Source: an uncultured Gammaproteobacteria bacterium
GTDB lineage: Bacteria > Patescibacteriota > Microgenomatia > UBA12405 > JAHJSD01
Assembly (NCBI GenBank): GCA_964498425.1
Contig: CAZCGQ010000001.1
Coordinates: 163,063 to 227,062, forward strand
Direction: 5' to 3'
DNA: 64,000 nucleotides
The translations under genes and the position numbers were made by a program. Positions 1 through 64,000 of the stretch are shown here, piece by piece (position 1 is the first letter of the stretch; every line of letters starts with the position of its first letter). Under the pieces are notes generated by a model. It was not told the DNA's origin. It ran no database searches and saw only the letters and a program-made list of their open reading frames with translations.

Positions 1-958
1 CCCTTACTTCTTCCAAACCACGTCCGTCAATCCGATCTCCTTTTAGCATTCTTTTCCGAATCAACTTCTTAAATAAGGTGCGAACCGCTTGATCAACTAC
101 CTCCGAACCGTATTGTCCTTCATTTTTAAGTTCATCAATCAAACCGTCAATTAAACTAAAGTCCCCTTCTTTACGCTGATACATTTGATCAACGATATTA
201 TCAACGTCTCCTTCGATTTGAGACTGTAATTCCTCAATTTCTTTTTGCGGCGGTTTGTCATAATCCATCTTAGGTGTACCGGCTTCTTTTTGTAATTCAT
301 CCAAAGACTTAAGGATTTTGTCTCCTTCTTCTTTTGCCGCCTCAATTGCCCCTAAGAACTCTTCTTTAGGCAGTTGGTCAGCTCCACCTTCCATCATAAC
401 TACACCTTCTTTGCCAATTGTTACCAGCAAATCCAAATCTGAATTTTCTCTTTCTCCATTAGTCGGATTGACGAAATAATTGCCGTCCCGGTAAGCCATC
501 CGGATAACTCCAATCGGGCCGTCCCAGGGAATATCTGAAATATGAAGAGCCGCCGAAGCTCCTAGCGCAGCTAATACATCCGGGTCATTTTCATGATCAA
601 CAGAAAGAATCGTTGCTACAACCTGAGTTTCATTTTTAAATCCTTTTGGAAATAACGGTCGAATTGACCGGTCAATCATCCGGGCGGCTAAAACAGCTTC
701 GTCAGAGGGCTTTCCTTCTCTTTTTACCCACCGACTGCCTTTAATTATTCCACCAGCATAAAGACGCTCAACGTACTCTACGTACAGAGGGAAATAATCC
801 ATATCTGCACGGGATTGATTGGAAACAACTGTAACTAAAACAACTGTTCCTTCACACGAGACTTTAACAGCAGCATTCGCTTGATTGGCTAGTTTACCTG
901 TTTCGAGGACAACCTTCTTACCACCCAAGGAGAATTCCTTACTTATAATTTCATTCAT
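1..958 (-). CDS. pnp: Polynucleotide phosphorylase (PNPase), N-terminal ~319 aa; gene continues past the window start
   Basis: Minus-strand frame is open from the ATG at 958 to the window edge. My own translation reads MNEIISKEFSLGGKKVVLETGKLANQ...IDRSIRPLFPKGF...DGRGLEEVR, typical of the RNase-PH-like PNPase N-terminus. It sits in the canonical position directly downstream of rpsO. Confidence 0.85.
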   Translation of the reverse strand, partial: MNEIISKEFSLGGKKVVLETGKLANQANAAVKVSCEGTVVLVTVVSNQSRADMDYFPLYVEYVERLYAGGIIKGSRWVKREGKPSDEAVLAARMIDRSIRPLFPKGFKNETQVVATILSVDHENDPDVLAALGASAALHISDIPWDGPIGVIRMAYRDGNYFVNPTNGERENSDLDLLVTIGKEGVVMMEGGADQLPKEEFLGAIEAAKEEGDKILKSLDELQKEAGTPKMDYDKPPQKEIEELQSQIEGDVDNIVDQMYQRKEGDFSLIDGLIDELKNEGQYGSEVVDQAVRTLFKKLIRKRMLKGDRIDGRGLEEVR

Positions 959-976
959 CTTCTTGTCCGACTTATT

Positions 977-1246
977 TTATGCTTTTAACTTCAGTTTGTC
1001 AACCAGATCTTTATGTCTTTCTGGACTTCGTGAAGATAAATAACGCAATAATCTTCGTCTCTTAGCAATATCCTCAAGTAGAGCCATCTTCGCTGGAGTA
1101 TCATCTTTGTGCTCACCTAAATGCTCCTGCAAATTAGCTATCTTTTCAGTTAATAAAGCTACTTGAACCTCGGGAGAACCAGTGTCTCCCTTTTCTCGCT
1201 GAAACTTTTTAATGATTTTATCTTTTTTATCTTTGTCTAATGGCAT
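977..1246 (-). CDS. rpsO: 30S ribosomal protein S15
   Basis: Translation from the internal Met reads MPLDKDKKDKIIKKFQREKGDTGSPEVQVALLTEKIANLQEHL...RRRLLRYL, an S15 signature. The extra N-terminal residues of the listed ORF are upstream read-through. Confidence 0.9.
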   Translation of the reverse strand: MPLDKDKKDKIIKKFQREKGDTGSPEVQVALLTEKIANLQEHLGEHKDDTPAKMALLEDIAKRRRLLRYLSSRSPERHKDLVDKLKLKA

Positions 1247-1339
1247 ATTAAATGTTTCGTAACTAATAATAAACAAAAATCCGGCTGACCACAAGGATCA
1301 AACCGCATTACTCATAATTATAACATAGACCTAAGTCTA

Positions 1340-2206
1340 TTACTTTTTCGGAGTTGTAGCTCCTGTAAAAATTGGCGGTTTTTGCCACTCACTAACTGTT
1401 TTACCTTCCTTGCCTTCCGGCGAAGCTGACTCTTTCGCTTCTATTTCGCTTTCTTCAGCAACCGGCTTAGAAACAGGCCGTTGGCTGGATTGTTTTTCCT
1501 TTATCCTTAAGCAGTAAGCCGCTGTTTCCAAAGCAATAGAATCGGCCGTTTCAAAACCATTCGTACCCTTCTTTATTCCTTGGTAAAAATTATTGGCTGC
1601 TTTGGCCGGAATTTGAAAATCTCCCCGGCTAACCAAGGCAATTAATGACTCTGACAAACTAGCTTTATTCTCAACTACACTTACTTTGGCCCAATCTTTT
1701 TGATTATTGTTGTTTGATACCCAAACCCACTGTCCCTGTCCAGTTAAACCTTGCTCATTGGGCAAATTAACACCAACAATAAACCCTGCCGGGTAAGCCG
1801 GTTCCGGTTTCTTGATCTCAACATCCGCCGGGCTGACCGCCTGAGCATCAGGCCTAAAAATAACGTTTAACTTTAAGTTGTTACCTTCATCAACCCGGGC
1901 TACCCGTTCAATATCATCGATCGGGCACTTAAAAATTATTTCTAACTTTTTATCACCAGATTTAAGCTGATTCTTAAACTTTTCCAAACCATTTAATTCC
2001 GAATAATCACTGGCGTTAATTGTTTGAGGAGAGTAGAAATCAACTTCCTTACCTAAGCTCTCTAAAAGAATAGCTAAACCGCTGCCGGCAGCAATTGAAT
2101 CATAACTATCCGCTGCGACAGCAACTAAGAATTTATCATTATTTAAAATGATGCTGTTTGTTTGCTGAAACCGGTCGTCTTTTTGACCCTCAGTCTGCTT
2201 TTTCAT
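1340..2206 (-). CDS. DHH-family phosphoesterase-like protein (NrnA/RecJ-like fold, catalytic motifs degenerate)
   Basis: The N-terminus FLVAVAADSYDSIAAGSGLAILLESLG resembles DHH motif I/II (xPDxDxxGS) but has lost the His. No DHH triad is visible. Its position between infB and rpsO is where DHH nanoRNase genes sit in some actinobacterial operons. Confidence 0.35.
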   Translation of the reverse strand: MKKQTEGQKDDRFQQTNSIILNNDKFLVAVAADSYDSIAAGSGLAILLESLGKEVDFYSPQTINASDYSELNGLEKFKNQLKSGDKKLEIIFKCPIDDIERVARVDEGNNLKLNVIFRPDAQAVSPADVEIKKPEPAYPAGFIVGVNLPNEQGLTGQGQWVWVSNNNNQKDWAKVSVVENKASLSESLIALVSRGDFQIPAKAANNFYQGIKKGTNGFETADSIALETAAYCLRIKEKQSSQRPVSKPVAEESEIEAKESASPEGKEGKTVSEWQKPPIFTGATTPKK

Positions 2207-3614
2207 CCTTATAGGATATTATAACATCGCCTTTCCTAAAGTCAAGGGATGGGGAGAAGACTGCCCCGAACTCTTGGCCTTTGTTAGCTGTTTGAGTATC
2301 CTCTTTTCCGTGTCTCAATGAAGCCAAAACTGACTTAGCCACAACCTCTTCATTTCGCTGTAAAAAAACCTTTTGGCCTTGGTGAATCTTTCCTTCAACA
2401 ACTTCTCCGCCGGCAATTAACTTATCTCCCATTTTAAACTCCGCCAATATTTTGGCTTGACCCAAAATATCCTTGTTTTCCAGCGGGTCACGTTCCTCTT
2501 CCAACCGTTTTTCGATTTCTTCAAAAAGCTCATAAATAATATCGGCTTGTACAATTTCAACTTGACTTTGTTTGGCTAAACTTTTTACGGCTGAATTTAA
2601 CTTAACATTAAAAGCATAAATATTTGCCCCTGTGCTTTGGCCCATAAAAATATCTCTTTCAGTTACCGGTCCAACCCCGGAATTGATTACTTGAATTTCA
2701 TCCGGCAAGTTTGCCTTAATTGCTTCAATACTTCCACTAACATCGGTCTTTAAAATAACCTTTAACTTCCCCTCTTCTTCACCGACCTTTTCCATAACTT
2801 CCTGCGGTTCTTGAGGGGTCTTGCTGACTACCGCTCCAACAGGGGGAGCATCTTTAAAACCAAGAACTTCGACCGGGTCCCCAGGAAGTGCTTGGTCAAC
2901 CTGCTCTCCCCGCCAGTTAGTCAAAGCCCGCACTTTAGCTGGCATTTTTTCTGCATAAATTTCTTCGCCTCTTTTTAACTGGCCGTTTTTAACTAAGACT
3001 GTTGCTAGAGCTCCCCGCTGGCGGTCTAAACTGGATTCAATGACCACTCCCTTTAACTCTCCCTCCGGATCAGCTGTTAATTCTTCCATTTCTGCCATTA
3101 AATTAATCATTTCTAACAAATCATCTATTCCCTCACCTGTTTGAGCCGAGAGCGGGACAGCGACAATATCCCCACCGTAGTCTTCAGGAACAATACCGAT
3201 CTCGGACAACTGCCCTTTAACCTTATCAATGTTAGCGTCCGGTAAATCAATCTTATTTATTGCCACTAAGAAGGGAACCTCTGCCACTTGAATATACTTA
3301 TAGCTTTCTTCTGTTTGTTCTTGAACACCCTCATCAGCGGCAACGACCAAAATTACTAAGTCCGTGACCTCAACGCCCCTTGCTCTCATTTTAGAAAAGG
3401 CAGCGTGCCCGGGAGTATCAATGAAAGTTATTCCCTCAACTTGGTAGGCCCCAATATGCTGAGTAATACCACCTGGTTCACCTGAAGCTATTCGTGTCTG
3501 GCGGATTTTATCAAGAAGGGTAGTTTTACCGTGATCGATATGACCAACTAAAGCGACGACTGGGGGTCTGGTTATACTGGTAGTTTTCTTTTTTTTCTTT
3601 GCCTTTTTGGTCAT
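2190..3614 (-). CDS. infB: Translation initiation factor IF-2 (short form lacking the long N-terminal region)
   Basis: G-domain motifs VALVGHIDHGKTTLLD, DTPGH and NKID are present, followed by the IF2 C-terminal beta-barrel domains. It lies immediately downstream of nusA. Confidence 0.93.
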   Translation of the reverse strand: MTKKAKKKKKTTSITRPPVVALVGHIDHGKTTLLDKIRQTRIASGEPGGITQHIGAYQVEGITFIDTPGHAAFSKMRARGVEVTDLVILVVAADEGVQEQTEESYKYIQVAEVPFLVAINKIDLPDANIDKVKGQLSEIGIVPEDYGGDIVAVPLSAQTGEGIDDLLEMINLMAEMEELTADPEGELKGVVIESSLDRQRGALATVLVKNGQLKRGEEIYAEKMPAKVRALTNWRGEQVDQALPGDPVEVLGFKDAPPVGAVVSKTPQEPQEVMEKVGEEEGKLKVILKTDVSGSIEAIKANLPDEIQVINSGVGPVTERDIFMGQSTGANIYAFNVKLNSAVKSLAKQSQVEIVQADIIYELFEEIEKRLEEERDPLENKDILGQAKILAEFKMGDKLIAGGEVVEGKIHQGQKVFLQRNEEVVAKSVLASLRHGKEDTQTANKGQEFGAVFSPSLDFRKGDVIISYKDEKAD

Positions 3615-3628
3615 AGTAAACTCCTTGC

Positions 3629-4768
3629 CTATTCATCGCCGTTATCTTCGCTAATTTCTTCTTTTTCCTCGGAATTTCCTTCTTTATCACTAACATCCTC
3701 TAATCCTTCATCCTCGTCCTCACTCTTCTCCTCAGTATTCTCTTCCTCATCACTAGATTCCTCTTTCACTTCTTTCTTTCCTTCTTTAGGTTCTACCTTT
3801 ATTTGATAGCCAGTTAATTCTCCAGCTAGAGAAACATTTTCTCCCCCATCACCAATTGCCATTGCTAATTCCTCTTCTGCAACTTTTACAACTGCTTTCT
3901 TTTCCTCATCATCAACAGTAACCACTTCTACATCATCAGCCGGAGATAGAGCAGAGGCGATAAAATTATCGGTTTGCTTACTGTAAGGGATAACATCAAT
4001 CTTTTCATCATTAAGCTCCTTTATTACCGCCTGAACCCTTACCCCTTTTTGACCAACACATGATCCAACCGGATCAACCCCAGGCTGGTTAGAATCAACT
4101 GCAATCTTCGTTCGTTGACCTGGACGTCGAGCCACATGCTTAATTTCAACTGCTTCTGAATTCACTTCTGGGACTTCACGTTTAAACAATCCAACCACTA
4201 GCTCCGGTGAAGCTCGAGAAACAATAATTGTTTTTTGCTGTTCGTCTTCGGCAATTTCCTTAACATAAAAAGAAAGGTGTCGTGAAGAGTAGTAGTCCTC
4301 TCCCTTTACCTGTTCGCTTTTGGGCATTTCGGCTTCTGCCTTGCCAATACCAACGATTATTTTTGGCCCCTCATGGCGTAAAATTACACCTCGAACTAAA
4401 GTGCCAACCTGGTCCTTAAACTGGGAAATCAACGAATCTTTCTCTGCTTCTCTGATTTTCTGAAGAATTACCTGCTTGGCGGTTTGGGCAGCAATTCGGC
4501 CAAATCCGGGAGGAGTTACATCCTCTACTTCCCCGTCCTCATCTTCATAAATAATCTTAGTTTCTCCGGTTTCCGAATCCAACTCTATCTTATATTCTCC
4601 TTCTTCTTTCAGCTCTTCTTCTCTCTCGCGCACATCCCGACGAAAGGCAGCCAGTATTGCTTCCTGAACAGAAGAAATAACCACTTCTGTGTCAATATTG
4701 CGCTCACCGGCAATTTGAGCAACCGCAGCTGCAAATTCAGTTTTCGGAATTTTCTTCAAATCAATCAT
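3629..4768 (-). CDS. nusA: Transcription termination/antitermination factor NusA with an acidic C-terminal tail
   Basis: Shows the NusA N-terminal domain and S1/KH regions (MIDLKKIPKTEF...GERNIDTEVV...VGQKGVRVQAV). Sits in the nusA-infB gene order. Confidence 0.9.
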   Translation of the reverse strand: MIDLKKIPKTEFAAAVAQIAGERNIDTEVVISSVQEAILAAFRRDVREREEELKEEGEYKIELDSETGETKIIYEDEDGEVEDVTPPGFGRIAAQTAKQVILQKIREAEKDSLISQFKDQVGTLVRGVILRHEGPKIIVGIGKAEAEMPKSEQVKGEDYYSSRHLSFYVKEIAEDEQQKTIIVSRASPELVVGLFKREVPEVNSEAVEIKHVARRPGQRTKIAVDSNQPGVDPVGSCVGQKGVRVQAVIKELNDEKIDVIPYSKQTDNFIASALSPADDVEVVTVDDEEKKAVVKVAEEELAMAIGDGGENVSLAGELTGYQIKVEPKEGKKEVKEESSDEEENTEEKSEDEDEGLEDVSDKEGNSEEKEEISEDNGDE

Positions 4769-4888
4769 ATCTGTTGCAGTTTACCAAATACGAAGTTAAA
4801 TATCAATCATACCCCTCACCTCTTAATAAGATTAACACCGCCTAAGCACTAAATACTATAATGAAACGAATCATTGTAGTCTTTGAAT

Positions 4889-6148
4889 TTAGGTTTTTCT
4901 GCTTTTGAGCTTTTTGTGAAGATATTTCTGGGCGAAGCGGTGGGCTTCGTCACGAGCAACCTGAAGAAGCTTCAGGGCCGGAGAGTTTTTGGGCAAGTTC
5001 ACCCGATTAACTCCACCAATCTTATTTCCTTGAATTTTTGGAATAACCAATGTTTCTTTCTCCTTCGCCAAACCGATTAAACCCGTTTCACCCAAAATAT
5101 CGAATTGGCGTAGAACCGGGACAACCGCTCTTAACTGCGGTCTACCACCATCAATGAGAATTAACTGTGGGTATAACCACTCTTCGTGGTTCAAACGTCT
5201 GGTCAGTACCTCCGCTAAAGCCCTCGGATCGTCCTGTCCCTGCCGGCGAATCTTAAACATCCGATACTGACTGGAATCAATTTCACCATTCATTAATACG
5301 GTCATTGCCCCAACAATTAACTTGTCTGACAAGTTAGCAATATCATAGGCCTCAATCCGCTGAAGGTAAAACGGATCAACACCTTGATTGGCAATCAACA
5401 ACCTCTTTATTTTTTTTAATCCGGTATCAATTTTCAGCTCCTGGCCAGACAGGCGTTTAGAAGAATAAATAATTCTCTCCAGCTGGTCAATTTGATTTTT
5501 AATTTCCTGGGCCTGCTCAAACTGCTGATTATCAGCATATTCTTCCATTTCACTTTTCAAGCGATTGAGCAATTCTTCGGATTGGCCTGAAAAAAACAAT
5601 ATAATATTGTTAATGTTTTCCATATACTCTTCTTTGCTGACAATTCCCGGTCCCGGACAAAGGTCAATTTGGTAATAAAGGCAGGGTCTCTTTCTGCCCG
5701 GAGAGCAGGAACAGTAAGGAAATATCCGTCTTATCCACCGTAATAACTGCTTTAAAGCCGCTGAGGAAGGAAACGGACCGGCCCAAAATTTTAAGCTCTC
5801 TAGCTCCGGCCGACGAACAACCTTAATTCTAGGATATTCATCATCAGTAATTCCCAAATACAAATGCCGCTTGCCGTCCTTTAACTGGACATTGTATTTC
5901 GGCTTATACTGCTTGATCAATTTTGCCTCTACTACTGTTGCCATTGCTTCTGAAGTAGTTTCATTCCAATCAACACTCTCTGCTTTGGCAAGCATTTTTT
6001 CGGTTTTAATATCAACCGGATCACGGAAATACTGCCTTATTCTCGAACGCAAACTCGTTGCTTTGCCGACATACAGAACTTTGTTGTTTTTGTCCTTAAA
6101 CCAGTACACACCTGGTTTCCGCGGTACCTTCTTAAAATCAACTTTCAT
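4889..6148 (-). CDS. uvrC: Excinuclease ABC subunit C (short form lacking the C-terminal (HhH)2 domain)
   Basis: Has the GIY-YIG N-terminus (PGVYWFKDKNNKVLYVGKATSLRSRIRQYF), a UVR domain (QQFEQAQEIKNQIDQLE) and the endonuclease-domain motif ARDEAHRFA near the C-terminus. It is 419 aa versus ~600 typical. Confidence 0.85.
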   Translation of the reverse strand: MKVDFKKVPRKPGVYWFKDKNNKVLYVGKATSLRSRIRQYFRDPVDIKTEKMLAKAESVDWNETTSEAMATVVEAKLIKQYKPKYNVQLKDGKRHLYLGITDDEYPRIKVVRRPELESLKFWAGPFPSSAALKQLLRWIRRIFPYCSCSPGRKRPCLYYQIDLCPGPGIVSKEEYMENINNIILFFSGQSEELLNRLKSEMEEYADNQQFEQAQEIKNQIDQLERIIYSSKRLSGQELKIDTGLKKIKRLLIANQGVDPFYLQRIEAYDIANLSDKLIVGAMTVLMNGEIDSSQYRMFKIRRQGQDDPRALAEVLTRRLNHEEWLYPQLILIDGGRPQLRAVVPVLRQFDILGETGLIGLAKEKETLVIPKIQGNKIGGVNRVNLPKNSPALKLLQVARDEAHRFAQKYLHKKLKSRKT

Positions 6149-6164
6149 AGTTATAGTCTCATTT

Positions 6165-6192
6165 GTAGGGACAATCCTAGGATTGTCCCTAC
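6165..6192. repeat. 28-bp perfect palindrome GTAGGGACAATCCTAGGATTGTCCCTAC (copy 1)
   Basis: Read directly. Lies in the 50-nt uvrA stop / uvrC start spacer. Confidence 0.8.
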
Positions 6193-6198
6193 CATTAA

Positions 6199-8847
6199 TT
6201 ACAAATATTTTCTGGTGATTGAGGCGTCGATTGTTTTCAATTCCTCTGGTGTACCTTCGGCAATGAGATGACCACCAGCATTGCCGCCAGTTGGACCAAG
6301 TTCAACTACCCAATCTGCCTGCCGAATAATCTCCAGACTGTGTTCGATAATAATAATAGTATGCCCGCGGTCAATCAGCTTTCGCAAAACCGCCAAAAGT
6401 TTCTCCAAATCAGCGTAATGCAAGCCAGTCGTCGGCTCATCAAGCAAATAAACTGTCGGCTTATTTTTTTTCTTAACCAACTCCCTGGCTAATTTTAATC
6501 TCTGTGCCTCCCCGCCAGACAAGGTCGGAGAAATCTGGCCCAGCTCCAGATAACCCAAGCCAATGTTCGATAAAAGATCCAACTTGGACTTTATCTTCGG
6601 GTGTTTGGCAAAAAAATCAACTGCTTCATCAACTGTCATTTCTAAAACCTCGGCAATATTCTTTCCACGATAACCAATTTCCAAAACCGCTTCTTTATAC
6701 CTTGCCCCATCGCACTCTTCACATTTAACTGAAACATCCGGCAAAAACTCCATTTTTATTTCAATTTCACCCCTGCCCTCGCAATGGGGACACCGACCCT
6801 TTTTAACGTTAAATGAAAAATGGCTTTTGGTGAACCCCTTTAACTTTGATTCTTTGGTTTCGGCGAATAAATCACGAATATCATCAAAAACACCAATGTA
6901 AGTTGCCGGGTTGCTTCTTGAAGACCGACCAATCGGACTTTGATCAACAATCAATGCTCGCTCAATTTTTTCAAACCCCTTTAATGAACTATGCTCCCCA
7001 GCCTGTTGATGAAAATGGCCATAAATCTCACGTTTTAGAGCCGGGTATAGGGTGTCTTTAACCAAAGTTGATTTGCCAGAACCAGAAACCCCAGCAACCA
7101 CCGACATCGCTCCTAAAGGAAACTTGGCAGAAATATTTTTTAAATTATGCTCCTGACAGCCTAATATTTCCAACCACTGGGTATCCTCACTAATACTTTT
7201 TTTGCCCAAATCCTTAACTTTTTTTCTTCCACTTAAATAACCACCGGTCAAAGATTTCTCATTCTCCATTAATTCTTCCGGCGCTTGAGCGGCAACAATA
7301 TTTCCACCCTTCTTGCCCGCTCCTGGACCAAATTCAATTAAGTAATCGGCCTGGTTGAGAACATTTTCGTCATGCTCAACTAATATAACTGTATTGCCCA
7401 AATCCCTCAATCGTTCCAAAGTTTTAGTTAACCTGCCGATGTCGTGGGGATGTAAACCGATTGTCGGCTCATCAAGAATATAAAGGACGCCGGTTAAGCC
7501 CGTCCCAAGTTGACTGGCCAAATTAATTCGCTGGGCTTCACCGGCTGACAAAGTAGTTGCCTCACGAGACAAGGTCAGATAATCAACCCCAACAGCAATT
7601 AAAAAATCAACCCGTGATTCCAACTCAGAAATAATCAATTCCGCTACCTTTTGGTCAAATATAGAATCCAAATTTCTTAAACCCCTAATCCAATCCAGCA
7701 ACTCCTGTAAAGACATTTCCGATACCTGAGCGATATTCAAATCATCAACAACAACCGACCGAGGTTCATCCTTAAGTCTTGTCCCCTGACATTCCGAACA
7801 AGTTTGTTTAACCATATATTTTTCTAGATGCCGACGAAGGGAATCATAACGGGTTGTCAGATACTGCCGCTTAATTTTTCTTGCCTTGGCCGGTGAAACC
7901 TGACTTAAATCCGGCTTTAAAATCATTCCTAATCCACGACATTTGGGGCAGGCCCCAAGAGGAGAATTAAATGAAAATAATCGCGGCCGAAGCGGCGGCA
8001 AAGAAATTTGGCAGTTGGGACAAGAAAACTGCCGTGAATAGAGAGTGTCTTCAACCTTCTTTGGTCGGTCCGGAAAATCAAAACCGGCATCATTAATCTG
8101 GGATAAAACTGCTAATCCATCAGATAACTCGAAAGCAATTTCGATATCATCAACCAAACGCTGACTAAAGTCCTTTTCATTATCCGGCACGCTGGTTAAA
8201 TTAATTTTGTCAACAACAACACTAATGTTATGGCGATTAGTCCGGATTAAAACGATATCTTCGTCAAGGTAATAAAACTGGTTGTCAATTCGCACCTGCT
8301 GAAAACCTTTTTTAGCCAAGTTTGTGAATAATTGACTAAATTCCCCCTTTTTGCTCCGAACAACCGGCGATAGAATTAAAAATCTGGCCTTACCTTGAGT
8401 GGCAATTAAATTCTGAACCTCGGTAAAGATCTGATCAGCAACCTGCTGAGGGGTCTGACGCTCAATCGGCTGACCGCAAGACGGACATTGGGGCGTGCCA
8501 ATCTTTGCATAAAGCAAACGTAAATAATCATAAACCTCGGTTGCCGTACCAACAGTTGACCGCGGGTTATGTGATAACCCTTTTTGGTCAATGGCAATTG
8601 CTGGCGATAAACCATCGATTTGGTCAACATCCGGCTTAGAAGCAACTCCTAAGAATTGCCGGGCGTAGGTGTTTAAGGACTGGACATACCGACGTTGACC
8701 CTCAGCAAAGAGGGTATCCATGGCTAAACTAGATTTTCCGGAACCAGAAACACCGCAAAAAACAATCAATTTGTTTTTGGGAATCTCCAAATCAACGTTT
8801 TTTAGGTTGTGTTCCCGTGCTCCTTTGATTTTAATTTTATCTTCCAT
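6199..8847 (-). CDS. uvrA: Excinuclease ABC subunit A
   Basis: Two ABC ATPase modules (GVSGSGKSSLA and GVSGSGKSTLV), ABC signature motifs and Zn-finger cysteines. Length is 882 aa. Confidence 0.93.
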   Translation of the reverse strand: MEDKIKIKGAREHNLKNVDLEIPKNKLIVFCGVSGSGKSSLAMDTLFAEGQRRYVQSLNTYARQFLGVASKPDVDQIDGLSPAIAIDQKGLSHNPRSTVGTATEVYDYLRLLYAKIGTPQCPSCGQPIERQTPQQVADQIFTEVQNLIATQGKARFLILSPVVRSKKGEFSQLFTNLAKKGFQQVRIDNQFYYLDEDIVLIRTNRHNISVVVDKINLTSVPDNEKDFSQRLVDDIEIAFELSDGLAVLSQINDAGFDFPDRPKKVEDTLYSRQFSCPNCQISLPPLRPRLFSFNSPLGACPKCRGLGMILKPDLSQVSPAKARKIKRQYLTTRYDSLRRHLEKYMVKQTCSECQGTRLKDEPRSVVVDDLNIAQVSEMSLQELLDWIRGLRNLDSIFDQKVAELIISELESRVDFLIAVGVDYLTLSREATTLSAGEAQRINLASQLGTGLTGVLYILDEPTIGLHPHDIGRLTKTLERLRDLGNTVILVEHDENVLNQADYLIEFGPGAGKKGGNIVAAQAPEELMENEKSLTGGYLSGRKKVKDLGKKSISEDTQWLEILGCQEHNLKNISAKFPLGAMSVVAGVSGSGKSTLVKDTLYPALKREIYGHFHQQAGEHSSLKGFEKIERALIVDQSPIGRSSRSNPATYIGVFDDIRDLFAETKESKLKGFTKSHFSFNVKKGRCPHCEGRGEIEIKMEFLPDVSVKCEECDGARYKEAVLEIGYRGKNIAEVLEMTVDEAVDFFAKHPKIKSKLDLLSNIGLGYLELGQISPTLSGGEAQRLKLARELVKKKNKPTVYLLDEPTTGLHYADLEKLLAVLRKLIDRGHTIIIIEHSLEIIRQADWVVELGPTGGNAGGHLIAEGTPEELKTIDASITRKYL

Positions 8848-8884
8848 CGCAGTGTTATATTATACGAACTCTGACAAATTTCAA

Positions 8885-8940
8885 CCCCAAGGTTCAAACC
8901 TAGACAACCTTCAAGGTTGATTGCTACCTGAACCTTGGGT
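8885..8940 (-). terminator. Compound hairpin downstream of uvrB (CCCAAGGTTCA...TGAACCTTGGG with an inner CAACC-TTCAA-GGTTG)
   Basis: An 11-bp inverted repeat enclosing a second hairpin, followed on the minus strand by the U-rich TTGAAATTTGTC. Confidence 0.35.
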
Positions 8941-8941
8941 A

Positions 8942-10945
8942 TTAATGCAGCCAGGCTTTTAACTTGTCGATTTCGTCCCGAACGCGAGCAGCTTTTTCAA
9001 ACTCCAACTCCCCTGCCAATTTATTCATTCTCCGGGTTAATTCAGAAATTTTTTCTTTGATTTCTTTTGGAGTTAAGGCTTCCGGATCAATCTTTAAGGG
9101 CTGATCATCACGCTGACTCCAACCAGGAACAATTTCTCCTCTAATCGGCTTTTTGATCGTTTCTGGAGTAATACCATGTTTCTGATTATATTCCAACTGA
9201 ACTTTCCGCCGACGATTAACCTCAGAGATTGCCTCTTTCATTGCATCGGTACGTTTGTCTGCATATAAAATTACCTCTCCGGCAGAATTTCTCGCCGCCC
9301 GACCCATTGTCTGGATTAAAGAAATCTTTGACCGCAAAAAACCGGAAATGTCAGCATCCAGAATTGCTACCAAAGAAACTTCCGGTAAATCCAAACCCTC
9401 TCTCAATAAATTTACTCCAACCAAAACATCATATTCACCTTTACGCAAATCTGTTAAAATTTGGCTTCGTTCAAGAGAATCCACATCAGAATGAATGTAC
9501 TGAACTTTGATGTCAGCGTCTCCAGTATGCTCCGGGTCATTTAAATATCGGGACAAATCCTCGGCTAACCGCTTAGTTAATGTTGTCACTAGCACTCGCT
9601 CTTTCTTCTTTTTGCGATTAATAATTTCTGCTATCACGTCCTCTACTTGTTTAGCTGTCGGCCGGATATCAATTTCCGGCTCAACCAATCCTGTCGGCCG
9701 GATTAACTGCTCAACAACCCGTCCATCCGCCTTATCCTTTTCCCAATCCCGAGGCGTAGCAGACGAATAGATAACCTGACTGGCCCGAGCAATAAATTCA
9801 TCAAATTTCAACGGCCGATTATCCAAAGCCGAGGGCAGTCGAAAGCCAAAATCAATCAAAGTCTGCTTTCGAGACTGATCACCACGGTACATGCCACCAA
9901 TCTGAGGAACAGTAATGTGTGATTCATCAATAACAATTAAAAAGTCGTCGCCAAAGGCATGTTGATAGTAATCTAGTAGGGTGTGCGGCGGGTCACCAGG
10001 TTCACGGTTATCAAAATAACGGGAATAGTTTTCAATACCCTTAACATACCCCATTTCCTGAATCATCTCCATGTCGTATTCAACCCGCTGTTCTAACCGC
10101 TGAGCCTCGACCAAATTTCCTTCTTCCTTTAGCTCGTTAACCCGGTCAATTAAATCCCGCCGGATTTCTTTAACCGCCGGCTGAATAATATCCGGGTCGG
10201 TTAAGTAATGTTTAGCCGGATAAACTACGGCATTATCAACCTTTTTTTTCTCACCGGAAAAAACACCCCGAGTCGCCAGCTCGCTAATCCGGTTATCGTT
10301 ATATTTAATTTCTAGAATTTCCTCGGAATAAGCGGGAAATATCTGAACTAGATTACCTCGTTGTCGAAATTGGCCGCGAGCCAACTCCCAACGGTTAGCC
10401 ATATAATGCATATCAACTAACTTTTCTTTCAACTTCTGCGGTGAAATTTGCTTGCCCGGCTCTAGTTCAAGGACATATCGTTTATATTCCAGCGGTGAAC
10501 CAAGATTGTAAATACAAGACACCGAGGCAACAATAATTACGTCATCGCGAGACAAAATCTGACTGGTTGCTTTTAACCGCAACTTATCAATTTCCTCATT
10601 AACTTCTGTTTCTTTAGCAATATAGGTATCAGTTTGCGGCAGATATGATTCCGGCAAATAGTAGTCATAATAAGAAATAAAAAAACCAACGGCATTATTA
10701 GGAAAAAAGTCCCGGAATTCCTGATAAAGCTGAGCGGCCAAGGTTTTGTTGTGAGAAATCACCAGGGTTGGTTTCTGGGTATTAGCAATGACATTAGCAA
10801 TCGTGAAAGTTTTACCACTTCCGGTTACCCCAAGTAAAACTTGATCTTTAATATCCTGATTAATTCCCTCTGTCAATTTTTCAATTGCCTGAGGCTGGTC
10901 ACCAGTCGGTTGAAAATCCGCCGTAAGTTCAAATTTCATCGCCAT
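8942..10945 (-). CDS. uvrB: Excinuclease ABC subunit B
   Basis: Helicase motifs (LLGVTGSGKTFT, DESH), a beta-hairpin region and a C-terminal UVR domain (KAARVRDEIDKLK). Confidence 0.93.
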   Translation of the reverse strand: MAMKFELTADFQPTGDQPQAIEKLTEGINQDIKDQVLLGVTGSGKTFTIANVIANTQKPTLVISHNKTLAAQLYQEFRDFFPNNAVGFFISYYDYYLPESYLPQTDTYIAKETEVNEEIDKLRLKATSQILSRDDVIIVASVSCIYNLGSPLEYKRYVLELEPGKQISPQKLKEKLVDMHYMANRWELARGQFRQRGNLVQIFPAYSEEILEIKYNDNRISELATRGVFSGEKKKVDNAVVYPAKHYLTDPDIIQPAVKEIRRDLIDRVNELKEEGNLVEAQRLEQRVEYDMEMIQEMGYVKGIENYSRYFDNREPGDPPHTLLDYYQHAFGDDFLIVIDESHITVPQIGGMYRGDQSRKQTLIDFGFRLPSALDNRPLKFDEFIARASQVIYSSATPRDWEKDKADGRVVEQLIRPTGLVEPEIDIRPTAKQVEDVIAEIINRKKKKERVLVTTLTKRLAEDLSRYLNDPEHTGDADIKVQYIHSDVDSLERSQILTDLRKGEYDVLVGVNLLREGLDLPEVSLVAILDADISGFLRSKISLIQTMGRAARNSAGEVILYADKRTDAMKEAISEVNRRRKVQLEYNQKHGITPETIKKPIRGEIVPGWSQRDDQPLKIDPEALTPKEIKEKISELTRRMNKLAGELEFEKAARVRDEIDKLKAWLH

Positions 10946-11032
10946 TTATTCTATCACGCACACCTATCTCTTACTTCAAAACACTATAATCAAACGAATG
11001 ATTGTAGTTATTACCGCATATTTTTTAGGAGG

Positions 11033-11734
11033 TTATTTTTTGCCGGTTTCTAATTTTTTGCGAGTTTCACGAACGGCAATCGCTGGAAGTGAATCTTCGT
11101 TTTCATTAAGGTAATCCTCAACTAGTTGGTGATGTTTTTTAGTCATCTCCCGCAATAACCAGGATATTGCTTTGGTAATCAACTTATCATCTTCGGATTT
11201 CAACCCTTGAATATTTTCTAACGCCAAATCAGTAAGCCGGATATCTTCTGAATCCCGAACCGGCTTAACCAAAAGAACTAATGACGCTCGACGCTTAGAA
11301 ATATTTTGGCTTTGGTTAAACCTTTTTAGCCATTTTTTCCATTCCTGCCAATTATCCAATAGTTCCTGAGCAGTAAAGGTTGATTGACATAATCCATCAA
11401 TTTCCGCCCAACCCTCTAGCTCATCAAGCCATTGATCCAATTTTGCTGGATTAATTTTTCTTCTTTGTTTGGTCATGTACCCAAGAAGCATTCCAGCTAA
11501 AGTTTTTTCATCATAGGATTTGCCTTGAAACAAAGAATTTAGAAGAGCTACAAATTCGTCAACAGAAATATCCTTATTATCCTTTTTCCACGCTTTGGCA
11601 ATTTCTCTTTTCTGGGGATTGGATAAACCATAGTTTTGGTGGCTGCTTCCTAAATATCCTTTCGGCGGTTCTTTATCAATATTATCCGCCACTTTTTTGA
11701 TTTCTGCCAACAATTCAAGATGATGCTTATTCAT
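11033..11734 (-). CDS. DNA alkylation repair protein (AlkD/AlkC-like HEAT-repeat glycosylase family)
   Basis: All-helical protein with an ISWLLREM-type motif and W/K-rich helices typical of the PF08713 DNA_alkylation family. The start is set at MNKHHLELL (11734). The longer ORF starting at 11779 would begin inside a 14-bp palindrome. Confidence 0.5.
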   Translation of the reverse strand: MNKHHLELLAEIKKVADNIDKEPPKGYLGSSHQNYGLSNPQKREIAKAWKKDNKDISVDEFVALLNSLFQGKSYDEKTLAGMLLGYMTKQRRKINPAKLDQWLDELEGWAEIDGLCQSTFTAQELLDNWQEWKKWLKRFNQSQNISKRRASLVLLVKPVRDSEDIRLTDLALENIQGLKSEDDKLITKAISWLLREMTKKHHQLVEDYLNENEDSLPAIAVRETRKKLETGKK

Positions 11735-11783
11735 AACAAATTTTATCACAAACAAAAACAGTCTGATGATTCGAATCATTAGA

Positions 11784-11996
11784 CTATTCTAAAGATTTTT
11801 TCTGGCACATTATTCCCAATCGAGAATCGGGAATGTATTGATCATACATCTTCTCTTCATCTTCACGAGACCGAGGTTCTTCACCACTATTTAACCTCAG
11901 CTGAATATCAATTTGGCGGGGAGTTGCCAAACGCCTGGTAGAATCACTTGTTTCTCCACTGTGGGCTTTGCGCACCCTTTCTTCCCAGCTCGTCAT
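11784..11996 (-). CDS. Hypothetical small protein (70 aa)
   Basis: ORF only; no recognisable motif. Low-complexity charged sequence. Confidence 0.2.
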   Translation of the reverse strand: MTSWEERVRKAHSGETSDSTRRLATPRQIDIQLRLNSGEEPRSREDEEKMYDQYIPDSRLGIMCQKKSLE

Positions 11997-12059
11997 ATAA
12001 CTTAATTATCAAGATAGCACTATACATCAGCACCGTCAAGAAGTAAATTTGGTGTTAAA

Positions 12060-12683
12060 ATGTACAAGATGAAAATTCAAAAATTTGTTGTTGGCGAATT
12101 GCAAACTAACTGCTATCTGGTTTCCGAACAACTGTCCGATAAATGTTTAATCATTGACCCGGGCGATGAAGCCAATTTAATTTCTGAAAATATCTTACGC
12201 CAAAATTTAAAACCAAAATCAATAATTGCTACCCACGGTCATTTCGACCATCTTTTGGCGGCTAATGAACTGCAGTTATCCTTTGATATTCCCCTGCTAA
12301 TTCATCCTGATGACGAAAAAATCCTCAATTACATGACCGATTCTGCTCAACACTGGCTTAAACGGGAAATTATTGAACAACCACCGACAAATATTCACTT
12401 TCTTGAAGAAAGTGAGAAATTAGAAACTGGAAACTGGAATCTAGAAGTCATTCATACCCCAGGTCACTCTCCCGGGGGAATATGTCTTGTTTGTCGAAAA
12501 AACAAAGTGATTTTCACTGGTGATACTCTTTTTAAAGATGGGATTGGACGGACTAATTTTTCATACGGATCACGGCAAAAAATGAAAAAGTCACTCCAAA
12601 AAATCCGTGAGAATTTTGCCGGATTTACCGCCTATCCCGGCCACGGCGAAGAATTCATAATCCCTTCTCTTGCATCTCTTTGA
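12060..12683 (+). CDS. MBL-fold metallo-hydrolase (glyoxalase II-like)
   Basis: HGHFDH metal-binding motif plus downstream His and Asp residues. The second Met at 12069 is an alternative start. Confidence 0.8.
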
Positions 12684-13518
12684 GAAGCTGTTTTTGGTCT
12701 CGAGTCGGAGAATCAGGAATGTCGATATTAACTTGGACATATTGGTTGCCGCGGCGGTTGGAATGCGGAGCCTTTACCCCCTTACCCCGCAGCCGAATCA
12801 TTGTCCCCGACTCTGTTCCAGGCCGGATTTTCAATTTGACCTGGTCGTCATAAACCGTTTCTACTTCCACTGTTCCGCCCAAAACAGCCGTACTAAAGGG
12901 GATTTTCTTTTCAACAATAATATCCAAACCTCGACGTTCAAATTTGGGATGACTTGCAACTCGAATTAGAAGATAAAAATCATCAAACCGAATTCGTTGC
13001 CCATCTTGAACGCCTGCTGGAATTTTAATTTTCTTAGACCCGCCGTCCAATTGAACTTCTTTTTCCACACCATTAATTGCCTCCATAAAGCCAATTTGAA
13101 TTTGATAAGTCGGCTTACGAGGTCGACGCTGGCCGAATGGAGAAGCCCCACCAAAGAATTGATTAAATATTTCGAACGGATCAGAAAAACCACCAAAATC
13201 GCCTTCGCCGAAAGGAGACTCACCGCCCCCAAAATTAAAAGAATAAGTAAACGGGCCTTGCTGACCACCTTGAAAACCACCGCTGCCTCCCATTCCTTCC
13301 TGAAAGGCAGCATGGCCAAATTGATCGTAAGCTTTCCGTTTCTGGGGATCAGATAAAACTTCATAGGCCGCGTTTATTTCCTTAAACTTCTCTTCTGCCT
13401 GGTCAGAATCATTTTTGTCGGGATGCCATTTTAAAGCCAATTTACGGTAAGACTTTTTTATTTCTTCTTGAGAAGCCGATTTGTCAACACCAAGTGTTTC
13501 ATAATAGTCATTAGGCAT
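12655..13518 (-). CDS. dnaJ: DnaJ-family co-chaperone (J domain + G/F region + C-terminal domains, no zinc-finger; CbpA/type II-like)
   Basis: DYYETLGV...[16 protein letters not shown] with the HPD motif, and a Gly/Phe-rich linker. No CxxCxGxG repeats. Follows dnaK. Confidence 0.88.
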
Positions 13519-13548
13519 AATTGTAAATTGGAAATTGGAAATTGAAAA

Positions 13549-15450
13549 TTAATCTACTATCTCTCCCTCTTCTGCATCTTCATCACTTTCCGGTTCTATT
13601 TCTTCTTCTTTCTTCTCTGGTTCTTGGGCACCGGCTTGATGCAGCTTCGTTCCTACTTTTTGTAAGGTTTGACTTAAACTTTCAGTTGCTTTTTCGAAAG
13701 TTTCCTTGGTCGCCTCCTTGTCAGACAAAGCCTCTTTAGCCTTCTCCACCGCCTGGGAAATCTCCTCTTTGTCTTCTTCAGCTAACTTATCCTTAGCGTC
13801 CTCAACCATCTTCTCAGCCGCAAAAATTGTGTTATCCAAATTATTTCTTGCCTCAGCTAATTCCTTCTTTCTTTCATCTTCCTCAGCGTGTTTATCGGCT
13901 TCTTCCTTCATTTTCTCAACTTCCTCTTCAGACAGTTGAGTGGCATTTTTTATTTCAATATCCTGTTTCTTGCCAGTTGCTTTATCCTTAGCCGTAACTT
14001 TCAAAATTCCATTGGCGTCAATATTAAAAGTAACTTCAATCTGAGGCACGCCTCTTGGCGCTGGTGGAATACCGTCTAGTATAAACCGACCTAAGGACTT
14101 GTTATCCGAAGCCATCGGCCGTTCACCTTGAAGAACATGAATTTCAACTTGGGTCTGGTTATCAGCAGCAGTTGAAAAAACCTTTGATTTTTCTGTTGGA
14201 ACAGTTGTGTTGCGATCAATTAATGGCGTCATCACTCCACCCATAGTCTCAATTCCTAGGGTTAAAGGCGTAACGTCAAGAAGCAAAACATCCTTAACTT
14301 CCCCAGAAATTACCGCCGCTTGTATTGCCGCTCCAACGGCAACTACTTCATCAGGATTAACTGATTTATTTAAATCTTTGCCAAAGAATTCCTTAACAGT
14401 CTCTTGAATTTTGGGCATCCTTGTCTGACCGCCAACCATAATAATTTCATCGATGTCACTTGTCTTTAAACCGGCATCATTCAAACAGGACTTAACCGGG
14501 TCCATTGTCTTTTTAATTAAGTCATCGGTCATTTGCTCTAACTTTGACCGAGTTAACTCTAATTCCAAGTGAACCGGCTCGCCTTCCTTTTGAGTAATAA
14601 ACGGTAAATTTATTGTTGTTTCCTGCTTGGAAGAAAGTTCCTTTTTAGCTTTCTCAGCTGCTTCCTTAAGTCTCTGCATTGCCTGATCGTCTTCTTGAAG
14701 ATTGACATCTTCCTTCTTACCAAATTCTTCAAGGGCCCAATCAATTATTCTTTGGTCAAAATCTTCACCGCCAAGAAAAGTATCTCCATTAGTCGCTTTA
14801 ACCTCAAAAACACCATCACCAATTTCCAGAACTGAAACATCAAATGTCCCGCCGCCCAAGTCATAAACAGCAATTGTTTCTCCAGCTTTCTTTTCTAAAC
14901 CATAGGCTAAAGAAGCTGCTGTTGGCTCATTAACAATCCGTTCAACCTCCAACCCAGCAATTTTTCCGGCCTGCTTGGTTGCTTGACGTTGGGAGTCGTC
15001 GAAATAGGCAGGAACAGTAATTACTGCTCGACTGACTTCTTCGCCCAAATATTCTTCTGCATCCTTTTTTGCTTTTTGTAAAATTTTGGCAGAAATTTCC
15101 TGTGGTGTGTAAACCTTATCCTTAACCTCAACCGCCGCCATGTCATTTTTACCTTTGACAATTTCGTAAGGAACCATCTTTTTGGCTTTTTCAACCTCTT
15201 CACTGTCATATCGCCGACCCATTAACCGTTTAATAGCATAAATTGTCTGCTTTGGCTCAAGGACCATCTGCCGCCGGGCCAATTCCCCAACTTGACCCTC
15301 AACCGGGTCAACTACAGAAGGAATTAAGTTACTCCCCTCACTAGTTGGAATAACTTTCGGCTTACCGCCTTCCATTACCGCTACACAAGAATTAGTTGTT
15401 CCTAAATCAATTCCAATTATTTTACTCATTGTTTTTTTGTCCTTTGCCAA
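13549..15450 (-). CDS. dnaK: Chaperone DnaK (Hsp70)
   Basis: [14 protein letters not shown] and DLGGGTFD motifs and a full Hsp70 ATPase domain, with an acidic C-terminal tail. Confidence 0.95.
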
Positions 15451-15865
15451 CAGTTACTTTGGCTGGTCGAATAACCTCTCCGTTTAACATGTAACCTCCC
15501 TGGGTTACGTTAACTACTTCGTTTTTCGGACCATTTACCATCTTAACACAATCCATCCTATCCGCGTCAAATTCTTTCCCCTCAGCCTCAATTTTCTCAA
15601 CCCCTTCGCTGGATAAAGTTGACCAAAATTGGTTAACCGCCATTGTCAAACCCTTATCATTAATCTTTTCTTTCGCCCTGACAAAATCTTCATAAACGTC
15701 TAACATTTTGTCTATCAACCTGGCTGCAACCCGATTTCGCCATTTACTTTGCTGATTTTCAATTCGTTTACACAAATTATCATAATCAGCCAAGGCTCTT
15801 TTCAGTTGGGTTTCCAGCTCATCGATCTTCTGACCAATGTCGTCTTCTTTTGTCTTTTTAGCCAT
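15422..15865 (-). CDS. grpE: Nucleotide exchange factor GrpE
   Basis: Coiled-coil N-terminus plus the GrpE beta domain. Sits between hrcA and dnaK. Confidence 0.85.
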
Positions 15866-15867
15866 AA

Positions 15868-16599
15868 CTACCTCCCGTACTCGCTCAGTAAATTAGCGAC
15901 ATAATCAACTAAGGGGATAACTTGCGAATAAGGCAGACGAGCCGGGCCAATAACTCCAATCAATCCCCGATGCGGAGCTGCCTCATAGGTTTGATAGACA
16001 AAACCGCAGGGCTCAAGGAATTCCCTCTCCAACTCTTCTCCGATCAATAAATAAAACGGTTGTTCCATCTCATTAGAAAAGGTTTGTTTAACAATTTTTA
16101 CCCAATAATCGTCCTTATCAATCAAGGTTAAAACTGTTTTGGTTACGTCAATATCAAAGAATTCCTTATAATCAAGTAAATTCGCCATCCCGTGACTAGT
16201 AAATTCCCCTTCTTGGGTTGTTGCCAAAGCTAATGCTTGGGTTCGACGCGACAGCTCTCTAGTTGCCTCTTCCAGAAATTTTTCAAAATCATGACGATAA
16301 TCCCAAATTTTTTCCTTGACACCAACTTCTTGGGCAACTGAGAGTTTTTCTGGCGCCATTAAATTACGGACATAATACTTGAGGCCCATTGAAGTCGGCA
16401 TTCTACCTGCTGAAGGGTGGGGTTTCTTAAGATAACCAAGCTGAGTTAACTTACTCATTTCAGTTCGAATTGTTGCCGGAGAGACATCCAAATTGTACTT
16501 TTTTTCCAACGTTGAACTGCCCACCGGCTCGGCGGTATCAATAAACTCTTCAACAACTGACTTAAGAATGTCTATTTGACGATTAGTTAACTGTGCCAT
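15868..16599 (-). CDS. hrcA: Heat-inducible transcription repressor HrcA (short form)
   Basis: N-terminal winged HTH (LTNRQIDILKSVVEEFIDTAEPVGSSTL). First gene of the hrcA-grpE-dnaK-dnaJ order. Confidence 0.85.
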   Translation of the reverse strand: MAQLTNRQIDILKSVVEEFIDTAEPVGSSTLEKKYNLDVSPATIRTEMSKLTQLGYLKKPHPSAGRMPTSMGLKYYVRNLMAPEKLSVAQEVGVKEKIWDYRHDFEKFLEEATRELSRRTQALALATTQEGEFTSHGMANLLDYKEFFDIDVTKTVLTLIDKDDYWVKIVKQTFSNEMEQPFYLLIGEELEREFLEPCGFVYQTYEAAPHRGLIGVIGPARLPYSQVIPLVDYVANLLSEYGR

Positions 16600-16603
16600 C
16601 TTA

Positions 16604-16630
16604 TTAGCAGTAGATTATCACGTCTGCTAA
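16604..16630 (-). promoter_or_regulatory. CIRCE-like inverted repeat (TTAGCAGTA-N9-GTCTGCTAA), putative HrcA operator
   Basis: A 9+9+9 architecture identical to CIRCE (TTAGCACTC-N9-GAGTGCTAA), with 6/9 matches in each arm. It ends 5 nt upstream of the hrcA start codon. Confidence 0.55.
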
Positions 16631-16636
16631 CAGCTG

Positions 16637-16957
16637 TCAAGACTTGTTTTTCTTGTAAATCACTGCCAGACAAACGGCGGAAAGGAGGATAACATTCAAC
16701 CAATGTAACTGGCGAATCAGCTGAAGTAAGAGTAAAGCGGTTAAGTAAAATCCCGCTGTAATGCTCCAAACGAGATTGTTGGAAATTAAATAGAAAGTTA
16801 GATTCAAGGCAAAAAGAAAATTAGCTAAAAAGCCAGCAATTCGCCAGCCGTTAACCGGAGGTACAAAGAAAAACATCAGCCAAAAACCTGTCCAAAAGAC
16901 AATTGCTCCTAAATAGACCAGCCAATCAACCAATTTCCTTTTTGTCCCCCGCTTCAT
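16637..16957 (-). CDS. Small integral membrane protein (3 predicted TM helices), function unknown
   Basis: Strongly hydrophobic ORF with no conserved motif. Confidence 0.35.
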   Translation of the reverse strand: MKRGTKRKLVDWLVYLGAIVFWTGFWLMFFFVPPVNGWRIAGFLANFLFALNLTFYLISNNLVWSITAGFYLTALLLLQLIRQLHWLNVILLSAVCLAVIYKKNKS

Positions 16958-17024
16958 AGCTACATTTTAGCTTAGATTTTAATTCCTTCCAATAATAAAA
17001 TTTTTAGATATGATAGACTAAATC

Positions 17025-17525
17025 ATGTTAAGCGATTATTTCAGTCAGGAGCTAATTAACCAAATTATCCAAAAGGGAATTAAAATTTTAGGCATTGTTG
17101 TCGGGGCTTATCTTATCCAGCGAATAGCAATAATCTCCATCAAAAAATTTGCTAACAAGGACAAACCGAGAATTGACACCTTAATTACCCTTCTTAAGGA
17201 ATCAGCTAAAATTGTCGTCAATTTTATTGGTTTGCTTCTCATTCTCACCGAACTCGGTTTCAATGTAGTCCCCCTAATTACCAGTGCCGGAGTCGTTGGC
17301 TTGGCCATCGGCATGGGCGCTAAAGACATTGCCGCTGACCTAATTGCTGGAATTTTCATGCTTATTGAGAACAGATTTAATGTCGGTGATAAGTTAGAAA
17401 TAAATTCTAAATATTCCGGCAAAGTAACCAAAATTGACTTGCGAACAATAACCCTAAAAACCGATGAGGGCAATCTTCACATTATTCCCAACTCCTCCAT
17501 CTCCACCCTAACCAAAATGAAGTAG
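17025..17525 (+). CDS. Mechanosensitive channel MscS-family protein (compact)
   Basis: Has the TM3-like helix GLAIGMGAKDIAADLIAGIFMLIENRFNVGD, followed by the beta-domain GKVTKIDLRTITLKTDEGNLHIIPNS. Confidence 0.7.
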   Translation: MLSDYFSQELINQIIQKGIKILGIVVGAYLIQRIAIISIKKFANKDKPRIDTLITLLKESAKIVVNFIGLLLILTELGFNVVPLITSAGVVGLAIGMGAKDIAADLIAGIFMLIENRFNVGDKLEINSKYSGKVTKIDLRTITLKTDEGNLHIIPNSSISTLTKMK

Positions 17526-17531
17526 GCTGGC

Positions 17532-20477
17532 GTGTTAGAATTGGCCATGGCAAGAATTGATGAGATTGTCTTGAACAAGGAGCAAAAAGAAGCCGTTCAC
17601 TATCAAAAGGGCCCATTGTTAATAATAGCTGGTGCCGGAACAGGAAAAACAACCGTCATCACCGAAAGAATCAAATGGTTGGTTACTGAAAAGGGGCTAA
17701 ATCCTTCACAAATTCTCGCCCTCACCTTTACTGAAAAAGCGGCTAAAGAAATGGAAGAGAGGGTCGACCAGGCCATGCCCCTTGGCTATGCTCAATATTG
17801 GATTTCCACCTTTCATTCCTTTGGCGACCGGATTCTTCGGGATAATGCCCATCATATCGGCCTTAATCCAAACTTTAAATTAATGAGTGAAGCAGAATCT
17901 GTTCTATTTCTTCGACAAAACATGTATGAACTAGACTTGAATTATTTCCGGCCTGTTTCTAATCCGAACAAATTTTTAGGCGGAATTATTTCCCACTTTT
18001 CCCGACTTCACGACGAAGACATCTCGCCAAAGCAGTATTTGGAATATGCTAAAAAGAAATCCAAAAAAGCTAATAGCGAAGAAACGGAATTAGACGCGGC
18101 CAAAACAATGGAGCTGGCCAAAACCTACAAGAAATATCAATCGATTAAACATAAAGCTGGCTTTTTCGATTTTGCTGATTTAATAACCTCCACTTTAAAA
18201 CTTTTTCGTCAACGGCCAAATGTTCTTAAGGAATACAAATCCAAATTCAAGTTTGTTCTTGTCGATGAGTTTCAAGACACAAACATCGCTCAATATGAAT
18301 TAATCAAACTTCTTGCCCCACCAGACGAAAAACCAAATTTAACCGTCACTGGAGATGACAGCCAATCCATCTACAAATTTCGGGGGGCAGCCATCTCCAA
18401 TATTTTGTCATTCAGAGAAGATTACCACGACCCAAAAACCGTTGTCTTGACCAACAACTATCGATCCTCTCAAACTATTCTTGATCACGCCTACCAGTTA
18501 ATTCAAAAGAATAATCCTGATACCTTGGAATCTAAACTGGGTATTTCCAAAAACTTATCCAGCACTAGAAAAAATATCAACCAAGAAATCGGTTTATTTT
18601 TCCCCAAAACCGGCGAGGACGAAGCGGAATCAATTGTTCGAGAAATCGAACAATTGATCGCTAAAGGCTCAGGGCCTAAAGCTCAAGGCTATGAATACAA
18701 AGATGTGGCGATACTTGTTCGGGCCAACAACCATTCTCAGCCCTTTACCCGCGCCTTAGTTCGTCATGGTATTCCGTACCAATTTTTAGGACCAGGTAAA
18801 CTTTTTCGTCAACCAGAAATTAAAAATCTAATTGCTTATTTAAAAATCCTCATTAACCCGGCTGATGATATTGCCTTTTTTAAAGTTGCTTCAATGCCAA
18901 TTTTTAACATTTCCGCTCGAGATTTAGCCTTTCTGAGAAGCAAAGCCAAAAAGGAAAATTTATCGCTTTTAGAAGCGGCTGAAAATGAAAAAATGGAAAA
19001 TGAAAAAATGGAAAAATTTGTGGAGATGTACCATCGACATCTTGATCTTCTTTCTCAAGAAACTGGCGGACAAATTCTCTATTATTTCGTTGAAGACAGC
19101 GGCTGGCTAAAGTCACTCCTAAAACCTTCAACGGAAACCGAACACCAGCAGTCACTAAATTTAGCTAAATTTTTTGATCGGGTTAAAAATTTTGAAACCG
19201 ACAACGAGGAGGCAACTGCCTTTCATCTCCTTGATTGGATAACTCTTCGCCTAGAAATGGGCGAAAGCCCAACCGCCTCAGAAACGGATTGGACAGAAAA
19301 TAATGCCGTTAACATTTTAACTGTTCACTCCGCTAAGGGCTTAGAATTTCCAGTCGTTTTCATGGTAAATTTGGTTAACCGGCGGTTCCCAACCACCAAT
19401 CGTCGCGAAAAAATTCCCCTTCCCCAGCCCTTAATTAAAGAACACCTCCCGGAAGGCGACCCACATGAACAAGAAGAACGACGCCTTTTCTATGTCGGGA
19501 TGACCCGGGCAATGGATCAACTATATTTCAGTGGAGCAAAATATTACGGCGACGCTAAACGCCAAAAAAAACTATCCCCCTTTGTTTATGAATCCCTTGG
19601 AAAAGAAACAGCAGAAAAATTAATTTCTTCCTCCGAAACTCAAGCCTCTAGCGAGCAATCCCCATTATTTTCTTGGAAAAAACCGGAAGAAAAAAGCCAA
19701 CCGCCAAAATTGAGCCAAACCATTAACTACTTATCTTATTCCCAAATGGATTCTTTTGGAATATGTCCACTTCAGTATAAGTACAAATACCTTCTTCGCC
19801 TACCTTCACCGCCATCTCCAGCCCAAACAATAGGGAGTGTTATCCATCAAACTCTCAAGGAATTTTACCAACGGCAGATGACAGCAAAAAAGAAATTTGA
19901 CCAAAATAAAATGGCGTCAATTTTAATGGAAAATTGGTCCTCAAACGGTTTTGACAATAAAACCCAAGAGAAAGAAGCAAAAGAAGAAGCACTAGAAATG
20001 TTAACTAACTATTACCAACAAGAGTTAACTGACGAACCTCTACCAAATGTTGCCGCTTTAGAAAAGCCATTCAGCTTAAAAATCAGCCAGCAACTAAAAA
20101 TTGGTGGAATAATTGACCGAGCCGACATTTTGGATAACGGAGAAGTAGAAATCATCGATTATAAAACCGGCAGTCGGATCCCAAATCAAAAGGCTGTCGA
20201 TAATAATGACCAGCTGACACTTTACGCCCTAGCCGTTAGTTTAGCTGAAAATTTTCCTTGGCACCGGCCAATCGATAAGATTAAACTGAGTCTGTATTTT
20301 CTTAGAGAAGGAGTTAAGCTTTCCAGCCGACGGACAAAAGAAGAAGCCGAAGAAATAAAACAAAAAATTATTGATACCGCTAAAGAAATTGAACAAAGCA
20401 ATTTCCCGCCTGATCCTGGCATACCCTTTCCTTGCAACTGGTGTGAGTATAAGCTCCTCTGCGACGCCTGGGAATAA
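17532..20477 (+). CDS. UvrD/PcrA-family helicase fused to a C-terminal PD-(D/E)XK (Cas4/AddB-like) nuclease domain with a 4-Cys Fe-S cluster
   Basis: Helicase motifs (AGAGTGKTT, the DEFQDT Walker B, and TVHSAKGLEFPVV). C-terminal motifs: CPLQYKYKYL, IDRADILDNGEVEIIDYKTG and CNWCEYKLLC. Confidence 0.8.
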   Translation: MLELAMARIDEIVLNKEQKEAVHYQKGPLLIIAGAGTGKTTVITERIKWLVTEKGLNPSQILALTFTEKAAKEMEERVDQAMPLGYAQYWISTFHSFGDRILRDNAHHIGLNPNFKLMSEAESVLFLRQNMYELDLNYFRPVSNPNKFLGGIISHFSRLHDEDISPKQYLEYAKKKSKKANSEETELDAAKTMELAKTYKKYQSIKHKAGFFDFADLITSTLKLFRQRPNVLKEYKSKFKFVLVDEFQDTNIAQYELIKLLAPPDEKPNLTVTGDDSQSIYKFRGAAISNILSFREDYHDPKTVVLTNNYRSSQTILDHAYQLIQKNNPDTLESKLGISKNLSSTRKNINQEIGLFFPKTGEDEAESIVREIEQLIAKGSGPKAQGYEYKDVAILVRANNHSQPFTRALVRHGIPYQFLGPGKLFRQPEIKNLIAYLKILINPADDIAFFKVASMPIFNISARDLAFLRSKAKKENLSLLEAAENEKMENEKMEKFVEMYHRHLDLLSQETGGQILYYFVEDSGWLKSLLKPSTETEHQQSLNLAKFFDRVKNFETDNEEATAFHLLDWITLRLEMGESPTASETDWTENNAVNILTVHSAKGLEFPVVFMVNLVNRRFPTTNRREKIPLPQPLIKEHLPEGDPHEQEERRLFYVGMTRAMDQLYFSGAKYYGDAKRQKKLSPFVYESLGKETAEKLISSSETQASSEQSPLFSWKKPEEKSQPPKLSQTINYLSYSQMDSFGICPLQYKYKYLLRLPSPPSPAQTIGSVIHQTLKEFYQRQMTAKKKFDQNKMASILMENWSSNGFDNKTQEKEAKEEALEMLTNYYQQELTDEPLPNVAALEKPFSLKISQQLKIGGIIDRADILDNGEVEIIDYKTGSRIPNQKAVDNNDQLTLYALAVSLAENFPWHRPIDKIKLSLYFLREGVKLSSRRTKEEAEEIKQKIIDTAKEIEQSNFPPDPGIPFPCNWCEYKLLCDAWE

Positions 20478-20479
20478 TG

Positions 20480-20552
20480 TGCGCTCGAGAGGATTCGAAC
20501 CTCTGACATTCCGCTTAAGAGGCGGATGCTCTGCCACTGAGCTACGAGCGCC
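20480..20552 (-). tRNA. tRNA-Lys (anticodon CTT)
   Basis: The reverse complement folds as a cloverleaf: acceptor GCGCUCG/CGAGCGC, D-arm GCUCAGUGGCAGAGC, anticodon loop cuCUUaa, T-arm GAGGUUCGAAUCCUC. CCA is not encoded. Confidence 0.85.
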
Positions 20553-20708
20553 TATATTTTTTTGCTCGAAGTTGAGCCACTGTCAGCCAAAGGCTGATGG
20601 GCCTCTGGCCCAAGCTACGAGCGCAAGTGTGGCAATTATATCAAATCTACCGCAATCAATAAATCTATTACAACAATAACTCACGATCGGGAGTAATTGT
20701 TGACAGGT

Positions 20709-21653
20709 TTAGGTGAGGAGGGATTTGAGGTTTTGGATGGAGTCGTAGTCATGAATAGATACAGGAATTACCTTTTCAGACAAATCTGCTAGTAATTTCC
20801 GTTTTTCATTAATTTTTTTTTCATCAACTAAGTCCGTTTTGGTTAGTAAAATGATTTCCTTTTTTTCTAGAAGTTTTGGATTAAACTTTTCTAACTCTTG
20901 ACGAATAGTATGATAATCTTCAGTTGGAGTACCAGACTCGGCGGAAACACAATGAAGTAAAATCGGTACCTTTTCAATGTGTTTAAGAAATTTAACCCCT
21001 AATCCTCTACCTTGAGAAGCACCTTCAATTAAGCCTGGAATATCAGCAATTATCTTGCCGTTTAGAGCCCCAAGGTTTGGTTCAAGAGTAGTAAAGTGAT
21101 AAGCTGCTGTTTTTACATGCGCTTTGGTTAACTCATTAAGCAAGCTGCTTTTACCAACGCTGGGTAACCCAATTAAGCCGTAATCAGCAATTAACCGCAA
21201 AACAACATGAATTCTTCTAGACTCACCCGGTTGTCCTTTTTCTGCCTCTTTTGGACTGGTATTAACTGATGAACGAAGTTCAAAGTTACCCCGACCGCCG
21301 CGACCGCCTTGACAAATTAATTCTTTTTGGCCAACTTTCTCAATTTCTAATGCTTCCCCAGTTTCTTTATCAATAAGAAGTGAGGCTACCGGCAGTTCCA
21401 AAATCAAATCTTCGCCGGATTTTCCCGTCTTTTTATTTCTACCTCCTGGCCGACTATCTTCCGCCTTATACCATTTATTAGGTGCATACCGCTTTAAAGC
21501 CATAATGTCTCCAATACCTACTCCATAAACATCTCCGCCATCCCCACCGTCTCCACCATCCGGCCCAGAACCTGGCCTTTTGCCAAAGGAAACCGCTCCA
21601 TCTCCGCCGTCTCCGGCCTTAACCTTAATATCAAGTTCATCAATTAATGCCAT
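20709..21653 (-). CDS. obg: GTPase Obg (Obg fold + G domain; no C-terminal OCT/TGS domain)
   Basis: Gly-rich Obg N-domain (GDGGDGAVSF...DGGDGGDGGDV) and G motifs (GLPSVGKSSLL, DIPGLIEGA, TKTD). Confidence 0.9.
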   Translation of the reverse strand: MALIDELDIKVKAGDGGDGAVSFGKRPGSGPDGGDGGDGGDVYGVGIGDIMALKRYAPNKWYKAEDSRPGGRNKKTGKSGEDLILELPVASLLIDKETGEALEIEKVGQKELICQGGRGGRGNFELRSSVNTSPKEAEKGQPGESRRIHVVLRLIADYGLIGLPSVGKSSLLNELTKAHVKTAAYHFTTLEPNLGALNGKIIADIPGLIEGASQGRGLGVKFLKHIEKVPILLHCVSAESGTPTEDYHTIRQELEKFNPKLLEKKEIILLTKTDLVDEKKINEKRKLLADLSEKVIPVSIHDYDSIQNLKSLLT

Positions 21654-21696
21654 ACTATATTATACATGTGCTAAAATAACCGATAACTTTATATAT

Positions 21697-23163
21697 ATGA
21701 AAGATGAGCGTAAGGCCTTACTATTAAGCGGGCCTCAATACATTAATCATAGAAGACCGATGAGCAGTCTAGCCAAAAGACGCTTAATGCATTTGGATCC
21801 TCTATCCGTCGGCATACTTAGTGCTCGACTCAAAAATCATGATTATCAAACCCGTTATCAGGTTATAACCCCAAATAAGGAAGAAAGGCTTCAACCAGCA
21901 ATTAAATGGGCTGACGATGTTTTTATATCTGCTAGACATTTTGACACTACCCCGGCTCAAGAGATAATCTCTCTAGCTAATTGTTTCGGAAAAAGAACCA
22001 TTGTTGGTGGATATGGCCCAACTTTTAATCCCAATTCCTTTGAAGACGCTACTGTTCGAGTATACGGAGAAGCAGAACCAATTTTGGATATAATGATTGA
22101 TGACCTGCGGTCAAATAAAGAAGAAGCGGAATACGACACTAGAAACCTGCCTCCCTTTAACTTAACCGATTACGTTCATCCCGACCGAACGATTTATTCA
22201 TTACCCAAAGTTGGGCCTCGTCTTCACCCATTCGAAACTCAACGAGGTTGCCCAAACGCTTGTTCTTTTTGCTCACCTACTCGACTGCAAAAAAGAAGCC
22301 CCGAAGGAGTCAGAACTAGACCAATTCGGGGAATAATTGAAGAAATTGAGTCAATGCATTTAAACCGCGCTGATCATATTTTTTTCGTTGACCTAAATAC
22401 AATGTCAATTCCCCCAGAAAAACTCCGCGAATTACTTAGTTATCTAAAATCAAAAGAAATCAACTGGTATACGGAAGGAACTGTTAGTCAACTTATTGAT
22501 GAATCGGAATCAGCTGCCAAACTCTTAAAACTAATGTCCCCTTTAAACGGTGGTGGTGGCTGTTATGAATTCCTGTACGGAGCTGACGACCTAGCTCTAG
22601 AAAAACCCAAAGGGTCAAAAGACAAGAAACGATCTGCAATTAAAAAAGCTGTTAACGTTTTTAGGAAACACGGAATTGCCTTAAACTTATCCGTTGTAGT
22701 CGGTCTTGATCACCACCAATATCCAGAAACCTTTTATCAAATCGCTAATACAGTTAGAGAAGCTCGACCGTCCTACACGTTTTTTCATATTGCTACACCG
22801 TATTTAGGTACACCATGGGGGGAAACAGTTTATCGTGATGGGCGAGTATTTGAAGAAGACACAACAAAATTTAATCATCAACAAGTCATTGCTCAACCAG
22901 AATTAATGACAGTTGAAGAACTAGAACAAGGATACATTTGGCTGAAAAGACAATTCTATCGACCTGAATCAATCTATCAAACGGCAAAAGAACATTTTAA
23001 CCCGACTGCAATGAGGCAAGATCCAGTGCTTTTAGGACCAATTCTAACAGGATTGCCTTGGGCGATGGAAACCTGGCTTGGTCTTCAAGAACTGGCAGCT
23101 AGAGGTTACATTAGATGGCCGGTTCAAAAGGAACTTGACCACGGCTATCAAAGTTGGCAATAA
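21697..23163 (+). CDS. Radical SAM enzyme (likely B12-binding-domain class B)
   Basis: CPNACSFCSP is a CxxxCxxC motif. An N-terminal Rossmann-like region precedes it. The start is set at MKDERK (21697), because the upstream part of the listed ORF overlaps obg. Confidence 0.65.
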   Translation: MKDERKALLLSGPQYINHRRPMSSLAKRRLMHLDPLSVGILSARLKNHDYQTRYQVITPNKEERLQPAIKWADDVFISARHFDTTPAQEIISLANCFGKRTIVGGYGPTFNPNSFEDATVRVYGEAEPILDIMIDDLRSNKEEAEYDTRNLPPFNLTDYVHPDRTIYSLPKVGPRLHPFETQRGCPNACSFCSPTRLQKRSPEGVRTRPIRGIIEEIESMHLNRADHIFFVDLNTMSIPPEKLRELLSYLKSKEINWYTEGTVSQLIDESESAAKLLKLMSPLNGGGGCYEFLYGADDLALEKPKGSKDKKRSAIKKAVNVFRKHGIALNLSVVVGLDHHQYPETFYQIANTVREARPSYTFFHIATPYLGTPWGETVYRDGRVFEEDTTKFNHQQVIAQPELMTVEELEQGYIWLKRQFYRPESIYQTAKEHFNPTAMRQDPVLLGPILTGLPWAMETWLGLQELAARGYIRWPVQKELDHGYQSWQ

Positions 23164-23170
23164 GTTTTAT

Positions 23171-24226
23171 TCAGAAAGGCAATTTGGATTTTAGCCGAAG
23201 CCACTGCCAACGAAGCTTATTCGCTGTCTGAACTCCTTGATAAAGAAGGGGATTAACAACCAAATCCCAACTACCGACAAATTCAACTAAATCCCCACCA
23301 TACCCCCGCTTAAAGCGATGGAAGCCATACCAATCATCACTTTTGTCTGGTTCTGGTCCCAAGCTTCCCCACATATCAAACTGTTGACAACCAAGTTTTT
23401 TGCCTAACTTAATTGCTTCCCAACAAATCAAATTGGAAGCCATAACATCCCGGTGCTTTGATGAAGAAGCACCGTAGGGATAAAAAATTCTATCCTGATA
23501 GGTTAAAAGCAGCCAAGCAGCCAAAACTTCGCCTTCATATTCCCCCAGAAGAATGTGAACCATCTTTAAAGGAGATAAAGTCTTCCAAAGCTGTTTAAAG
23601 TAGTTTTCATCATGCATGTAAAAACCCTGACGCCGCATTGTTTTCAAAAGCAATTTAATAAACGTTTCCAAACCCTCTTCGTCAGTTTCTTCGTAAACCC
23701 TAACCCCTTTACGCTCAGCTAAACGCACGTTATACCTCGTCTTCCGATGCATATCTTTCATAATCTTTTCTTCCGGTGTCTGCAAATCTAAAAGAAAGGT
23801 ATAAGTAGCAAATAATTTCTTTTTTGCTTCTTGCAAACCAAGTTTAGATAAATCTTCGGGTTGATCAATTTTAGGCGGCTGTTTAATTGTCCCCTTTTTA
23901 TTTTGCCAACGTCGCACAACGTGATCAGGTTCAATTAAAAGATAAACTATGTTCTCTTCCTCGGCTAAATCTTTCAAGGCGGAAACAATTTCCTTGCTTG
24001 GCAAACTACTTTTCAACAGCTGGCCTACTCGATAATCAAGCTTAGGAATTTCTCTGGTTAAAACTTGATACCCGTCAATTAATTCCCCCTGGTCATAAAC
24101 CCCTAACCTGACTGCCTTCATTCCAATCCGTTCTTTGAAGTCACCCCACTGCCAAGACTGCAGTGGATGATTAACTACCTGATTAAATTTTTCTTTTTCT
24201 TCCGACTTTACTTTTCGAATAAGCAT
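23171..24226 (-). CDS. FemAB-family aminoacyl-tRNA-dependent peptidyltransferase-like protein (peptidoglycan interpeptide bridge)
   Basis: A QSWQWGDF motif near the N-terminus and a two-GNAT-fold length, consistent with the FemX/FemAB family (PF02388). Confidence 0.5.
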   Translation of the reverse strand: MLIRKVKSEEKEKFNQVVNHPLQSWQWGDFKERIGMKAVRLGVYDQGELIDGYQVLTREIPKLDYRVGQLLKSSLPSKEIVSALKDLAEEENIVYLLIEPDHVVRRWQNKKGTIKQPPKIDQPEDLSKLGLQEAKKKLFATYTFLLDLQTPEEKIMKDMHRKTRYNVRLAERKGVRVYEETDEEGLETFIKLLLKTMRRQGFYMHDENYFKQLWKTLSPLKMVHILLGEYEGEVLAAWLLLTYQDRIFYPYGASSSKHRDVMASNLICWEAIKLGKKLGCQQFDMWGSLGPEPDKSDDWYGFHRFKRGYGGDLVEFVGSWDLVVNPLLYQGVQTANKLRWQWLRLKSKLPF

Positions 24227-24338
24227 TGAATTAGCGACTAGCGATTAGTGACTGGCGTATAGTGACAAATCAATAATAATACTATTATAGTACATTAAGC
24301 CTAGCCACAAACCACTAACACCTAGCACCTATTAACTT

Positions 24339-26264
24339 TTACCATTCTTCCAACCAATCGTCATCGTCCCAATCCCAATCATCTAAACCCTCCTTCATTT
24401 CTTCTCGAATTACCAAATGATTTGGAATGTTTTCTAAAAACCGGGAAGGCGAATTGTAATTAGTTTTACCAAAATACAACCTCTTAGCGGCGTAAGTAAG
24501 ATAGAGAGAAGATTTTGCCCGAGTCATCCCAACATAACACAAACGCCGTTCTTCCTCCAGTTCCTCTTTATCCATCATACTTCGTGAATGCGGCAGCAAA
24601 CCTTCTTCCATTCCGGCAATAAAAACTGCCTGAAATTCCAGCCCTTTACTAGAATGAAGCGTCATTAGTCTTACCGCCTGATCAGCTGTGTCCTTTTTTC
24701 TCTTTTCCTGGACAGAGTATTCCTGCTGAACTAAAGCAACACTTTCTAAAAAGTCCTTTAAATCTGGAAACTGCTGAGCAACCGAGGACAGTTCACGAAT
24801 ATTCTCTAAACGCCGATAATCATCCTTGTCTTCTTGATTGTATTTGTCTAAATATCGACTGGCCGGCAAAATCCGATTAAGAACCTCTTCACTGGTATAT
24901 TGATTTGACCTATTTTCTTCAATAAATTCCCTAACCCGCCGCATACGCCTTACCCCCATATTTTTCTCAATCCTCTCCCAAGAAATTACATCATCAGGGT
25001 TATACCACACTCTGATTAAAGCTAGAACATCCTTGATTTCAGCTCGCTGATAAAATTTAACCCCTCCATACAAAATATAAGGCAAGCCGTGATGAATGAA
25101 AGCGTCTTCAAGTGTTCGGGATTGAGCATTGGTTCGATAAAGAACAGCAATTTCTTTGGGATCAATCTTATCCTCATTTATTAATTTTTTTATCTCTTCG
25201 ACAATGAAATTTGCCTCACCAGATTCGTCCTTGGCCTGATGAATAACTATCTTTTTACCAGATTTTTTTTCGGTGTATAGATTTAAAACCGGATGAAGTT
25301 CATTATAGGAAATAATTTTGTTGGCAGCATCAAGAATGGTTTGCGTTGAGCGATAATTCTGTTCTAAGTTTATTACAGTTGTTTCCGAAAAGTCCTTTTT
25401 GAGAGCAGACAAGTTACGATAGTCAGCTCCACGCCATGAATATATTGCTTGTGCGGCGTCACCAACCACCGTCAAGCTCTGATGCTTTCCTGCTAATAAC
25501 TTGGTCATAACGTATTGAGACTTATTCGTATCTTGATATTCATCAATAAGAATATGCTGAAATTTGCTCTGATATTTTCCTAATACTTCAGAATTTTCTT
25601 TCAACATTTTTACGGTTAAGTAAAGTAAATCTCCAAAATCCAAAGCATTAGCCTGACTCAATTTATCCTGATAATTTTTATAAACCAAACCAACATTTTC
25701 TTGCCATTGGTCACTGGCTGAATCTAGAAACACCTTCCAATCAATCAAATCATTCTTGGCGGAGTTTATTATTGAATTTAAAGCTTTAGGTCGATATTTT
25801 TTTTCGGGCAAATTTAGTTTCTTGATAATATTTTTCAATAAAGACAATTGGTCTTTTTGATCATAAATAACGAAGTTAGCTGACAACCCTACTCTTCTCC
25901 CTTCTCGTCGCAAAATGTATACCCCAAAAGAATGAAAGGTACCAGCGAAAAGATTAGGGGAACCAGACACCTCCGAGGTGGAATTATTTTCTCCTCGGAC
26001 GGTGTTTGCTAATAACTTTCCCAACCGCTCTTTCATTTCCCCGGCAGCTTTGTTAGTAAAGGTTAACAAGAGCAAACCACCATTTTTTACCCTACCATTA
26101 GCTAAAAGCCAAGCCACTCGGTGGGTTAAAACTCGGGTCTTCCCACTTCCCGCCCCGGCTAAAACTAAAAGCGGCCCTTTGCCGTCAAAAGTTACTGCCT
26201 GCTGTTGATCCTCGTTTAAATCTCTTAATAATTCCTCCATAGCAACATCAATTGTAGCAAACAT
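24339..26264 (-). CDS. pcrA: ATP-dependent DNA helicase UvrD/PcrA
   Basis: LNEDQQQAV...LAGAGSGKTRVLTHR, DEYQDTN and VGMTRAK motifs. Acidic W/D-rich tail. Confidence 0.88.
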   Translation of the reverse strand: MFATIDVAMEELLRDLNEDQQQAVTFDGKGPLLVLAGAGSGKTRVLTHRVAWLLANGRVKNGGLLLLTFTNKAAGEMKERLGKLLANTVRGENNSTSEVSGSPNLFAGTFHSFGVYILRREGRRVGLSANFVIYDQKDQLSLLKNIIKKLNLPEKKYRPKALNSIINSAKNDLIDWKVFLDSASDQWQENVGLVYKNYQDKLSQANALDFGDLLYLTVKMLKENSEVLGKYQSKFQHILIDEYQDTNKSQYVMTKLLAGKHQSLTVVGDAAQAIYSWRGADYRNLSALKKDFSETTVINLEQNYRSTQTILDAANKIISYNELHPVLNLYTEKKSGKKIVIHQAKDESGEANFIVEEIKKLINEDKIDPKEIAVLYRTNAQSRTLEDAFIHHGLPYILYGGVKFYQRAEIKDVLALIRVWYNPDDVISWERIEKNMGVRRMRRVREFIEENRSNQYTSEEVLNRILPASRYLDKYNQEDKDDYRRLENIRELSSVAQQFPDLKDFLESVALVQQEYSVQEKRKKDTADQAVRLMTLHSSKGLEFQAVFIAGMEEGLLPHSRSMMDKEELEEERRLCYVGMTRAKSSLYLTYAAKRLYFGKTNYNSPSRFLENIPNHLVIREEMKEGLDDWDWDDDDWLEEW

Positions 26265-26293
26265 AAATACTGGTCGGTTGCTAATTGATTATT

Positions 26294-26321
26294 GTAGGGA
26301 CAATCCTAGGATTGTCCCTAC
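26294..26321. repeat. 28-bp perfect palindrome GTAGGGACAATCCTAGGATTGTCCCTAC (copy 2)
   Basis: Identical to copy 1. Lies between the YYY-GT stop and the pcrA start. Confidence 0.8.
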
Positions 26322-26337
26322 TGATGAAAAATATTTT

Positions 26338-28467
26338 CTACAAGTCTAATTTATAGATTGTCGTGTCTCCGGAAGTAAAAATAGGTTGTCCCCAATTATA
26401 AAATCTTTCTTCGTCCAATTCCCCGTACTTTTCCTCCTCTAGCGGACCAACAAAAACATATTCGACTTCATATTTCTTGAGTAATTTTTCGGCTTCATCT
26501 AAATTTCCTTGGTAAATTGTTTTTACTTCTTCTAAACGCCTCCCCGGCCGGTCATAACCACCACGCCACAGCCACTCATGAACCGTCCAACCCTCAATCG
26601 TTGGTAAACCAGTCATTGCGGAAATCTGATTAAACATGGTGTAACTTTCACCGACCGCCTCAACAATAACTGGCTGTCCCTGAACATTCTTATTCAACCA
26701 CAAAACCGCCTCATAGTTATCCGGGTACTGTTTTTCCAGAAAATTCATCCCATATAACCCCTGATATTTCTTCAGACCGCCGTAATAACCTTTGATTGAA
26801 AAATATGGGTAAATCATATGGCTGGCAAAGCCAGCTGTAAATAGTAATAAGTAAACAGTAATAAGTAATTTATTTTTCAAAAATCCCTTAATCCGAAAGA
26901 AAATATAGCCGGCGGCAATCGAATACATCATAAATGACTGGTAGACCAATTTAAACATGGTATTTGACCGGTGATGTTCGTGAATATAAATATCTTTAAC
27001 ATAAATAATTTCAGGAATAATAATCAGAACTGTTGACCACAAAGTCATCGCCAAAACAAAAAGATCAGAAATTGTCATTCCGAGCAATGTCGAGGAATCC
27101 CTTTTGGGATTTTTAGTAACGAACAACCAAAAGCTAACTGCAGTAAACCAGAAAAACCCCCAGAGGATTAATAGTTGCCACCAAAGAGAATTAGCATCAA
27201 CAAACCGAATCCCTTCAGTCATTGGATTAAAACTAATTGCAAAGGGCATAGCAAACAAAATTGCCAAAATTAAGGTAACCACCCCAACGACGAAAGTATT
27301 TTTTAATCCCTCGACTAACTTTTTCCAATCCAGCTTGTCTATTGGTTCAAGATTGATTAAGAATATGAACAAGGCAAAAACTATTCCATAAATTGGAAAA
27401 TTCCAGGAATTGGTCATATACATAGCCGCTAATAGAAAGGCTATTAGCGGAATTTCCAATTTCCAATTTCCCCCGGCCTCGCCTCGGGCTTGCCGAGGGC
27501 GGGCAATTTTCAATACTAAACCAAAGCTTAACAAAACAGCTAAAAATAATAATACTGTCGGGATGTCATTTACATGACCGTGAAGATCGGAAACAACAAA
27601 TGAATAAGATGGAAATTCATGAATGGTTGCGTCCTTTGGGTTGTCCGGTTCATAACCAATAAACCTGGTTGCATCCGGATACCAATACTTTTTAGCCCCT
27701 CGCTTAAGAACATAGGTTATCGTATGCAAATTTCCGCCCAAGGTAAGAAGCAAGGCTGAAACCAATCCTCCAATAATAATTTTTCTTTTAAATTCCTTTG
27801 GAGCATGACTGAAACTTTTAATTTTTTTCTTAACAAGATAAATTAAATTTGAAGCCAGCGAAAAGGTGCCGCTAAAAGCCTGAGCAAAAATCGTTCCAAG
27901 CATTAAATTATAAGTTACAGCCGACCTCAATCCAGAAATTTTGGTTAAGACAGCAGCAATTAAATGACCAAAATAATAATAATTTATGGATTCGCCGGAA
28001 AACCACATATCAACGGGTGGGAACCATTTAGTTCGAAGAATTGAATTGACAAAGCCGAAGTCCATGAATTTTTCTAACCCTTCAATACGCGGAGCAAACC
28101 CTCTTATTAATGACCAAAAGGTCAACATGACTAAGAAAATTCCCTCCTGCCAAGCAAAGGTTTGCCAATTTTCCTCAAAAATATTAGTTATTTCTTTTTT
28201 ATTTTTTCCTTGACCAAGCCAATAGAGGTTTACCGCTAAAAGGATAATGATAATAAGAAAAAGTGTTTCACGATAAAAGGGAAAAATTTGGGCCCGGCCA
28301 AAAATAAAGGCAAGATATGAAATTACTAAAAAGGAAACTGTTTTAGCAAAAATCCAACCTTTATCCCAAAATTTTCCAAAAATTTTGAAAACCAAAGGAA
28401 GAGCCAGTGCTCCCAAAATTACAGTTATCAGCCACCAATAAAAGATTGTAAAAACATCGGTAATCAT
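26338..28467 (-). CDS. Large polytopic membrane protein, YYY/DUF2298-family putative GT-C glycosyltransferase
   Basis: Over 12 TM segments. The FMDFGFVNSIL...FPPVDMWFSGESINYYYFGH motif matches the chlor_Arch_YYY (DUF2298) family. Large C-terminal extracytoplasmic domain. Confidence 0.6.
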   Translation of the reverse strand: MITDVFTIFYWWLITVILGALALPLVFKIFGKFWDKGWIFAKTVSFLVISYLAFIFGRAQIFPFYRETLFLIIIILLAVNLYWLGQGKNKKEITNIFEENWQTFAWQEGIFLVMLTFWSLIRGFAPRIEGLEKFMDFGFVNSILRTKWFPPVDMWFSGESINYYYFGHLIAAVLTKISGLRSAVTYNLMLGTIFAQAFSGTFSLASNLIYLVKKKIKSFSHAPKEFKRKIIIGGLVSALLLTLGGNLHTITYVLKRGAKKYWYPDATRFIGYEPDNPKDATIHEFPSYSFVVSDLHGHVNDIPTVLLFLAVLLSFGLVLKIARPRQARGEAGGNWKLEIPLIAFLLAAMYMTNSWNFPIYGIVFALFIFLINLEPIDKLDWKKLVEGLKNTFVVGVVTLILAILFAMPFAISFNPMTEGIRFVDANSLWWQLLILWGFFWFTAVSFWLFVTKNPKRDSSTLLGMTISDLFVLAMTLWSTVLIIIPEIIYVKDIYIHEHHRSNTMFKLVYQSFMMYSIAAGYIFFRIKGFLKNKLLITVYLLLFTAGFASHMIYPYFSIKGYYGGLKKYQGLYGMNFLEKQYPDNYEAVLWLNKNVQGQPVIVEAVGESYTMFNQISAMTGLPTIEGWTVHEWLWRGGYDRPGRRLEEVKTIYQGNLDEAEKLLKKYEVEYVFVGPLEEEKYGELDEERFYNWGQPIFTSGDTTIYKLDL

Positions 28468-28503
28468 CTGGCGACATTTTACAATGATGTATAATTTAAT
28501 TCA

Positions 28504-29040
28504 ATGTCAAATAGTACTTTAAAAGTTGGTTTTGACCTGGATGGGGTCATCATTGATAAACCCTTTTTTGTCCCGAAATCAATCATTGAATATCTCTATC
28601 GCGCTCACAACGGCAATCATAAAAAATATCGCGTCCCAACTTGGCAGCCAGAAATTATTTTACGGAAACTTAGTCACCATTGGGCCTTAAGACTTCCTTT
28701 GAAAAGAAACTTATTACAGATCAAAAAAATTGCACAAAACCCAAACATTGACGCCTATATTATCTCCGGCCGCTACAACTTTTTAAAAAATCGAACAAAG
28801 CAGTGGTTCAAAATTCATAAATTAAGCGGTAAATTTAAAAAGGTATGCATTAACATGAAAAATGAGCAACCGCATATTTTTAAAGAAAGAATGATCAAAA
28901 AACTCCAACTTGACTACTTTTTTGACGATGACCCACTATCTTACAATTATTTGAAAAACAAGATTAAATCGACTAAGTTTTATTTAGTTAAAGGCAACGA
29001 TGAAGAAAATTTTAATCTCCCTAACTTACTATCTGCCTAA
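28504..29040 (+). CDS. HAD-superfamily hydrolase (nucleotidase-like)
   Basis: FDLDGVIID is motif I (DxDGV). Small cap-less HAD architecture. Confidence 0.5.
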   Translation: MSNSTLKVGFDLDGVIIDKPFFVPKSIIEYLYRAHNGNHKKYRVPTWQPEIILRKLSHHWALRLPLKRNLLQIKKIAQNPNIDAYIISGRYNFLKNRTKQWFKIHKLSGKFKKVCINMKNEQPHIFKERMIKKLQLDYFFDDDPLSYNYLKNKIKSTKFYLVKGNDEENFNLPNLLSA

Positions 29041-30136
29041 TATCAGCGGGGTAACAATTTACGCAGACATCCTTGCCCGCAAACTCGCCGAGAAAAACAA
29101 AGTAACACTTTTGACATCGAAATTTAAATCTGACCTCCCTACTCAAGAAGAGAAAAACGGTATGTTTATTAGACGAGTATGGGCACCAATAAAAATAAGT
29201 AAAGGAATTATCATGCCTTTTTTCCCAATCATTTCCCTTGTACAAGCGATTAAAAACGATACTATCATTTGCCACCTGCCGCAGCTTGAAGCTGTCTGGC
29301 TGATGCTTTGGGGAAAGCTACTCGGGAAAAAAACTATTATTGTTCACCATTGCGAATTCGGCGACGCTCCCGGGCTAGGTAAAAAGATTATTAAATACTT
29401 AACCTACATCCCACATTATCTTGCTTATCTTCTCGCTGATCAAATTATTGCCTATACCCAAGACTATGCCCAACACTCAATTTTTCTATCCAAATTTAAA
29501 AATAAAATAGACTACATTCTTCCGCCGGTAATTCTAGAACCCGAAAATAAATCAAAGGTTGAAAAACTCAAATCTAAATACAAAATCAGTAAAAAAACCA
29601 AAGTAATTGGTTTTGTTGGACGAATCGGTTGGGAAAAGGGAATTGACCTCATTCTTAACTCTATCCCCAAACTTAAAAAGGATTTTAAAAAACTAAAAGT
29701 TATCTTTGTTGGCCCGTACCAACACGTTGTCGGCGATAAAACCTTCCTCAAATTAAAAAATCAATTTAACAAATATGAAGATAATGTAATTCTTACCGGC
29801 CGGGTTGATCACTCAAAACTAGTTAACTATTACCATTTATTTGACTGTTTGGTCTTACCAAGCACAAATAATCTTGAAACCTTTGGTATTGTTCAGCCAG
29901 AAGCAATGATCTGCGGCTGTCCAGTTGTTGCCAGTAATCTTCCCGGTGTTCGCGTTCCAGTTATAAAAACTGGCATGGGTAAAATTATTCCTGTCGGCAG
30001 TCAAAAAGAACTCGCTGAAGCAATCTCCTACTGCCTCAAAAACCAAACTAAGCTTTCTGCTAAACAATCCTCTGCCCAAAAACTTTTTTCAATTAGCAAG
30101 TTTTTTGATAAATGGATAAATTTAATAAGCCCATAA
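29000..30136 (+). CDS. Glycosyltransferase family 4 (GT-B, group 1 glycosyl transferase)
   Basis: The GRIGWEKGIDLIL...E-x7-E region is typical of GT4 retaining transferases. Confidence 0.8.
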   Translation: MKKILISLTYYLPNISGVTIYADILARKLAEKNKVTLLTSKFKSDLPTQEEKNGMFIRRVWAPIKISKGIIMPFFPIISLVQAIKNDTIICHLPQLEAVWLMLWGKLLGKKTIIVHHCEFGDAPGLGKKIIKYLTYIPHYLAYLLADQIIAYTQDYAQHSIFLSKFKNKIDYILPPVILEPENKSKVEKLKSKYKISKKTKVIGFVGRIGWEKGIDLILNSIPKLKKDFKKLKVIFVGPYQHVVGDKTFLKLKNQFNKYEDNVILTGRVDHSKLVNYYHLFDCLVLPSTNNLETFGIVQPEAMICGCPVVASNLPGVRVPVIKTGMGKIIPVGSQKELAEAISYCLKNQTKLSAKQSSAQKLFSISKFFDKWINLISP

Positions 30137-31620
30137 GTTGGTTTAAAAAAATACCCCTATCTACCTACATTTTAACCTCTCTTATTGTTTTTTTTATTAT
30201 TGTTAATGTAGTGACAATTAATCACTGGTATTTTTCAGTTATTGGAGATGAATATAGCTTTTATATATTTGCCAAAAATTTCAATTTGTTAAAGTTAAAC
30301 TTATTTAGTCAGTCCGGAGTATACGGTAATCATCCTGTTTTAAGTTCGGTCTATCAAGCTTTAGTAATGAAAATTTTAGGGGACAGTAATTTTGCCTGGC
30401 GGTTTAGTTCCCTTCTTATAGTACCATTATCTATCCCCGGATTATATTTAATCGGAAAGGAACTATTTAATAAAAATGTTGGCTTATTTTCCGCAATCAT
30501 TTTTTCTTCCTCTTTTTATCTTTTTGGATATGCTCATACAGGATATAACAATATTCAAGCTTTGTTTCCGTTTATCTATGGAGTTTATATGGCAATCAAG
30601 GGGTATAAGAAAAACGCAACTATTTATTACGTATTATCTGGTTTTTTCTGCGCGTTGGGATGGTACACTTTCTACACCTCAAGAATAACAATATTATTAG
30701 TCTCAATAATTTTTGCTCTCAAACTAATAAAAAAGAATAATAGAAGTGAGAATATTAAGAATTTTGCCTTTTTACTTATTGTTTTTTTTCTGATAACTAC
30801 ACCGCTGATAATCACTAACAAGGAAGAAGTAATTACCAAGATGCTTGACCAATCAATTTTAAACCGAGAATATTATGGAACTTTCATAGATAATCCCACT
30901 AAACGCTTTCTTATTAACTTCAAAAAAAACTTCTTTTCATTCATACTCGGAAATGATTTGAAACACTTCGTTTCGGCCCCAATACTTGATCCCATTTCAA
31001 AAATATTAGCACTTATCGGATTATCGATAGCCATTAAGAATATTCGCAAATTAAAATATTCATTACTTCTGATATTTTATGTTTTACTAACAATTATGGT
31101 TTCATTTAATCCTTTAAACGAAATCGCTATTTCCAGGATACATTTGAATTTATCAATATTAACCATTTTCGGCGGTATCGGTTGGCACTTTACTAATAAG
31201 CTTATATCAAAAAAATCTGGTCAGACTTACTCTGTTATTCTCGCCTTGTCCATTTTAATTCTGAATATTTATACATTCTATTATGAAATTCCACGTAAAT
31301 TTCCCTTAAATAAAGAGGCATTAATTATTAAGGCAGCACAAACTTCTTCCATTCCACTTATTATTCACGAGGGACAAAATGAAAACAAAACTTTTCGAAA
31401 GATTATTGAAGCCTACGATTTCAAACAGGATGTTTTCTTTTTAAATTCACAAACAAAACAAATTAACCTACCAAAAACAACATTCCTCTACGTAAGTAAT
31501 GACAAGAAAACAAATAAAATGGATATTAATCTTTTGAAAAGCTGCCACAAAGCGAATTCAGTTAGATTTTTCGCACCAAACAAAAATATATGGCTAGAAG
31601 CCTTAAAATGTAAAAAATAA
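30112..31620 (+). CDS. GT-C fold membrane glycosyltransferase (PMT_2/ArnT-like)
   Basis: About 11 TM helices, with an SVIGDEYSFY DE motif in the first extracytoplasmic loop. Confidence 0.55.
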   Translation: MDKFNKPISWFKKIPLSTYILTSLIVFFIIVNVVTINHWYFSVIGDEYSFYIFAKNFNLLKLNLFSQSGVYGNHPVLSSVYQALVMKILGDSNFAWRFSSLLIVPLSIPGLYLIGKELFNKNVGLFSAIIFSSSFYLFGYAHTGYNNIQALFPFIYGVYMAIKGYKKNATIYYVLSGFFCALGWYTFYTSRITILLVSIIFALKLIKKNNRSENIKNFAFLLIVFFLITTPLIITNKEEVITKMLDQSILNREYYGTFIDNPTKRFLINFKKNFFSFILGNDLKHFVSAPILDPISKILALIGLSIAIKNIRKLKYSLLLIFYVLLTIMVSFNPLNEIAISRIHLNLSILTIFGGIGWHFTNKLISKKSGQTYSVILALSILILNIYTFYYEIPRKFPLNKEALIIKAAQTSSIPLIIHEGQNENKTFRKIIEAYDFKQDVFFLNSQTKQINLPKTTFLYVSNDKKTNKMDINLLKSCHKANSVRFFAPNKNIWLEALKCKK

Positions 31621-31621
31621 A

Positions 31622-33229
31622 CTACCGCTTCTCAAAAATGATCACCTTGGGATGGTCGTATACGGTGAAGGCTTCTTCGGATGGATCATCGTTTAGCTCA
31701 ATGCCAAAAAAACTAGGATAGGAGGTTATTTCGGCTACTTCTTTAAACGTCCCTTGTCCTGAAGGAGGACTAAGTTCACCAGCAAACAATTGCTGATAAA
31801 ATCTTGTTGTTCGAGGATAGCGTTCGGGAACAGTAGGAATTGAGCCGTAGAGTCGACTTGAGGAAAGGATAATATAGTCAATTTTTTCTAACTGCTGATT
31901 CATCTTCTGCCATTTACGATCAGTATCTGCCCCAAAAAGTTCAAGGGTTAACTGCTCATATCGAGAAGAATTTTTACCGTTAAGGGGCAACGGCAAACAG
32001 TCGTCCCAATGCTCACAGGAAATGGTTGATCCTGCCGGAATGTTTTCATAAATCCACTTTGATGCCTTAACACGGCTGTGCGGTTGAGAATAGATTGCCA
32101 TAAACATTAGCGGATAAATAAATAAATTCGAAATGATAATCGCCTTACTTTTTTTTGACCGACTAGCTAACCAACCACCAGCAATAAGGGCCATAAAGGG
32201 ATAAACTGGTAGGAAATATCTCATATTTTTTGAAAACTGAACCCCCTGGAAAATAAATAACATAAAAATCCAAATCAAATAAACTATCATGTTGTCATTC
32301 TGGAGCCATTTTAATGGCTGAAGAATCCCCGGGGGTTCCTTCGTCATACTCAGGATGACGCTAAAAATAGCAATAATTGTTACTATCCCCAGGGGAACGC
32401 CAAGCCCCCAGAAGAAAATATTTTTGGCTGGAAAAATCAAAGGTTTAGTTTTAATCCACTGTATCCCTGGAGGATAGCCGGTATCTTTGCCTCCAAAACT
32501 GTTTAATTCCTTGATGTCGGCAATAAACTCCGGGTTTGGTTGAAACAGGCCGACGAAGGAATAAGGGTTGAAGATGCGTGCAGTAGCACTAGTAATAAGT
32601 AATAAGTAAACAGTAAACAGTAGTAATTTTTTAAAATTTCCTGAATATCTTTTGAGAAAAACCAAACCGATGATTGGTAAAAACAATACAGCGGTGATTT
32701 TGCATGACAAAGCCATACCCATAAACAAGCCGACGAATAAGGGTGATAGGTTTAAAGCGGCGTAAAAGGAGAGAACTAAAAAGAAGTTTAAAAAGGGATC
32801 AACGGCAAAGAAGTGGGAAAGCTGAATTGGAAGAACCATTAATGAGTAAAGTAAACTTGGCCAAACTTTTTTGGAAATTAAATACAACAGAATTATTACC
32901 CCGCCGTCAGCAAGAGCAGCTAAAACCCGGCCGACTAAATTAAAATGAGCATAGTCGTGGAAGCCGAAAATTTGACTAACTGCCTTAGTTAAAAAAATCG
33001 GCAGTGGGCCGTAAACAAAAAAACCGAAATCGTTATTGCGTGGGTTTAACGGAGATTTTCTAGTATTAAAATATTCGCCAATATTTTCCGGCCAATCGAT
33101 TGCCGTTCCAACCATCGTTAAAAAACGTTCATCGGGATGAAGGTGATGACCCTGATCCCAATTTAAACCGTATATTCTCAGACTTAAACCAATTGCTAAA
33201 ATCAAAACCAAAAGCAATTTCTTTCGCAT
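31622..33229 (-). CDS. GT-C fold membrane glycosyltransferase (paralog 1; N-terminal WxxxHxHPDE motif)
   Basis: N-terminus LNWDQGHHLHPDERF. Polytopic. Shares a TM segment (KKLLLFTVYLLLIT) with the YYY protein and is a paralog of 34027..35556. Confidence 0.55.
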   Translation of the reverse strand: MRKKLLLVLILAIGLSLRIYGLNWDQGHHLHPDERFLTMVGTAIDWPENIGEYFNTRKSPLNPRNNDFGFFVYGPLPIFLTKAVSQIFGFHDYAHFNLVGRVLAALADGGVIILLYLISKKVWPSLLYSLMVLPIQLSHFFAVDPFLNFFLVLSFYAALNLSPLFVGLFMGMALSCKITAVLFLPIIGLVFLKRYSGNFKKLLLFTVYLLLITSATARIFNPYSFVGLFQPNPEFIADIKELNSFGGKDTGYPPGIQWIKTKPLIFPAKNIFFWGLGVPLGIVTIIAIFSVILSMTKEPPGILQPLKWLQNDNMIVYLIWIFMLFIFQGVQFSKNMRYFLPVYPFMALIAGGWLASRSKKSKAIIISNLFIYPLMFMAIYSQPHSRVKASKWIYENIPAGSTISCEHWDDCLPLPLNGKNSSRYEQLTLELFGADTDRKWQKMNQQLEKIDYIILSSSRLYGSIPTVPERYPRTTRFYQQLFAGELSPPSGQGTFKEVAEITSYPSFFGIELNDDPSEEAFTVYDHPKVIIFEKR

Positions 33230-33370
33230 AGCTTAATTTTAGCAAAATCTTAAGCACTAATTCCTAAACTCTAAATAATACCCAATTATCAAAGCCCAAA
33301 TATTTAAACTAATCCGGACATTTTTATTTTGAATTTGTTTAGGATTTAGATATTAGAGATTAGAATTTGA

Positions 33371-33394
33371 TTCTAGAATATCGATATTCTAGAA
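33371..33394. promoter_or_regulatory. 24-bp perfect palindrome TTCTAGAATATCGATATTCTAGAA
   Basis: Read directly from the sequence. Ends 6 nt before the UDG ATG at 33401. Confidence 0.5.
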
Positions 33395-33400
33395 TGTCTC

Positions 33401-34030
33401 ATGACCGTTCAAGAAGAAATCGACAGTCTGGCTGAAAAAATCAGTAAGTGTCAAAAATGTCCTCTCTATAAGTCCGCCACTCAGGCGGTTCCCGGTGGGC
33501 CTAATCCTGACACAGATATTGTCTTTATTGGCGAAGCTCCCGGTTACTGGGAAGATCAACGCGGTGTTCCCTTCTGCGGTCGTTCCGGCGACTTGCTCAA
33601 CAAATTACTTCAGAGAATTAATCTCGATCGAAAGGATGTTTTTATTTGTAATATTTTAAAACACCGGCCGCCAAATAATCGTGACCCAAGCCCGGAAGAA
33701 ATTGAAACTTGCACTCCCTGGTTAAAACAACAGCTGTTAATTATCGAACCCAAAATTGTCATCACCCTTGGGCGATTTGCCATGAATTATTTTATCCCCG
33801 ATGTCTACATTTCTAAAGTTCACGGTCAGCCTAAACAAATCCTTTGGCAAGATTTGGATTTACTCCTTTATCCCCTTTATCATCCAGCGGCTGGGTTAAG
33901 AAACGGGAGCGTTAAGGAGGATTTAGTTGAAGATTTTTTGAAAATTCCCAAGATTATCAGTGATGAGAGTGACATGGATATGAAGATAAAAGAGGAGAAA
34001 AAAGACCCCGAACAGGAAAGTTTATTTTAG
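33401..34030 (+). CDS. Uracil-DNA glycosylase, family 4 (Fe-S UDG)
   Basis: CQKCPLYKSATQAVPGGPNPDTDIVFIGEAPGYWEDQRGVPFCGRSG, HPAA and the conserved Cys residues. Confidence 0.85.
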   Translation: MTVQEEIDSLAEKISKCQKCPLYKSATQAVPGGPNPDTDIVFIGEAPGYWEDQRGVPFCGRSGDLLNKLLQRINLDRKDVFICNILKHRPPNNRDPSPEEIETCTPWLKQQLLIIEPKIVITLGRFAMNYFIPDVYISKVHGQPKQILWQDLDLLLYPLYHPAAGLRNGSVKEDLVEDFLKIPKIISDESDMDMKIKEEKKDPEQESLF

Positions 34031-35556
34031 AATTTTTTCCACAATCGAAGGGTGGGGTGGTCAAAAACTGTCCAGGTTTCTTCGGAATTAAGGTCACTAC
34101 CCAATAAAAATCGGCCAACCGGCCCAAAGGGACGAAACGTCCGCATTTTGCTAAAGCCTAAATCACCGGAAAACAAATCTTGGTAGAAACCTGCTGTTAT
34201 TGGATACCCTTTTGGTAAACGCAAATGGTTAGTAAACATCCGCCGCGACGGAGAAAGGAAATAATCCGCCTGATTAATTGCAGATGATAATTTTTCTTGT
34301 TGGTCTTCTTCTAAATCAAGGTGGTAAAAATCGATATTAATTGTTTCGAATTTGTCATGATTAAGCTCCGGCAGGTCAATTATATTACCACCTTCATAGA
34401 CTATTGTTGAACTTTCAGGCAAATTTTCATTAATCCATTGACAGGCTTGGATGCGGATATCCGGTTGAAAGTAAATTTTCATAAATAATATGCCGGGGAG
34501 AATTAAAATGAATATAGCAACTAGTAATTGGTAACCGGTAATTGATAATTTCTTAAGAGAAAAAACAATGAATAAAACTAGGAAAGGAAGAATCGGGGTG
34601 ATAAACCTAGTCCATTTGGCAAACAATAATGAATTGAAAATAAACCAAGGGAGAAATGTAGAAGCTAGAAGATAGAAATTAGAATTTAGAATTTTGAATT
34701 TCCTTTTTTTGAATACGTAACTCGTAATCCGTAACCCACTAATCCCCAAACCCACTATTAAAAAAGTGAACATTGGGAGACCAAGCACCCAAGGTAAGAC
34801 TTTCTTAAACTGAAATAAAAAGGGCTGAGTATTAATAAACTGCCTCATGTAAAAAACCCGGGTAAGTCCCCGAGCCAAATTGGATTCATATCTAAATGTC
34901 CCCCAAAAATCCTGAAACTCTATTAGGTAGTAAGGTGAAAAGAATAAAGTTAAAATAGTCAACGAAATACCCCAAGGAATAAGTCGGCGAAAACGTTTTG
35001 GTTTAATAACAATTGCTAAAAATGGACCAAGTAAAAACAAGATAGCGTTCAGTTTACTAGCCATGCCGATTGCCGCAATTAATGAAGAAAGAATTAAATA
35101 TCTAATCTTTTCAGTGTCATAATACTTAACCGCTAAATAAGCTAAGGATATTCCGACGAAGGTCAGCAGGCTCTCTGTCGTCCCAAAATGGGCCATTTGA
35201 ATTAACCCAGGTGTAAAAATTAATAATAAACTAGTTATCATTGCCCATTTCTGGTTTTTAAATATATTTTTAGCTAGTAAATAACCAACGATAACTGTTA
35301 AAACTGAAAAAATAGCTGACCAAAAACGCAAATGTAAATGCGAGGAAACCTTAACCAACTGCTTAGTTAGAAAGGACAGATATAATGGAAATTGACCGTA
35401 GGCAAAAAAATCTGGGTCAAAATTATCCCAGGAAAGTCGATCAACCGCCCAAGCCATATTATTTTCGTCAGGATGAAAATGAAAACCCCCGCCCCAATTA
35501 ATCCCCCATAACCGAGTTAAAAGTAGTCCAATAATAAGAAGTAACTTAAAGAACAT
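34027..35556 (-). CDS. GT-C fold membrane glycosyltransferase (paralog 2)
   Basis: N-terminus WGINWGGGFHFHPDENN. Polytopic. Paralog of 31622..33229. Confidence 0.55.
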   Translation of the reverse strand: MFFKLLLIIGLLLTRLWGINWGGGFHFHPDENNMAWAVDRLSWDNFDPDFFAYGQFPLYLSFLTKQLVKVSSHLHLRFWSAIFSVLTVIVGYLLAKNIFKNQKWAMITSLLLIFTPGLIQMAHFGTTESLLTFVGISLAYLAVKYYDTEKIRYLILSSLIAAIGMASKLNAILFLLGPFLAIVIKPKRFRRLIPWGISLTILTLFFSPYYLIEFQDFWGTFRYESNLARGLTRVFYMRQFINTQPFLFQFKKVLPWVLGLPMFTFLIVGLGISGLRITSYVFKKRKFKILNSNFYLLASTFLPWFIFNSLLFAKWTRFITPILPFLVLFIVFSLKKLSITGYQLLVAIFILILPGILFMKIYFQPDIRIQACQWINENLPESSTIVYEGGNIIDLPELNHDKFETINIDFYHLDLEEDQQEKLSSAINQADYFLSPSRRMFTNHLRLPKGYPITAGFYQDLFSGDLGFSKMRTFRPFGPVGRFLLGSDLNSEETWTVFDHPTLRLWKKF

Positions 35557-36472
35557 AAATTATTACAATAAGCATGAACCCCCAGATAAAAACGGTGACC
35601 AGTAAAGGAATATCCGAGGCTAGAATTTTTCCTGGTCGCTCACCTCTTTTTCTTTCCAAAACTAACTGAGAATAACGCATAATTCCTAAAATTACTGGAA
35701 AAATGGTAAGCATCAGCCACTTTCTTCCAATTAAAAAAGGGAAATTATTAACAAAAAAATCATGAATTTTGGGCTGGCTAAAATCAGCCGGTTGGGCCAA
35801 ATATGTAAATAGGGAATAGGATATCAAAGTTAAAACAGAAAAAATTGATACGTAAAAATTCAACAAGGCTTTTTGATATTTCCCCAAAGTTGGTCTTGTT
35901 TTACTCCCCTCTTTAACAAATTCGCTTCTTCGCTTACCACTAGCGATAAAGAGTGAAAGAAAAACTACGGTGAACATTAACCAAACTGGCAGATGAAAGC
36001 CAGTAGCAATTTCCCCTCCCAGTGCTCGTAAAATAAATGAAAATGAAATCCCAAAAATATCCAAAATTGCAATTTTCTTGAGAATAAAGCTGTAAATTAA
36101 ATGAAGGATTAAGAAAGCAATAATTAACAATACAAAACTAAAACTTAGGTAGAAAGCAATTGAAAGTCCCAAACTAAATAGAAAAATTGACCAAATTATT
36201 GCCTGCTGAGGTGTCACCGTACCTTTAGCTATTGGTCGATTTCTTTTTTGAGGATGACGACGATCATAAGGCGCATCAACAATATCATTAATTAAATATG
36301 AACCGGAAGAAAACAATGAAAATACTACAAAGGCAAGTAAAGATTCAACAACTACCTCCCCATTAAATAACTGACCGTTAAAAATCATCGCTGCAAAAAC
36401 GGCCAAGTTTTTTGTCCACTGATATGGACGCATTGAGACTACTAAGCCACGAATGGTCTTGACAGAAATCAT
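35546..36472 (-). CDS. UbiA-family prenyltransferase (polyprenyl-phosphate phosphoribosyl/glycosyl transferase-like)
   Basis: YLINDIVDAPYDRRH is the UbiA NDxxDxxxD motif. Eight to nine TM helices. Confidence 0.7.
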   Translation of the reverse strand: MISVKTIRGLVVSMRPYQWTKNLAVFAAMIFNGQLFNGEVVVESLLAFVVFSLFSSGSYLINDIVDAPYDRRHPQKRNRPIAKGTVTPQQAIIWSIFLFSLGLSIAFYLSFSFVLLIIAFLILHLIYSFILKKIAILDIFGISFSFILRALGGEIATGFHLPVWLMFTVVFLSLFIASGKRRSEFVKEGSKTRPTLGKYQKALLNFYVSIFSVLTLISYSLFTYLAQPADFSQPKIHDFFVNNFPFLIGRKWLMLTIFPVILGIMRYSQLVLERKRGERPGKILASDIPLLVTVFIWGFMLIVIIYVL

Positions 36473-36515
36473 CTTCTACATTTTAACCAAGAAACAGCAA
36501 GGAAACAAGGGCGGC

Positions 36516-37790
36516 CTAAATTTTTGAAGCTACTTCTTTACCGAGCTTTATTGAATAATTTACTCCCCTATCCCATGGAAAAATATGGTTTGCCGTGGCC
36601 CAGAAAAGCTGATCCGAAATTAAGGATATCTTCGGCTTTATCCCAGAATAACCTATTGGAATTATTGGCTGAGCATCAGAATATTTAAACAACTGATAAT
36701 CAATTAAATAATTCTCAAATGACGGGTTTAACCGCCTCAAATAAGGAGAAAATTCCTCTAAGACTTTTTCCTTGTCTTTTCTTAGGGTTGAATTTTCTTG
36801 GGGGTAATATCCACCAATATAAACAATATTTTCACCTCCATATTTATTAGCATCAACAAAATTTGTTTGCTCAACAATAACCAAAAATGGAAATTCCTTT
36901 TCTAAAACATTAAGCCAATAACTGTCTCCCGGAAGAAACTTTTTTTCTAATCTCATCACTAAAGCCATCGCTCCATTGGTTTTTAACTCTCGCCAACTTG
37001 AAACATTCTTATCGCGAAGCTCTTTCCAGGTTTGGATTAATTTTAAAGCTTGGGACAAAGGAATGGCAATTATTACTTTGTCAGCATTAAATTCTTTTTT
37101 TTCGGCAGACAAAATCCATTTATTTTCATTTTTTTTAATGCTAGTAATACGTGTCTGGAGATGTATTTTGTTTTCTTTCTTAATTTCCTCTCTCAACCTG
37201 TCAATTAAAACTGCTGTTCCTCCTTCAAAATAACCTAACCGCGCACTTCTTTTTTTTAACCTAGCCCATAACCAGGAAAAGGCAACTTCGTCTGTGTACT
37301 GGTGAAACTTATTCTCCATCAACGGCTGCCAAATTTTTTGCCAAGCCGATTGTCCAATTAGGCTCAAAAATAAACTCTTTGCTGAAAAGCGGTCATAAAA
37401 TGGTAAATAGGGCAAAAGCCTTAAAAGAAAAATAACACTGCCCATTCTCAGCTTATTAAAAGTAGATAAGTTCGGATATTTCATAATATCTAAAGGCTCA
37501 TCAAATGGATGGATATTTCCCTCAGAATACACTGAAGTTTGTACTTTCTTGAAAAATAACTTGTCTTCCAGCCCTAGTTCAGCGGATAAATTCTTAACAT
37601 ATTTGTCAGAAGTAAAATAATGATGAAAATATTTTTCCAACGGCCAATCCCATTTCTTTTCTTTATAACTACCCGCTAGGCCTCCAAGTGATTCCTCTGC
37701 TTCAAATAACTCAACTTCCTTCCCTTCTTTAGCTAAAGAATAAGCAGCTGTTAACCCGGTTATGCCTCCACCAATAACTGCAATCTTCAT
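36516..37790 (-). CDS. FAD-dependent oxidoreductase (amine-oxidase/UDP-galactopyranose-mutase-like fold)
   Basis: MKIAVIGGGITGLTAAYSL is a GxGxxG dinucleotide fold. LGGLAGSY...YFHHYFTSDKYV resembles the Glf/amine-oxidase family. Confidence 0.55.
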   Translation of the reverse strand: MKIAVIGGGITGLTAAYSLAKEGKEVELFEAEESLGGLAGSYKEKKWDWPLEKYFHHYFTSDKYVKNLSAELGLEDKLFFKKVQTSVYSEGNIHPFDEPLDIMKYPNLSTFNKLRMGSVIFLLRLLPYLPFYDRFSAKSLFLSLIGQSAWQKIWQPLMENKFHQYTDEVAFSWLWARLKKRSARLGYFEGGTAVLIDRLREEIKKENKIHLQTRITSIKKNENKWILSAEKKEFNADKVIIAIPLSQALKLIQTWKELRDKNVSSWRELKTNGAMALVMRLEKKFLPGDSYWLNVLEKEFPFLVIVEQTNFVDANKYGGENIVYIGGYYPQENSTLRKDKEKVLEEFSPYLRRLNPSFENYLIDYQLFKYSDAQPIIPIGYSGIKPKISLISDQLFWATANHIFPWDRGVNYSIKLGKEVASKI

Positions 37791-37797
37791 CTTGCCA

Positions 37798-38559
37798 TTA
37801 TAACCAAATTAACAAGCCGCTTAAAGTAATGATTGAGCCAACAATTATCATAATTTGTACTGGGAAATTTACACCCGCTTCAGGCAATTCTGCCGTAGTC
37901 GGAGATGGACCTAAGGCAATAGCCTCAGTCGGTTCGCTGGTTGGTGGCTGAGTTGAAACCTGGGTAGGAGTACTGGTTAAAACACTAGTTGGAGAACTAG
38001 TCGGATTATTTGTTGGGGTTATCGTTGGTGTCTCGGTTGGCGTATCCGTTGGAGCTGTTGTCCCGGTCGGAGTTATCGTTGGGGTCTCAGTCGGCGTATC
38101 TGTCGGAACCTCCGTCCCGGTTGGGGTTGTCGTTGGTGTCTCGGTTGGGGTCTCAGTCGGCGTATCTGTTGGAACCTCCGTCCCGGTTGGAGTTATCGTT
38201 GGTGTCTCAGTCGGCGTTTCTGTCGGAACCTCCGTCCCGGTTGGAGTTATTGTTGGTGTCTCAGTCGGCGTTTCCGTTGGAGTTAAAGTTGGAATGGTAA
38301 ACTCCAAACGGCAAGATGGAATATCTCTAGTTGTCTCCTCAAACACCGCTGGTACTTTTTTAGGAGCTGTTGGTGCAATCGGTTCCTGTCTCAACTGATA
38401 AAGTTTGATTGCACTTAAAATTGCAATTACCGCTAAAACAATTGTTGAGCCAATCAAGGCATATAACTTCCATCTTGGACCCGCTTGATTATCTTTTAAA
38501 CCGGATTCTAATTTTGGTACTTCATTTTCTTCAATCATTTCCAACCAAACTGAGGACAA
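37798..38559 (-). CDS. Thr/Pro-repeat surface protein (TETPTITPTGTEVPTDTP tandem repeats) with N- and C-terminal hydrophobic anchors
   Basis: Direct nucleotide and protein tandem repeats. The C-terminal tail is ELPEAG followed by a TM helix. Confidence 0.6.
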   Translation of the reverse strand: MSSVWLEMIEENEVPKLESGLKDNQAGPRWKLYALIGSTIVLAVIAILSAIKLYQLRQEPIAPTAPKKVPAVFEETTRDIPSCRLEFTIPTLTPTETPTETPTITPTGTEVPTETPTETPTITPTGTEVPTDTPTETPTETPTTTPTGTEVPTDTPTETPTITPTGTTAPTDTPTETPTITPTNNPTSSPTSVLTSTPTQVSTQPPTSEPTEAIALGPSPTTAELPEAGVNFPVQIMIIVGSIITLSGLLIWL

Positions 38560-39644
38560 ACCTCAGCCTCAACAACGTAATTAGTAAATTCATCAAACTC
38601 ATCATAAAGAAGATAAAAACCATACTCGTTGGACTGCTCCGTTTCTATCCACGTTCCATCGTTAACTTTAAATCTGGCTTTAGCCATTCCATCCGGATGA
38701 TTAGTCTCTCCGTTAGCAACTAGATAAACCTCCTGATCATAAACCAACAAAGGCTCGACTAACAAGCCCGATTGATCAACAATTGGCGTCCAGTCTTTAT
38801 CATAAATTGCTGCTTGGGTACATCGACAGTCATAAGTAGGCGTATTTGTCGGGGTAGGGGTAGGTGACGGAGTTAAGGTCGGAGTAATTGTCGGCGTTAA
38901 GGTTGCAGTCGGAGTTGGGGTCATTGTAGGCGTAGCTGTTGATGTTGGAGTCGCAGTTGGACTTGGCTGACATTCTTCCCAATCTTGACCATCTTCCCAC
39001 GTACAATTCCAAACATGCTGACCATCAACTAACACATCTTGTTGAGTATTTCTACATCTGTATGTTCCATCCCAATATGGAGCATTAGGATAATCCTCGG
39101 CTTGCGGATCATATCCAGGTCCTTTTTCATAACATTCTGTCCAGCACTCATCTTCACTCGGCTTCCCTTCGCAGCAATGACAGGGCAAGTCACAACTATC
39201 CCCGCCAGAACAATCATCACATTTTTGACAATTACCGTTGGTTTTTGTACCTCGACAAATATCTAAAGACCTTGCGCTGGCACTACAATCATCATTACAG
39301 TCATATTCCGCCTTACGGCCACTGCAATCAAATTCACAATCCTGGCTGGGATTACAATCACTACCCCCTGGACAATTTTCAGAGGGATTCTGACAACGAC
39401 CTAAGGTAGAACAAAAAGTCAAACCAGACATACAAGTACCGCAGCAATTGGGATTATCATTACACGAATTTTGATCACATTTGCCTTCGTGCCAACCACC
39501 ACAAGGACAAGACTCAGCAATATCTCCATGCGTCGCCCCACGTCTAGTTTCTTGCCCCTGCCTGACAAGATAAATACCAGCCCCTAGAGAAGAAATCAAT
39601 AATAAACCAACAGCAATAAGCCAATATATTTTGGAAGTTCTCAT
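38535..39644 (-). CDS. Cysteine-rich (~40 Cys) secreted/anchored protein with a TP-rich linker and a C-terminal globular domain
   Basis: N-terminal TM or signal, CxC/CC-dense region, a PTPT linker, and a C-terminal domain YDCRCTQ...EVCPQFGWK. Confidence 0.6.
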   Translation of the reverse strand: MRTSKIYWLIAVGLLLISSLGAGIYLVRQGQETRRGATHGDIAESCPCGGWHEGKCDQNSCNDNPNCCGTCMSGLTFCSTLGRCQNPSENCPGGSDCNPSQDCEFDCSGRKAEYDCNDDCSASARSLDICRGTKTNGNCQKCDDCSGGDSCDLPCHCCEGKPSEDECWTECYEKGPGYDPQAEDYPNAPYWDGTYRCRNTQQDVLVDGQHVWNCTWEDGQDWEECQPSPTATPTSTATPTMTPTPTATLTPTITPTLTPSPTPTPTNTPTYDCRCTQAAIYDKDWTPIVDQSGLLVEPLLVYDQEVYLVANGETNHPDGMAKARFKVNDGTWIETEQSNEYGFYLLYDEFDEFTNYVVEAEVCPQFGWK

Positions 39645-39647
39645 TGC

Positions 39648-41027
39648 CTAAATTAAAACTAAGCTAAAGAATAAAATTGCCGCACCACCAAACAAAATAA
39701 TTGTCGGTCCAAAGAAACCACTTTCTGGAACGCCAGATTCGGTTGACGGTTGACTTTTACGGGGGGGGGTTGTTGGCTCGGTAGTGGAAGTTGGTTCAGC
39801 CGTAGCCGTCGGGGTTGGAGCTTCGGTTGGGGTATTCGTTGGATTTATAGTTGGAGTTGCCGTTGACCCAGAGGGGGTAGCACTAAACGCTGGACCACCT
39901 TCACCCGTTTGTGCTGCCAAAACAAAAGTTCTTACAAAGGTTTCAACTCCCCCTGTATCCGGGTTGGTATATTCTACTGTTAACGTATGGGCTCCGGGTG
40001 TTAAGTTTTGTGGAGGGGCCCACTGCCACTCTCCATTAGAATCAATTTCAATTTCCGATTCGTAAGTAACTGGAGACTCCAAAGTAATCTCAACCTTTGC
40101 CCCTTTTGGGCCCTCTCCAAATATTTCTGGCTTTGGAATGGTTATTGTTTCACCATCGTTGGGGTTAATTATCTTAAACTCTTTTTCTTGGCCCAAATTT
40201 AAATTTCCAGTATCCAATTTTGAATCCATAGCCGGAGAAGGAGTAAGGTCGTTGTTCAATAAATTCTGATCCCCACTAGTAAAATCTTGACTTTCCCCTA
40301 AAATAATCGGAGGAACCGGGTCATCATTTTGAGTATAAATCGTAGCTGTTGCTCTTCCCCGCTGACCAGTTACCGCCAAAATATTTTCAATAATTTTTCC
40401 TTCTTCATAATTAGCTCTCATCGATAAATCCTCTGAATAAGCTTGGGCTAAAGGCACAACCCAATTACCCTTGTTGGTGACTAAGGCGGATAATTTGCTT
40501 ATCCCCGGAATATCTAAATATACAATCGCCCCAGCAGCTGGTTGACTACTGCCGTTTAGAACTGAGCCAGAAGCTAAATTTGCTTCTGGAGGTATACCTG
40601 ACGTCGACAAAGCGGTTTTAACCGAATAAGCTTTTAGCCTTTCTTCAAAAAACTCTTTACCACCCGAGTTTAGATAAAATTTATATTCAGTGTCCGGGGA
40701 CAAATTGTTAATAACCACATAATGGGTATCATAATCACCCAACGTGCCCGGACTATCTCGAAAATCAGTAACCACTTTTCCATCTAAGCTTTCAACTTGA
40801 ACAAAGCCCTTTGTTTTTTCACCAGTTATCCAAGAGACTGTAAAAGAATTGCTGGTAATATTAGTTATCTCTACTTCCTGCGGAGTTATCCCCTTACTGG
40901 CTCTGGTTAAAAAAGAAGTGCCTTCTCGAAGAAGGGTTAGACTGCCTACCAGGCCTAAAACTAAGAAAATACCAAGAATAGTTGGGATCTTTTTCTCACT
41001 CATCAAGTTCACCTGATTCGGTTGCAT
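39648..41027 (-). CDS. FN3-domain surface protein with N-terminal anchor and C-terminal PESG + TM tail
   Basis: ITSNSFTVSWITGEKTKGFVQVE...DTEYKFYL is a fibronectin type III signature. The C-terminus is TP-rich and ends VPESGFFGPTIILFGGAAILFFSLVLI. Confidence 0.55.
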   Translation of the reverse strand: MQPNQVNLMSEKKIPTILGIFLVLGLVGSLTLLREGTSFLTRASKGITPQEVEITNITSNSFTVSWITGEKTKGFVQVESLDGKVVTDFRDSPGTLGDYDTHYVVINNLSPDTEYKFYLNSGGKEFFEERLKAYSVKTALSTSGIPPEANLASGSVLNGSSQPAAGAIVYLDIPGISKLSALVTNKGNWVVPLAQAYSEDLSMRANYEEGKIIENILAVTGQRGRATATIYTQNDDPVPPIILGESQDFTSGDQNLLNNDLTPSPAMDSKLDTGNLNLGQEKEFKIINPNDGETITIPKPEIFGEGPKGAKVEITLESPVTYESEIEIDSNGEWQWAPPQNLTPGAHTLTVEYTNPDTGGVETFVRTFVLAAQTGEGGPAFSATPSGSTATPTINPTNTPTEAPTPTATAEPTSTTEPTTPPRKSQPSTESGVPESGFFGPTIILFGGAAILFFSLVLI

Positions 41028-41382
41028 TGGGAGTTGAAGTAATTGTTAAACTTGGTTCACCGGATGGGGTTGATTCAGCTACTTCTTGATTACCCGCTGG
41101 ACTGGATTCAGGGGTAGGAATAGCGGTTGGTTCCGCCTTCAACAACTCGTTTACTTCTTCAAGTTGATATTCTTTTTTTTGTTCAATTGTTGATAAAACC
41201 TCGTCATTTAATTCCGGCTTCAGCGGCGTTAGTAATTGATCTACCCCCTCAATTCTGTCCCGCCTGACCAATTCCCGATAACTGTTCAAGGCAACTAGTA
41301 ATAAAGCCGTTAATAAAGTGAATCCAGCTATCCAAAAAACCCGGTTATTAATTATTGTTTTCTTGTCCATAAATATTTTCAA
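40996..41382 (-). CDS. Small membrane-anchored protein with an acidic/TP-rich tail, function unknown
   Basis: A single N-terminal TM helix. Directly downstream of the pilO-like gene. Confidence 0.3.
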   Translation of the reverse strand: MKIFMDKKTIINNRVFWIAGFTLLTALLLVALNSYRELVRRDRIEGVDQLLTPLKPELNDEVLSTIEQKKEYQLEEVNELLKAEPTAIPTPESSPAGNQEVAESTPSGEPSLTITSTPNATESGELDE

Positions 41383-42016
41383 ACCAATAATGGAATTCCC
41401 CGTTTAGAAAAAAGGTTAATGAGGTTAAGGCCGCCTCTTTGTCTTTGCTTAAACCAATTTGATAGTTATTAATCTCCATCCACCGGCGGACTAAATTAAT
41501 TAAACGAATAAATTCCTTTATTTCATCATATTCACCTTTGGTTGAAAAATTAAATTTTAGACCGGAAAAAGATGTACTAGGATTAATCATATTTTGGATA
41601 TGATCGACACTTAGTTGGTTAATCGGTAAACTGCTTTCATTAGCTGCCCCAGCTACCTGGGCTACTCCTTGACCAATGGCAAATTCTGAAGGTAAATAAC
41701 TTTCTAATATCTGTCTATTCCCCTGCACTAAAGCAAACTCCTCTTGAGCAATAATAATCGAATTAATCTTTTTTTGCATTTTCTGAGTAAGTTCTTTTTT
41801 TTCATTTATTTCTCCAATTAATCCTGATATCGTAACTACGGCCGGTCTAATTGCAAAAACTATAAAGAAGGCAACGGAAAACACGGTAATGATTACCTCT
41901 AGATATTTCCAACTCTCTTTATTCTCGGCATACTCCTCCAGTGAGGTATTAACCTTGTCCTGATACTTTTTAAACTGATTAGCTATTTGTTCCTTCTTGA
42001 GCATTGTCTTTGTCAA
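41348..42016 (-). CDS. PilO-like pilus assembly protein (bitopic)
   Basis: Short cytoplasmic N-terminus, one TM helix, a coiled coil and a periplasmic domain. Follows the PilN-like gene. Confidence 0.3.
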   Translation of the reverse strand: MTKTMLKKEQIANQFKKYQDKVNTSLEEYAENKESWKYLEVIITVFSVAFFIVFAIRPAVVTISGLIGEINEKKELTQKMQKKINSIIIAQEEFALVQGNRQILESYLPSEFAIGQGVAQVAGAANESSLPINQLSVDHIQNMINPSTSFSGLKFNFSTKGEYDEIKEFIRLINLVRRWMEINNYQIGLSKDKEAALTSLTFFLNGEFHYWFENIYGQENNN

Positions 42017-42560
42017 AAGCGAACTTTACAACAAATTGAATTGTCATTCCTCCTTTTCCCTCCTCTTTTTCAATTGTCCCGATCTGAACAGTAGAAATGC
42101 TGGGATTAGCAATTAACCGATCAATAAATTCCGCTAACCCAGCTTCCGAAAAAATTTGAGCCTTTAAACTTGCTTTTATTCCTTCTTTTTCCTTAGAATA
42201 TCTAAAGTCAGTTAAAAGCACATCCGTTGGTAAGCTGGCAGCAACAACATCCAATGCTTCTACCGGCAAATATTTTTCCTCTGTTCCCTCAGAAATTTTA
42301 TTTAATCTTTTTTGGAAATCTCTAAATTCCCTTTCAAAGGTTTGGGTACTTGTTAAAATCGCTTTTTGTTGTCTTATCCTTTCCGACAAATCCGAGTTCT
42401 TTCTATCCAACCAAAATCTGGACAAGAAAGCACCAATCACAATTAACTCCGTAAAAATGACAATGTAACGACCAACCGAAAGAATCCATTTGACAAATTT
42501 GCCAGCAACAATTTCTACAGCATTCTCTTCGGGTAGTAAACTTATTTCTTTCTTAGGCAT
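41979..42560 (-). CDS. PilN-like pilus assembly protein
   Basis: The N-terminal KEISLLPEE matches the conserved PilN INLLP motif. A TM helix at ~30-50, then coiled-coil and periplasmic regions. Confidence 0.35.
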   Translation of the reverse strand: MPKKEISLLPEENAVEIVAGKFVKWILSVGRYIVIFTELIVIGAFLSRFWLDRKNSDLSERIRQQKAILTSTQTFEREFRDFQKRLNKISEGTEEKYLPVEALDVVAASLPTDVLLTDFRYSKEKEGIKASLKAQIFSEAGLAEFIDRLIANPSISTVQIGTIEKEEGKGGMTIQFVVKFAFDKDNAQEGTNS

Positions 42561-42610
42561 TAGTTCAGTATATTAAACTACACTATTGGTGTCAAAGCGG
42601 AAATTAATTT

Positions 42611-44263
42611 CTAGTCTACCTGCGGAGGTAGCTCATGAATAGGAAGAATATCCCGTGGCCAAACCAAAACTGACTTAGCTAATTTTACTATTGCTCTTGC
42701 CTCTTGAAGTTGAAAAGCTAATCCTAATCCTAAATAAACTAATATTCCCCCAAAACTACTTATGGAGGTTAAGCCAATTAAACCAGAAATTCTAGTTGTA
42801 TCAAAAACATACAAATCTAAACCACGAAGCAAAAGCCAAACACAAACAGTGGAAATAACACTCGAAAAAGTCATTTTAAGTAAAGGTGAAGTAATCCGGC
42901 TTAGGTTTTTAATTTCGAGTTTTTTAAACAGCAAAAACATCAAAATTAGAGATTGAACAACACTACTAATGCTTGTTGCTAAAGCTAAAATAATTACATC
43001 TACTTGGGAAAAAATACTTCCACCAACAGCAATGATGATAAAAACAATCAGCGACACCCATGAAACTATTAGGGGGGTCTTCGTATCCTGAAAAGCGTAA
43101 AACCCTCTTCCTAAAATATCATTGATTGTACCCGAAACAACCAGTGGAACTAAAAAAGCAATGACCTGACCAGTTACTAAAGTTGCTTTCCAAGGAAATT
43201 CTCTGGCTCCGTAAGCCAACCTTACTAACGGAATACGAAGAATGAGAAATATTGCTGCTGTTGGCAGAGCCAAAAAAATTGCTTGAAGAAAGGAACCAAA
43301 CAACGTTTCTTTATATCTTGACATTTTTTTTCTGCTTGCTTCTTTTGATAAAACCGGCAAAGAAGCTTGCCCAATAGTAACCCCAAAAACTCTAGAAAAA
43401 AAACTGGTTAACCGCTGACCAAGATAAAAAAGAGAAAGATAGCCAACTGTTAAGCCACTACCAATAATTAAAATTATAGTCGCCTGAAGCTCTTTTATGG
43501 CTAGGGCAATTGTCCGCGGCGGCATTAGAGTAAGAATTTTTTTCACTCCGGAAAGCTTCAAATCGATGACTGGGAAATACCTAAAACCTAATTTAATAAC
43601 TAAGGGTAACTGAATTAGAAAGTGAAGAACTGCCCCAATCAAAACACCTAATGTCGGCCCCCATATTCCTAAAACCGGGGAAAGTATTTGAATACCTAAA
43701 ATAATCCCCAGGTTATAAATCATTGGAGCTAGTGCCGGAACTAGAAACCGTTGATTAGTCTGCAGGATAGACGTCAAAAAATTGCTGAAAAGAAAAAACA
43801 TTTGAGAAACAACTATTATTTTCATTAACTGACTCATTAGTGAAATTTGCTGACTGGTAAACCCAATGGCAACTAAAGAAGATAACGGCTTGGAAAAAAT
43901 AATAATCACACTGCCTAGAATTAAGAATACAATTAACAACAAGTTCAAAACGGAAGAAGCAGTAACATAGGCCTCTTCTTCATCTTTTTCTATTTCTTCG
44001 CCAAAAACAGGAATAAAGGCCGCCGACAATGCCCCCAAAACCAGAAGTTGAAAAACAATATCGGGTATTCTAAAGGCAGCATTATATGCGTCCAACTGAC
44101 CAGGACAGCAAGCAAAAAACTTAGCATAGAGAAGCCTATCCCGCAAAATACCTAAAAAGGCTGATGCACTAAAGGCAAAACCTAAAATAGCTGCGGCTGA
44201 GAAAATACTGGATTGACGCTTTGAAAAAATTTTGGAGCCGTTTTTAAAAATGTCCTTTATCAT
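42611..44263 (-). CDS. murJ: Lipid II flippase MurJ/MviN family
   Basis: LGILRDRLLYAKF...DAYNAAFRIPDIVFQLLVLGALSAAFIPVF aligns with the MurJ N-terminal conserved region. Fourteen TM helices. Confidence 0.8.
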   Translation of the reverse strand: MIKDIFKNGSKIFSKRQSSIFSAAAILGFAFSASAFLGILRDRLLYAKFFACCPGQLDAYNAAFRIPDIVFQLLVLGALSAAFIPVFGEEIEKDEEEAYVTASSVLNLLLIVFLILGSVIIIFSKPLSSLVAIGFTSQQISLMSQLMKIIVVSQMFFLFSNFLTSILQTNQRFLVPALAPMIYNLGIILGIQILSPVLGIWGPTLGVLIGAVLHFLIQLPLVIKLGFRYFPVIDLKLSGVKKILTLMPPRTIALAIKELQATIILIIGSGLTVGYLSLFYLGQRLTSFFSRVFGVTIGQASLPVLSKEASRKKMSRYKETLFGSFLQAIFLALPTAAIFLILRIPLVRLAYGAREFPWKATLVTGQVIAFLVPLVVSGTINDILGRGFYAFQDTKTPLIVSWVSLIVFIIIAVGGSIFSQVDVIILALATSISSVVQSLILMFLLFKKLEIKNLSRITSPLLKMTFSSVISTVCVWLLLRGLDLYVFDTTRISGLIGLTSISSFGGILVYLGLGLAFQLQEARAIVKLAKSVLVWPRDILPIHELPPQVD

Positions 44264-44320
44264 CCCTGCCAGTATAACACACTCTTGCTAGCATTTAGCC
44301 TAGATGATAGAATAAGGTCC

Positions 44321-44629
44321 ATGCCTGTAACTAAGTCCGCCGCAAAGGCGCTGAGAAACCAGAAAAGAAAGAAAAAATATAATCTGAGGGTTAAAAAAAA
44401 GGCGAAAGAAGCCATAAAGAAGTATAAGGATAGCCCTAACAAGAAAAACCTTCAGACCGCTTATTCTGCAATTGACAAAGCAGCTAAACGAAATGTCTAT
44501 CATAAAAATAAGGCCGCAAGGTTAAAAAGTCAGCTGGCAAAAAAACTTCCTAGGAAAAAATCCTCTTCTAAAAAGAAAGCGTCGTCATCTAAAAAAACCG
44601 ACGCCGATAAAATGTCGAAGAAAAAATAA
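44321..44629 (+). CDS. rpsT: 30S ribosomal protein S20 with a Lys/Ser-rich C-terminal extension
   Basis: MPVTKSAAKALRNQKRKKKYNLRVKKKAKEAIKKY...NVYHKNKAARLKSQLAKK. Start set at the internal Met. Confidence 0.85.
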   Translation: MPVTKSAAKALRNQKRKKKYNLRVKKKAKEAIKKYKDSPNKKNLQTAYSAIDKAAKRNVYHKNKAARLKSQLAKKLPRKKSSSKKKASSSKKTDADKMSKKK

Positions 44630-44630
44630 A

Positions 44631-46046
44631 GTGACCAGCAAATACTATATCACTACACCGATATACTATGTTAATGATGTCCCCCACATCGGCCATACAT
44701 GTACGACAGTTACTGCTGATATTCTTGCCCGCTATCACCGGTTAAAGGGGAAAGAAGTATTTTTCTTAACTGGAACAGATGAACACGGGGCTAAAGTTGC
44801 CCAAGCCGCTGATAACAAAGATTTAACCCCTCAAAAATTTTGTGATCAAATATCAACCCGATTTAAAAAAACCTGGCAAAGTCTAAATATCAGCAATGAT
44901 TTTTTTATTCGAACAACCGACCCACGACATATAGAGGTTGCCGAGAATTTACTCAAAAAGATTTATAAAAATGGTGATATATACAAAGATGTATATCAAG
45001 GCCTCTATTGCATCGGCTGTGAAAAATTCTTGACCGAATCTGACCTTGAAGATGGGCACTGTCCCCTTCATCCTCCAGAACAAACAATCAAGCAGAAAGA
45101 AGAAAATTGGTTTTTTAAATTATCAAAATATGCTCCAAAATTGATTGAATTGATTGAAAACGATGAAACCAACTACATTTTTCCTGAAGGTAAAAGGAAA
45201 GAGGTTTTGGCTAAACTTAAAGCTGGTGTCCACGATATTTCCTTTTCTAGAGCGAATGTTAACTGGGGAATTCCCGTGCCCTGGGATAAATCTCAAACTA
45301 TTTATGTTTGGGTTGAAGCCCTAATTAATTATTACAGCGCTACTCAATTTCTAGAAAATAAAGAACAATTTTGGCCGGCCGATGTTCATGTCCTGGGCAA
45401 AGAAATCCTTTGGTTCCATACAGCAATTTGGCAGGCTATGCTTCTTTCTCTTGGCCTACCCCTGCCTCAAAAAACCTTTGTTCACAGTTTTTACATCATG
45501 AAAGATAGAAAAATGTCCAAATCTCTAGGTAATCTGATTACGCCTGAGGAACTAATTGCCAAATTCGGAGTTGACGGCAGCCGCTACCTGGTGGCGGCAT
45601 CTTTTCCGGCTCAAAATGACTCTAACGTTAGTCTCAGCAAATATCAAAAAATATACAATGCCGATTTGGCCAACGGCCTTGGAAATTTAGTTTCGAGAAC
45701 GGCTAATCTAGCTGAAAAAAATAATCTGGAAACTCCTCAAGATATTTCAGCCAAATTTTTCAATGGAATAGACGAATCAATAAATGATTTTAACCTTGCC
45801 AAAACACTTGATATCATCTGGAATACCGATAAAAATAGCGTCTCGGCAATAAATCAAAAGTTCACCAAAAAAAAGGTTTGGGAACTGCCTGAAAAAGAAC
45901 AAAAAAAGATTCTTCAAGAAGTTATAAGTGACATCCGACAAATAGCATATAATATCAAGCCCTTTATGCCAGCATCGGCTGAAAAAATCGAGGAAATTTT
46001 CTCAGGAAAAATAACTTCTCCTCAACCAATTTTTCCTCGTCTCTAG
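44631..46046 (+). CDS. metG: Methionyl-tRNA synthetase (minimal form without C-terminal tRNA-binding appendix)
   Basis: The HIGH motif (PHIGHTCTT), KMSKS, and the CxxC...CP zinc knuckle. Confidence 0.9.
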   Translation: MTSKYYITTPIYYVNDVPHIGHTCTTVTADILARYHRLKGKEVFFLTGTDEHGAKVAQAADNKDLTPQKFCDQISTRFKKTWQSLNISNDFFIRTTDPRHIEVAENLLKKIYKNGDIYKDVYQGLYCIGCEKFLTESDLEDGHCPLHPPEQTIKQKEENWFFKLSKYAPKLIELIENDETNYIFPEGKRKEVLAKLKAGVHDISFSRANVNWGIPVPWDKSQTIYVWVEALINYYSATQFLENKEQFWPADVHVLGKEILWFHTAIWQAMLLSLGLPLPQKTFVHSFYIMKDRKMSKSLGNLITPEELIAKFGVDGSRYLVAASFPAQNDSNVSLSKYQKIYNADLANGLGNLVSRTANLAEKNNLETPQDISAKFFNGIDESINDFNLAKTLDIIWNTDKNSVSAINQKFTKKKVWELPEKEQKKILQEVISDIRQIAYNIKPFMPASAEKIEEIFSGKITSPQPIFPRL

Positions 46047-46102
46047 TCTTCTATGCTAAACTCTTAAGTAGTGCTGCTTATATTTTACTCATATAAAGAA
46101 GC

Positions 46103-47527
46103 GTGAAAATTGATCTAGATTACAAAATTTTTATTCCATTCTCTCTATTTTTATTATTGTTCCTACCCAGTCTTTTCGAGCCAATCAGCTATGGGGATGA
46201 ATGTATTTACCTTACCTTGGGTAACGCCTTTCGCCGGGGTCTAGTTTTTTATAAAGACATCCATGATAACAAACCTCCACTGCTCTATTTAACTGCCGCG
46301 ATCAGCCAAGGCCATCTTTTCTGGTTCCGGCTAATCTCACTGGCCTGGAATTTAATTCATCTCGGAATTATTTATGAATTAATCAGTAAATTGACTAAGA
46401 AAAAATGGCTTCCTGCCGCGGCTGGAATAATCTTCACCTTAGCGTTCTTAATTTTCGAAGGTCGCATCGCCAATGGGGAAAACTTCATGATGATGCCAGT
46501 AACCTTGGCTGTCTACTTGTACTGGTCAAACAAAAAAAATCTATCTACAAAGATTCTCACCCTTATGGGCTTACTATTTTCAGTCGGATTTTTATTTAAA
46601 ATTCCAGTTGGCTTTGATTTTACCGGAGTCGTTTTAGCTTTATTTCTATTAAAGCCTTCCCTCCAGCAAATTAAAAAAATATTTATCATGGCAATAAGCT
46701 TTGCGTTTCCAATAATCCTTTCTATTATTTATTACACTTTTAACGGGGCATTTACACCCTATGTTCGGTCAGCTTTAATGCAAAACATTGGTTATCTTTC
46801 CTCTTGGCAGGGCAGTAACCTCGGCTTGTACGTTCGATTTGGGCTTTTAATTGTCTTTGCCTTGGGATTAGCCGTGATCCGAAAAAAATTATCTCCACAA
46901 GTCTTGTTTTTCAGTTTATGGTTTATCTTCGGCTTATTTGGTGCCCTTCTTTCCGCCCGACCTTATCCGCATTATTTCATCGAAATTGTTCCAAGTTTAG
47001 CTATTTTAATTGCTCTTGCGCTAGATAATATCAATTTCAAAAATGTCGCTCCGGTAATTACTGCTTTTGGTTTAATCATCACCAGCTACATCTATTTTAA
47101 CTTCTGGTGGTATCCAATCTTGCCTTATTACAAAAACTTCACCAGTTATATTTTGGGCAGTAAGTCTAAAACAGAATTCATCAATTATTGGGGAGAAAGA
47201 ACGGTTGACAATTATCAGCTGGCAAAAAAAATTAAGCGAATTACTTCGCCAAAAGATAGGGTTTTTATTTGGGGCGAAGGCTCATGCGTTTATGCCTTAA
47301 GTCGCCGCCTACCTCCAGGCAGGTACACAGTAAATTATCACATTTACGACTTTAATGGCTATCAAGAAACAGCCAAAGCAATAGCTGAAACTAAACCTAA
47401 AGTTATTGTTGAAATGCATAGTGAAAATGAAAATTGGCCAAAACTTGACGAAATTATCTCCCAAAACTACTATCGACTACAGTCCCCAGACTTAAAGGAC
47501 AGAGTATACGTTAGATATAAAAAATGA
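46103..47527 (+). CDS. GT-C fold glycosyltransferase, ArnT/PMT_2-like (family 39/83)
   Basis: YGDECIYLTLGN...HDNKPPLLYL, the DE...KPPL motif of ArnT-type transferases. About 12 TM helices. Confidence 0.65.
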   Translation: MKIDLDYKIFIPFSLFLLLFLPSLFEPISYGDECIYLTLGNAFRRGLVFYKDIHDNKPPLLYLTAAISQGHLFWFRLISLAWNLIHLGIIYELISKLTKKKWLPAAAGIIFTLAFLIFEGRIANGENFMMMPVTLAVYLYWSNKKNLSTKILTLMGLLFSVGFLFKIPVGFDFTGVVLALFLLKPSLQQIKKIFIMAISFAFPIILSIIYYTFNGAFTPYVRSALMQNIGYLSSWQGSNLGLYVRFGLLIVFALGLAVIRKKLSPQVLFFSLWFIFGLFGALLSARPYPHYFIEIVPSLAILIALALDNINFKNVAPVITAFGLIITSYIYFNFWWYPILPYYKNFTSYILGSKSKTEFINYWGERTVDNYQLAKKIKRITSPKDRVFIWGEGSCVYALSRRLPPGRYTVNYHIYDFNGYQETAKAIAETKPKVIVEMHSENENWPKLDEIISQNYYRLQSPDLKDRVYVRYKK

Positions 47528-47547
47528 TAAAATAACCCACATTTGTC

Positions 47548-49047
47548 ATGAATGAAAATAAAACTAAGTTTTACCGGTTGCTGGAAATGATTCCTGGCTT
47601 TTTATCCTGGAACATTATCCTTTTCTTAATTTGGGGCTCTTTTTTAGTCCCCAGGCTAGTTGCCTATTTTGTTATTGCCTTCCTAATCTATTGGTTTTAT
47701 CAATCAGCAAAGTCGGCAATTTTAGGAATTCGGGGCTTTCTTAAAATCAACAAAACCAAAAGAATTAACTGGCGGCAAAAATACTTAGACGAAAAAAAAG
47801 ATAGTTGGCTGGATTGGGATGAAATCAAACATGTGATTGTCATTCCTAACTATGATGAAAGCGTTAAAACAATTTCCAAGAATCTCCACTCTTTAGCTAG
47901 TCAAAAAAATTTGAATCCCAAAGAAAAAATGATTGTTGTTTTAGCAATGGAACAGCGAGCAAAAGACCATAAAGAACGAGCCGCGGAATTAATCTCTAAG
48001 TTTGAAGATAAATTTCTTCAGCTTTTCGCTACCTATCATCCTTCGGATATTCCCGGTGAAATTAAAGGTAAGGCCTCTAATGAAGCCTGGGCAGCCAAAC
48101 AAGCTAAGAAGAAAATCTTTAAGGATAAAGGTAATGACATCAGCAAATTTACGATTACCAGCTGCGATGCCGATGCCAAATTCAATCCCAATTATTTCGC
48201 TGATTTAACTTATAAATTTGCCAAATCGCCCAAGCGTTACCAACAATTTTGGCAGGCTCCAATTTTCTGGCATAACAATTTAAATCAAGTACCGTCTCCG
48301 GTCAGGATAGTCGGTATTATCAGCAATATAATTTATTTATCTCACCTTCAAGAACCGGATGGCCTGTTTTTCAACTACTCTGCTTACTCTCTCAGTTTTC
48401 AACTTTTAGACAAAGTTGGATATTGGGACACTGATATTATTCCCGAAGACTGGCATATATTTTTACAGTCTTTTTTCAGCACTAAAGGCAAAGTTTCTGT
48501 CAGCCCAATTTTTGCCCCGGTCAGTATTGATGCTCCGGAAGGAAAAAACTACTGGGATGCTCTAAAAAATCGCTATCTCCAATGCCAGCGACATGCCTGG
48601 GGAGCAACCGATATCCCGTATGCAATAACTAAGGCTTTAAAAGACAACCAAATACCATTTCTAGTCAAATGGCTGAGGGTCTATAAATTAATCCATACCC
48701 ATCTTCTTTGGGCAACTAATTGGTTTATCCTCACTCTTGGGGCCTCACTACCTCCGCTTTTAAACCCAAAGTTCTTTCAAACATCCCTTGGGTACAATCT
48801 GCCTAAGTTTTCTCAAATAATCCTGACCATTTGTTTAATATCACTAGCAATCACAATTATTCTTGACTGGAAACTCCAACCCCAAAAAGACAAGGCCTTA
48901 TCCTTCGGCCAAAAGGTTATCTACTTAGTCCAATGGTTGTTAATGCCAGTAGCTACCTTGTTTATGTCTGTTTTGCCAGGCTTGGATGCTCAAACAAAAT
49001 TGCTTTTTGGGAAAAGGCTAGAATATTGGGTAACTAAAAAATACTAA
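47548..49047 (+). CDS. Membrane-embedded glycosyltransferase family 2 (synthase-like, processive type)
   Basis: VIVIPNYDE, the DxD motif TSCDADAKF, a QxxRW-like region, and N- and C-terminal TM helices. Confidence 0.7.
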   Translation: MNENKTKFYRLLEMIPGFLSWNIILFLIWGSFLVPRLVAYFVIAFLIYWFYQSAKSAILGIRGFLKINKTKRINWRQKYLDEKKDSWLDWDEIKHVIVIPNYDESVKTISKNLHSLASQKNLNPKEKMIVVLAMEQRAKDHKERAAELISKFEDKFLQLFATYHPSDIPGEIKGKASNEAWAAKQAKKKIFKDKGNDISKFTITSCDADAKFNPNYFADLTYKFAKSPKRYQQFWQAPIFWHNNLNQVPSPVRIVGIISNIIYLSHLQEPDGLFFNYSAYSLSFQLLDKVGYWDTDIIPEDWHIFLQSFFSTKGKVSVSPIFAPVSIDAPEGKNYWDALKNRYLQCQRHAWGATDIPYAITKALKDNQIPFLVKWLRVYKLIHTHLLWATNWFILTLGASLPPLLNPKFFQTSLGYNLPKFSQIILTICLISLAITIILDWKLQPQKDKALSFGQKVIYLVQWLLMPVATLFMSVLPGLDAQTKLLFGKRLEYWVTKKY

Positions 49048-49424
49048 TGGCTGAGAAAAAGGGCTTACACTTATTAACTAAAATTGGCCACCTTTGGCTG
49101 AAGAAAAATATTCTTCGGGCATTAGTATTAACGCTAATTATAATTTTGGTTCAGATAGTTTTAATTGTCCTTTATTTCTCGCAATTACCGCCAAGTGTTC
49201 CTCTCTACTACTCGCGTCCGTGGGGTCAAGCACAGTTAGCCGAAGCCATCTACCTTTTCTTACTCCCTTCACTTTCCCTAATAATATTTGTCATTAATTC
49301 CCTACTCGCCTCGCTTTTTGTTGACCATAAAGAATTTTACAGCCACTGTTTGATTTGGGTAAGCACAATATTTTCTGTTTTTAATTTAATTACTTTAATT
49401 AAAATTCTCCAAATAACCCTTTAA
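49047..49424 (+). CDS. Small membrane protein (3-4 TM), possibly a GT2 accessory subunit
   Basis: Hydrophobic ORF, translationally coupled between the GT2 and the WecA-like gene. Confidence 0.35.
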   Translation: MAEKKGLHLLTKIGHLWLKKNILRALVLTLIIILVQIVLIVLYFSQLPPSVPLYYSRPWGQAQLAEAIYLFLLPSLSLIIFVINSLLASLFVDHKEFYSHCLIWVSTIFSVFNLITLIKILQITL

Positions 49425-50470
49425 TGTCATTACTTTTTTCTGCCCTTGGCCTATCTTTTTTTATCAGTATAGCCACAACCCCTCTAGTCATTTGGTTTTT
49501 CAAAAAACATAACTGGCTGGAAGACCCAAATCAAGAAGACCGACCTAACGTAACTCACACTAAACCAATACCTAGAGGCGGCGGTATTTCCTGCTTTTTA
49601 GCCGTTTTTGTTACCAGCTTAATTTTCCTGTCCCCCGACCCACAACTCAAGGCTATTTTAATAGCCGCCTTACTAACCCTAGTTGTCGGCTTATTCGACG
49701 ACATCCATAACCTAAGTCCATATTTAAGACTAATTACTAACGCCGTAGCGGCAATAATTATAATTCAAGCTGGAATTAAAATAAATTTTGTTACCAACCC
49801 CTTTGGCGGAATAATTAACCTCGACTTTTACTGGGGTCCAATAAACATTGCCAGCTTAATTAGCCTAATCTGGATTCTCTGGTTAATGAACGTTGTTGGT
49901 TGGTCAGCTGGAATTGCCGGTCAACTTCCCGGATTTATTGCCATTACCAGTTTTATCATCGGCTTACTCAGTTTAAGATTCATCCAAGACATTACCCAAT
50001 GGCCGGTTACTGTTCTTGCCGGTGGTGTCGCCGGAGCCTATCTGGGGTTCCTTCCCTTCAATTATCATCCTCAAAAAATTATGCCCGGGTACAGCGGGAA
50101 AAGTTTAGCCGGACTATTTATTGCTGTCCTGGCTATTCTCTCCGGAGCAAAATTAGCTACTGTCATCCTAACTCTAGGCATTCCAATGATTGACGGCATC
50201 TGGGCAATAATCCGCCGTCTTTCCAAAGGCAAAATGCCAATCTGGGGAGACGCCCAACATCTTCATCATCTCCTGCTAAAAGCAGGTGTACCTCAACCCT
50301 TAATTGCTGTTATCTACTGGCTTTTCTCAGCCGGGTTAGGGGCAATTGTTCTTCAACTAAATAGTCGGCAAAAGATTTGGGCCTTTCTTATGGTAGGAGT
50401 AATTTTTATTTTTTTAATTCTAACCTTGAAGAAAATTATCAAAAATAATCAATCCGACCTTTCAGCGTAA
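49424..50470 (+). CDS. Polyprenyl-phosphate N-acetylhexosamine-1-phosphate transferase (WecA/TagO/MraY superfamily)
   Basis: THTKPIPRGGG is the WecA HxxPxPRxGG motif. It also has the DD motif FDDIHNL and 10-11 TM helices. Confidence 0.75.
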   Translation: MSLLFSALGLSFFISIATTPLVIWFFKKHNWLEDPNQEDRPNVTHTKPIPRGGGISCFLAVFVTSLIFLSPDPQLKAILIAALLTLVVGLFDDIHNLSPYLRLITNAVAAIIIIQAGIKINFVTNPFGGIINLDFYWGPINIASLISLIWILWLMNVVGWSAGIAGQLPGFIAITSFIIGLLSLRFIQDITQWPVTVLAGGVAGAYLGFLPFNYHPQKIMPGYSGKSLAGLFIAVLAILSGAKLATVILTLGIPMIDGIWAIIRRLSKGKMPIWGDAQHLHHLLLKAGVPQPLIAVIYWLFSAGLGAIVLQLNSRQKIWAFLMVGVIFIFLILTLKKIIKNNQSDLSA

Positions 50471-51273
50471 GTTCCTGAAATCCACCCTTCTTCTCCATCC
50501 TCATATTCAATTTTATACCAGCCGTTATCTTCTTCAATAAATGGAAATTCTTCTCCCGGGTTTACTCGTCCAACTTCCTCATTAGCTGTCCCTGGTCCAC
50601 TTCTTACCCTTAACCATCCGGTTGGAGTATCTCCAATTACTACTGTTGGCCCAATCTCTGTTTCAGTTGGAGTTGGGGTTGTTTCCGGCTCTAAGGCCTC
50701 CTCCTGTTTAATCAAATCTACTTCCGCAACCAAACGGTAACCATTCAACGTCCTTGACATAATCTCAACCTCTTTATATCCAGGAGCTGAAACAGAAATT
50801 CGATGTTCACCCTCACCAATATCCTCTAAATTGAGGGGACTAAAGCCCCGCATTTGGCCGTCAACACTAACCGAGCAATCGTCAGGCTTACAGCTAATAA
50901 TTAACCCTGCCTTATCATTTACACTTGTTTTTTCTAGGTAAATGAGCCTCCCCCCCGATAATTCCGGGTTGGAATTAAACTCCCAATTAACAAAGGTTTG
51001 GGTATTAGGGTTAAGATAAATTTCTCGTTCCCAAACCGTCGAAATATCCCCTTGCTCCGGAACAAGCTTTATTGTTGTTTCTCCGGCTGAAATGCTGTCG
51101 TTTTCATAAGGAGTTGATCCTGCTTCTTGACCGTCAATATAAACTGTCGCTGATGGGTAAGCATCTAAGGATATTGCCGCTTTTTTTTCACCTATTCCAC
51201 CAGTAAAAATAAAGACAATTAGTCCAATAACTCCAACAACACCAATTAATACCAGAAGCCCTTTTTTTGTCAT
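50449..51273 (-). CDS. Membrane-anchored PEGA-domain protein with a C-terminal SH3b domain
   Basis: N-terminal TM, PEGA-like repeats (VYIDGQEAGSTP, VSVDGQMRGFSP), and a C-terminus GWLRVRSGPGTANEEVGRV...GWYKIEYEDGEEGWISGTY. Confidence 0.5.
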   Translation of the reverse strand: MTKKGLLVLIGVVGVIGLIVFIFTGGIGEKKAAISLDAYPSATVYIDGQEAGSTPYENDSISAGETTIKLVPEQGDISTVWEREIYLNPNTQTFVNWEFNSNPELSGGRLIYLEKTSVNDKAGLIISCKPDDCSVSVDGQMRGFSPLNLEDIGEGEHRISVSAPGYKEVEIMSRTLNGYRLVAEVDLIKQEEALEPETTPTPTETEIGPTVVIGDTPTGWLRVRSGPGTANEEVGRVNPGEEFPFIEEDNGWYKIEYEDGEEGWISGTYAERSD

Positions 51274-51390
51274 TTTTTCACCCGGAAAGTTAAACTTTCC
51301 CTACGCTTAATATATCAAATATATCTAGGTACAGCAAATAAACAAATTGCATAAACCAACCTGCAATGTTAAAATTAAACCTACGCGGAG

Positions 51391-51481
51391 CTTTGATATA
51401 GGAGGGTTTACCCGCCGAAGCTTTGACGTATGCGGGCTTGCCCGCCGAAGCTTTGTGCGTAGGAGGGTTTACCCGCCGAAG
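51391..51481 (+). repeat. Three head-to-tail 30-31-nt repeats (CTTTGNNNGTAGGAGGGTTTACCCGCCGAAG) immediately upstream of tRNA-Val
   Basis: Direct reading shows exact 30-nt periodicity. Two more copies lie at 51591..51646, upstream of tRNA-Ile. Confidence 0.7.
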
Positions 51482-51483
51482 GC

Positions 51484-51557
51484 GGGCGGTTAGCTCAGTT
51501 GGCTAGAGCGTTTCTTTGACGTAGAAAAGGCCAGGGGTTCGAGTCCTCTACCGCCCA
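51484..51557 (+). tRNA. tRNA-Val (anticodon GAC)
   Basis: Cloverleaf with acceptor GGGCGGU/ACCGCCC, D-arm GCUCAGUUGGCUAGAGC, anticodon stem UUUCU/AGAAA with loop uuGACgu, and T-arm AGGGGUUCGAGUCCUCU. Confidence 0.85.
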
Positions 51558-51648
51558 CCCACGTACCAGTGCAAGCACGGTACATGGCAAGCATCGGGGG
51601 TTTTACCCGCCGAAGCCTTGTACGTAGGAGGGTTTACCCGCCGCAGGC

Positions 51649-51722
51649 GGGCCGTTAGCTCAGTCGGCTAGAGCGCTGTCCTGATAAGACAGAGGTCTCA
51701 GGTTCGAGTCCTGAACGGCCCA
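51649..51722 (+). tRNA. tRNA-Ile (anticodon GAT)
   Basis: Cloverleaf with acceptor GGGCCGU/ACGGCCC, anticodon stem CUGUC/GACAG with loop cuGAUaa, and T-arm UCAGGUUCGAGUCCUGA. Confidence 0.85.
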
Positions 51723-51726
51723 CCCA
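51709..51726 (+). repeat. 18-bp direct repeat, left copy (TCCTGAACGGCCCACCCA, the 3' end of tRNA-Ile): attL-like
   Basis: An exact copy recurs at 55063..55080. An upstream GTTCGAG block is also shared. Confidence 0.6.
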
Positions 51727-51797
51727 TAGTTACAACCGCACTTCCAAACAAGATGTCAAAGGGTGGTTTTAGCCTTGCCTTCCAAACTTTTTCACCT

Positions 51798-52145
51798 TTA
51801 ACAATAAAGTTCAAGAAACTTGTCAAATTCCATAACCTTATCCTCAATTTTTTCTTTCTTTAAAAAGCCGAGTAACATTCCCGATTCAAGCATATTCCTC
51901 GAAATTTTATTTGGTTTCCAGGAGATTATCGAATTAAACACACCTTCGTTAATATCTTTAATCATTTCATTGAATTTTGGCCTGTTATCTGAATCCTTAG
52001 CACTTTTATTCTCTTTATAAGTTTTTACGACCTTAAGACCTAATCTGTCTGCAGAAGTTTGACATTCCTGAATTTGGTCGGTTAACGAATACTCCTGTTT
52101 GTTATCCCCACTAGTAGACTTTCTTGCATAAATGCAGTAAACCAA
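51798..52145 (-). pseudogene. Serine recombinase (resolvase/invertase) catalytic-domain remnant lacking a DNA-binding domain
   Basis: CIYARKSTSGDNKQEYSLTDQ is the YxRxST catalytic-Ser motif. DSDNRPKF...NKISRN is the SG/DRLsR region. The ORF ends after ~115 aa. Confidence 0.55.
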
Positions 52146-52264
52146 ATCTTCCTTGTTGACCTATTTTGACTTTATAAGTTCATTGAATAACCGAAACAAC
52201 CCCCCGTAGTTGCCATTTTTCAATCACAATTTAATATTATTTAATCCTAAATTTTTATAATCTA

Positions 52265-52855
52265 CTAAAAACCTAAGCTGATTAGAGCTTCTTCATCACC
52301 AAGCAACTTTAAATCCCCGACCTTTAACTTAAATCCCTTAGCGTCAGTAGGAACTTCATATATATCAATAAATTCAAAAGGAACGTTAGGATTTAGGTTA
52401 GACAACATGAACAAACTTTTATCTTCAGGAATCCAATCGCTAGCGTCAGGAGCAGGTTTAAATTCCCGGTTTTGGTCATCCATCAAATCTAAGTTGGAAA
52501 CAGATTTCATTTCTTTGCCCAAGTTTTCAACCATAACCGTTACTTCAACAAACTTTCCACTGGCGGTTTTATCCTCAGATAAGGAGGGATATTTACTGTC
52601 TGAAGCTTTTAACACAGAACCTAAATCTCTAGCGTCAACCAATTTCCACTTTACCTCGTCAACGACAACTTCTTCGCCCATCTGATAAATTTTTTCCTCT
52701 TCTTGTTTTCCCTCATCGTTTTTTGTCGTAGTTTGTTCTTGATTAGTTGAAGTAGTAGGTTTTTCCCCTTCGTTGCCGCCTGTAGCCACAATTATTACTA
52801 CTAAAACAACAAAGGCAATCAAGCCCCATTTGAAAAGCTTTTTCACTTTCTTCAA
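52265..52855 (-). CDS. Membrane-anchored secreted protein, DUF4352-like (uncertain)
   Basis: N-terminal TM anchor, then a Thr/Glu-rich linker and a beta-rich domain. Architecture typical of phage/island-associated DUF4352 lipoproteins. Confidence 0.3.
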   Translation of the reverse strand: MKKVKKLFKWGLIAFVVLVVIIVATGGNEGEKPTTSTNQEQTTTKNDEGKQEEEKIYQMGEEVVVDEVKWKLVDARDLGSVLKASDSKYPSLSEDKTASGKFVEVTVMVENLGKEMKSVSNLDLMDDQNREFKPAPDASDWIPEDKSLFMLSNLNPNVPFEFIDIYEVPTDAKGFKLKVGDLKLLGDEEALISLGF

Positions 52856-53264
52856 TTTTGTTCACCCCCTTTCTTGGGAGTATCCATATTTTAGTCTATC
52901 CTTTAGCTAAGGATAAGTCAAAAACAGTTTTAGGCAACCTCTAACGTCTTCAAAAGCCAATTCTTGACAACTAAAATGAAGTCCTGATTATGAAAGGTCC
53001 TTAATATTCAAAAAACTTTGGGTAATATAAGATAAGTAAATATACTTACAAATTTTTAATATAAACAAATATAGCTTACGGTTAATTATTTAACTTCCTC
53101 AAGTAGGTTCCTTGCCTAGGGGCATAAAAACTATTTTGTCTAAGACCAAAATTAACAGTAGTGAATTCAAAAGGTATAGCTCAAAATCGTTTGATTCAAA
53201 CTTCATCATTATTTAACCCTGTACACCTATATTTTTTATATTTCTTTGATATAATTCGCCTAAA

Positions 53265-54620
53265 ATGAGCAAATTGATTATTGAAAAAAACTACAAGGCT
53301 GTAGAAGCTGGCCTTCAAGTACCCAACAATGACTTCAATATTTTCATTGGAGCTAATAACTCCGGAAAAACATCTTTATTAGGAGCCATCCACAAAAAAA
53401 TCGGAAGGGCTAATGCAGTTACAGTTTCACCACAAAGATTCAACATTAATCCCAATCTTAAAGAAGATGACAGGGAAAGGTTTGACGATTACGTTCGAAC
53501 TTCAAAGTCTAAAGGTGCAACTCACAATGGCTCAAATGAGGTAAGCCTTCCCAATTTCATACAATTATTCGCTGGTATGGAAAGAATTGATAGCAACCGG
53601 TTAATTGCCTGGATAAACAACAATTTTCCCATCAACATACTAAGAAGAGAAGATACAAGCAAAGGAGTAACCAAAACAATTCTTGAGATTGATGGACAAC
53701 CACCTGATGTTCAAGGTACGGGATTAAGGTCGTTAATGAACTTACTTTTTCACGTTTTTAGCTCAGATAACAAGGTATTGCTAATAGATGAACCAGAAAT
53801 ATCTATTGAGCCAGAAAAACAAAAAATTTTATTTGATTTATTAAAAAATGTAAGCCAAGGACAAGTAGATGGAGTGGAAAAAAAGCAGATTTTTATTGCA
53901 ACTCACTCTCACCTTTTTTTAGACAGGCAAAAAATAAGTAACAATTATCTGATTACCAAAGATTCTCTAGGAAAAGTTGAAATATACCAACTTAAAACCG
54001 AAAATGAATTCTATACCAAAGTTTTTAGTATGATAGGCGTAACTCCACAAGACATGTTTTTACCTAATAATATTTTAGTTGTTGAAGGTCCAAGTGACTA
54101 TTTTTTCTTGAGAGAGGTAGTGAACCAATTGAATAATACCGGTAAAGTTATTGCCATTCATCACGCAGAATCAGACTCTAGGATATGTGGAGCTTGTCGT
54201 TCAATTGACGATATTCTAAAAATTCCACTTAATCCAGAAATTTTCCTTTACCGAGGCAAACTCTGTGTGTTGTTTGATAAGCAAAAAAGGCAACAATACG
54301 TTGAAGACGCAAGAAAAGCATACAGTGATGACGGTTCACGTATAAGACAATTAACGAAAGGCCCCATTGAGCTATATTATCCCCCAAAGATTGTATCAAG
54401 AATTACTGGTATCGACTCAAATAACATTGAGAAAGCGTTAATGAAATTTGTTAAAAATTGTAAAAAAAGTAAAGATGGAAGGGGCAAATTAGGACAGAAT
54501 AAATTCAGTAAGGTTGAACTGGCTAAAAAGGTAGTTGAAAAAATGAAAGATTCCAATGATTGGGAACTTAACCAAGAAATTGAAGATATTGTAAACAAAG
54601 TAATTAAGTTAGGATATTAA
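53265..54620 (+). CDS. OLD-family nuclease (N-terminal ABC-type ATPase + C-terminal Toprim), anti-phage defence candidate
   Basis: Walker A IFIGANNSGKTSLLGAI, an ABC-signature-like GTGLRSL, Walker B VLLIDEPE, an H-loop ATHSHLF, then the Toprim-like ILVVEGPSDYFFL and acidic residues downstream. Confidence 0.6.
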   Translation: MSKLIIEKNYKAVEAGLQVPNNDFNIFIGANNSGKTSLLGAIHKKIGRANAVTVSPQRFNINPNLKEDDRERFDDYVRTSKSKGATHNGSNEVSLPNFIQLFAGMERIDSNRLIAWINNNFPINILRREDTSKGVTKTILEIDGQPPDVQGTGLRSLMNLLFHVFSSDNKVLLIDEPEISIEPEKQKILFDLLKNVSQGQVDGVEKKQIFIATHSHLFLDRQKISNNYLITKDSLGKVEIYQLKTENEFYTKVFSMIGVTPQDMFLPNNILVVEGPSDYFFLREVVNQLNNTGKVIAIHHAESDSRICGACRSIDDILKIPLNPEIFLYRGKLCVLFDKQKRQQYVEDARKAYSDDGSRIRQLTKGPIELYYPPKIVSRITGIDSNNIEKALMKFVKNCKKSKDGRGKLGQNKFSKVELAKKVVEKMKDSNDWELNQEIEDIVNKVIKLGY

Positions 54621-55062
54621 ACTATCTCACGAGAGAGCAAATTATTTCCTTCTTCGAACACTTATAGTATTAGTTCGAGAAGAATTAAGCTATAGTGTAC
54701 TGGTTAGTAGTTGGATAGGAAAAGCCCTGTTTTTTAAGGTCTACAACTGCCCCGTCAATTCCAATCACTTGAGTAGACGTTAGTTCAATTCCTCCAACTG
54801 TTGAAGTTCCACTTGCCGTAGTCGTGGTTTTTGTTGGGATTTCAATTTTAATAATTTCTCAGTTAGCTTCGCCAAATCGTTAAACATTGTTTTTTCTTGA
54901 TTAATTTTTAACTTTTAAATTTAACGAGATTATATAGAATAACTTTCCCAATAGTTTGCGGTAGGAAGTCTATTTCACCAAATAAATAGGCGTCCATTTC
55001 TTGGTTGAAGTTTTTGATTACGTTAGAATTGTAAAACGCAAAGTTGTAAAGTTCGAGGTAAA

Positions 55063-55080
55063 TCCTGAACGGCCCACCCA
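55063..55080 (+). repeat. 18-bp direct repeat, right copy (attR-like)
   Basis: Exact match to 51709..51726. Confidence 0.6.
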
Positions 55081-55084
55081 CTCC

Positions 55085-55124
55085 TTGACAATGTACAATT
55101 AAAATGTTAGATTAAATTTAACAT
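55085..55124 (+). promoter_or_regulatory. Putative promoter (TTGACA-17nt-TAGATT) with the palindrome ATGTTAG-N9-TAACAT overlapping the -10 and start codon of the antitoxin gene
   Basis: Read directly from the sequence. This is the typical layout of an autoregulated toxin-antitoxin operator. Confidence 0.4.
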
Positions 55125-55368
55125 GAATGTTGTAACATCTACTACACTAAGAAACAATTTAGCCGATGCCTTTAACGAGGTAGCTGAAAAAGATTATCTT
55201 TTGGTCTCCAAAAGGGGCAAAATAAAATCTGCCCTGGTTAATATCAACTTTTTAGAGGATTTATTAGCCCTGGCTAATAAAAAGTATCTAGCAAGCATAA
55301 AAAAAGCCAGAGAGGAATATGAAAAAGGGGACGTTTTTACCCATGAACAAGCCTTCGGCGAAATATAA
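55123..55368 (+). CDS. Type II antitoxin, Phd/YefM family
   Basis: TTLRNNLADAFNEVAEKDYLLVSKRGK...VNINFLEDLL matches the Phd/YefM fold. Confidence 0.75.
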   Translation: MNVVTSTTLRNNLADAFNEVAEKDYLLVSKRGKIKSALVNINFLEDLLALANKKYLASIKKAREEYEKGDVFTHEQAFGEI

Positions 55369-55609
55369 GCTTCTTTATACCAAATCCGCAATTAAGGATA
55401 TTAACAAACTTGATCCTGTCGCTAAAAAGAAAATCAAAAAAAAGATAGAACTATATTCACGAAAGCCATTCAGGCATGCAAAAAAACTAATCGACTCAGC
55501 TTTAGGTACATACCGGTGGCGGGCTGGCGACTACCGAATAGTGTTTGATCGAGATGAAAACAAACTAATTATCCTCTGCGTTGGCCACCGCAAAGAAATC
55601 TACCGGTAA
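55343..55609 (+). CDS. Type II toxin, RelE/ParE family
   Basis: KYKLLYTKSAIKDINKLDPVAKKKI...YRWRAGDYRIVFDRDENKLIILCVGHRKEIY. It overlaps the antitoxin; the start is uncertain (an ATG at 55343 is assumed). Confidence 0.75.
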   Translation: MNKPSAKYKLLYTKSAIKDINKLDPVAKKKIKKKIELYSRKPFRHAKKLIDSALGTYRWRAGDYRIVFDRDENKLIILCVGHRKEIYR

Positions 55610-55686
55610 CCTTTAACTCTTTACTATTAACTATTCACAATACTTATCCGAACATCAGGTCCAAACCCCGCCGATTAAGCCAGTTT

Positions 55687-56910
55687 TTAATTCACCCAAC
55701 CGCCTTTTCCAGAAGCTATTTTCAATTGTTCAGCGGAAATCCTTCTTGCGTGATGACGTTGAACTTGGAGCTCTAATTCTTGCCTCGATAACAATGCACG
55801 CCTAACTCGATAAAAATCCCTATCGTTTTTTATCCCCCAACGTTCTTGCTCCGATTTTAACCTTTTATCTAACTTGGGATACGTTTGTTCATCCCTACTA
55901 AACCGAGCTAAACTAACCAACTTACCAATTTCCCTGTCATCAAGTCCCATAACTCTTAAACCTCTTATCAGATTAAAAGCCTTGTTTGCTAATAAAAAGT
56001 CACTATCATTTTCACTATAATAATCAACAACAAATCTAGCTATTTCATCTCTTTCATCTAGGCTTTTATCACCAAACCCAGGGTTACTAGCCGTTGCTTC
56101 AAAAGCATGAATTTCACCAAGGATTTTATCATTGGTGAAATTTGACCGTATTTTTTTAACTAAATGATAAGTTGAAGCCATAAAAGACAGTGCTGGAACA
56201 AGTCCATATCTGGAAAGAATAGTTTGATACCCGACCGCCCGACTTAGTCCAGGTAAATATAACATTGCTTTTTGCATTTTCGAGTATTGCTTATCATGTG
56301 TCAATTCATGATCCAAATTGAATATCAGTTTTGGTAATTCTCCCTCATCAGCCATTGAAGCCCACATTTCTTCCACCGTTGGAGACTTAAATGGAAAAGC
56401 AGCTAAATCAAGTAACGGTAAATAGACCCCTCCAATGCTTTTCTTTCCCATTACTTTTGCGACTAAGGAATCTGGTGCAAAAAATCTAACCCAGGAGTCA
56501 TATCGACCATTTTCTAAACCGGCAAGAAGGGCGGCGGCAATACCAACATCTTCAAGTTCCTCAAGATATTCAGTTTCTCCTCTTAGCCTAAGAATCAAAT
56601 GATCAAACTCTGGCTTTAAATCCTTAGAAGGAATCCTGGATAAATAACTCTCGGCAATACCCGTCGAAAGTCCAACGGGACGATTTATCAACTCGAAAAA
56701 TTGATTAAGATTATCCCTATAAGCTACTAATTTCTTAATCTCTTGACTACCCGAATCTACTTCGTCAATATCTCGAAATCCGTCTCGTATGTGCGCTTCA
56801 AATTTCCGCTGCATCCACTCTTCAGGAGATATAAAATCGTCTCGATAACGCTCATAAATAACTTGGAGTTGATCACTACCTATTCTTTCTCCACCTTCTT
56901 CTGTCATCAT
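55687..56910 (-). CDS. Hypothetical 407-aa soluble protein with an HExxH motif (possible zinc metallopeptidase-like)
   Basis: The only recognisable feature is the motif NLDHELTHD. No TM helix. Confidence 0.3.
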   Translation of the reverse strand: MMTEEGGERIGSDQLQVIYERYRDDFISPEEWMQRKFEAHIRDGFRDIDEVDSGSQEIKKLVAYRDNLNQFFELINRPVGLSTGIAESYLSRIPSKDLKPEFDHLILRLRGETEYLEELEDVGIAAALLAGLENGRYDSWVRFFAPDSLVAKVMGKKSIGGVYLPLLDLAAFPFKSPTVEEMWASMADEGELPKLIFNLDHELTHDKQYSKMQKAMLYLPGLSRAVGYQTILSRYGLVPALSFMASTYHLVKKIRSNFTNDKILGEIHAFEATASNPGFGDKSLDERDEIARFVVDYYSENDSDFLLANKAFNLIRGLRVMGLDDREIGKLVSLARFSRDEQTYPKLDKRLKSEQERWGIKNDRDFYRVRRALLSRQELELQVQRHHARRISAEQLKIASGKGGWVN

Positions 56911-56928
56911 TAAATTCTATCAAAAAAT

Positions 56929-58104
56929 TTATCCAAACATCAGCCAGGAGGGCTTAAAGAGAAGAAGCAGGCCGATAATAAACATCAAAATTCCTCCAAT
57001 AAGATTGGAATATCGGGAGTACTTAGTAGAAATACCAGTCATCTGCATGGTAATCATTGCGGCAAAGAAAACAAACAGGTCATCAACCATAAAGAAGAAG
57101 ATATAAATGGCTATGTAAAAATAATACCGCCAGGTGGCTAAATTATTAATTGCCAAAACCTGAGTGAAGACCGCCGGCAAACCAGCTGAACAAATTAACT
57201 CCACGACATTAACCGCCAAAGCCAGCAAAATTATCCCTCCTAAAGCCAATATAAAATTCCGGCGATGGGTTATATCCTTAATTTTGTCAAAAACCCGACG
57301 GCGTTTTTCATCCCCAGTAACCTTACAACCGCCGTCCTTATTCACCCAAAATTCACGTAAATTATAACCACCTGCAGCCAAAGCAACTAGACCAATTGCC
57401 AACCTAATCCAAATAACCATTCCTAAAAGTAAAAAGAAATTTAGCCAAGCCGCCATAATCATGAAGTAGACAAAGGCGGAAGTAACAATAAAGGCAATTC
57501 CAAGAATCCACATTCTTTTCTTATCTTTCATTCCCAGCAGCAAGGAAATTAAAAATAACAGTGTCCACATCGCACAAGGATTAAACCCGTCCAACGCTCC
57601 CAAAATAACTGATAACGCCGGTAGAGAAAGTTCTTTAGTCTTAATCTGACCTAAAATGGGTACGCTCAAATTATCCGGGATAACTGCGGAATTAGGCAAA
57701 GTAGACTGATTAGCTTCCCCTAAAATATCTTGACAGCCGGTTTCAATCGCACACTGAACATGTTCCTCTATTTTTTGTCCAGTTGTTTCATCATTATGAT
57801 AGCCGACAACATAATGTTCACCAATAACCGTAAAGGGTACACCAGGAATTTGGACATCAAGTTTTTCTCCAGCCTCTTGAAGCAACTTGGCATTATTATC
57901 CTTGCCAATTTCATAATCTTTGACAACCACTTCCGAATATTCGCTCTGAAGCCCTTTTAAAAACTCCTTCTCCTTAGCACAGTGCGGACATCCTTGACCC
58001 CAAAAAAAATGTACGGTTACCTGATTATTCTGGGCAAAAGTCGGTGAAGCCAAAAAAAATATCCCGGCGACAAAAATAGTTAACCATAGGAATACTTTTT
58101 TCAT
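56929..58104 (-). CDS. Thioredoxin-like domain (CPHC) fused to a CcdA/DsbD-type transmembrane thiol-disulfide transporter
   Basis: Signal peptide, then WGQGCPHCAKEK. A polytopic domain follows with conserved TM cysteines (FNPCAMW, ELICSAGLP). Confidence 0.7.
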   Translation of the reverse strand: MKKVFLWLTIFVAGIFFLASPTFAQNNQVTVHFFWGQGCPHCAKEKEFLKGLQSEYSEVVVKDYEIGKDNNAKLLQEAGEKLDVQIPGVPFTVIGEHYVVGYHNDETTGQKIEEHVQCAIETGCQDILGEANQSTLPNSAVIPDNLSVPILGQIKTKELSLPALSVILGALDGFNPCAMWTLLFLISLLLGMKDKKRMWILGIAFIVTSAFVYFMIMAAWLNFFLLLGMVIWIRLAIGLVALAAGGYNLREFWVNKDGGCKVTGDEKRRRVFDKIKDITHRRNFILALGGIILLALAVNVVELICSAGLPAVFTQVLAINNLATWRYYFYIAIYIFFFMVDDLFVFFAAMITMQMTGISTKYSRYSNLIGGILMFIIGLLLLFKPSWLMFG

Positions 58105-58409
58105 CTTTCTCGGTTCTCTTTGACAATCTCAATTAACTTTTCTTTTGGATGTTCCCCATTAAGCCGTAAAAATTCCTGACCCTCCTTATCTAGAAAGATA
58201 AAAACCGGAAGTTTCCCGCTTTCAACCCCGTATTCTTCAACTTTTTCCTTTTTTTTATCATAATCCAAATACTCTGTTTCCAGCCAAGAAAGCTCTTTTT
58301 CAATTTCCGCCCACCGCGGCTTCATCACCAAACAACCGGCACACCAATCCGCCCCAATTTTAATTACTTTCATAAGAGCCATTGTAAAACCTTGCTTTAA
58401 TTTTTTCAA
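58101..58409 (-). CDS. Thioredoxin
   Basis: ADWCAGC is the WCxxC active site. The Met at 58382 is the probable true start. Confidence 0.75.
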   Translation of the reverse strand: MKKLKQGFTMALMKVIKIGADWCAGCLVMKPRWAEIEKELSWLETEYLDYDKKKEKVEEYGVESGKLPVFIFLDKEGQEFLRLNGEHPKEKLIEIVKENRER

Positions 58410-59241
58410 GTTCGGTTTTCACCTTTAAATTTGTATCCATAACGGGATTTAATTTTGACAACGCTTTAAAAATTTTCCTGTCATAACTAATTTTTCCCAA
58501 AAACTTCTCGCCTGCCCAATTTTCAATTTCATCAGCCAAATCACGATTAAGATCAAATTTATTGACAACCAAACGCCAAGGCAGATCAAACTTATTAACG
58601 ACCATTAAAATCCTTTTTAAATCGGACTTGCCCGTCAAAGTCGGTTCGGTTACAAGAATAACTACATCTGCCTCCTTCAAGCCAGCAGTAACCGGACAAC
58701 CAATCCCGGCTGGGATATCAATTAAAGTAATCTTTGCCTTAAATTCACGGCTCTTTTTAATAATCTCGTCAACAATTTTTCCAGAGCCTGTTTCCCCAGG
58801 ATAAAGTTTTCCGGATATTAAATTAAATCCGTGTATATTTTTCTTAATTCTTAGTTGCCCATTAACAACCTTAACCATATCAATAACATTTGGACCTAAA
58901 ACCTGCTGACATAAACCGCAACCTTCGCATAAAAAGGAATTAACTCGAAGATTATCGTTTTGACAACTAATTGCTCCAAATTGACATGGCACATTAAAGT
59001 CACTGCAATCAAAATTCGATTTTTGTACTGCTGCCCTTTCCGTTAATGATAGTTCTCCTGTTTCATCCCATTGATCAATTCCACCTAACCACAAATGTAA
59101 ATTGGGAGCATCAACATCAGCGTCTACCGCAACAACCGTACTCTCGTGACTAAGCATCATCGCCAAACCAGAGGCAAGCATTGACTTACCAACGCCCCCC
59201 TTACCTGAAGCAACTGCAATAGTCAGATTTTGCCTAGACAC
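58360..59241 (-). CDS. MinD/ParA-superfamily P-loop ATPase with an inserted 4Fe-4S ferredoxin-type cysteine motif (COG1149-like)
   Basis: ASGKGGVGKS is a deviant Walker A. CEGCGLCQQV is the ferredoxin-like Cys motif. Confidence 0.7.
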   Translation of the reverse strand: MSRQNLTIAVASGKGGVGKSMLASGLAMMLSHESTVVAVDADVDAPNLHLWLGGIDQWDETGELSLTERAAVQKSNFDCSDFNVPCQFGAISCQNDNLRVNSFLCEGCGLCQQVLGPNVIDMVKVVNGQLRIKKNIHGFNLISGKLYPGETGSGKIVDEIIKKSREFKAKITLIDIPAGIGCPVTAGLKEADVVILVTEPTLTGKSDLKRILMVVNKFDLPWRLVVNKFDLNRDLADEIENWAGEKFLGKISYDRKIFKALSKLNPVMDTNLKVKTELEKIKARFYNGSYESN

Positions 59242-60065
59242 TTTTCTACCCGATGACTTTCTAATTTCAATAGATTCCCTCTAGCATAACCATCTGCAAT
59301 TTTTTGACAGTGGGGAACCTCAGCAATAATCTTTTCTGGGTCAAAATTATTTTTTATTAAATCAATATTCCCCAAATCCGCCTGATTAATTACAACCTTA
59401 TAGCCTATACCCAATTTTTTAATCACCTCAACGATCACTTTCAAATCATGTTGGCCCAAAGGCGTAGGCTCAGTTACTGCAATTGCCTGATTAACTTCTA
59501 ACAAAGCATTAATTACACTACAATGAGCCCCCGGGGCTGTATCAATAATAATCGTTTCAACACCTAATTCTTCTGCTCTCTGCCGAGCATGTTTTCGTAA
59601 ATCCTGAACAACTGGCCCAGTCTCATCAACGCCATAGCCTGATCGACCAGTTATTAACAGCAAATTATCATTTATTTTGCTTTCAAAAATTTCGCCTATT
59701 GTTTTTTTAATTTTAGTAATTGCTCCAAATGGACAAACATGCCAACATAAGCCACAATTAGCACACAAATCATTATAAAATTCTGGCGCATTTCCAGGTG
59801 GAGCAAATATTGCATTAAATCTGCATTTTTGACCGCATAAACCGCATTTCTGACATTTACTTTCAATCAATTTGGGGAAATAAGCCGCGACTTGACTAAC
59901 CAAACTATCAAGTTTTTGGTTGGTTAAAAGGTAATCATTAGGACACTCAACATCAGCATCAACTAAAATCACCTTTTTCTTTTTAGCAATTTGGCCGGCA
60001 AGCAAAACGGCAATCGTTGATTTCCCAACACCGCCCTTACCCCCGGTAACCGCAACTTCCCTCAT
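59223..60065 (-). CDS. MinD/ParA-superfamily P-loop ATPase with two 4Fe-4S ferredoxin motifs
   Basis: TGGKGGVGKST. CQKCGLCGQKCRFNAI and CANCGLCWHVCPFGAI. Confidence 0.75.
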   Translation of the reverse strand: MREVAVTGGKGGVGKSTIAVLLAGQIAKKKKVILVDADVECPNDYLLTNQKLDSLVSQVAAYFPKLIESKCQKCGLCGQKCRFNAIFAPPGNAPEFYNDLCANCGLCWHVCPFGAITKIKKTIGEIFESKINDNLLLITGRSGYGVDETGPVVQDLRKHARQRAEELGVETIIIDTAPGAHCSVINALLEVNQAIAVTEPTPLGQHDLKVIVEVIKKLGIGYKVVINQADLGNIDLIKNNFDPEKIIAEVPHCQKIADGYARGNLLKLESHRVEKCLGKI

Positions 60066-61322
60066 CTATTTCTTCTCCTTTGTTGGCTGACTAGTTTTTT
60101 TCAACTTCTCATCAATATATAAATCTACTGCCTCTTTTACTGTTTTTTCATCGGTCAAATAAACATCGATAAGATAATCCCGCAAAGTATGAAAGGAGAT
60201 TTCCCCAATCTCTTTAGTAATGACAATATTTGCCCTCTGAGCATTAATCAGTTTTACTACCGCTAGTCCCGCCCTTACTTCCTTTTCGCGATATGGGTTT
60301 TTAACTGCATATTCACCAATAATCTTATCCTTTTTAATGTTTACAAAAAGATAATTATCTGCCCGGCCAAATTCTTTAGCTACCTTTGATTGTAAACCCT
60401 TGTCATTATCAATAGGAAAAGCCAAGTGTGAATATTCATCAGTGTGAGGTTCAATGTGGACAAAAAAAGAATCAATATCTCTAAAATTATTTTTAACTTT
60501 GGCCTCAATTTGGTCAGCAATCTTATGAGCTCGATCAACCTCAACCTCTTTTTTAATGCCAACCTTAACCTGGCCAAAAACAAACGGTCCAGATTGCCTC
60601 AATTTCAAGTCAAAAGCCTCTTCAACACCTGGAATTTCCTCTACAGCTGTAATTACTTCCTGGTGCAAATTTTCACCAGGACTGACATCCATTAATCCCA
60701 GAACTCCTTCTTTAGCGGCTTCAATTCCGATTTTTAAAATTAAACCTGAAATTACTAAGGTAATAATTCCTTCAACGTAAGGAATATTGTTAACCGTTGC
60801 TAGAGTTCCAAAAAAGACCGCTGAAGAAGTTAAAATATGAGTACGGTTCTCTTTTCCCAAAGATATTAGACTTTGAGAATTTATTTCTTGGCCAATTTTA
60901 ACTTCATATCGGCCAAAGAAAAATAATATAACTGCATCCAATAATGATATTCCCATTGCCAAATAGGGAACTTGAATAGCTGACAAAGAAGTTAAACGTG
61001 AAAGTCCTCGAACAACCATTTGACCAAAGGCGTAGAATATTAGTCCGGAAATAATAACCGTTGTTAAATTTTCTGCTTTGTAATAACCATAAGGGAATTT
61101 TTCATCTGGTTCCTTTTGGGCTAATTTTAATCCCAACCAGGAAGCAAATATTGTAAATAAATCCGAAACGCTGTGAACAGCGTCAGATATTAAAACGACA
61201 CTGCCAGAAATTAAACCAATAATCACCTTTGAACCAGCTAAAACAGTTTCTAGTCCAGCAGCAACTTCAGTTAATCGCTGACCTTTTTTTAGATTATTTT
61301 TCTCCATCTGATATTTCCTCAA
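60066..61322 (-). CDS. Cation diffusion facilitator (CDF) transporter fused to a C-terminal NifX/NafY-like (dinitrogenase FeMo-cofactor-binding fold) domain
   Basis: The CDF TM domain carries SDAVHSVSD and a KFPYGYYKAE region. The C-terminal ~105 aa read FPIDNDKGLQSKVAKEFGRADNYLFVNI...GLAVVKLINAQRANIVITKEIGE, which matches the PF02579 pattern. Confidence 0.65.
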   Translation of the reverse strand: MRKYQMEKNNLKKGQRLTEVAAGLETVLAGSKVIIGLISGSVVLISDAVHSVSDLFTIFASWLGLKLAQKEPDEKFPYGYYKAENLTTVIISGLIFYAFGQMVVRGLSRLTSLSAIQVPYLAMGISLLDAVILFFFGRYEVKIGQEINSQSLISLGKENRTHILTSSAVFFGTLATVNNIPYVEGIITLVISGLILKIGIEAAKEGVLGLMDVSPGENLHQEVITAVEEIPGVEEAFDLKLRQSGPFVFGQVKVGIKKEVEVDRAHKIADQIEAKVKNNFRDIDSFFVHIEPHTDEYSHLAFPIDNDKGLQSKVAKEFGRADNYLFVNIKKDKIIGEYAVKNPYREKEVRAGLAVVKLINAQRANIVITKEIGEISFHTLRDYLIDVYLTDEKTVKEAVDLYIDEKLKKTSQPTKEKK

Positions 61323-61620
61323 TAACTTGTTCGACTGTTAAATCTGTTGACTTAGACATCATTTTAATGCCAGCTGATTCCAAAACTCGAACCGCATTCG
61401 GTCCAAAATTACCGGCAACAACCATTTTTATTCCCTGAGCAGCAACAAACTGACCGGTAGATACCCCTGCTCCTCTCTGTGCTGTTTTACCAGGGTTATC
61501 AACAACCGTTATGTTAACAGGTTGATCGAGATCAACTATTTGAAAATATTGACATCGCCCAAATCGAGAATCAATTAAACTGGTCTTGTCCTTGCCTTGA
61601 GCAGCAACTGCAACTTTCAT
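61294..61620 (-). CDS. NifX/NifB-like dinitrogenase FeMo-cofactor biosynthesis-domain protein (PF02579)
   Basis: MKVAVAAQGKDKTSLIDSRFGRCQYFQIVD...GIKMVVAGNFGPNAVRVLESAGIKM. Start set at the internal Met (61620), giving a 4-nt overlap with the upstream gene. Confidence 0.75.
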   Translation of the reverse strand: MKVAVAAQGKDKTSLIDSRFGRCQYFQIVDLDQPVNITVVDNPGKTAQRGAGVSTGQFVAAQGIKMVVAGNFGPNAVRVLESAGIKMMSKSTDLTVEQVIEEISDGEK

Positions 61621-62129
61621 TTTTCCCTCTTTCTGATTAATTGACTGCCGCATTTGGGACAAACTTGTTGATAACAAGGTTCACCCGGTTGATGTGCTTC
61701 TTGATAATCACACTCCGGGTTAGGGCAGCTGCAATAACCGCCAGGCCCTGCCTGCAGCGATCCGCCTTTTCTACCTCGTCCCTGACCAACACCAAATCCT
61801 TTGCCTCGCCCTCTACCTGGTCTTCCATTTCCATTATTAACCATATTTCCCTCACCTCCTTTCACTCGTATCGCCTGTCCTAATACTAATCCTTTAGCTA
61901 TCTTTTTTCTAGCTGAAGATAAAATCCGCTGAAGAGTACTCTGAGATACTTTCATTTCTTGAGCAGCACTTTCTTGGTCAATCCCGTCAAAATCAACTAG
62001 GCGTATTGCTTCCAACTCATCATGAGCCACATTAACTTCCTTCAAATGCTTTAGCGGTACATTTACCGGCTTAAAATAAGTTATTTCTGGTACAAATTTA
62101 ACCCTTCTTGGGTTCTTAGGTCTAGGCAT
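61617..62129 (-). CDS. DUF134 (UPF0251) predicted DNA-binding protein with a C-terminal Cys4 zinc ribbon
   Basis: PRPKNPRRVKFVPEITYFKP...LEAIRLVDFDGIDQESAAQEMKVSQSTLQRIL is the DUF134 HTH region. The C-terminus reads CSCPNPEC...CPKCGS. Confidence 0.65.
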   Translation of the reverse strand: MPRPKNPRRVKFVPEITYFKPVNVPLKHLKEVNVAHDELEAIRLVDFDGIDQESAAQEMKVSQSTLQRILSSARKKIAKGLVLGQAIRVKGGEGNMVNNGNGRPGRGRGKGFGVGQGRGRKGGSLQAGPGGYCSCPNPECDYQEAHQPGEPCYQQVCPKCGSQLIRKREK

Positions 62130-62162
62130 ATATTATGAATATATACCCATAATCCCTCTTTG

Positions 62163-62534
62163 TCAAGTGATTTGCTCGTCATCCGATACATCAATAGTGA
62201 TCCGCTTAGGAGAAAGTAAACTATTTCTTTTAAGAATTTTTTCAGACCTTTCAGAAAAATGCACCGGCATTCCCTGATCCTCATAGCCTCTTCTATTTGC
62301 TTCTAATATCTCCTCTAAGGATAAACAACCAGTAATTCTTTCAATATTTTCTGGGCCCGCAGTTCCCGCAGATCCTGGACGCAAAATTATATCTCCATCG
62401 GCAGCTTGGAATAACCTTGCCGAATGAAAAAAATGTTTATTCTCAGGACCAACATTTATAACCACATCTTCTCTGCCTGGATAATTTTTAACAGAAAAGG
62501 TATTTCCAAATTCGATTTCAATTTCCTTCTTCAT
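62163..62534 (-). CDS. Hypothetical protein, possibly DUF126/AcnX-small-subunit-like
   Basis: Weak resemblance only (ILRPGSAGTAGPENI against the GSxxGS region). Confidence 0.25.
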   Translation of the reverse strand: MKKEIEIEFGNTFSVKNYPGREDVVINVGPENKHFFHSARLFQAADGDIILRPGSAGTAGPENIERITGCLSLEEILEANRRGYEDQGMPVHFSERSEKILKRNSLLSPKRITIDVSDDEQIT

Positions 62535-62628
62535 AATAAGAAATTATACCTAATATTCCACCAAATCACAATTACCATTTCAATTATTGCGCGATCGCGC
62601 ATTCTGAGGAAATTAGTTATCGGAGAAA

Positions 62629-63174
62629 TTACATTAATTCTTCAATTTCTTCAACTAACTGCTCTGGAGTAGAAACTATCTCGTAAACCCGAAGTTCTTC
62701 GTCACGTATACGCATATTTTTGCCGAATGCTTCCATTATTTCGTGCCACCATGACCCATAAAGCAGCATCGGCTTGTGTTTGCCAAAAAAGAGCCTGGCT
62801 AAACCCCAAGCCATGCCAAACTCGGATACCGTACCTGTTCCTCCGTTAAAGACAACATAAACATCTCCTAAATCCAAAAGTTTTTTGGTTCTTTGCCAAT
62901 AATCTTCAGCCATAATCTCCTTATCAACAGGATTAGACGAATCTTTACCCTCAAAAAAGGTCATCCCTTCCGCCTTAAAACTAACCCCGATGGTTTTTCC
63001 CCCCGCTTCGTTTCCCCCCAAAGTAGATGCCTTCATTATCCCTGGACCGCCACCATTAACAATCGTTATTCCCTTCTTAGCCAGCAGAAATGCTGACTTT
63101 TTTGCCGCTTGAAAATCCTCGCTTTCCGGACTGGCTTCAGAATGGCCAAAAAAGGTTACGGCTTTAATCTTCAT
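62629..63174 (-). CDS. LOG-family protein (cytokinin riboside 5'-monophosphate phosphoribohydrolase / TIGR00730)
   Basis: NGGGPGIMKA and FNGGTGTVSEF (the PGGxGTxxE motif). Confidence 0.8.
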   Translation of the reverse strand: MKIKAVTFFGHSEASPESEDFQAAKKSAFLLAKKGITIVNGGGPGIMKASTLGGNEAGGKTIGVSFKAEGMTFFEGKDSSNPVDKEIMAEDYWQRTKKLLDLGDVYVVFNGGTGTVSEFGMAWGLARLFFGKHKPMLLYGSWWHEIMEAFGKNMRIRDEELRVYEIVSTPEQLVEEIEELM

Positions 63175-63901
63175 AATCTGATGATAACAAACTTTTTAAT
63201 TTTTTGGCATTATCGATTGCAAATCCTTGAAAATCATTATTAAAGTAACAATAAACGCTCAACCCCTCTTCAAGATAATTCATAATCCGTAATTTATAAT
63301 TCTCTAATTCTTCATCCGAATATTTTGATTGATAATACCCATCGGGGCCGTGTAAACGTAAATAAGCAAAATCAGCAGTAACTATTTCCGGAGAAGGGGC
63401 ACCTTGATGGTCATGAATGCAAAACCCAATGCCATGCTTCTTTAATAAGCTGAAAACCTCATCCGTATACCAAGTCTTATTTCTAAACTCAAAAACCCAA
63501 CTCTGCTTATTGGGTAATAACTCAATAAAGCTTTTCAACCGATCAACATTTACATTCCACTGCGGCGGCAGTTGAAATAAAATCGGCCCGAGTTTACTAC
63601 CTAAAGGCTGAGCTCGCTCTAGTAAACGTGCAATTGGTTCCCCATCAACCATCAAATTTTTCATGTGGGTAATATATCGGTTGGCTTTAACAGTAAAAAT
63701 AAAATTATCACCAACACTGTCTGCCCAATTTTGGAAAGTTTTCTTTGACGGCAGGTTGTAAAAAGAATTATTTATTTCAACTGTGTCAAAGTGCTCAGCG
63801 TAATAATCTAAACGTTTGTTAGAAGCAATATCCAATGGGTAAAATTCATCTACCCAATCGTCATAAGAATAGCCTGAAGTCCCAATAAATATCTTACCCA
63901 T
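63164..63901 (-). CDS. DUF72 (UPF0759) family protein
   Basis: IGTSGYSYDDWVDEFYP...YYAEHFDTVEINNSFY is the DUF72 N-terminal signature. Confidence 0.8.
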   Translation of the reverse strand: MGKIFIGTSGYSYDDWVDEFYPLDIASNKRLDYYAEHFDTVEINNSFYNLPSKKTFQNWADSVGDNFIFTVKANRYITHMKNLMVDGEPIARLLERAQPLGSKLGPILFQLPPQWNVNVDRLKSFIELLPNKQSWVFEFRNKTWYTDEVFSLLKKHGIGFCIHDHQGAPSPEIVTADFAYLRLHGPDGYYQSKYSDEELENYKLRIMNYLEEGLSVYCYFNNDFQGFAIDNAKKLKSLLSSDYED

Positions 63902-64000
63902 TTTATACTTGCAAACCTTAGATCACCATCTTCTAAAATGTTCCGAACCGTGAGAAAGTCGCGGGGGTTGCCTTTCACTCATTGGAACCACTTTCACCGC

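Follow-up and report, generated by a model that had tools for sequence, protein, structure and literature searches.

The minus strand of the window (the whole 64,000-nucleotide stretch of DNA that was analysed) carries seven overlapping genes between positions 56929 and 62129, all lying where the first-pass annotation had placed them. An independent gene caller, run on the identical public contig, returned the same set, encoding proteins of 170, 108, 413, 280, 293, 93 and 391 aa. By its coordinates the junctions comprise overlaps of 4, 14, 19, 23 and 4 nt and one gapless junction, in agreement with the overlaps of 4–20 nt reported originally, and the genes form the single tight unit that had been proposed. 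The domain assignments were all confirmed by Pfam and NCBIfam. A further gene on the same strand (55687..56910), located 18 nt downstream of the 391-aa gene, encodes a 407-aa protein without a family match and may be co-transcribed with the operon; it lies outside the conserved set, being present in 1 of 80 related loci. A terminator-like hairpin with a 9-pair stem, a consensus match only, is found 3´ of this gene (55572..55597, minus strand) and represents the first non-coding terminator-like site downstream of the promoter at 62166.

Directly upstream of the first ATG (62129) lies a sigma-70-type promoter-like site, TTGACA-17-TATATT (62138..62166, minus strand), with 11 of 12 consensus matches, the best within 55400–64000. 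Given this position, the operon leader would be very short. TTGACA and an AT-rich −10 element are also found at the equivalent position in related loci. The −10 hexamer is covered by an imperfect 14-bp palindrome, TGGGTATATATTCA (62136..62149, minus strand), a candidate DUF134 operator that ends 6 nt 5´ of the start codon. Its consensus, TGAAYATATRTTCA, overlaps the promoter of such operons across phyla, and an exact 13-mer of the palindrome occurs as one copy per locus, just before the DUF134 gene, in seven diverged loci. Perfect palindromes were observed seven times in 830 kb (0.025 expected), and sites lying 150 nt or less from a DUF134 start numbered 15 of 47, against 0.5 expected. The GC-rich non-CPR locus L086 harbours a perfect site fused to TATAAT. 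Judged by this pattern of occurrence, the palindrome is probably the DUF134 operator; it could also be bound by another regulator.

The first gene (61617..62129, minus strand) encodes a 170-aa protein matching DUF134 (PF02001) at 83.7 bits (cutoff 27). The initial call of a regulator stands, but the gene itself is a fusion of three parts, namely a DUF134 helix-turn-helix (aa 3–93), a Gly/Arg-rich linker (approximately aa 94–132) and a 6-Cys/1-His module (aa 133–165). The family pattern of this module is AGPGG-x-C-x-C-x(2-4)-C-x5-H-x5-C-x4-CPxC, with C40, C42, C47, H53, C59, C64 and C67 being invariant (numbering of alignment A6). In most related loci, the Gly/Arg and 6-Cys part is a separate gene of 50–92 aa. 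The second gene (61294..61620, minus strand; true start, the ATG at 61620) encodes a stand-alone NifX-like protein of 108 aa with an FGRC motif, matching Nitro_FeMo-Co (PF02579) at 72.8 bits (cutoff 26.3) and similar in architecture to Orp8. F20, G21, R22, N42 and G73 are conserved, and the Cys is present in 80% of 59 homologues. The stand-alone and fused NifX families are both basic, with a median pI of 9.5, although the stand-alone protein of the window is acidic (pI 6.2).

The third gene (60066-61307, minus strand; true start, the ATG at 61307) encodes the 413-aa CDF–NifX fusion, with matches to Cation_efflux (131.9 bits), ZT_dimer (57.5) and Nitro_FeMo-Co (43.6), and to the CDF model TIGR01297 at 192.7 bits (cutoff 82.35). 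Its six-helix membrane domain (60690..61259, minus strand; Pfam and TIGR01297) has a transport site formed by H45/D49 on TM2 and E153/H157 on TM5, as aligned by phmmer and hhalign to D45/D49/H153/D157 of E. coli YiiP; these four residues are invariant across 74 sequences. The canonical cytoplasmic ZT_dimer domain (PF16916, 57.5 bits; 60444..60674, minus strand), whose PDB matches are the C-terminal domains of MamM and CzrB, retains H261, H284 and E286, corresponding to YiiP H261, H283 and D285, while F and K replace YiiP H232 and H248. The nearest characterised families are MamM/MamB (iron), MntE (manganese) and FieF (iron/zinc), with FieF/YiiP emerging from a second search. MamM and MamB score highest among the named CDF families, and the fusion reaches no equivalog cutoff of these families. 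The H/D/E/H site would suit Zn, Mn or Co as well as Fe.

It had been suggested that this transporter is fused to a NifX-like domain, and the possibility that its C-terminal domain is simply the canonical CDF one does not hold. The NifX-like domain (PF02579, 43.6 bits; 60093..60425, minus strand) is additional to the ZT_dimer, since Pfam places the two side by side and the AlphaFold model gives separate Foldseek matches to YiiP (8f6e; 283 columns, TM 0.85) and to the PF02579 protein PH0822 (114 columns, TM 0.83). This addition to the CDF faces the cytoplasm. Modelled with a pLDDT of 91–94 (Foldseek match 2yx6_D, TM 0.83), it has the motif FGRA...N337...AG...G368, no Cys and a basic pI of 8.6, and its sequence matches in the PDB are 1O13, 1T3V, 1EO1 and 2YX6. 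Both the Cys/His motifs of MrpORP (CxHFGHCE and CDH, proposed 3Fe-4S ligands) and the IssA tail are missing from it, and therefore ligand binding is only putative. A ZT_dimer accompanies the fused-type domain in 95 of its 150 closest representatives at 50% identity. It is plausible that metallocluster trafficking is coupled to cation export, as first suggested, and we infer the metal, the ligand and the coupling alike.

Two MinD/ParA-type ATPases follow, both with CbiA/ParA matches, a deviant Walker A motif (GKGGVGKS) and weak ArsA_ATPase matches in Pfam. Both had been described as carrying ferredoxin motifs. This is correct for MinDa (280 aa; 59223..60065, minus strand; CbiA, ParA and two Fer4 matches), whose inserted 2x[4Fe-4S] ferredoxin domain contains two complete CxxCxxCxxxC motifs (Cys 71, 74, 77, 81 and 101, 104, 107, 111), kept in 58 of 59 homologues; its architecture is that of Orp3/Orp4. 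The paralogue MinDb (293 aa; 58360..59241, minus strand; CbiA/ParA) has a degenerate insert, its Cys being limited to C105xxC108xxC111 and C86, enough for at most one 4Fe-4S cluster, whereas 35 of 50 homologues have two full motifs. Thus, one member of the pair lacks intact Cys ligands, because MinDb is without the full Cys set.

Of the two thioredoxins described at first, both contain a thioredoxin domain, but the second is a membrane fusion protein. The former (93 aa; 58101..58382, minus strand; PF00085, 41 bits, cutoff 23.5) has the active site WCAGC and is probably cytoplasmic, since no signal peptide is evident in its sequence; a WCGPC thioredoxin is present in 15 of the 80 loci. The latter, a membrane thiol-redox protein of 391 aa (56929..58104, minus strand) with weak Grx/DsbE matches, comprises a signal peptide, a thioredoxin-fold domain (CPHC) and a membrane domain of several helices in which C177 (NPC), C260 and C305 are invariant. 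Its AlphaFold model (pLDDT 74) confirmed the thioredoxin fold by Foldseek, with no match of the membrane domain to Pfam models or, by Foldseek, to the PDB. The family has more than 6400 matches, those named being from CPR bacteria. It belongs to the operon in 21–27 of the 80 loci, around a quarter, and the thioredoxin pair is thus loosely tied to the system.

No fewer than 264 species-level genomes encode the CDF–NifX fusion and, going by record names, most belong to CPR bacteria and DPANN archaea. Across the 80 related loci, the DUF134/6-Cys gene occurs in 65, the stand-alone NifX gene in 60 and MinD–Fer4 genes in 61, in a conserved order, and the recurrence of this neighbourhood is far beyond chance. 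Where the flanks are sufficient, the regulator lies upstream in 48 of 68 loci and an ATPase downstream in 50 of 67. The order NifX, CDF–NifX, ATPase pair is common to bacteria and archaea; in the archaeal loci L055, L064 and L079, the CDF gene sits between the two ATPase genes. Around a quarter of the fusion loci consist of regulator and CDF alone, with no ATPase nearby, and therefore the transporter is not strictly dependent on the ATPases. SufC-like ATPases recur near the fusion in 13 loci, scoring 199 bits against TIGR01978 (slightly under its cutoff of 212.8 bits), as do ZIP permeases in 8 loci, thioredoxins in 15 and W/R/G-rich coiled-coil proteins in 21 of 80; the Gly/Arg-rich segments are invariant. 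In other anaerobes, the 6-Cys protein is also found in FUR-headed clusters (L083 and L087) with two PF02579, two MinD–Fer4, Mrp, NifU_N and DUF5320 genes, and in another locus (L084) with FeS_assembly_P and a ZIP permease. The set of DUF134, PF02579 and MinD–ferredoxin genes does recur in anaerobes, as noted initially, but its function is not wholly unknown, as the Desulfovibrio ORP (orange protein) complex is its counterpart (PMC6345978).

The ORP complex is a little-understood iron–sulfur complex comprising the MinD-like proteins Orp3 and Orp4, which bear two 4Fe-4S motifs, and the PF02579 protein Orp8; the three co-purify, and MrpORP hands Fe-S clusters over to them (PMC6345978). The operon consists of an ORP-type module (an Orp3/Orp4-like ATPase pair and an Orp8-like NifX-fold protein) and a YiiP/FieF-type CDF antiporter. 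With a probability of roughly 0.45, we read it as an ORP-type module for iron/iron–sulfur homeostasis linked to what is probably an Fe(II) exporter, in a self-regulated operon of an anaerobic, small-genome bacterium, probably a CPR representative from the Microgenomates group. DUF134 would bind the palindrome and repress its own operon, while the 6-Cys module might sense metal or Fe-S status. The CDF would exchange protons for an outgoing divalent cation, with Fe(II) the likeliest candidate. The appended domain could hold an anionic metal–sulfur species non-covalently, like IssA or Orp8, or serve as a docking site for the soluble complex of NifX and ATPases; in both cases, export would follow the cellular Fe-S load. 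The ATPases may form an Fe-S carrier or scaffold heterodimer partnered by the small NifX protein, and the thioredoxin and membrane thioredoxin protein, as an optional add-on, could carry reducing power to the cell surface. Against this reading stand the several metals that the H/D/E/H site would suit, the ligand motifs missing from the fused domain, the fusion loci with no ATPase nearby, the possible binding of the palindrome by another regulator, the known ligand of Orp8, which is a Mo–Cu sulfide cluster rather than Fe-S, and the MinDb of the window, which is short of one cluster site.

Ordinary heavy-metal (Zn/Co/Cd/Mn) efflux, with the extra domain as a regulatory or oligomerisation appendage and the ORP-like genes sharing the regulator but acting separately, seems rather unlikely. 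The canonical CDF core, site-A ligands suiting several metals, the loci with regulator and CDF alone, and the classing of CDFs as detoxification transporters in a CPR protein-family survey (PMC6744442) agree with it. It sits poorly with the gene order maintained across bacteria and archaea, the single fold family of the appended domain and the adjacent stand-alone gene, the 95 of 150 relatives with a CDF cytoplasmic domain, and a gene context of iron and Fe-S rather than zinc. Less likely again would be an ATP- or redox-gated exporter similar to ArsAB, in which the MinD/ArsA-class heterodimer docks on the NifX-like domain and converts the proton-driven carrier into one that pumps or gates iron or small metal–sulfur species, with the ferredoxin inserts reporting the redox state. 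No ATPase-coupled CDF is known, and in some 25% of fusion loci an ATPase gene is absent from the vicinity; however, the CDF gene abuts MinDa gaplessly and lies between both ATPase genes in three archaeal loci, a fused domain without cluster ligands fits an adaptor role, and the weak ArsA_ATPase matches point the same way. Moreover, ATPases of this type are known to partner a PF02579 domain, as Orp3/Orp4 co-purify with Orp8 (PMC6345978).

It is doubtful, to a still greater degree, that the operon handles or stores iron sulfide as a 'split IssA', with basic NifX-fold proteins nucleating thioferrate-like FeS alongside partners rich in Gly/Arg(/Trp), such as DUF5320-like proteins and the N-terminus of the 6-Cys protein, and the CDF feeding or draining iron in the manner of MamB/MamM in magnetosomes. 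IssA pairs a PF02579 domain with a thioferrate-binding cationic Gly/aromatic tail (PMC5524996), which would accord with the basic NifX families, the W/R/G-rich proteins, the invariant Gly/Arg-rich segments and the MamM/MamB scores. Nevertheless, the window has no DUF5320-like gene and an acidic stand-alone NifX; the likeness to the IssA tail is compositional, not homology, and the DUF5320 matches are sub-threshold (E 0.001–0.4). In addition, CDFs move ions out of the cytoplasm, and such organisms have no known compartment. It is improbable that the system handles Mo/W–copper thiometallates as the original orange protein does, with NifX-fold proteins binding Mo–Cu sulfide clusters and the CDF removing the partner cation. 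The S2MoS2CuS2MoS2 cluster of Orp8-type proteins is bound non-covalently (cited in PMC6345978) and the fused domain is Cys-free like Orp8, but the neighbouring genes concern iron and Fe-S, no Mo/W or Cu transporter or cofactor gene was found among the recurrent families of the 80 loci or the genes listed for five further loci, and Cu(I) transport by CDFs is not known to us. Most improbable is a role in cell division or positioning, the proposal initially made for the ORP complex on account of its MinD-like subunits. The term 'putatively involved in cell division' has been applied to the complex, and MrpORP is found at the cell poles (PMC6345978, PMC3897727), but this published link is itself tentative, and the operon encodes transporter, cofactor-fold and redox proteins and no division genes.

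Regarding known systems, the resemblance to the ArsAB arsenite pump is a functional analogy only: a secondary carrier beside genes for a two-part MinD/ArsA-class ATPase. The carrier families are unrelated, the ATPases here bear ferredoxin inserts, and coupling is purely hypothetical. The nitrogenase cofactor carriers NifX, NafY and the NifB C-terminal domain share the fold family (PF02579, IPR003731), but the histidine of their HFG motif is replaced here (RFGRC, EFGRA), and nif genes were found neither among the window ORFs scanned nor in the recurrent families of related loci or the loci with genes listed. With IssA of Pyrococcus furiosus, the operon shares a PF02579 domain that is poor in or devoid of Cys and, in most family members, basic, as well as associated Gly/Arg-rich sequence and an anaerobic, sulfide-rich lifestyle. 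In contrast to IssA, the fused protein has no cationic tail of its own, its domain is attached to a transporter, and any nanoparticle formation would be conjectural.

The transporter shares with YiiP/FieF and MamM/MamB the six-helix membrane domain and ZT_dimer, the transport site on TM2 and TM5, the conserved H261, H284 and E286, and the structural match (TM 0.85). It differs from YiiP in its site (H-D/E-H versus D-D/H-D) and in lacking H232 and H248, and from all of them in the 120-aa NifX-fold domain added after the cytoplasmic domain. The ORP complex is governed by sigma-54 and an enhancer-binding protein rather than DUF134 and a sigma-70-like promoter, and its PF02579 fusion partner is an ATPase, not a membrane CDF. 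Moreover, the operon has no Mrp/NBP35 subunit (NF041136 at 30–46 bits, cutoff 450), no Orp5-like gene was identified in it, the ligand motifs CxHFGHCE and CDH are missing from its fused domain, and MinDb has a degenerate cluster site. The two systems, with the likeness to D. vulgaris Orp3/4/8 judged by architecture only, have in common paralogous MinD-like ATPases that occur as a pair and bear two 4Fe-4S ferredoxin motifs, a PF02579 protein that is small and of one domain, an anaerobic host in which the genes are clustered, and a PF02579 domain joined to a larger partner protein.

The operon occupies positions 62129 to 56929 of the window, on the minus strand, where ORF reading gives seven genes with products of 170, 108, 413, 280, 293, 93 and 391 aa. 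A gene caller applied to the identical public contig yields the same gene set, and the public-contig gene coordinates define five overlaps (4, 14, 19, 23 and 4 nt) and one junction without a gap. By Pfam and NCBIfam, the products belong, in order, to DUF134, Nitro_FeMo-Co (PF02579), Cation_efflux with ZT_dimer and Nitro_FeMo-Co, CbiA/ParA (two proteins) and thioredoxin, the last product showing a weak glutaredoxin/DsbE-like N-terminus. The seven-gene 'nif-like' cluster that the first-pass annotation had placed at 56929-62129 is thus borne out by the ORFs, the protein families and an independent gene caller. The other genes of the window, including UvrABD, DnaK, MetRS and MurJ, are bacterial, the G+C content is about 39%, and the closest named relatives are Microgenomates and Shapirobacteria, which makes a CPR origin probable.

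The 413-aa product of the third gene (60066-61307) is a YiiP-type CDF transporter with an additional NifX-like domain at its C-terminus. Its membrane domain is assigned to the CDF family by both PF01545 (131.9 bits, cutoff 26.6) and TIGR01297 (192.7 bits, cutoff 82.35). The AlphaFold model (mean pLDDT 85.7; 91-94 in the last domain) contains six long helices, and full-length YiiP (8f6e) superposes on it over 283 columns with a TM of 0.85 in Foldseek. When aligned by phmmer against PDB sequences and by hhalign against E. coli FieF (probability 99%), the transport site H45/D49 (TM2) and E153/H157 (TM5) corresponds to D45/D49 and H153/D157 of YiiP. The four residues are invariant across 74 homologues, and this ligand set (H/D/E/H) is unlike that of YiiP (D/D/H/D). 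The ZT_dimer domain (PF16916, 57.5 bits, cutoff 26.7), whose PDB matches are the C-terminal domains of MamM and CzrB, retains H261, H284 and E286, equivalent to YiiP H261, H283 and D285, while the positions of YiiP H232 and H248 are not kept. The best-scoring named relatives of the CDF are MamM/MamB, MntE and FieF, all below their own cutoffs; none of the equivalog cutoffs of the CDF specificity groups (FieF, MamM/B, MntE, ZitB) is reached, the scores being far under them for MamM (129, cutoff 350), MntE (120, cutoff 500) and FieF (109, cutoff 420).

The last 114 residues of the model superpose on the PF02579 protein PH0822 (2yx6_D; TM 0.83, rmsd 2.8, Foldseek), and PF02579 scores 43.6 bits in this fused domain and 72.8 bits in the stand-alone protein (cutoff 26.3). 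The fusion of a CDF to a NifX-like domain had been proposed from the start, together with the doubt that the C-terminal domain could be merely the canonical CDF cytoplasmic domain. This doubt is dispelled by Pfam, in which ZT_dimer and Nitro_FeMo-Co are separate, and by the predicted structure, in which YiiP and PH0822 are each matched; on these grounds, the NifX-like domain is judged to be an addition to the canonical cytoplasmic domain and not a misread ZT_dimer. The fused domain reads EFGRAD and is only 21% identical to the stand-alone one, with FGR...N...AG as the sole common skeleton. It contains no Cys in the window protein, as in 44 of 78 relatives, and it is basic (pI 8.6, with a family median of 9.5); the stand-alone NifX of the window has a pI of 6.2.

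When the fused-type domain was used by itself as the query of a full HMMER search, 350 representatives at 50% identity were obtained, 97 of them at E <= 1e-10. Because 95 of the best 150 carry ZT_dimer and 74 carry Cation_efflux, the fused domain is a separate subfamily living mainly on CDFs; the remainder of these 150 comprise fragments and short proteins, in addition to two proteins with FeS_assembly_P and one with a Mrp domain. Two matched stretches or extra length are seen in the homologous proteins P0425 (561 aa), P0383 (524 aa), P0362, P0394 and P0402; these may be CDFs in which the NifX-like domain is duplicated in tandem, or proteins composed of two such domains.

Both ATPases, MinDa (59223-60065) and MinDb (58360-59241), are CbiA/ParA proteins with the deviant Walker A motif GKGGVGKS. 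The expectation that the two would carry intact ferredoxin cysteines holds for MinDa, which has two full Fer4 motifs (Cys 71, 74, 77, 81 and Cys 101, 104, 107, 111), both present in 58 of 59 homologues. It fails for MinDb, where one motif is lost: only C105, C108 and C111 are found, plus C86 in a 'CQFGAI' context, a set that, as read from the sequence, would suffice for at most one cluster. Two complete motifs occur in 35 of 50 MinDb homologues, and the loss of one 4Fe-4S motif in the window lineage suggests an asymmetric heterodimer. None of the solved structures searched has the MinD-with-ferredoxin architecture.

The small thioredoxin (PF00085, 41 bits, cutoff 23.5) has the active site WCAGC. 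The 391-aa protein (56929-58104, minus strand) consists of a signal peptide, a thioredoxin domain and a membrane domain, and its family comprises more than 6400 matches, the named ones being CPR bacteria. Neither a Pfam model nor a PDB structural match was found for the membrane domain, in which NPC177, C260 and C305 are invariant; CcdA-like NPC / LPCTxGP motifs are present in some homologues. In some loci this gene is placed between the ATPase genes, and it is treated here as an optional add-on to the operon.

The regulator (61617-62129, minus strand) is a fusion in three parts: the DUF134 helix-turn-helix is followed by a linker rich in Gly and Arg and then by a module in which six Cys and one His are invariant. 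The DUF134 domain (aa 3-93 of 170; PF02001, 83.7 bits, cutoff 27) shows weak similarity to sigma-70 region 4, and its 71 bits with the NCBIfam equivalog PRK04217 fall short of the cutoff of 115. In most other lineages, including the related loci L045, L028 and L051, the Gly/Arg and 6-Cys part is a gene of its own (50-92 aa; P0246-P0298, annotated just as 'hypothetical') that heads the operon, and DUF134 by itself, about 92 aa long, is encoded after the second ATPase. The consensus of the separate protein is MPRGDGTGP..GRGRGRMGG..AGPGGxCxCPxCGxKxxHxxGxPCxxxxCPKCGxxMxRE. No curated family covers the 6-Cys/1-His module; sub-threshold DUF5320 matches at the N-termini of these proteins (overall range E 0.001-0.4) are leads only. 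The 6-Cys protein is also present in Thermodesulfovibrionales, Planctomycetes and an Asgard archaeon.

Directly upstream of the DUF134 gene lies TTGACA-17-TATATT, the best promoter-like site of the region; promoter and terminator scans gave total counts not above those of shuffles, and only the position of this best site is used as promoter evidence. Its -10 hexamer is overlapped by TGGGTATATATTCA (62136-62149), a site of the 14-bp palindrome TGAAYATATRTTCA that is conserved over the -10 box of DUF134-headed operons of bacteria and archaea. Besides the window, the palindrome is located in the related loci L019 (5070), L027 (502), L028 (3035 and 8065), L054 (5540), L059 (2601) and L086 (6606). 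Seven loci each have exactly one copy of the 13-mer GGGTATATATTCA, always in the same place; their fusion proteins share only 55-72% identity with that of the window, and the rest of their intergenic DNA cannot be aligned. Other loci have the perfect palindromes TGAATATATATTCA or TGAACATATGTTCA, and Woesearchaeota-type loci have the variant ATGCATTATAATGCAT instead. The motif is also found upstream of operons in which the 6-Cys gene comes first and DUF134 last (L045, L066 and L076). In L086, from a GC-rich genome outside the CPR, the TATAAT box of the DUF134 gene and a perfect site are fused.

In 830 kb there are 7 perfect matches, vs 0.025 expected, and of the 47 loose matches 15 are no more than 150 nt away from the start of a DUF134 gene, vs 0.5 expected. 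At up to two mismatches, the total of 47 sites vs about 34 in shuffles is not significant by itself, and the case is built on perfect matches and position. A Fur or Rex box was considered and rejected as the identity of the palindrome, since its half-sites and spacing differ from theirs (7-0-7, TGAAYAT/ATRTTCA). The palindrome is a probable DUF134 operator, through which DUF134 would cover the -10 box and repress its own operon, with the 6-Cys module as the candidate sensor part.

A relative of the fusion is encoded in at least 264 species (scan of one genome per species), and the three-domain architecture is found in all of the 120 best protein matches. In the 80 loci retained from these species, one of them cut by a contig end, the relatives align over essentially the whole 413 aa at 40-72% identity. 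Names on the bacterial records include Shapirobacteria, Portnoybacteria, Paceibacterota and 'Patescibacteria group', and those on the archaeal ones Aenigmatarchaeota, Woesearchaeota (among them a complete chromosome) and Bathyarchaeota. Many third-party MAGs (L001-L021 and others) are titled 'uncultured Gammaproteobacteria', 'Pseudomonadales' or 'Saccharibacteria'; their proteins are 50-67% identical to the CPR-type operon, with the same gene order, and these titles look unreliable as taxonomy.

The recurrence of the DUF134, PF02579 and MinD-ferredoxin neighbourhood, as anticipated by the first-pass annotation, is confirmed: DUF134 or the 6-Cys gene is present in 65 of the 80 loci, stand-alone NifX in 60, each ATPase in 61 and the membrane thioredoxin protein in 21, and the order regulator, NifX, CDF-NifX, ATPase a and ATPase b is strongly conserved. 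Where the flank is long enough, the regulator is upstream in 48/68 loci and an ATPase downstream in 50/67. About a quarter of the loci have the regulator and CDF only, and in three archaeal loci (L055, L064 and L079) the CDF gene is flanked by the two ATPase genes. Unbiased clustering of flanking ORFs revealed further neighbours: a WCGPC thioredoxin and a family-4 uracil-DNA glycosylase (15 loci each), a SufC-like ATPase (13 loci; 199 bits, cutoff 212.8), an AhpD/CMD-like protein (10), a ZIP permease (8), a metallo-beta-lactamase (MBL)-fold protein (6) and small Trp/Arg/Gly/Phe/Pro-rich proteins with a C-terminal coiled coil (21 loci, including L049, 145-531). A representative of the latter matches DUF5320 at E = 0.4 only, below threshold.

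The genes immediately upstream of the operon (62629-63901, minus strand) belong to the LOG/TIGR00730 and DUF72 families, a pair retained only in the three closest relatives (L002, L003 and L033). Two flanking proteins of 407 aa (55687-56910, minus strand) and 123 aa (62163-62534, minus strand) have no Pfam or NCBIfam match and each recurs in only one of the 80 loci (L002). The stretch 51484-55609, of low GC (0.34) and adjoining tRNA-Val and tRNA-Ile, encodes a DUF4352 protein, an AAA_15/AAA_21 (AbiEii/OLD-like) ATPase and a Phd/YefM-ParE toxin-antitoxin pair; a resolvase gene is present there on the identical public contig, and the stretch may be a small mobile or defence islet. An Rfam scan of the window detected three tRNAs only, with no riboswitch near the operon.

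Five further clusters with the 6-Cys gene, from outside the CPR and DPANN, bear on the choice of metal. L083, named Thermodesulfovibrionales, contains genes for a CGGC protein, FUR, DUF5320, two PF02579 proteins, Mrp, NifU_N, an MBL-fold protein, two MinD-Fer4 proteins and a radical SAM protein; L087 encodes FUR, DUF5320, two PF02579 proteins, a radical SAM protein, an MBL-fold protein and a fused double MinD-Fer4 protein. L084 has two PF02579 genes, FeS_assembly_P and ZIP; L085 has PadR, two PF02579 and two MinD-Fer4 genes, Mrp, radical SAM and ferredoxin; and L086 has DUF134, 6-Cys, DUF5320 and PF02579. PF17253 (DUF5320) is found on the proteins at the place of the Trp/Arg/Gly-rich ones in L083 (1257-1667), L086 (7573-7914) and L087 (677-1222). 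A gene of the FUR family, an iron regulator, is at the head of the gene string in L083 (629-1102) and L087 (161-622), the place held by DUF134 in the window, and several of the clusters include bona fide Fe-S assembly genes. It is mainly for these two reasons that an iron or Fe-S reading is preferred over Mo-Cu or zinc.

While the architecture and synteny are solid, the function of the operon is inferred. Under the iron or Fe-S reading, the step held with most confidence is that the CDF would export a divalent cation, probably Fe(II). The NifX-fold domain would then couple export to the Fe-S state, either through a non-covalent hold on anionic metal-sulfur species, as described for IssA and Orp8 (PMC5524996, PMC6345978), or as a docking site for the NifX/ATPase complex. 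With decreasing confidence, the ATPase pair may act as an Fe-S carrier or scaffold, and a thioredoxin relay may send reducing power out. The boldest reading compatible with the data, in which the ATPase pair would be coupled to the CDF carrier in the manner of ArsAB, is improbable. The whole may represent an undescribed CPR/DPANN machine, to which we assign a probability of about 0.15, in which the CDF is coupled via a NifX-fold adaptor to a ferredoxin-bearing MinD/ArsA-class heterodimer under DUF134 control. It would resemble ArsAB, exporting or inserting iron or small iron-sulfur species under the control of ATP or redox state, and DUF134 would be a new class of metal/Fe-S-sensing repressor that binds the palindromic box and has the 6-Cys/1-His module as its sensor.

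The component families and the ORP-type neighbourhood (that of the Desulfovibrio 'orange protein' complex) are already known. In the searchable literature, no paper was found on the CDF-PF02579 fusion, its conserved CPR/DPANN operon, a split or fused 6-Cys partner of DUF134, DUF134/UPF0251 function or DUF5320; one UPF0251 match proved to be an unrelated mutation table. Nor did any paper returned by these searches on the proteins tie the palindrome box to DUF134. Stand-alone PF02579 proteins, MinD-ferredoxin ATPases (ORP complex) and DUF134 are common in anaerobes but have no settled cellular role. In this operon they are joined to a recognisable transporter and a promoter/operator, from which a substrate class (iron or Fe-S) and a DNA site for DUF134 are predicted and a sensor module is put forward as a candidate. 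Should the connection with iron-sulfur homeostasis be true, it would show how iron and sulfide are managed with minimal genomes and minimal SUF systems. CDFs are reported to be scarce in CPR (PMC6744442), so that a notable part of those kept there may be of the fused form. That bacteria and archaea have a near-identical operon also suggests gene exchange between these two groups of ultra-small organisms.

Among known systems, NifX proper, the nitrogenase cofactor carrier, is associated with nif genes. Here nifB/E/N/H/D/K are absent from the 33 window ORFs scanned, the recurrent families of the 80 loci and the gene lists of L083-L087, in agreement with the early statement that none of these genes is nitrogenase. 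The IssA clade is defined by a basic PF02579 domain and a cationic Gly/aromatic-rich C-terminal tail; the tail is missing from the NifX-like proteins of the window, where Gly/Arg-rich sequence sits on the adjoining regulator, and the composition of the Trp/Arg/Gly-rich neighbours recalls the thioferrate-binding tail of IssA. MrpORP is described as a fusion in which a Mrp/NBP35 ATPase, bearing a CXXC motif, is joined to a PF02579 domain whose CxHFGHCE and CDH motifs are proposed to hold a 3Fe-4S cluster (PMC6345978). The window fusion does not fit this description and its fused domain lacks both motifs; the MrpORP model NF041136 gives the operon proteins 30-46 bits against a cutoff of 450.

The closest parallel is offered by the ORP complex, in which Orp8, a PF02579 protein, is co-purified with Orp3 and Orp4, and the latter two acquire Fe-S clusters from MrpORP (PMC6345978). 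Orp3/Orp4 of D. vulgaris are likewise a paralogous pair of P-loop MinD-like ATPases, with two 4Fe-4S motifs, and the link of MinDa and MinDb to DVU2103/DVU2104 is one of architecture and context only. The ORP complex is a physical assembly of subunits with a Mo-Cu sulfide cluster on its PF02579 subunit, and Orp5 and Orp9 are among these subunits; no Mrp or Orp5-like gene was found in the window operon. The two also differ in control, with a sigma-54 promoter and a cognate enhancer-binding protein for the ORP complex, and a sigma-70-like promoter and DUF134 for the operon described here.
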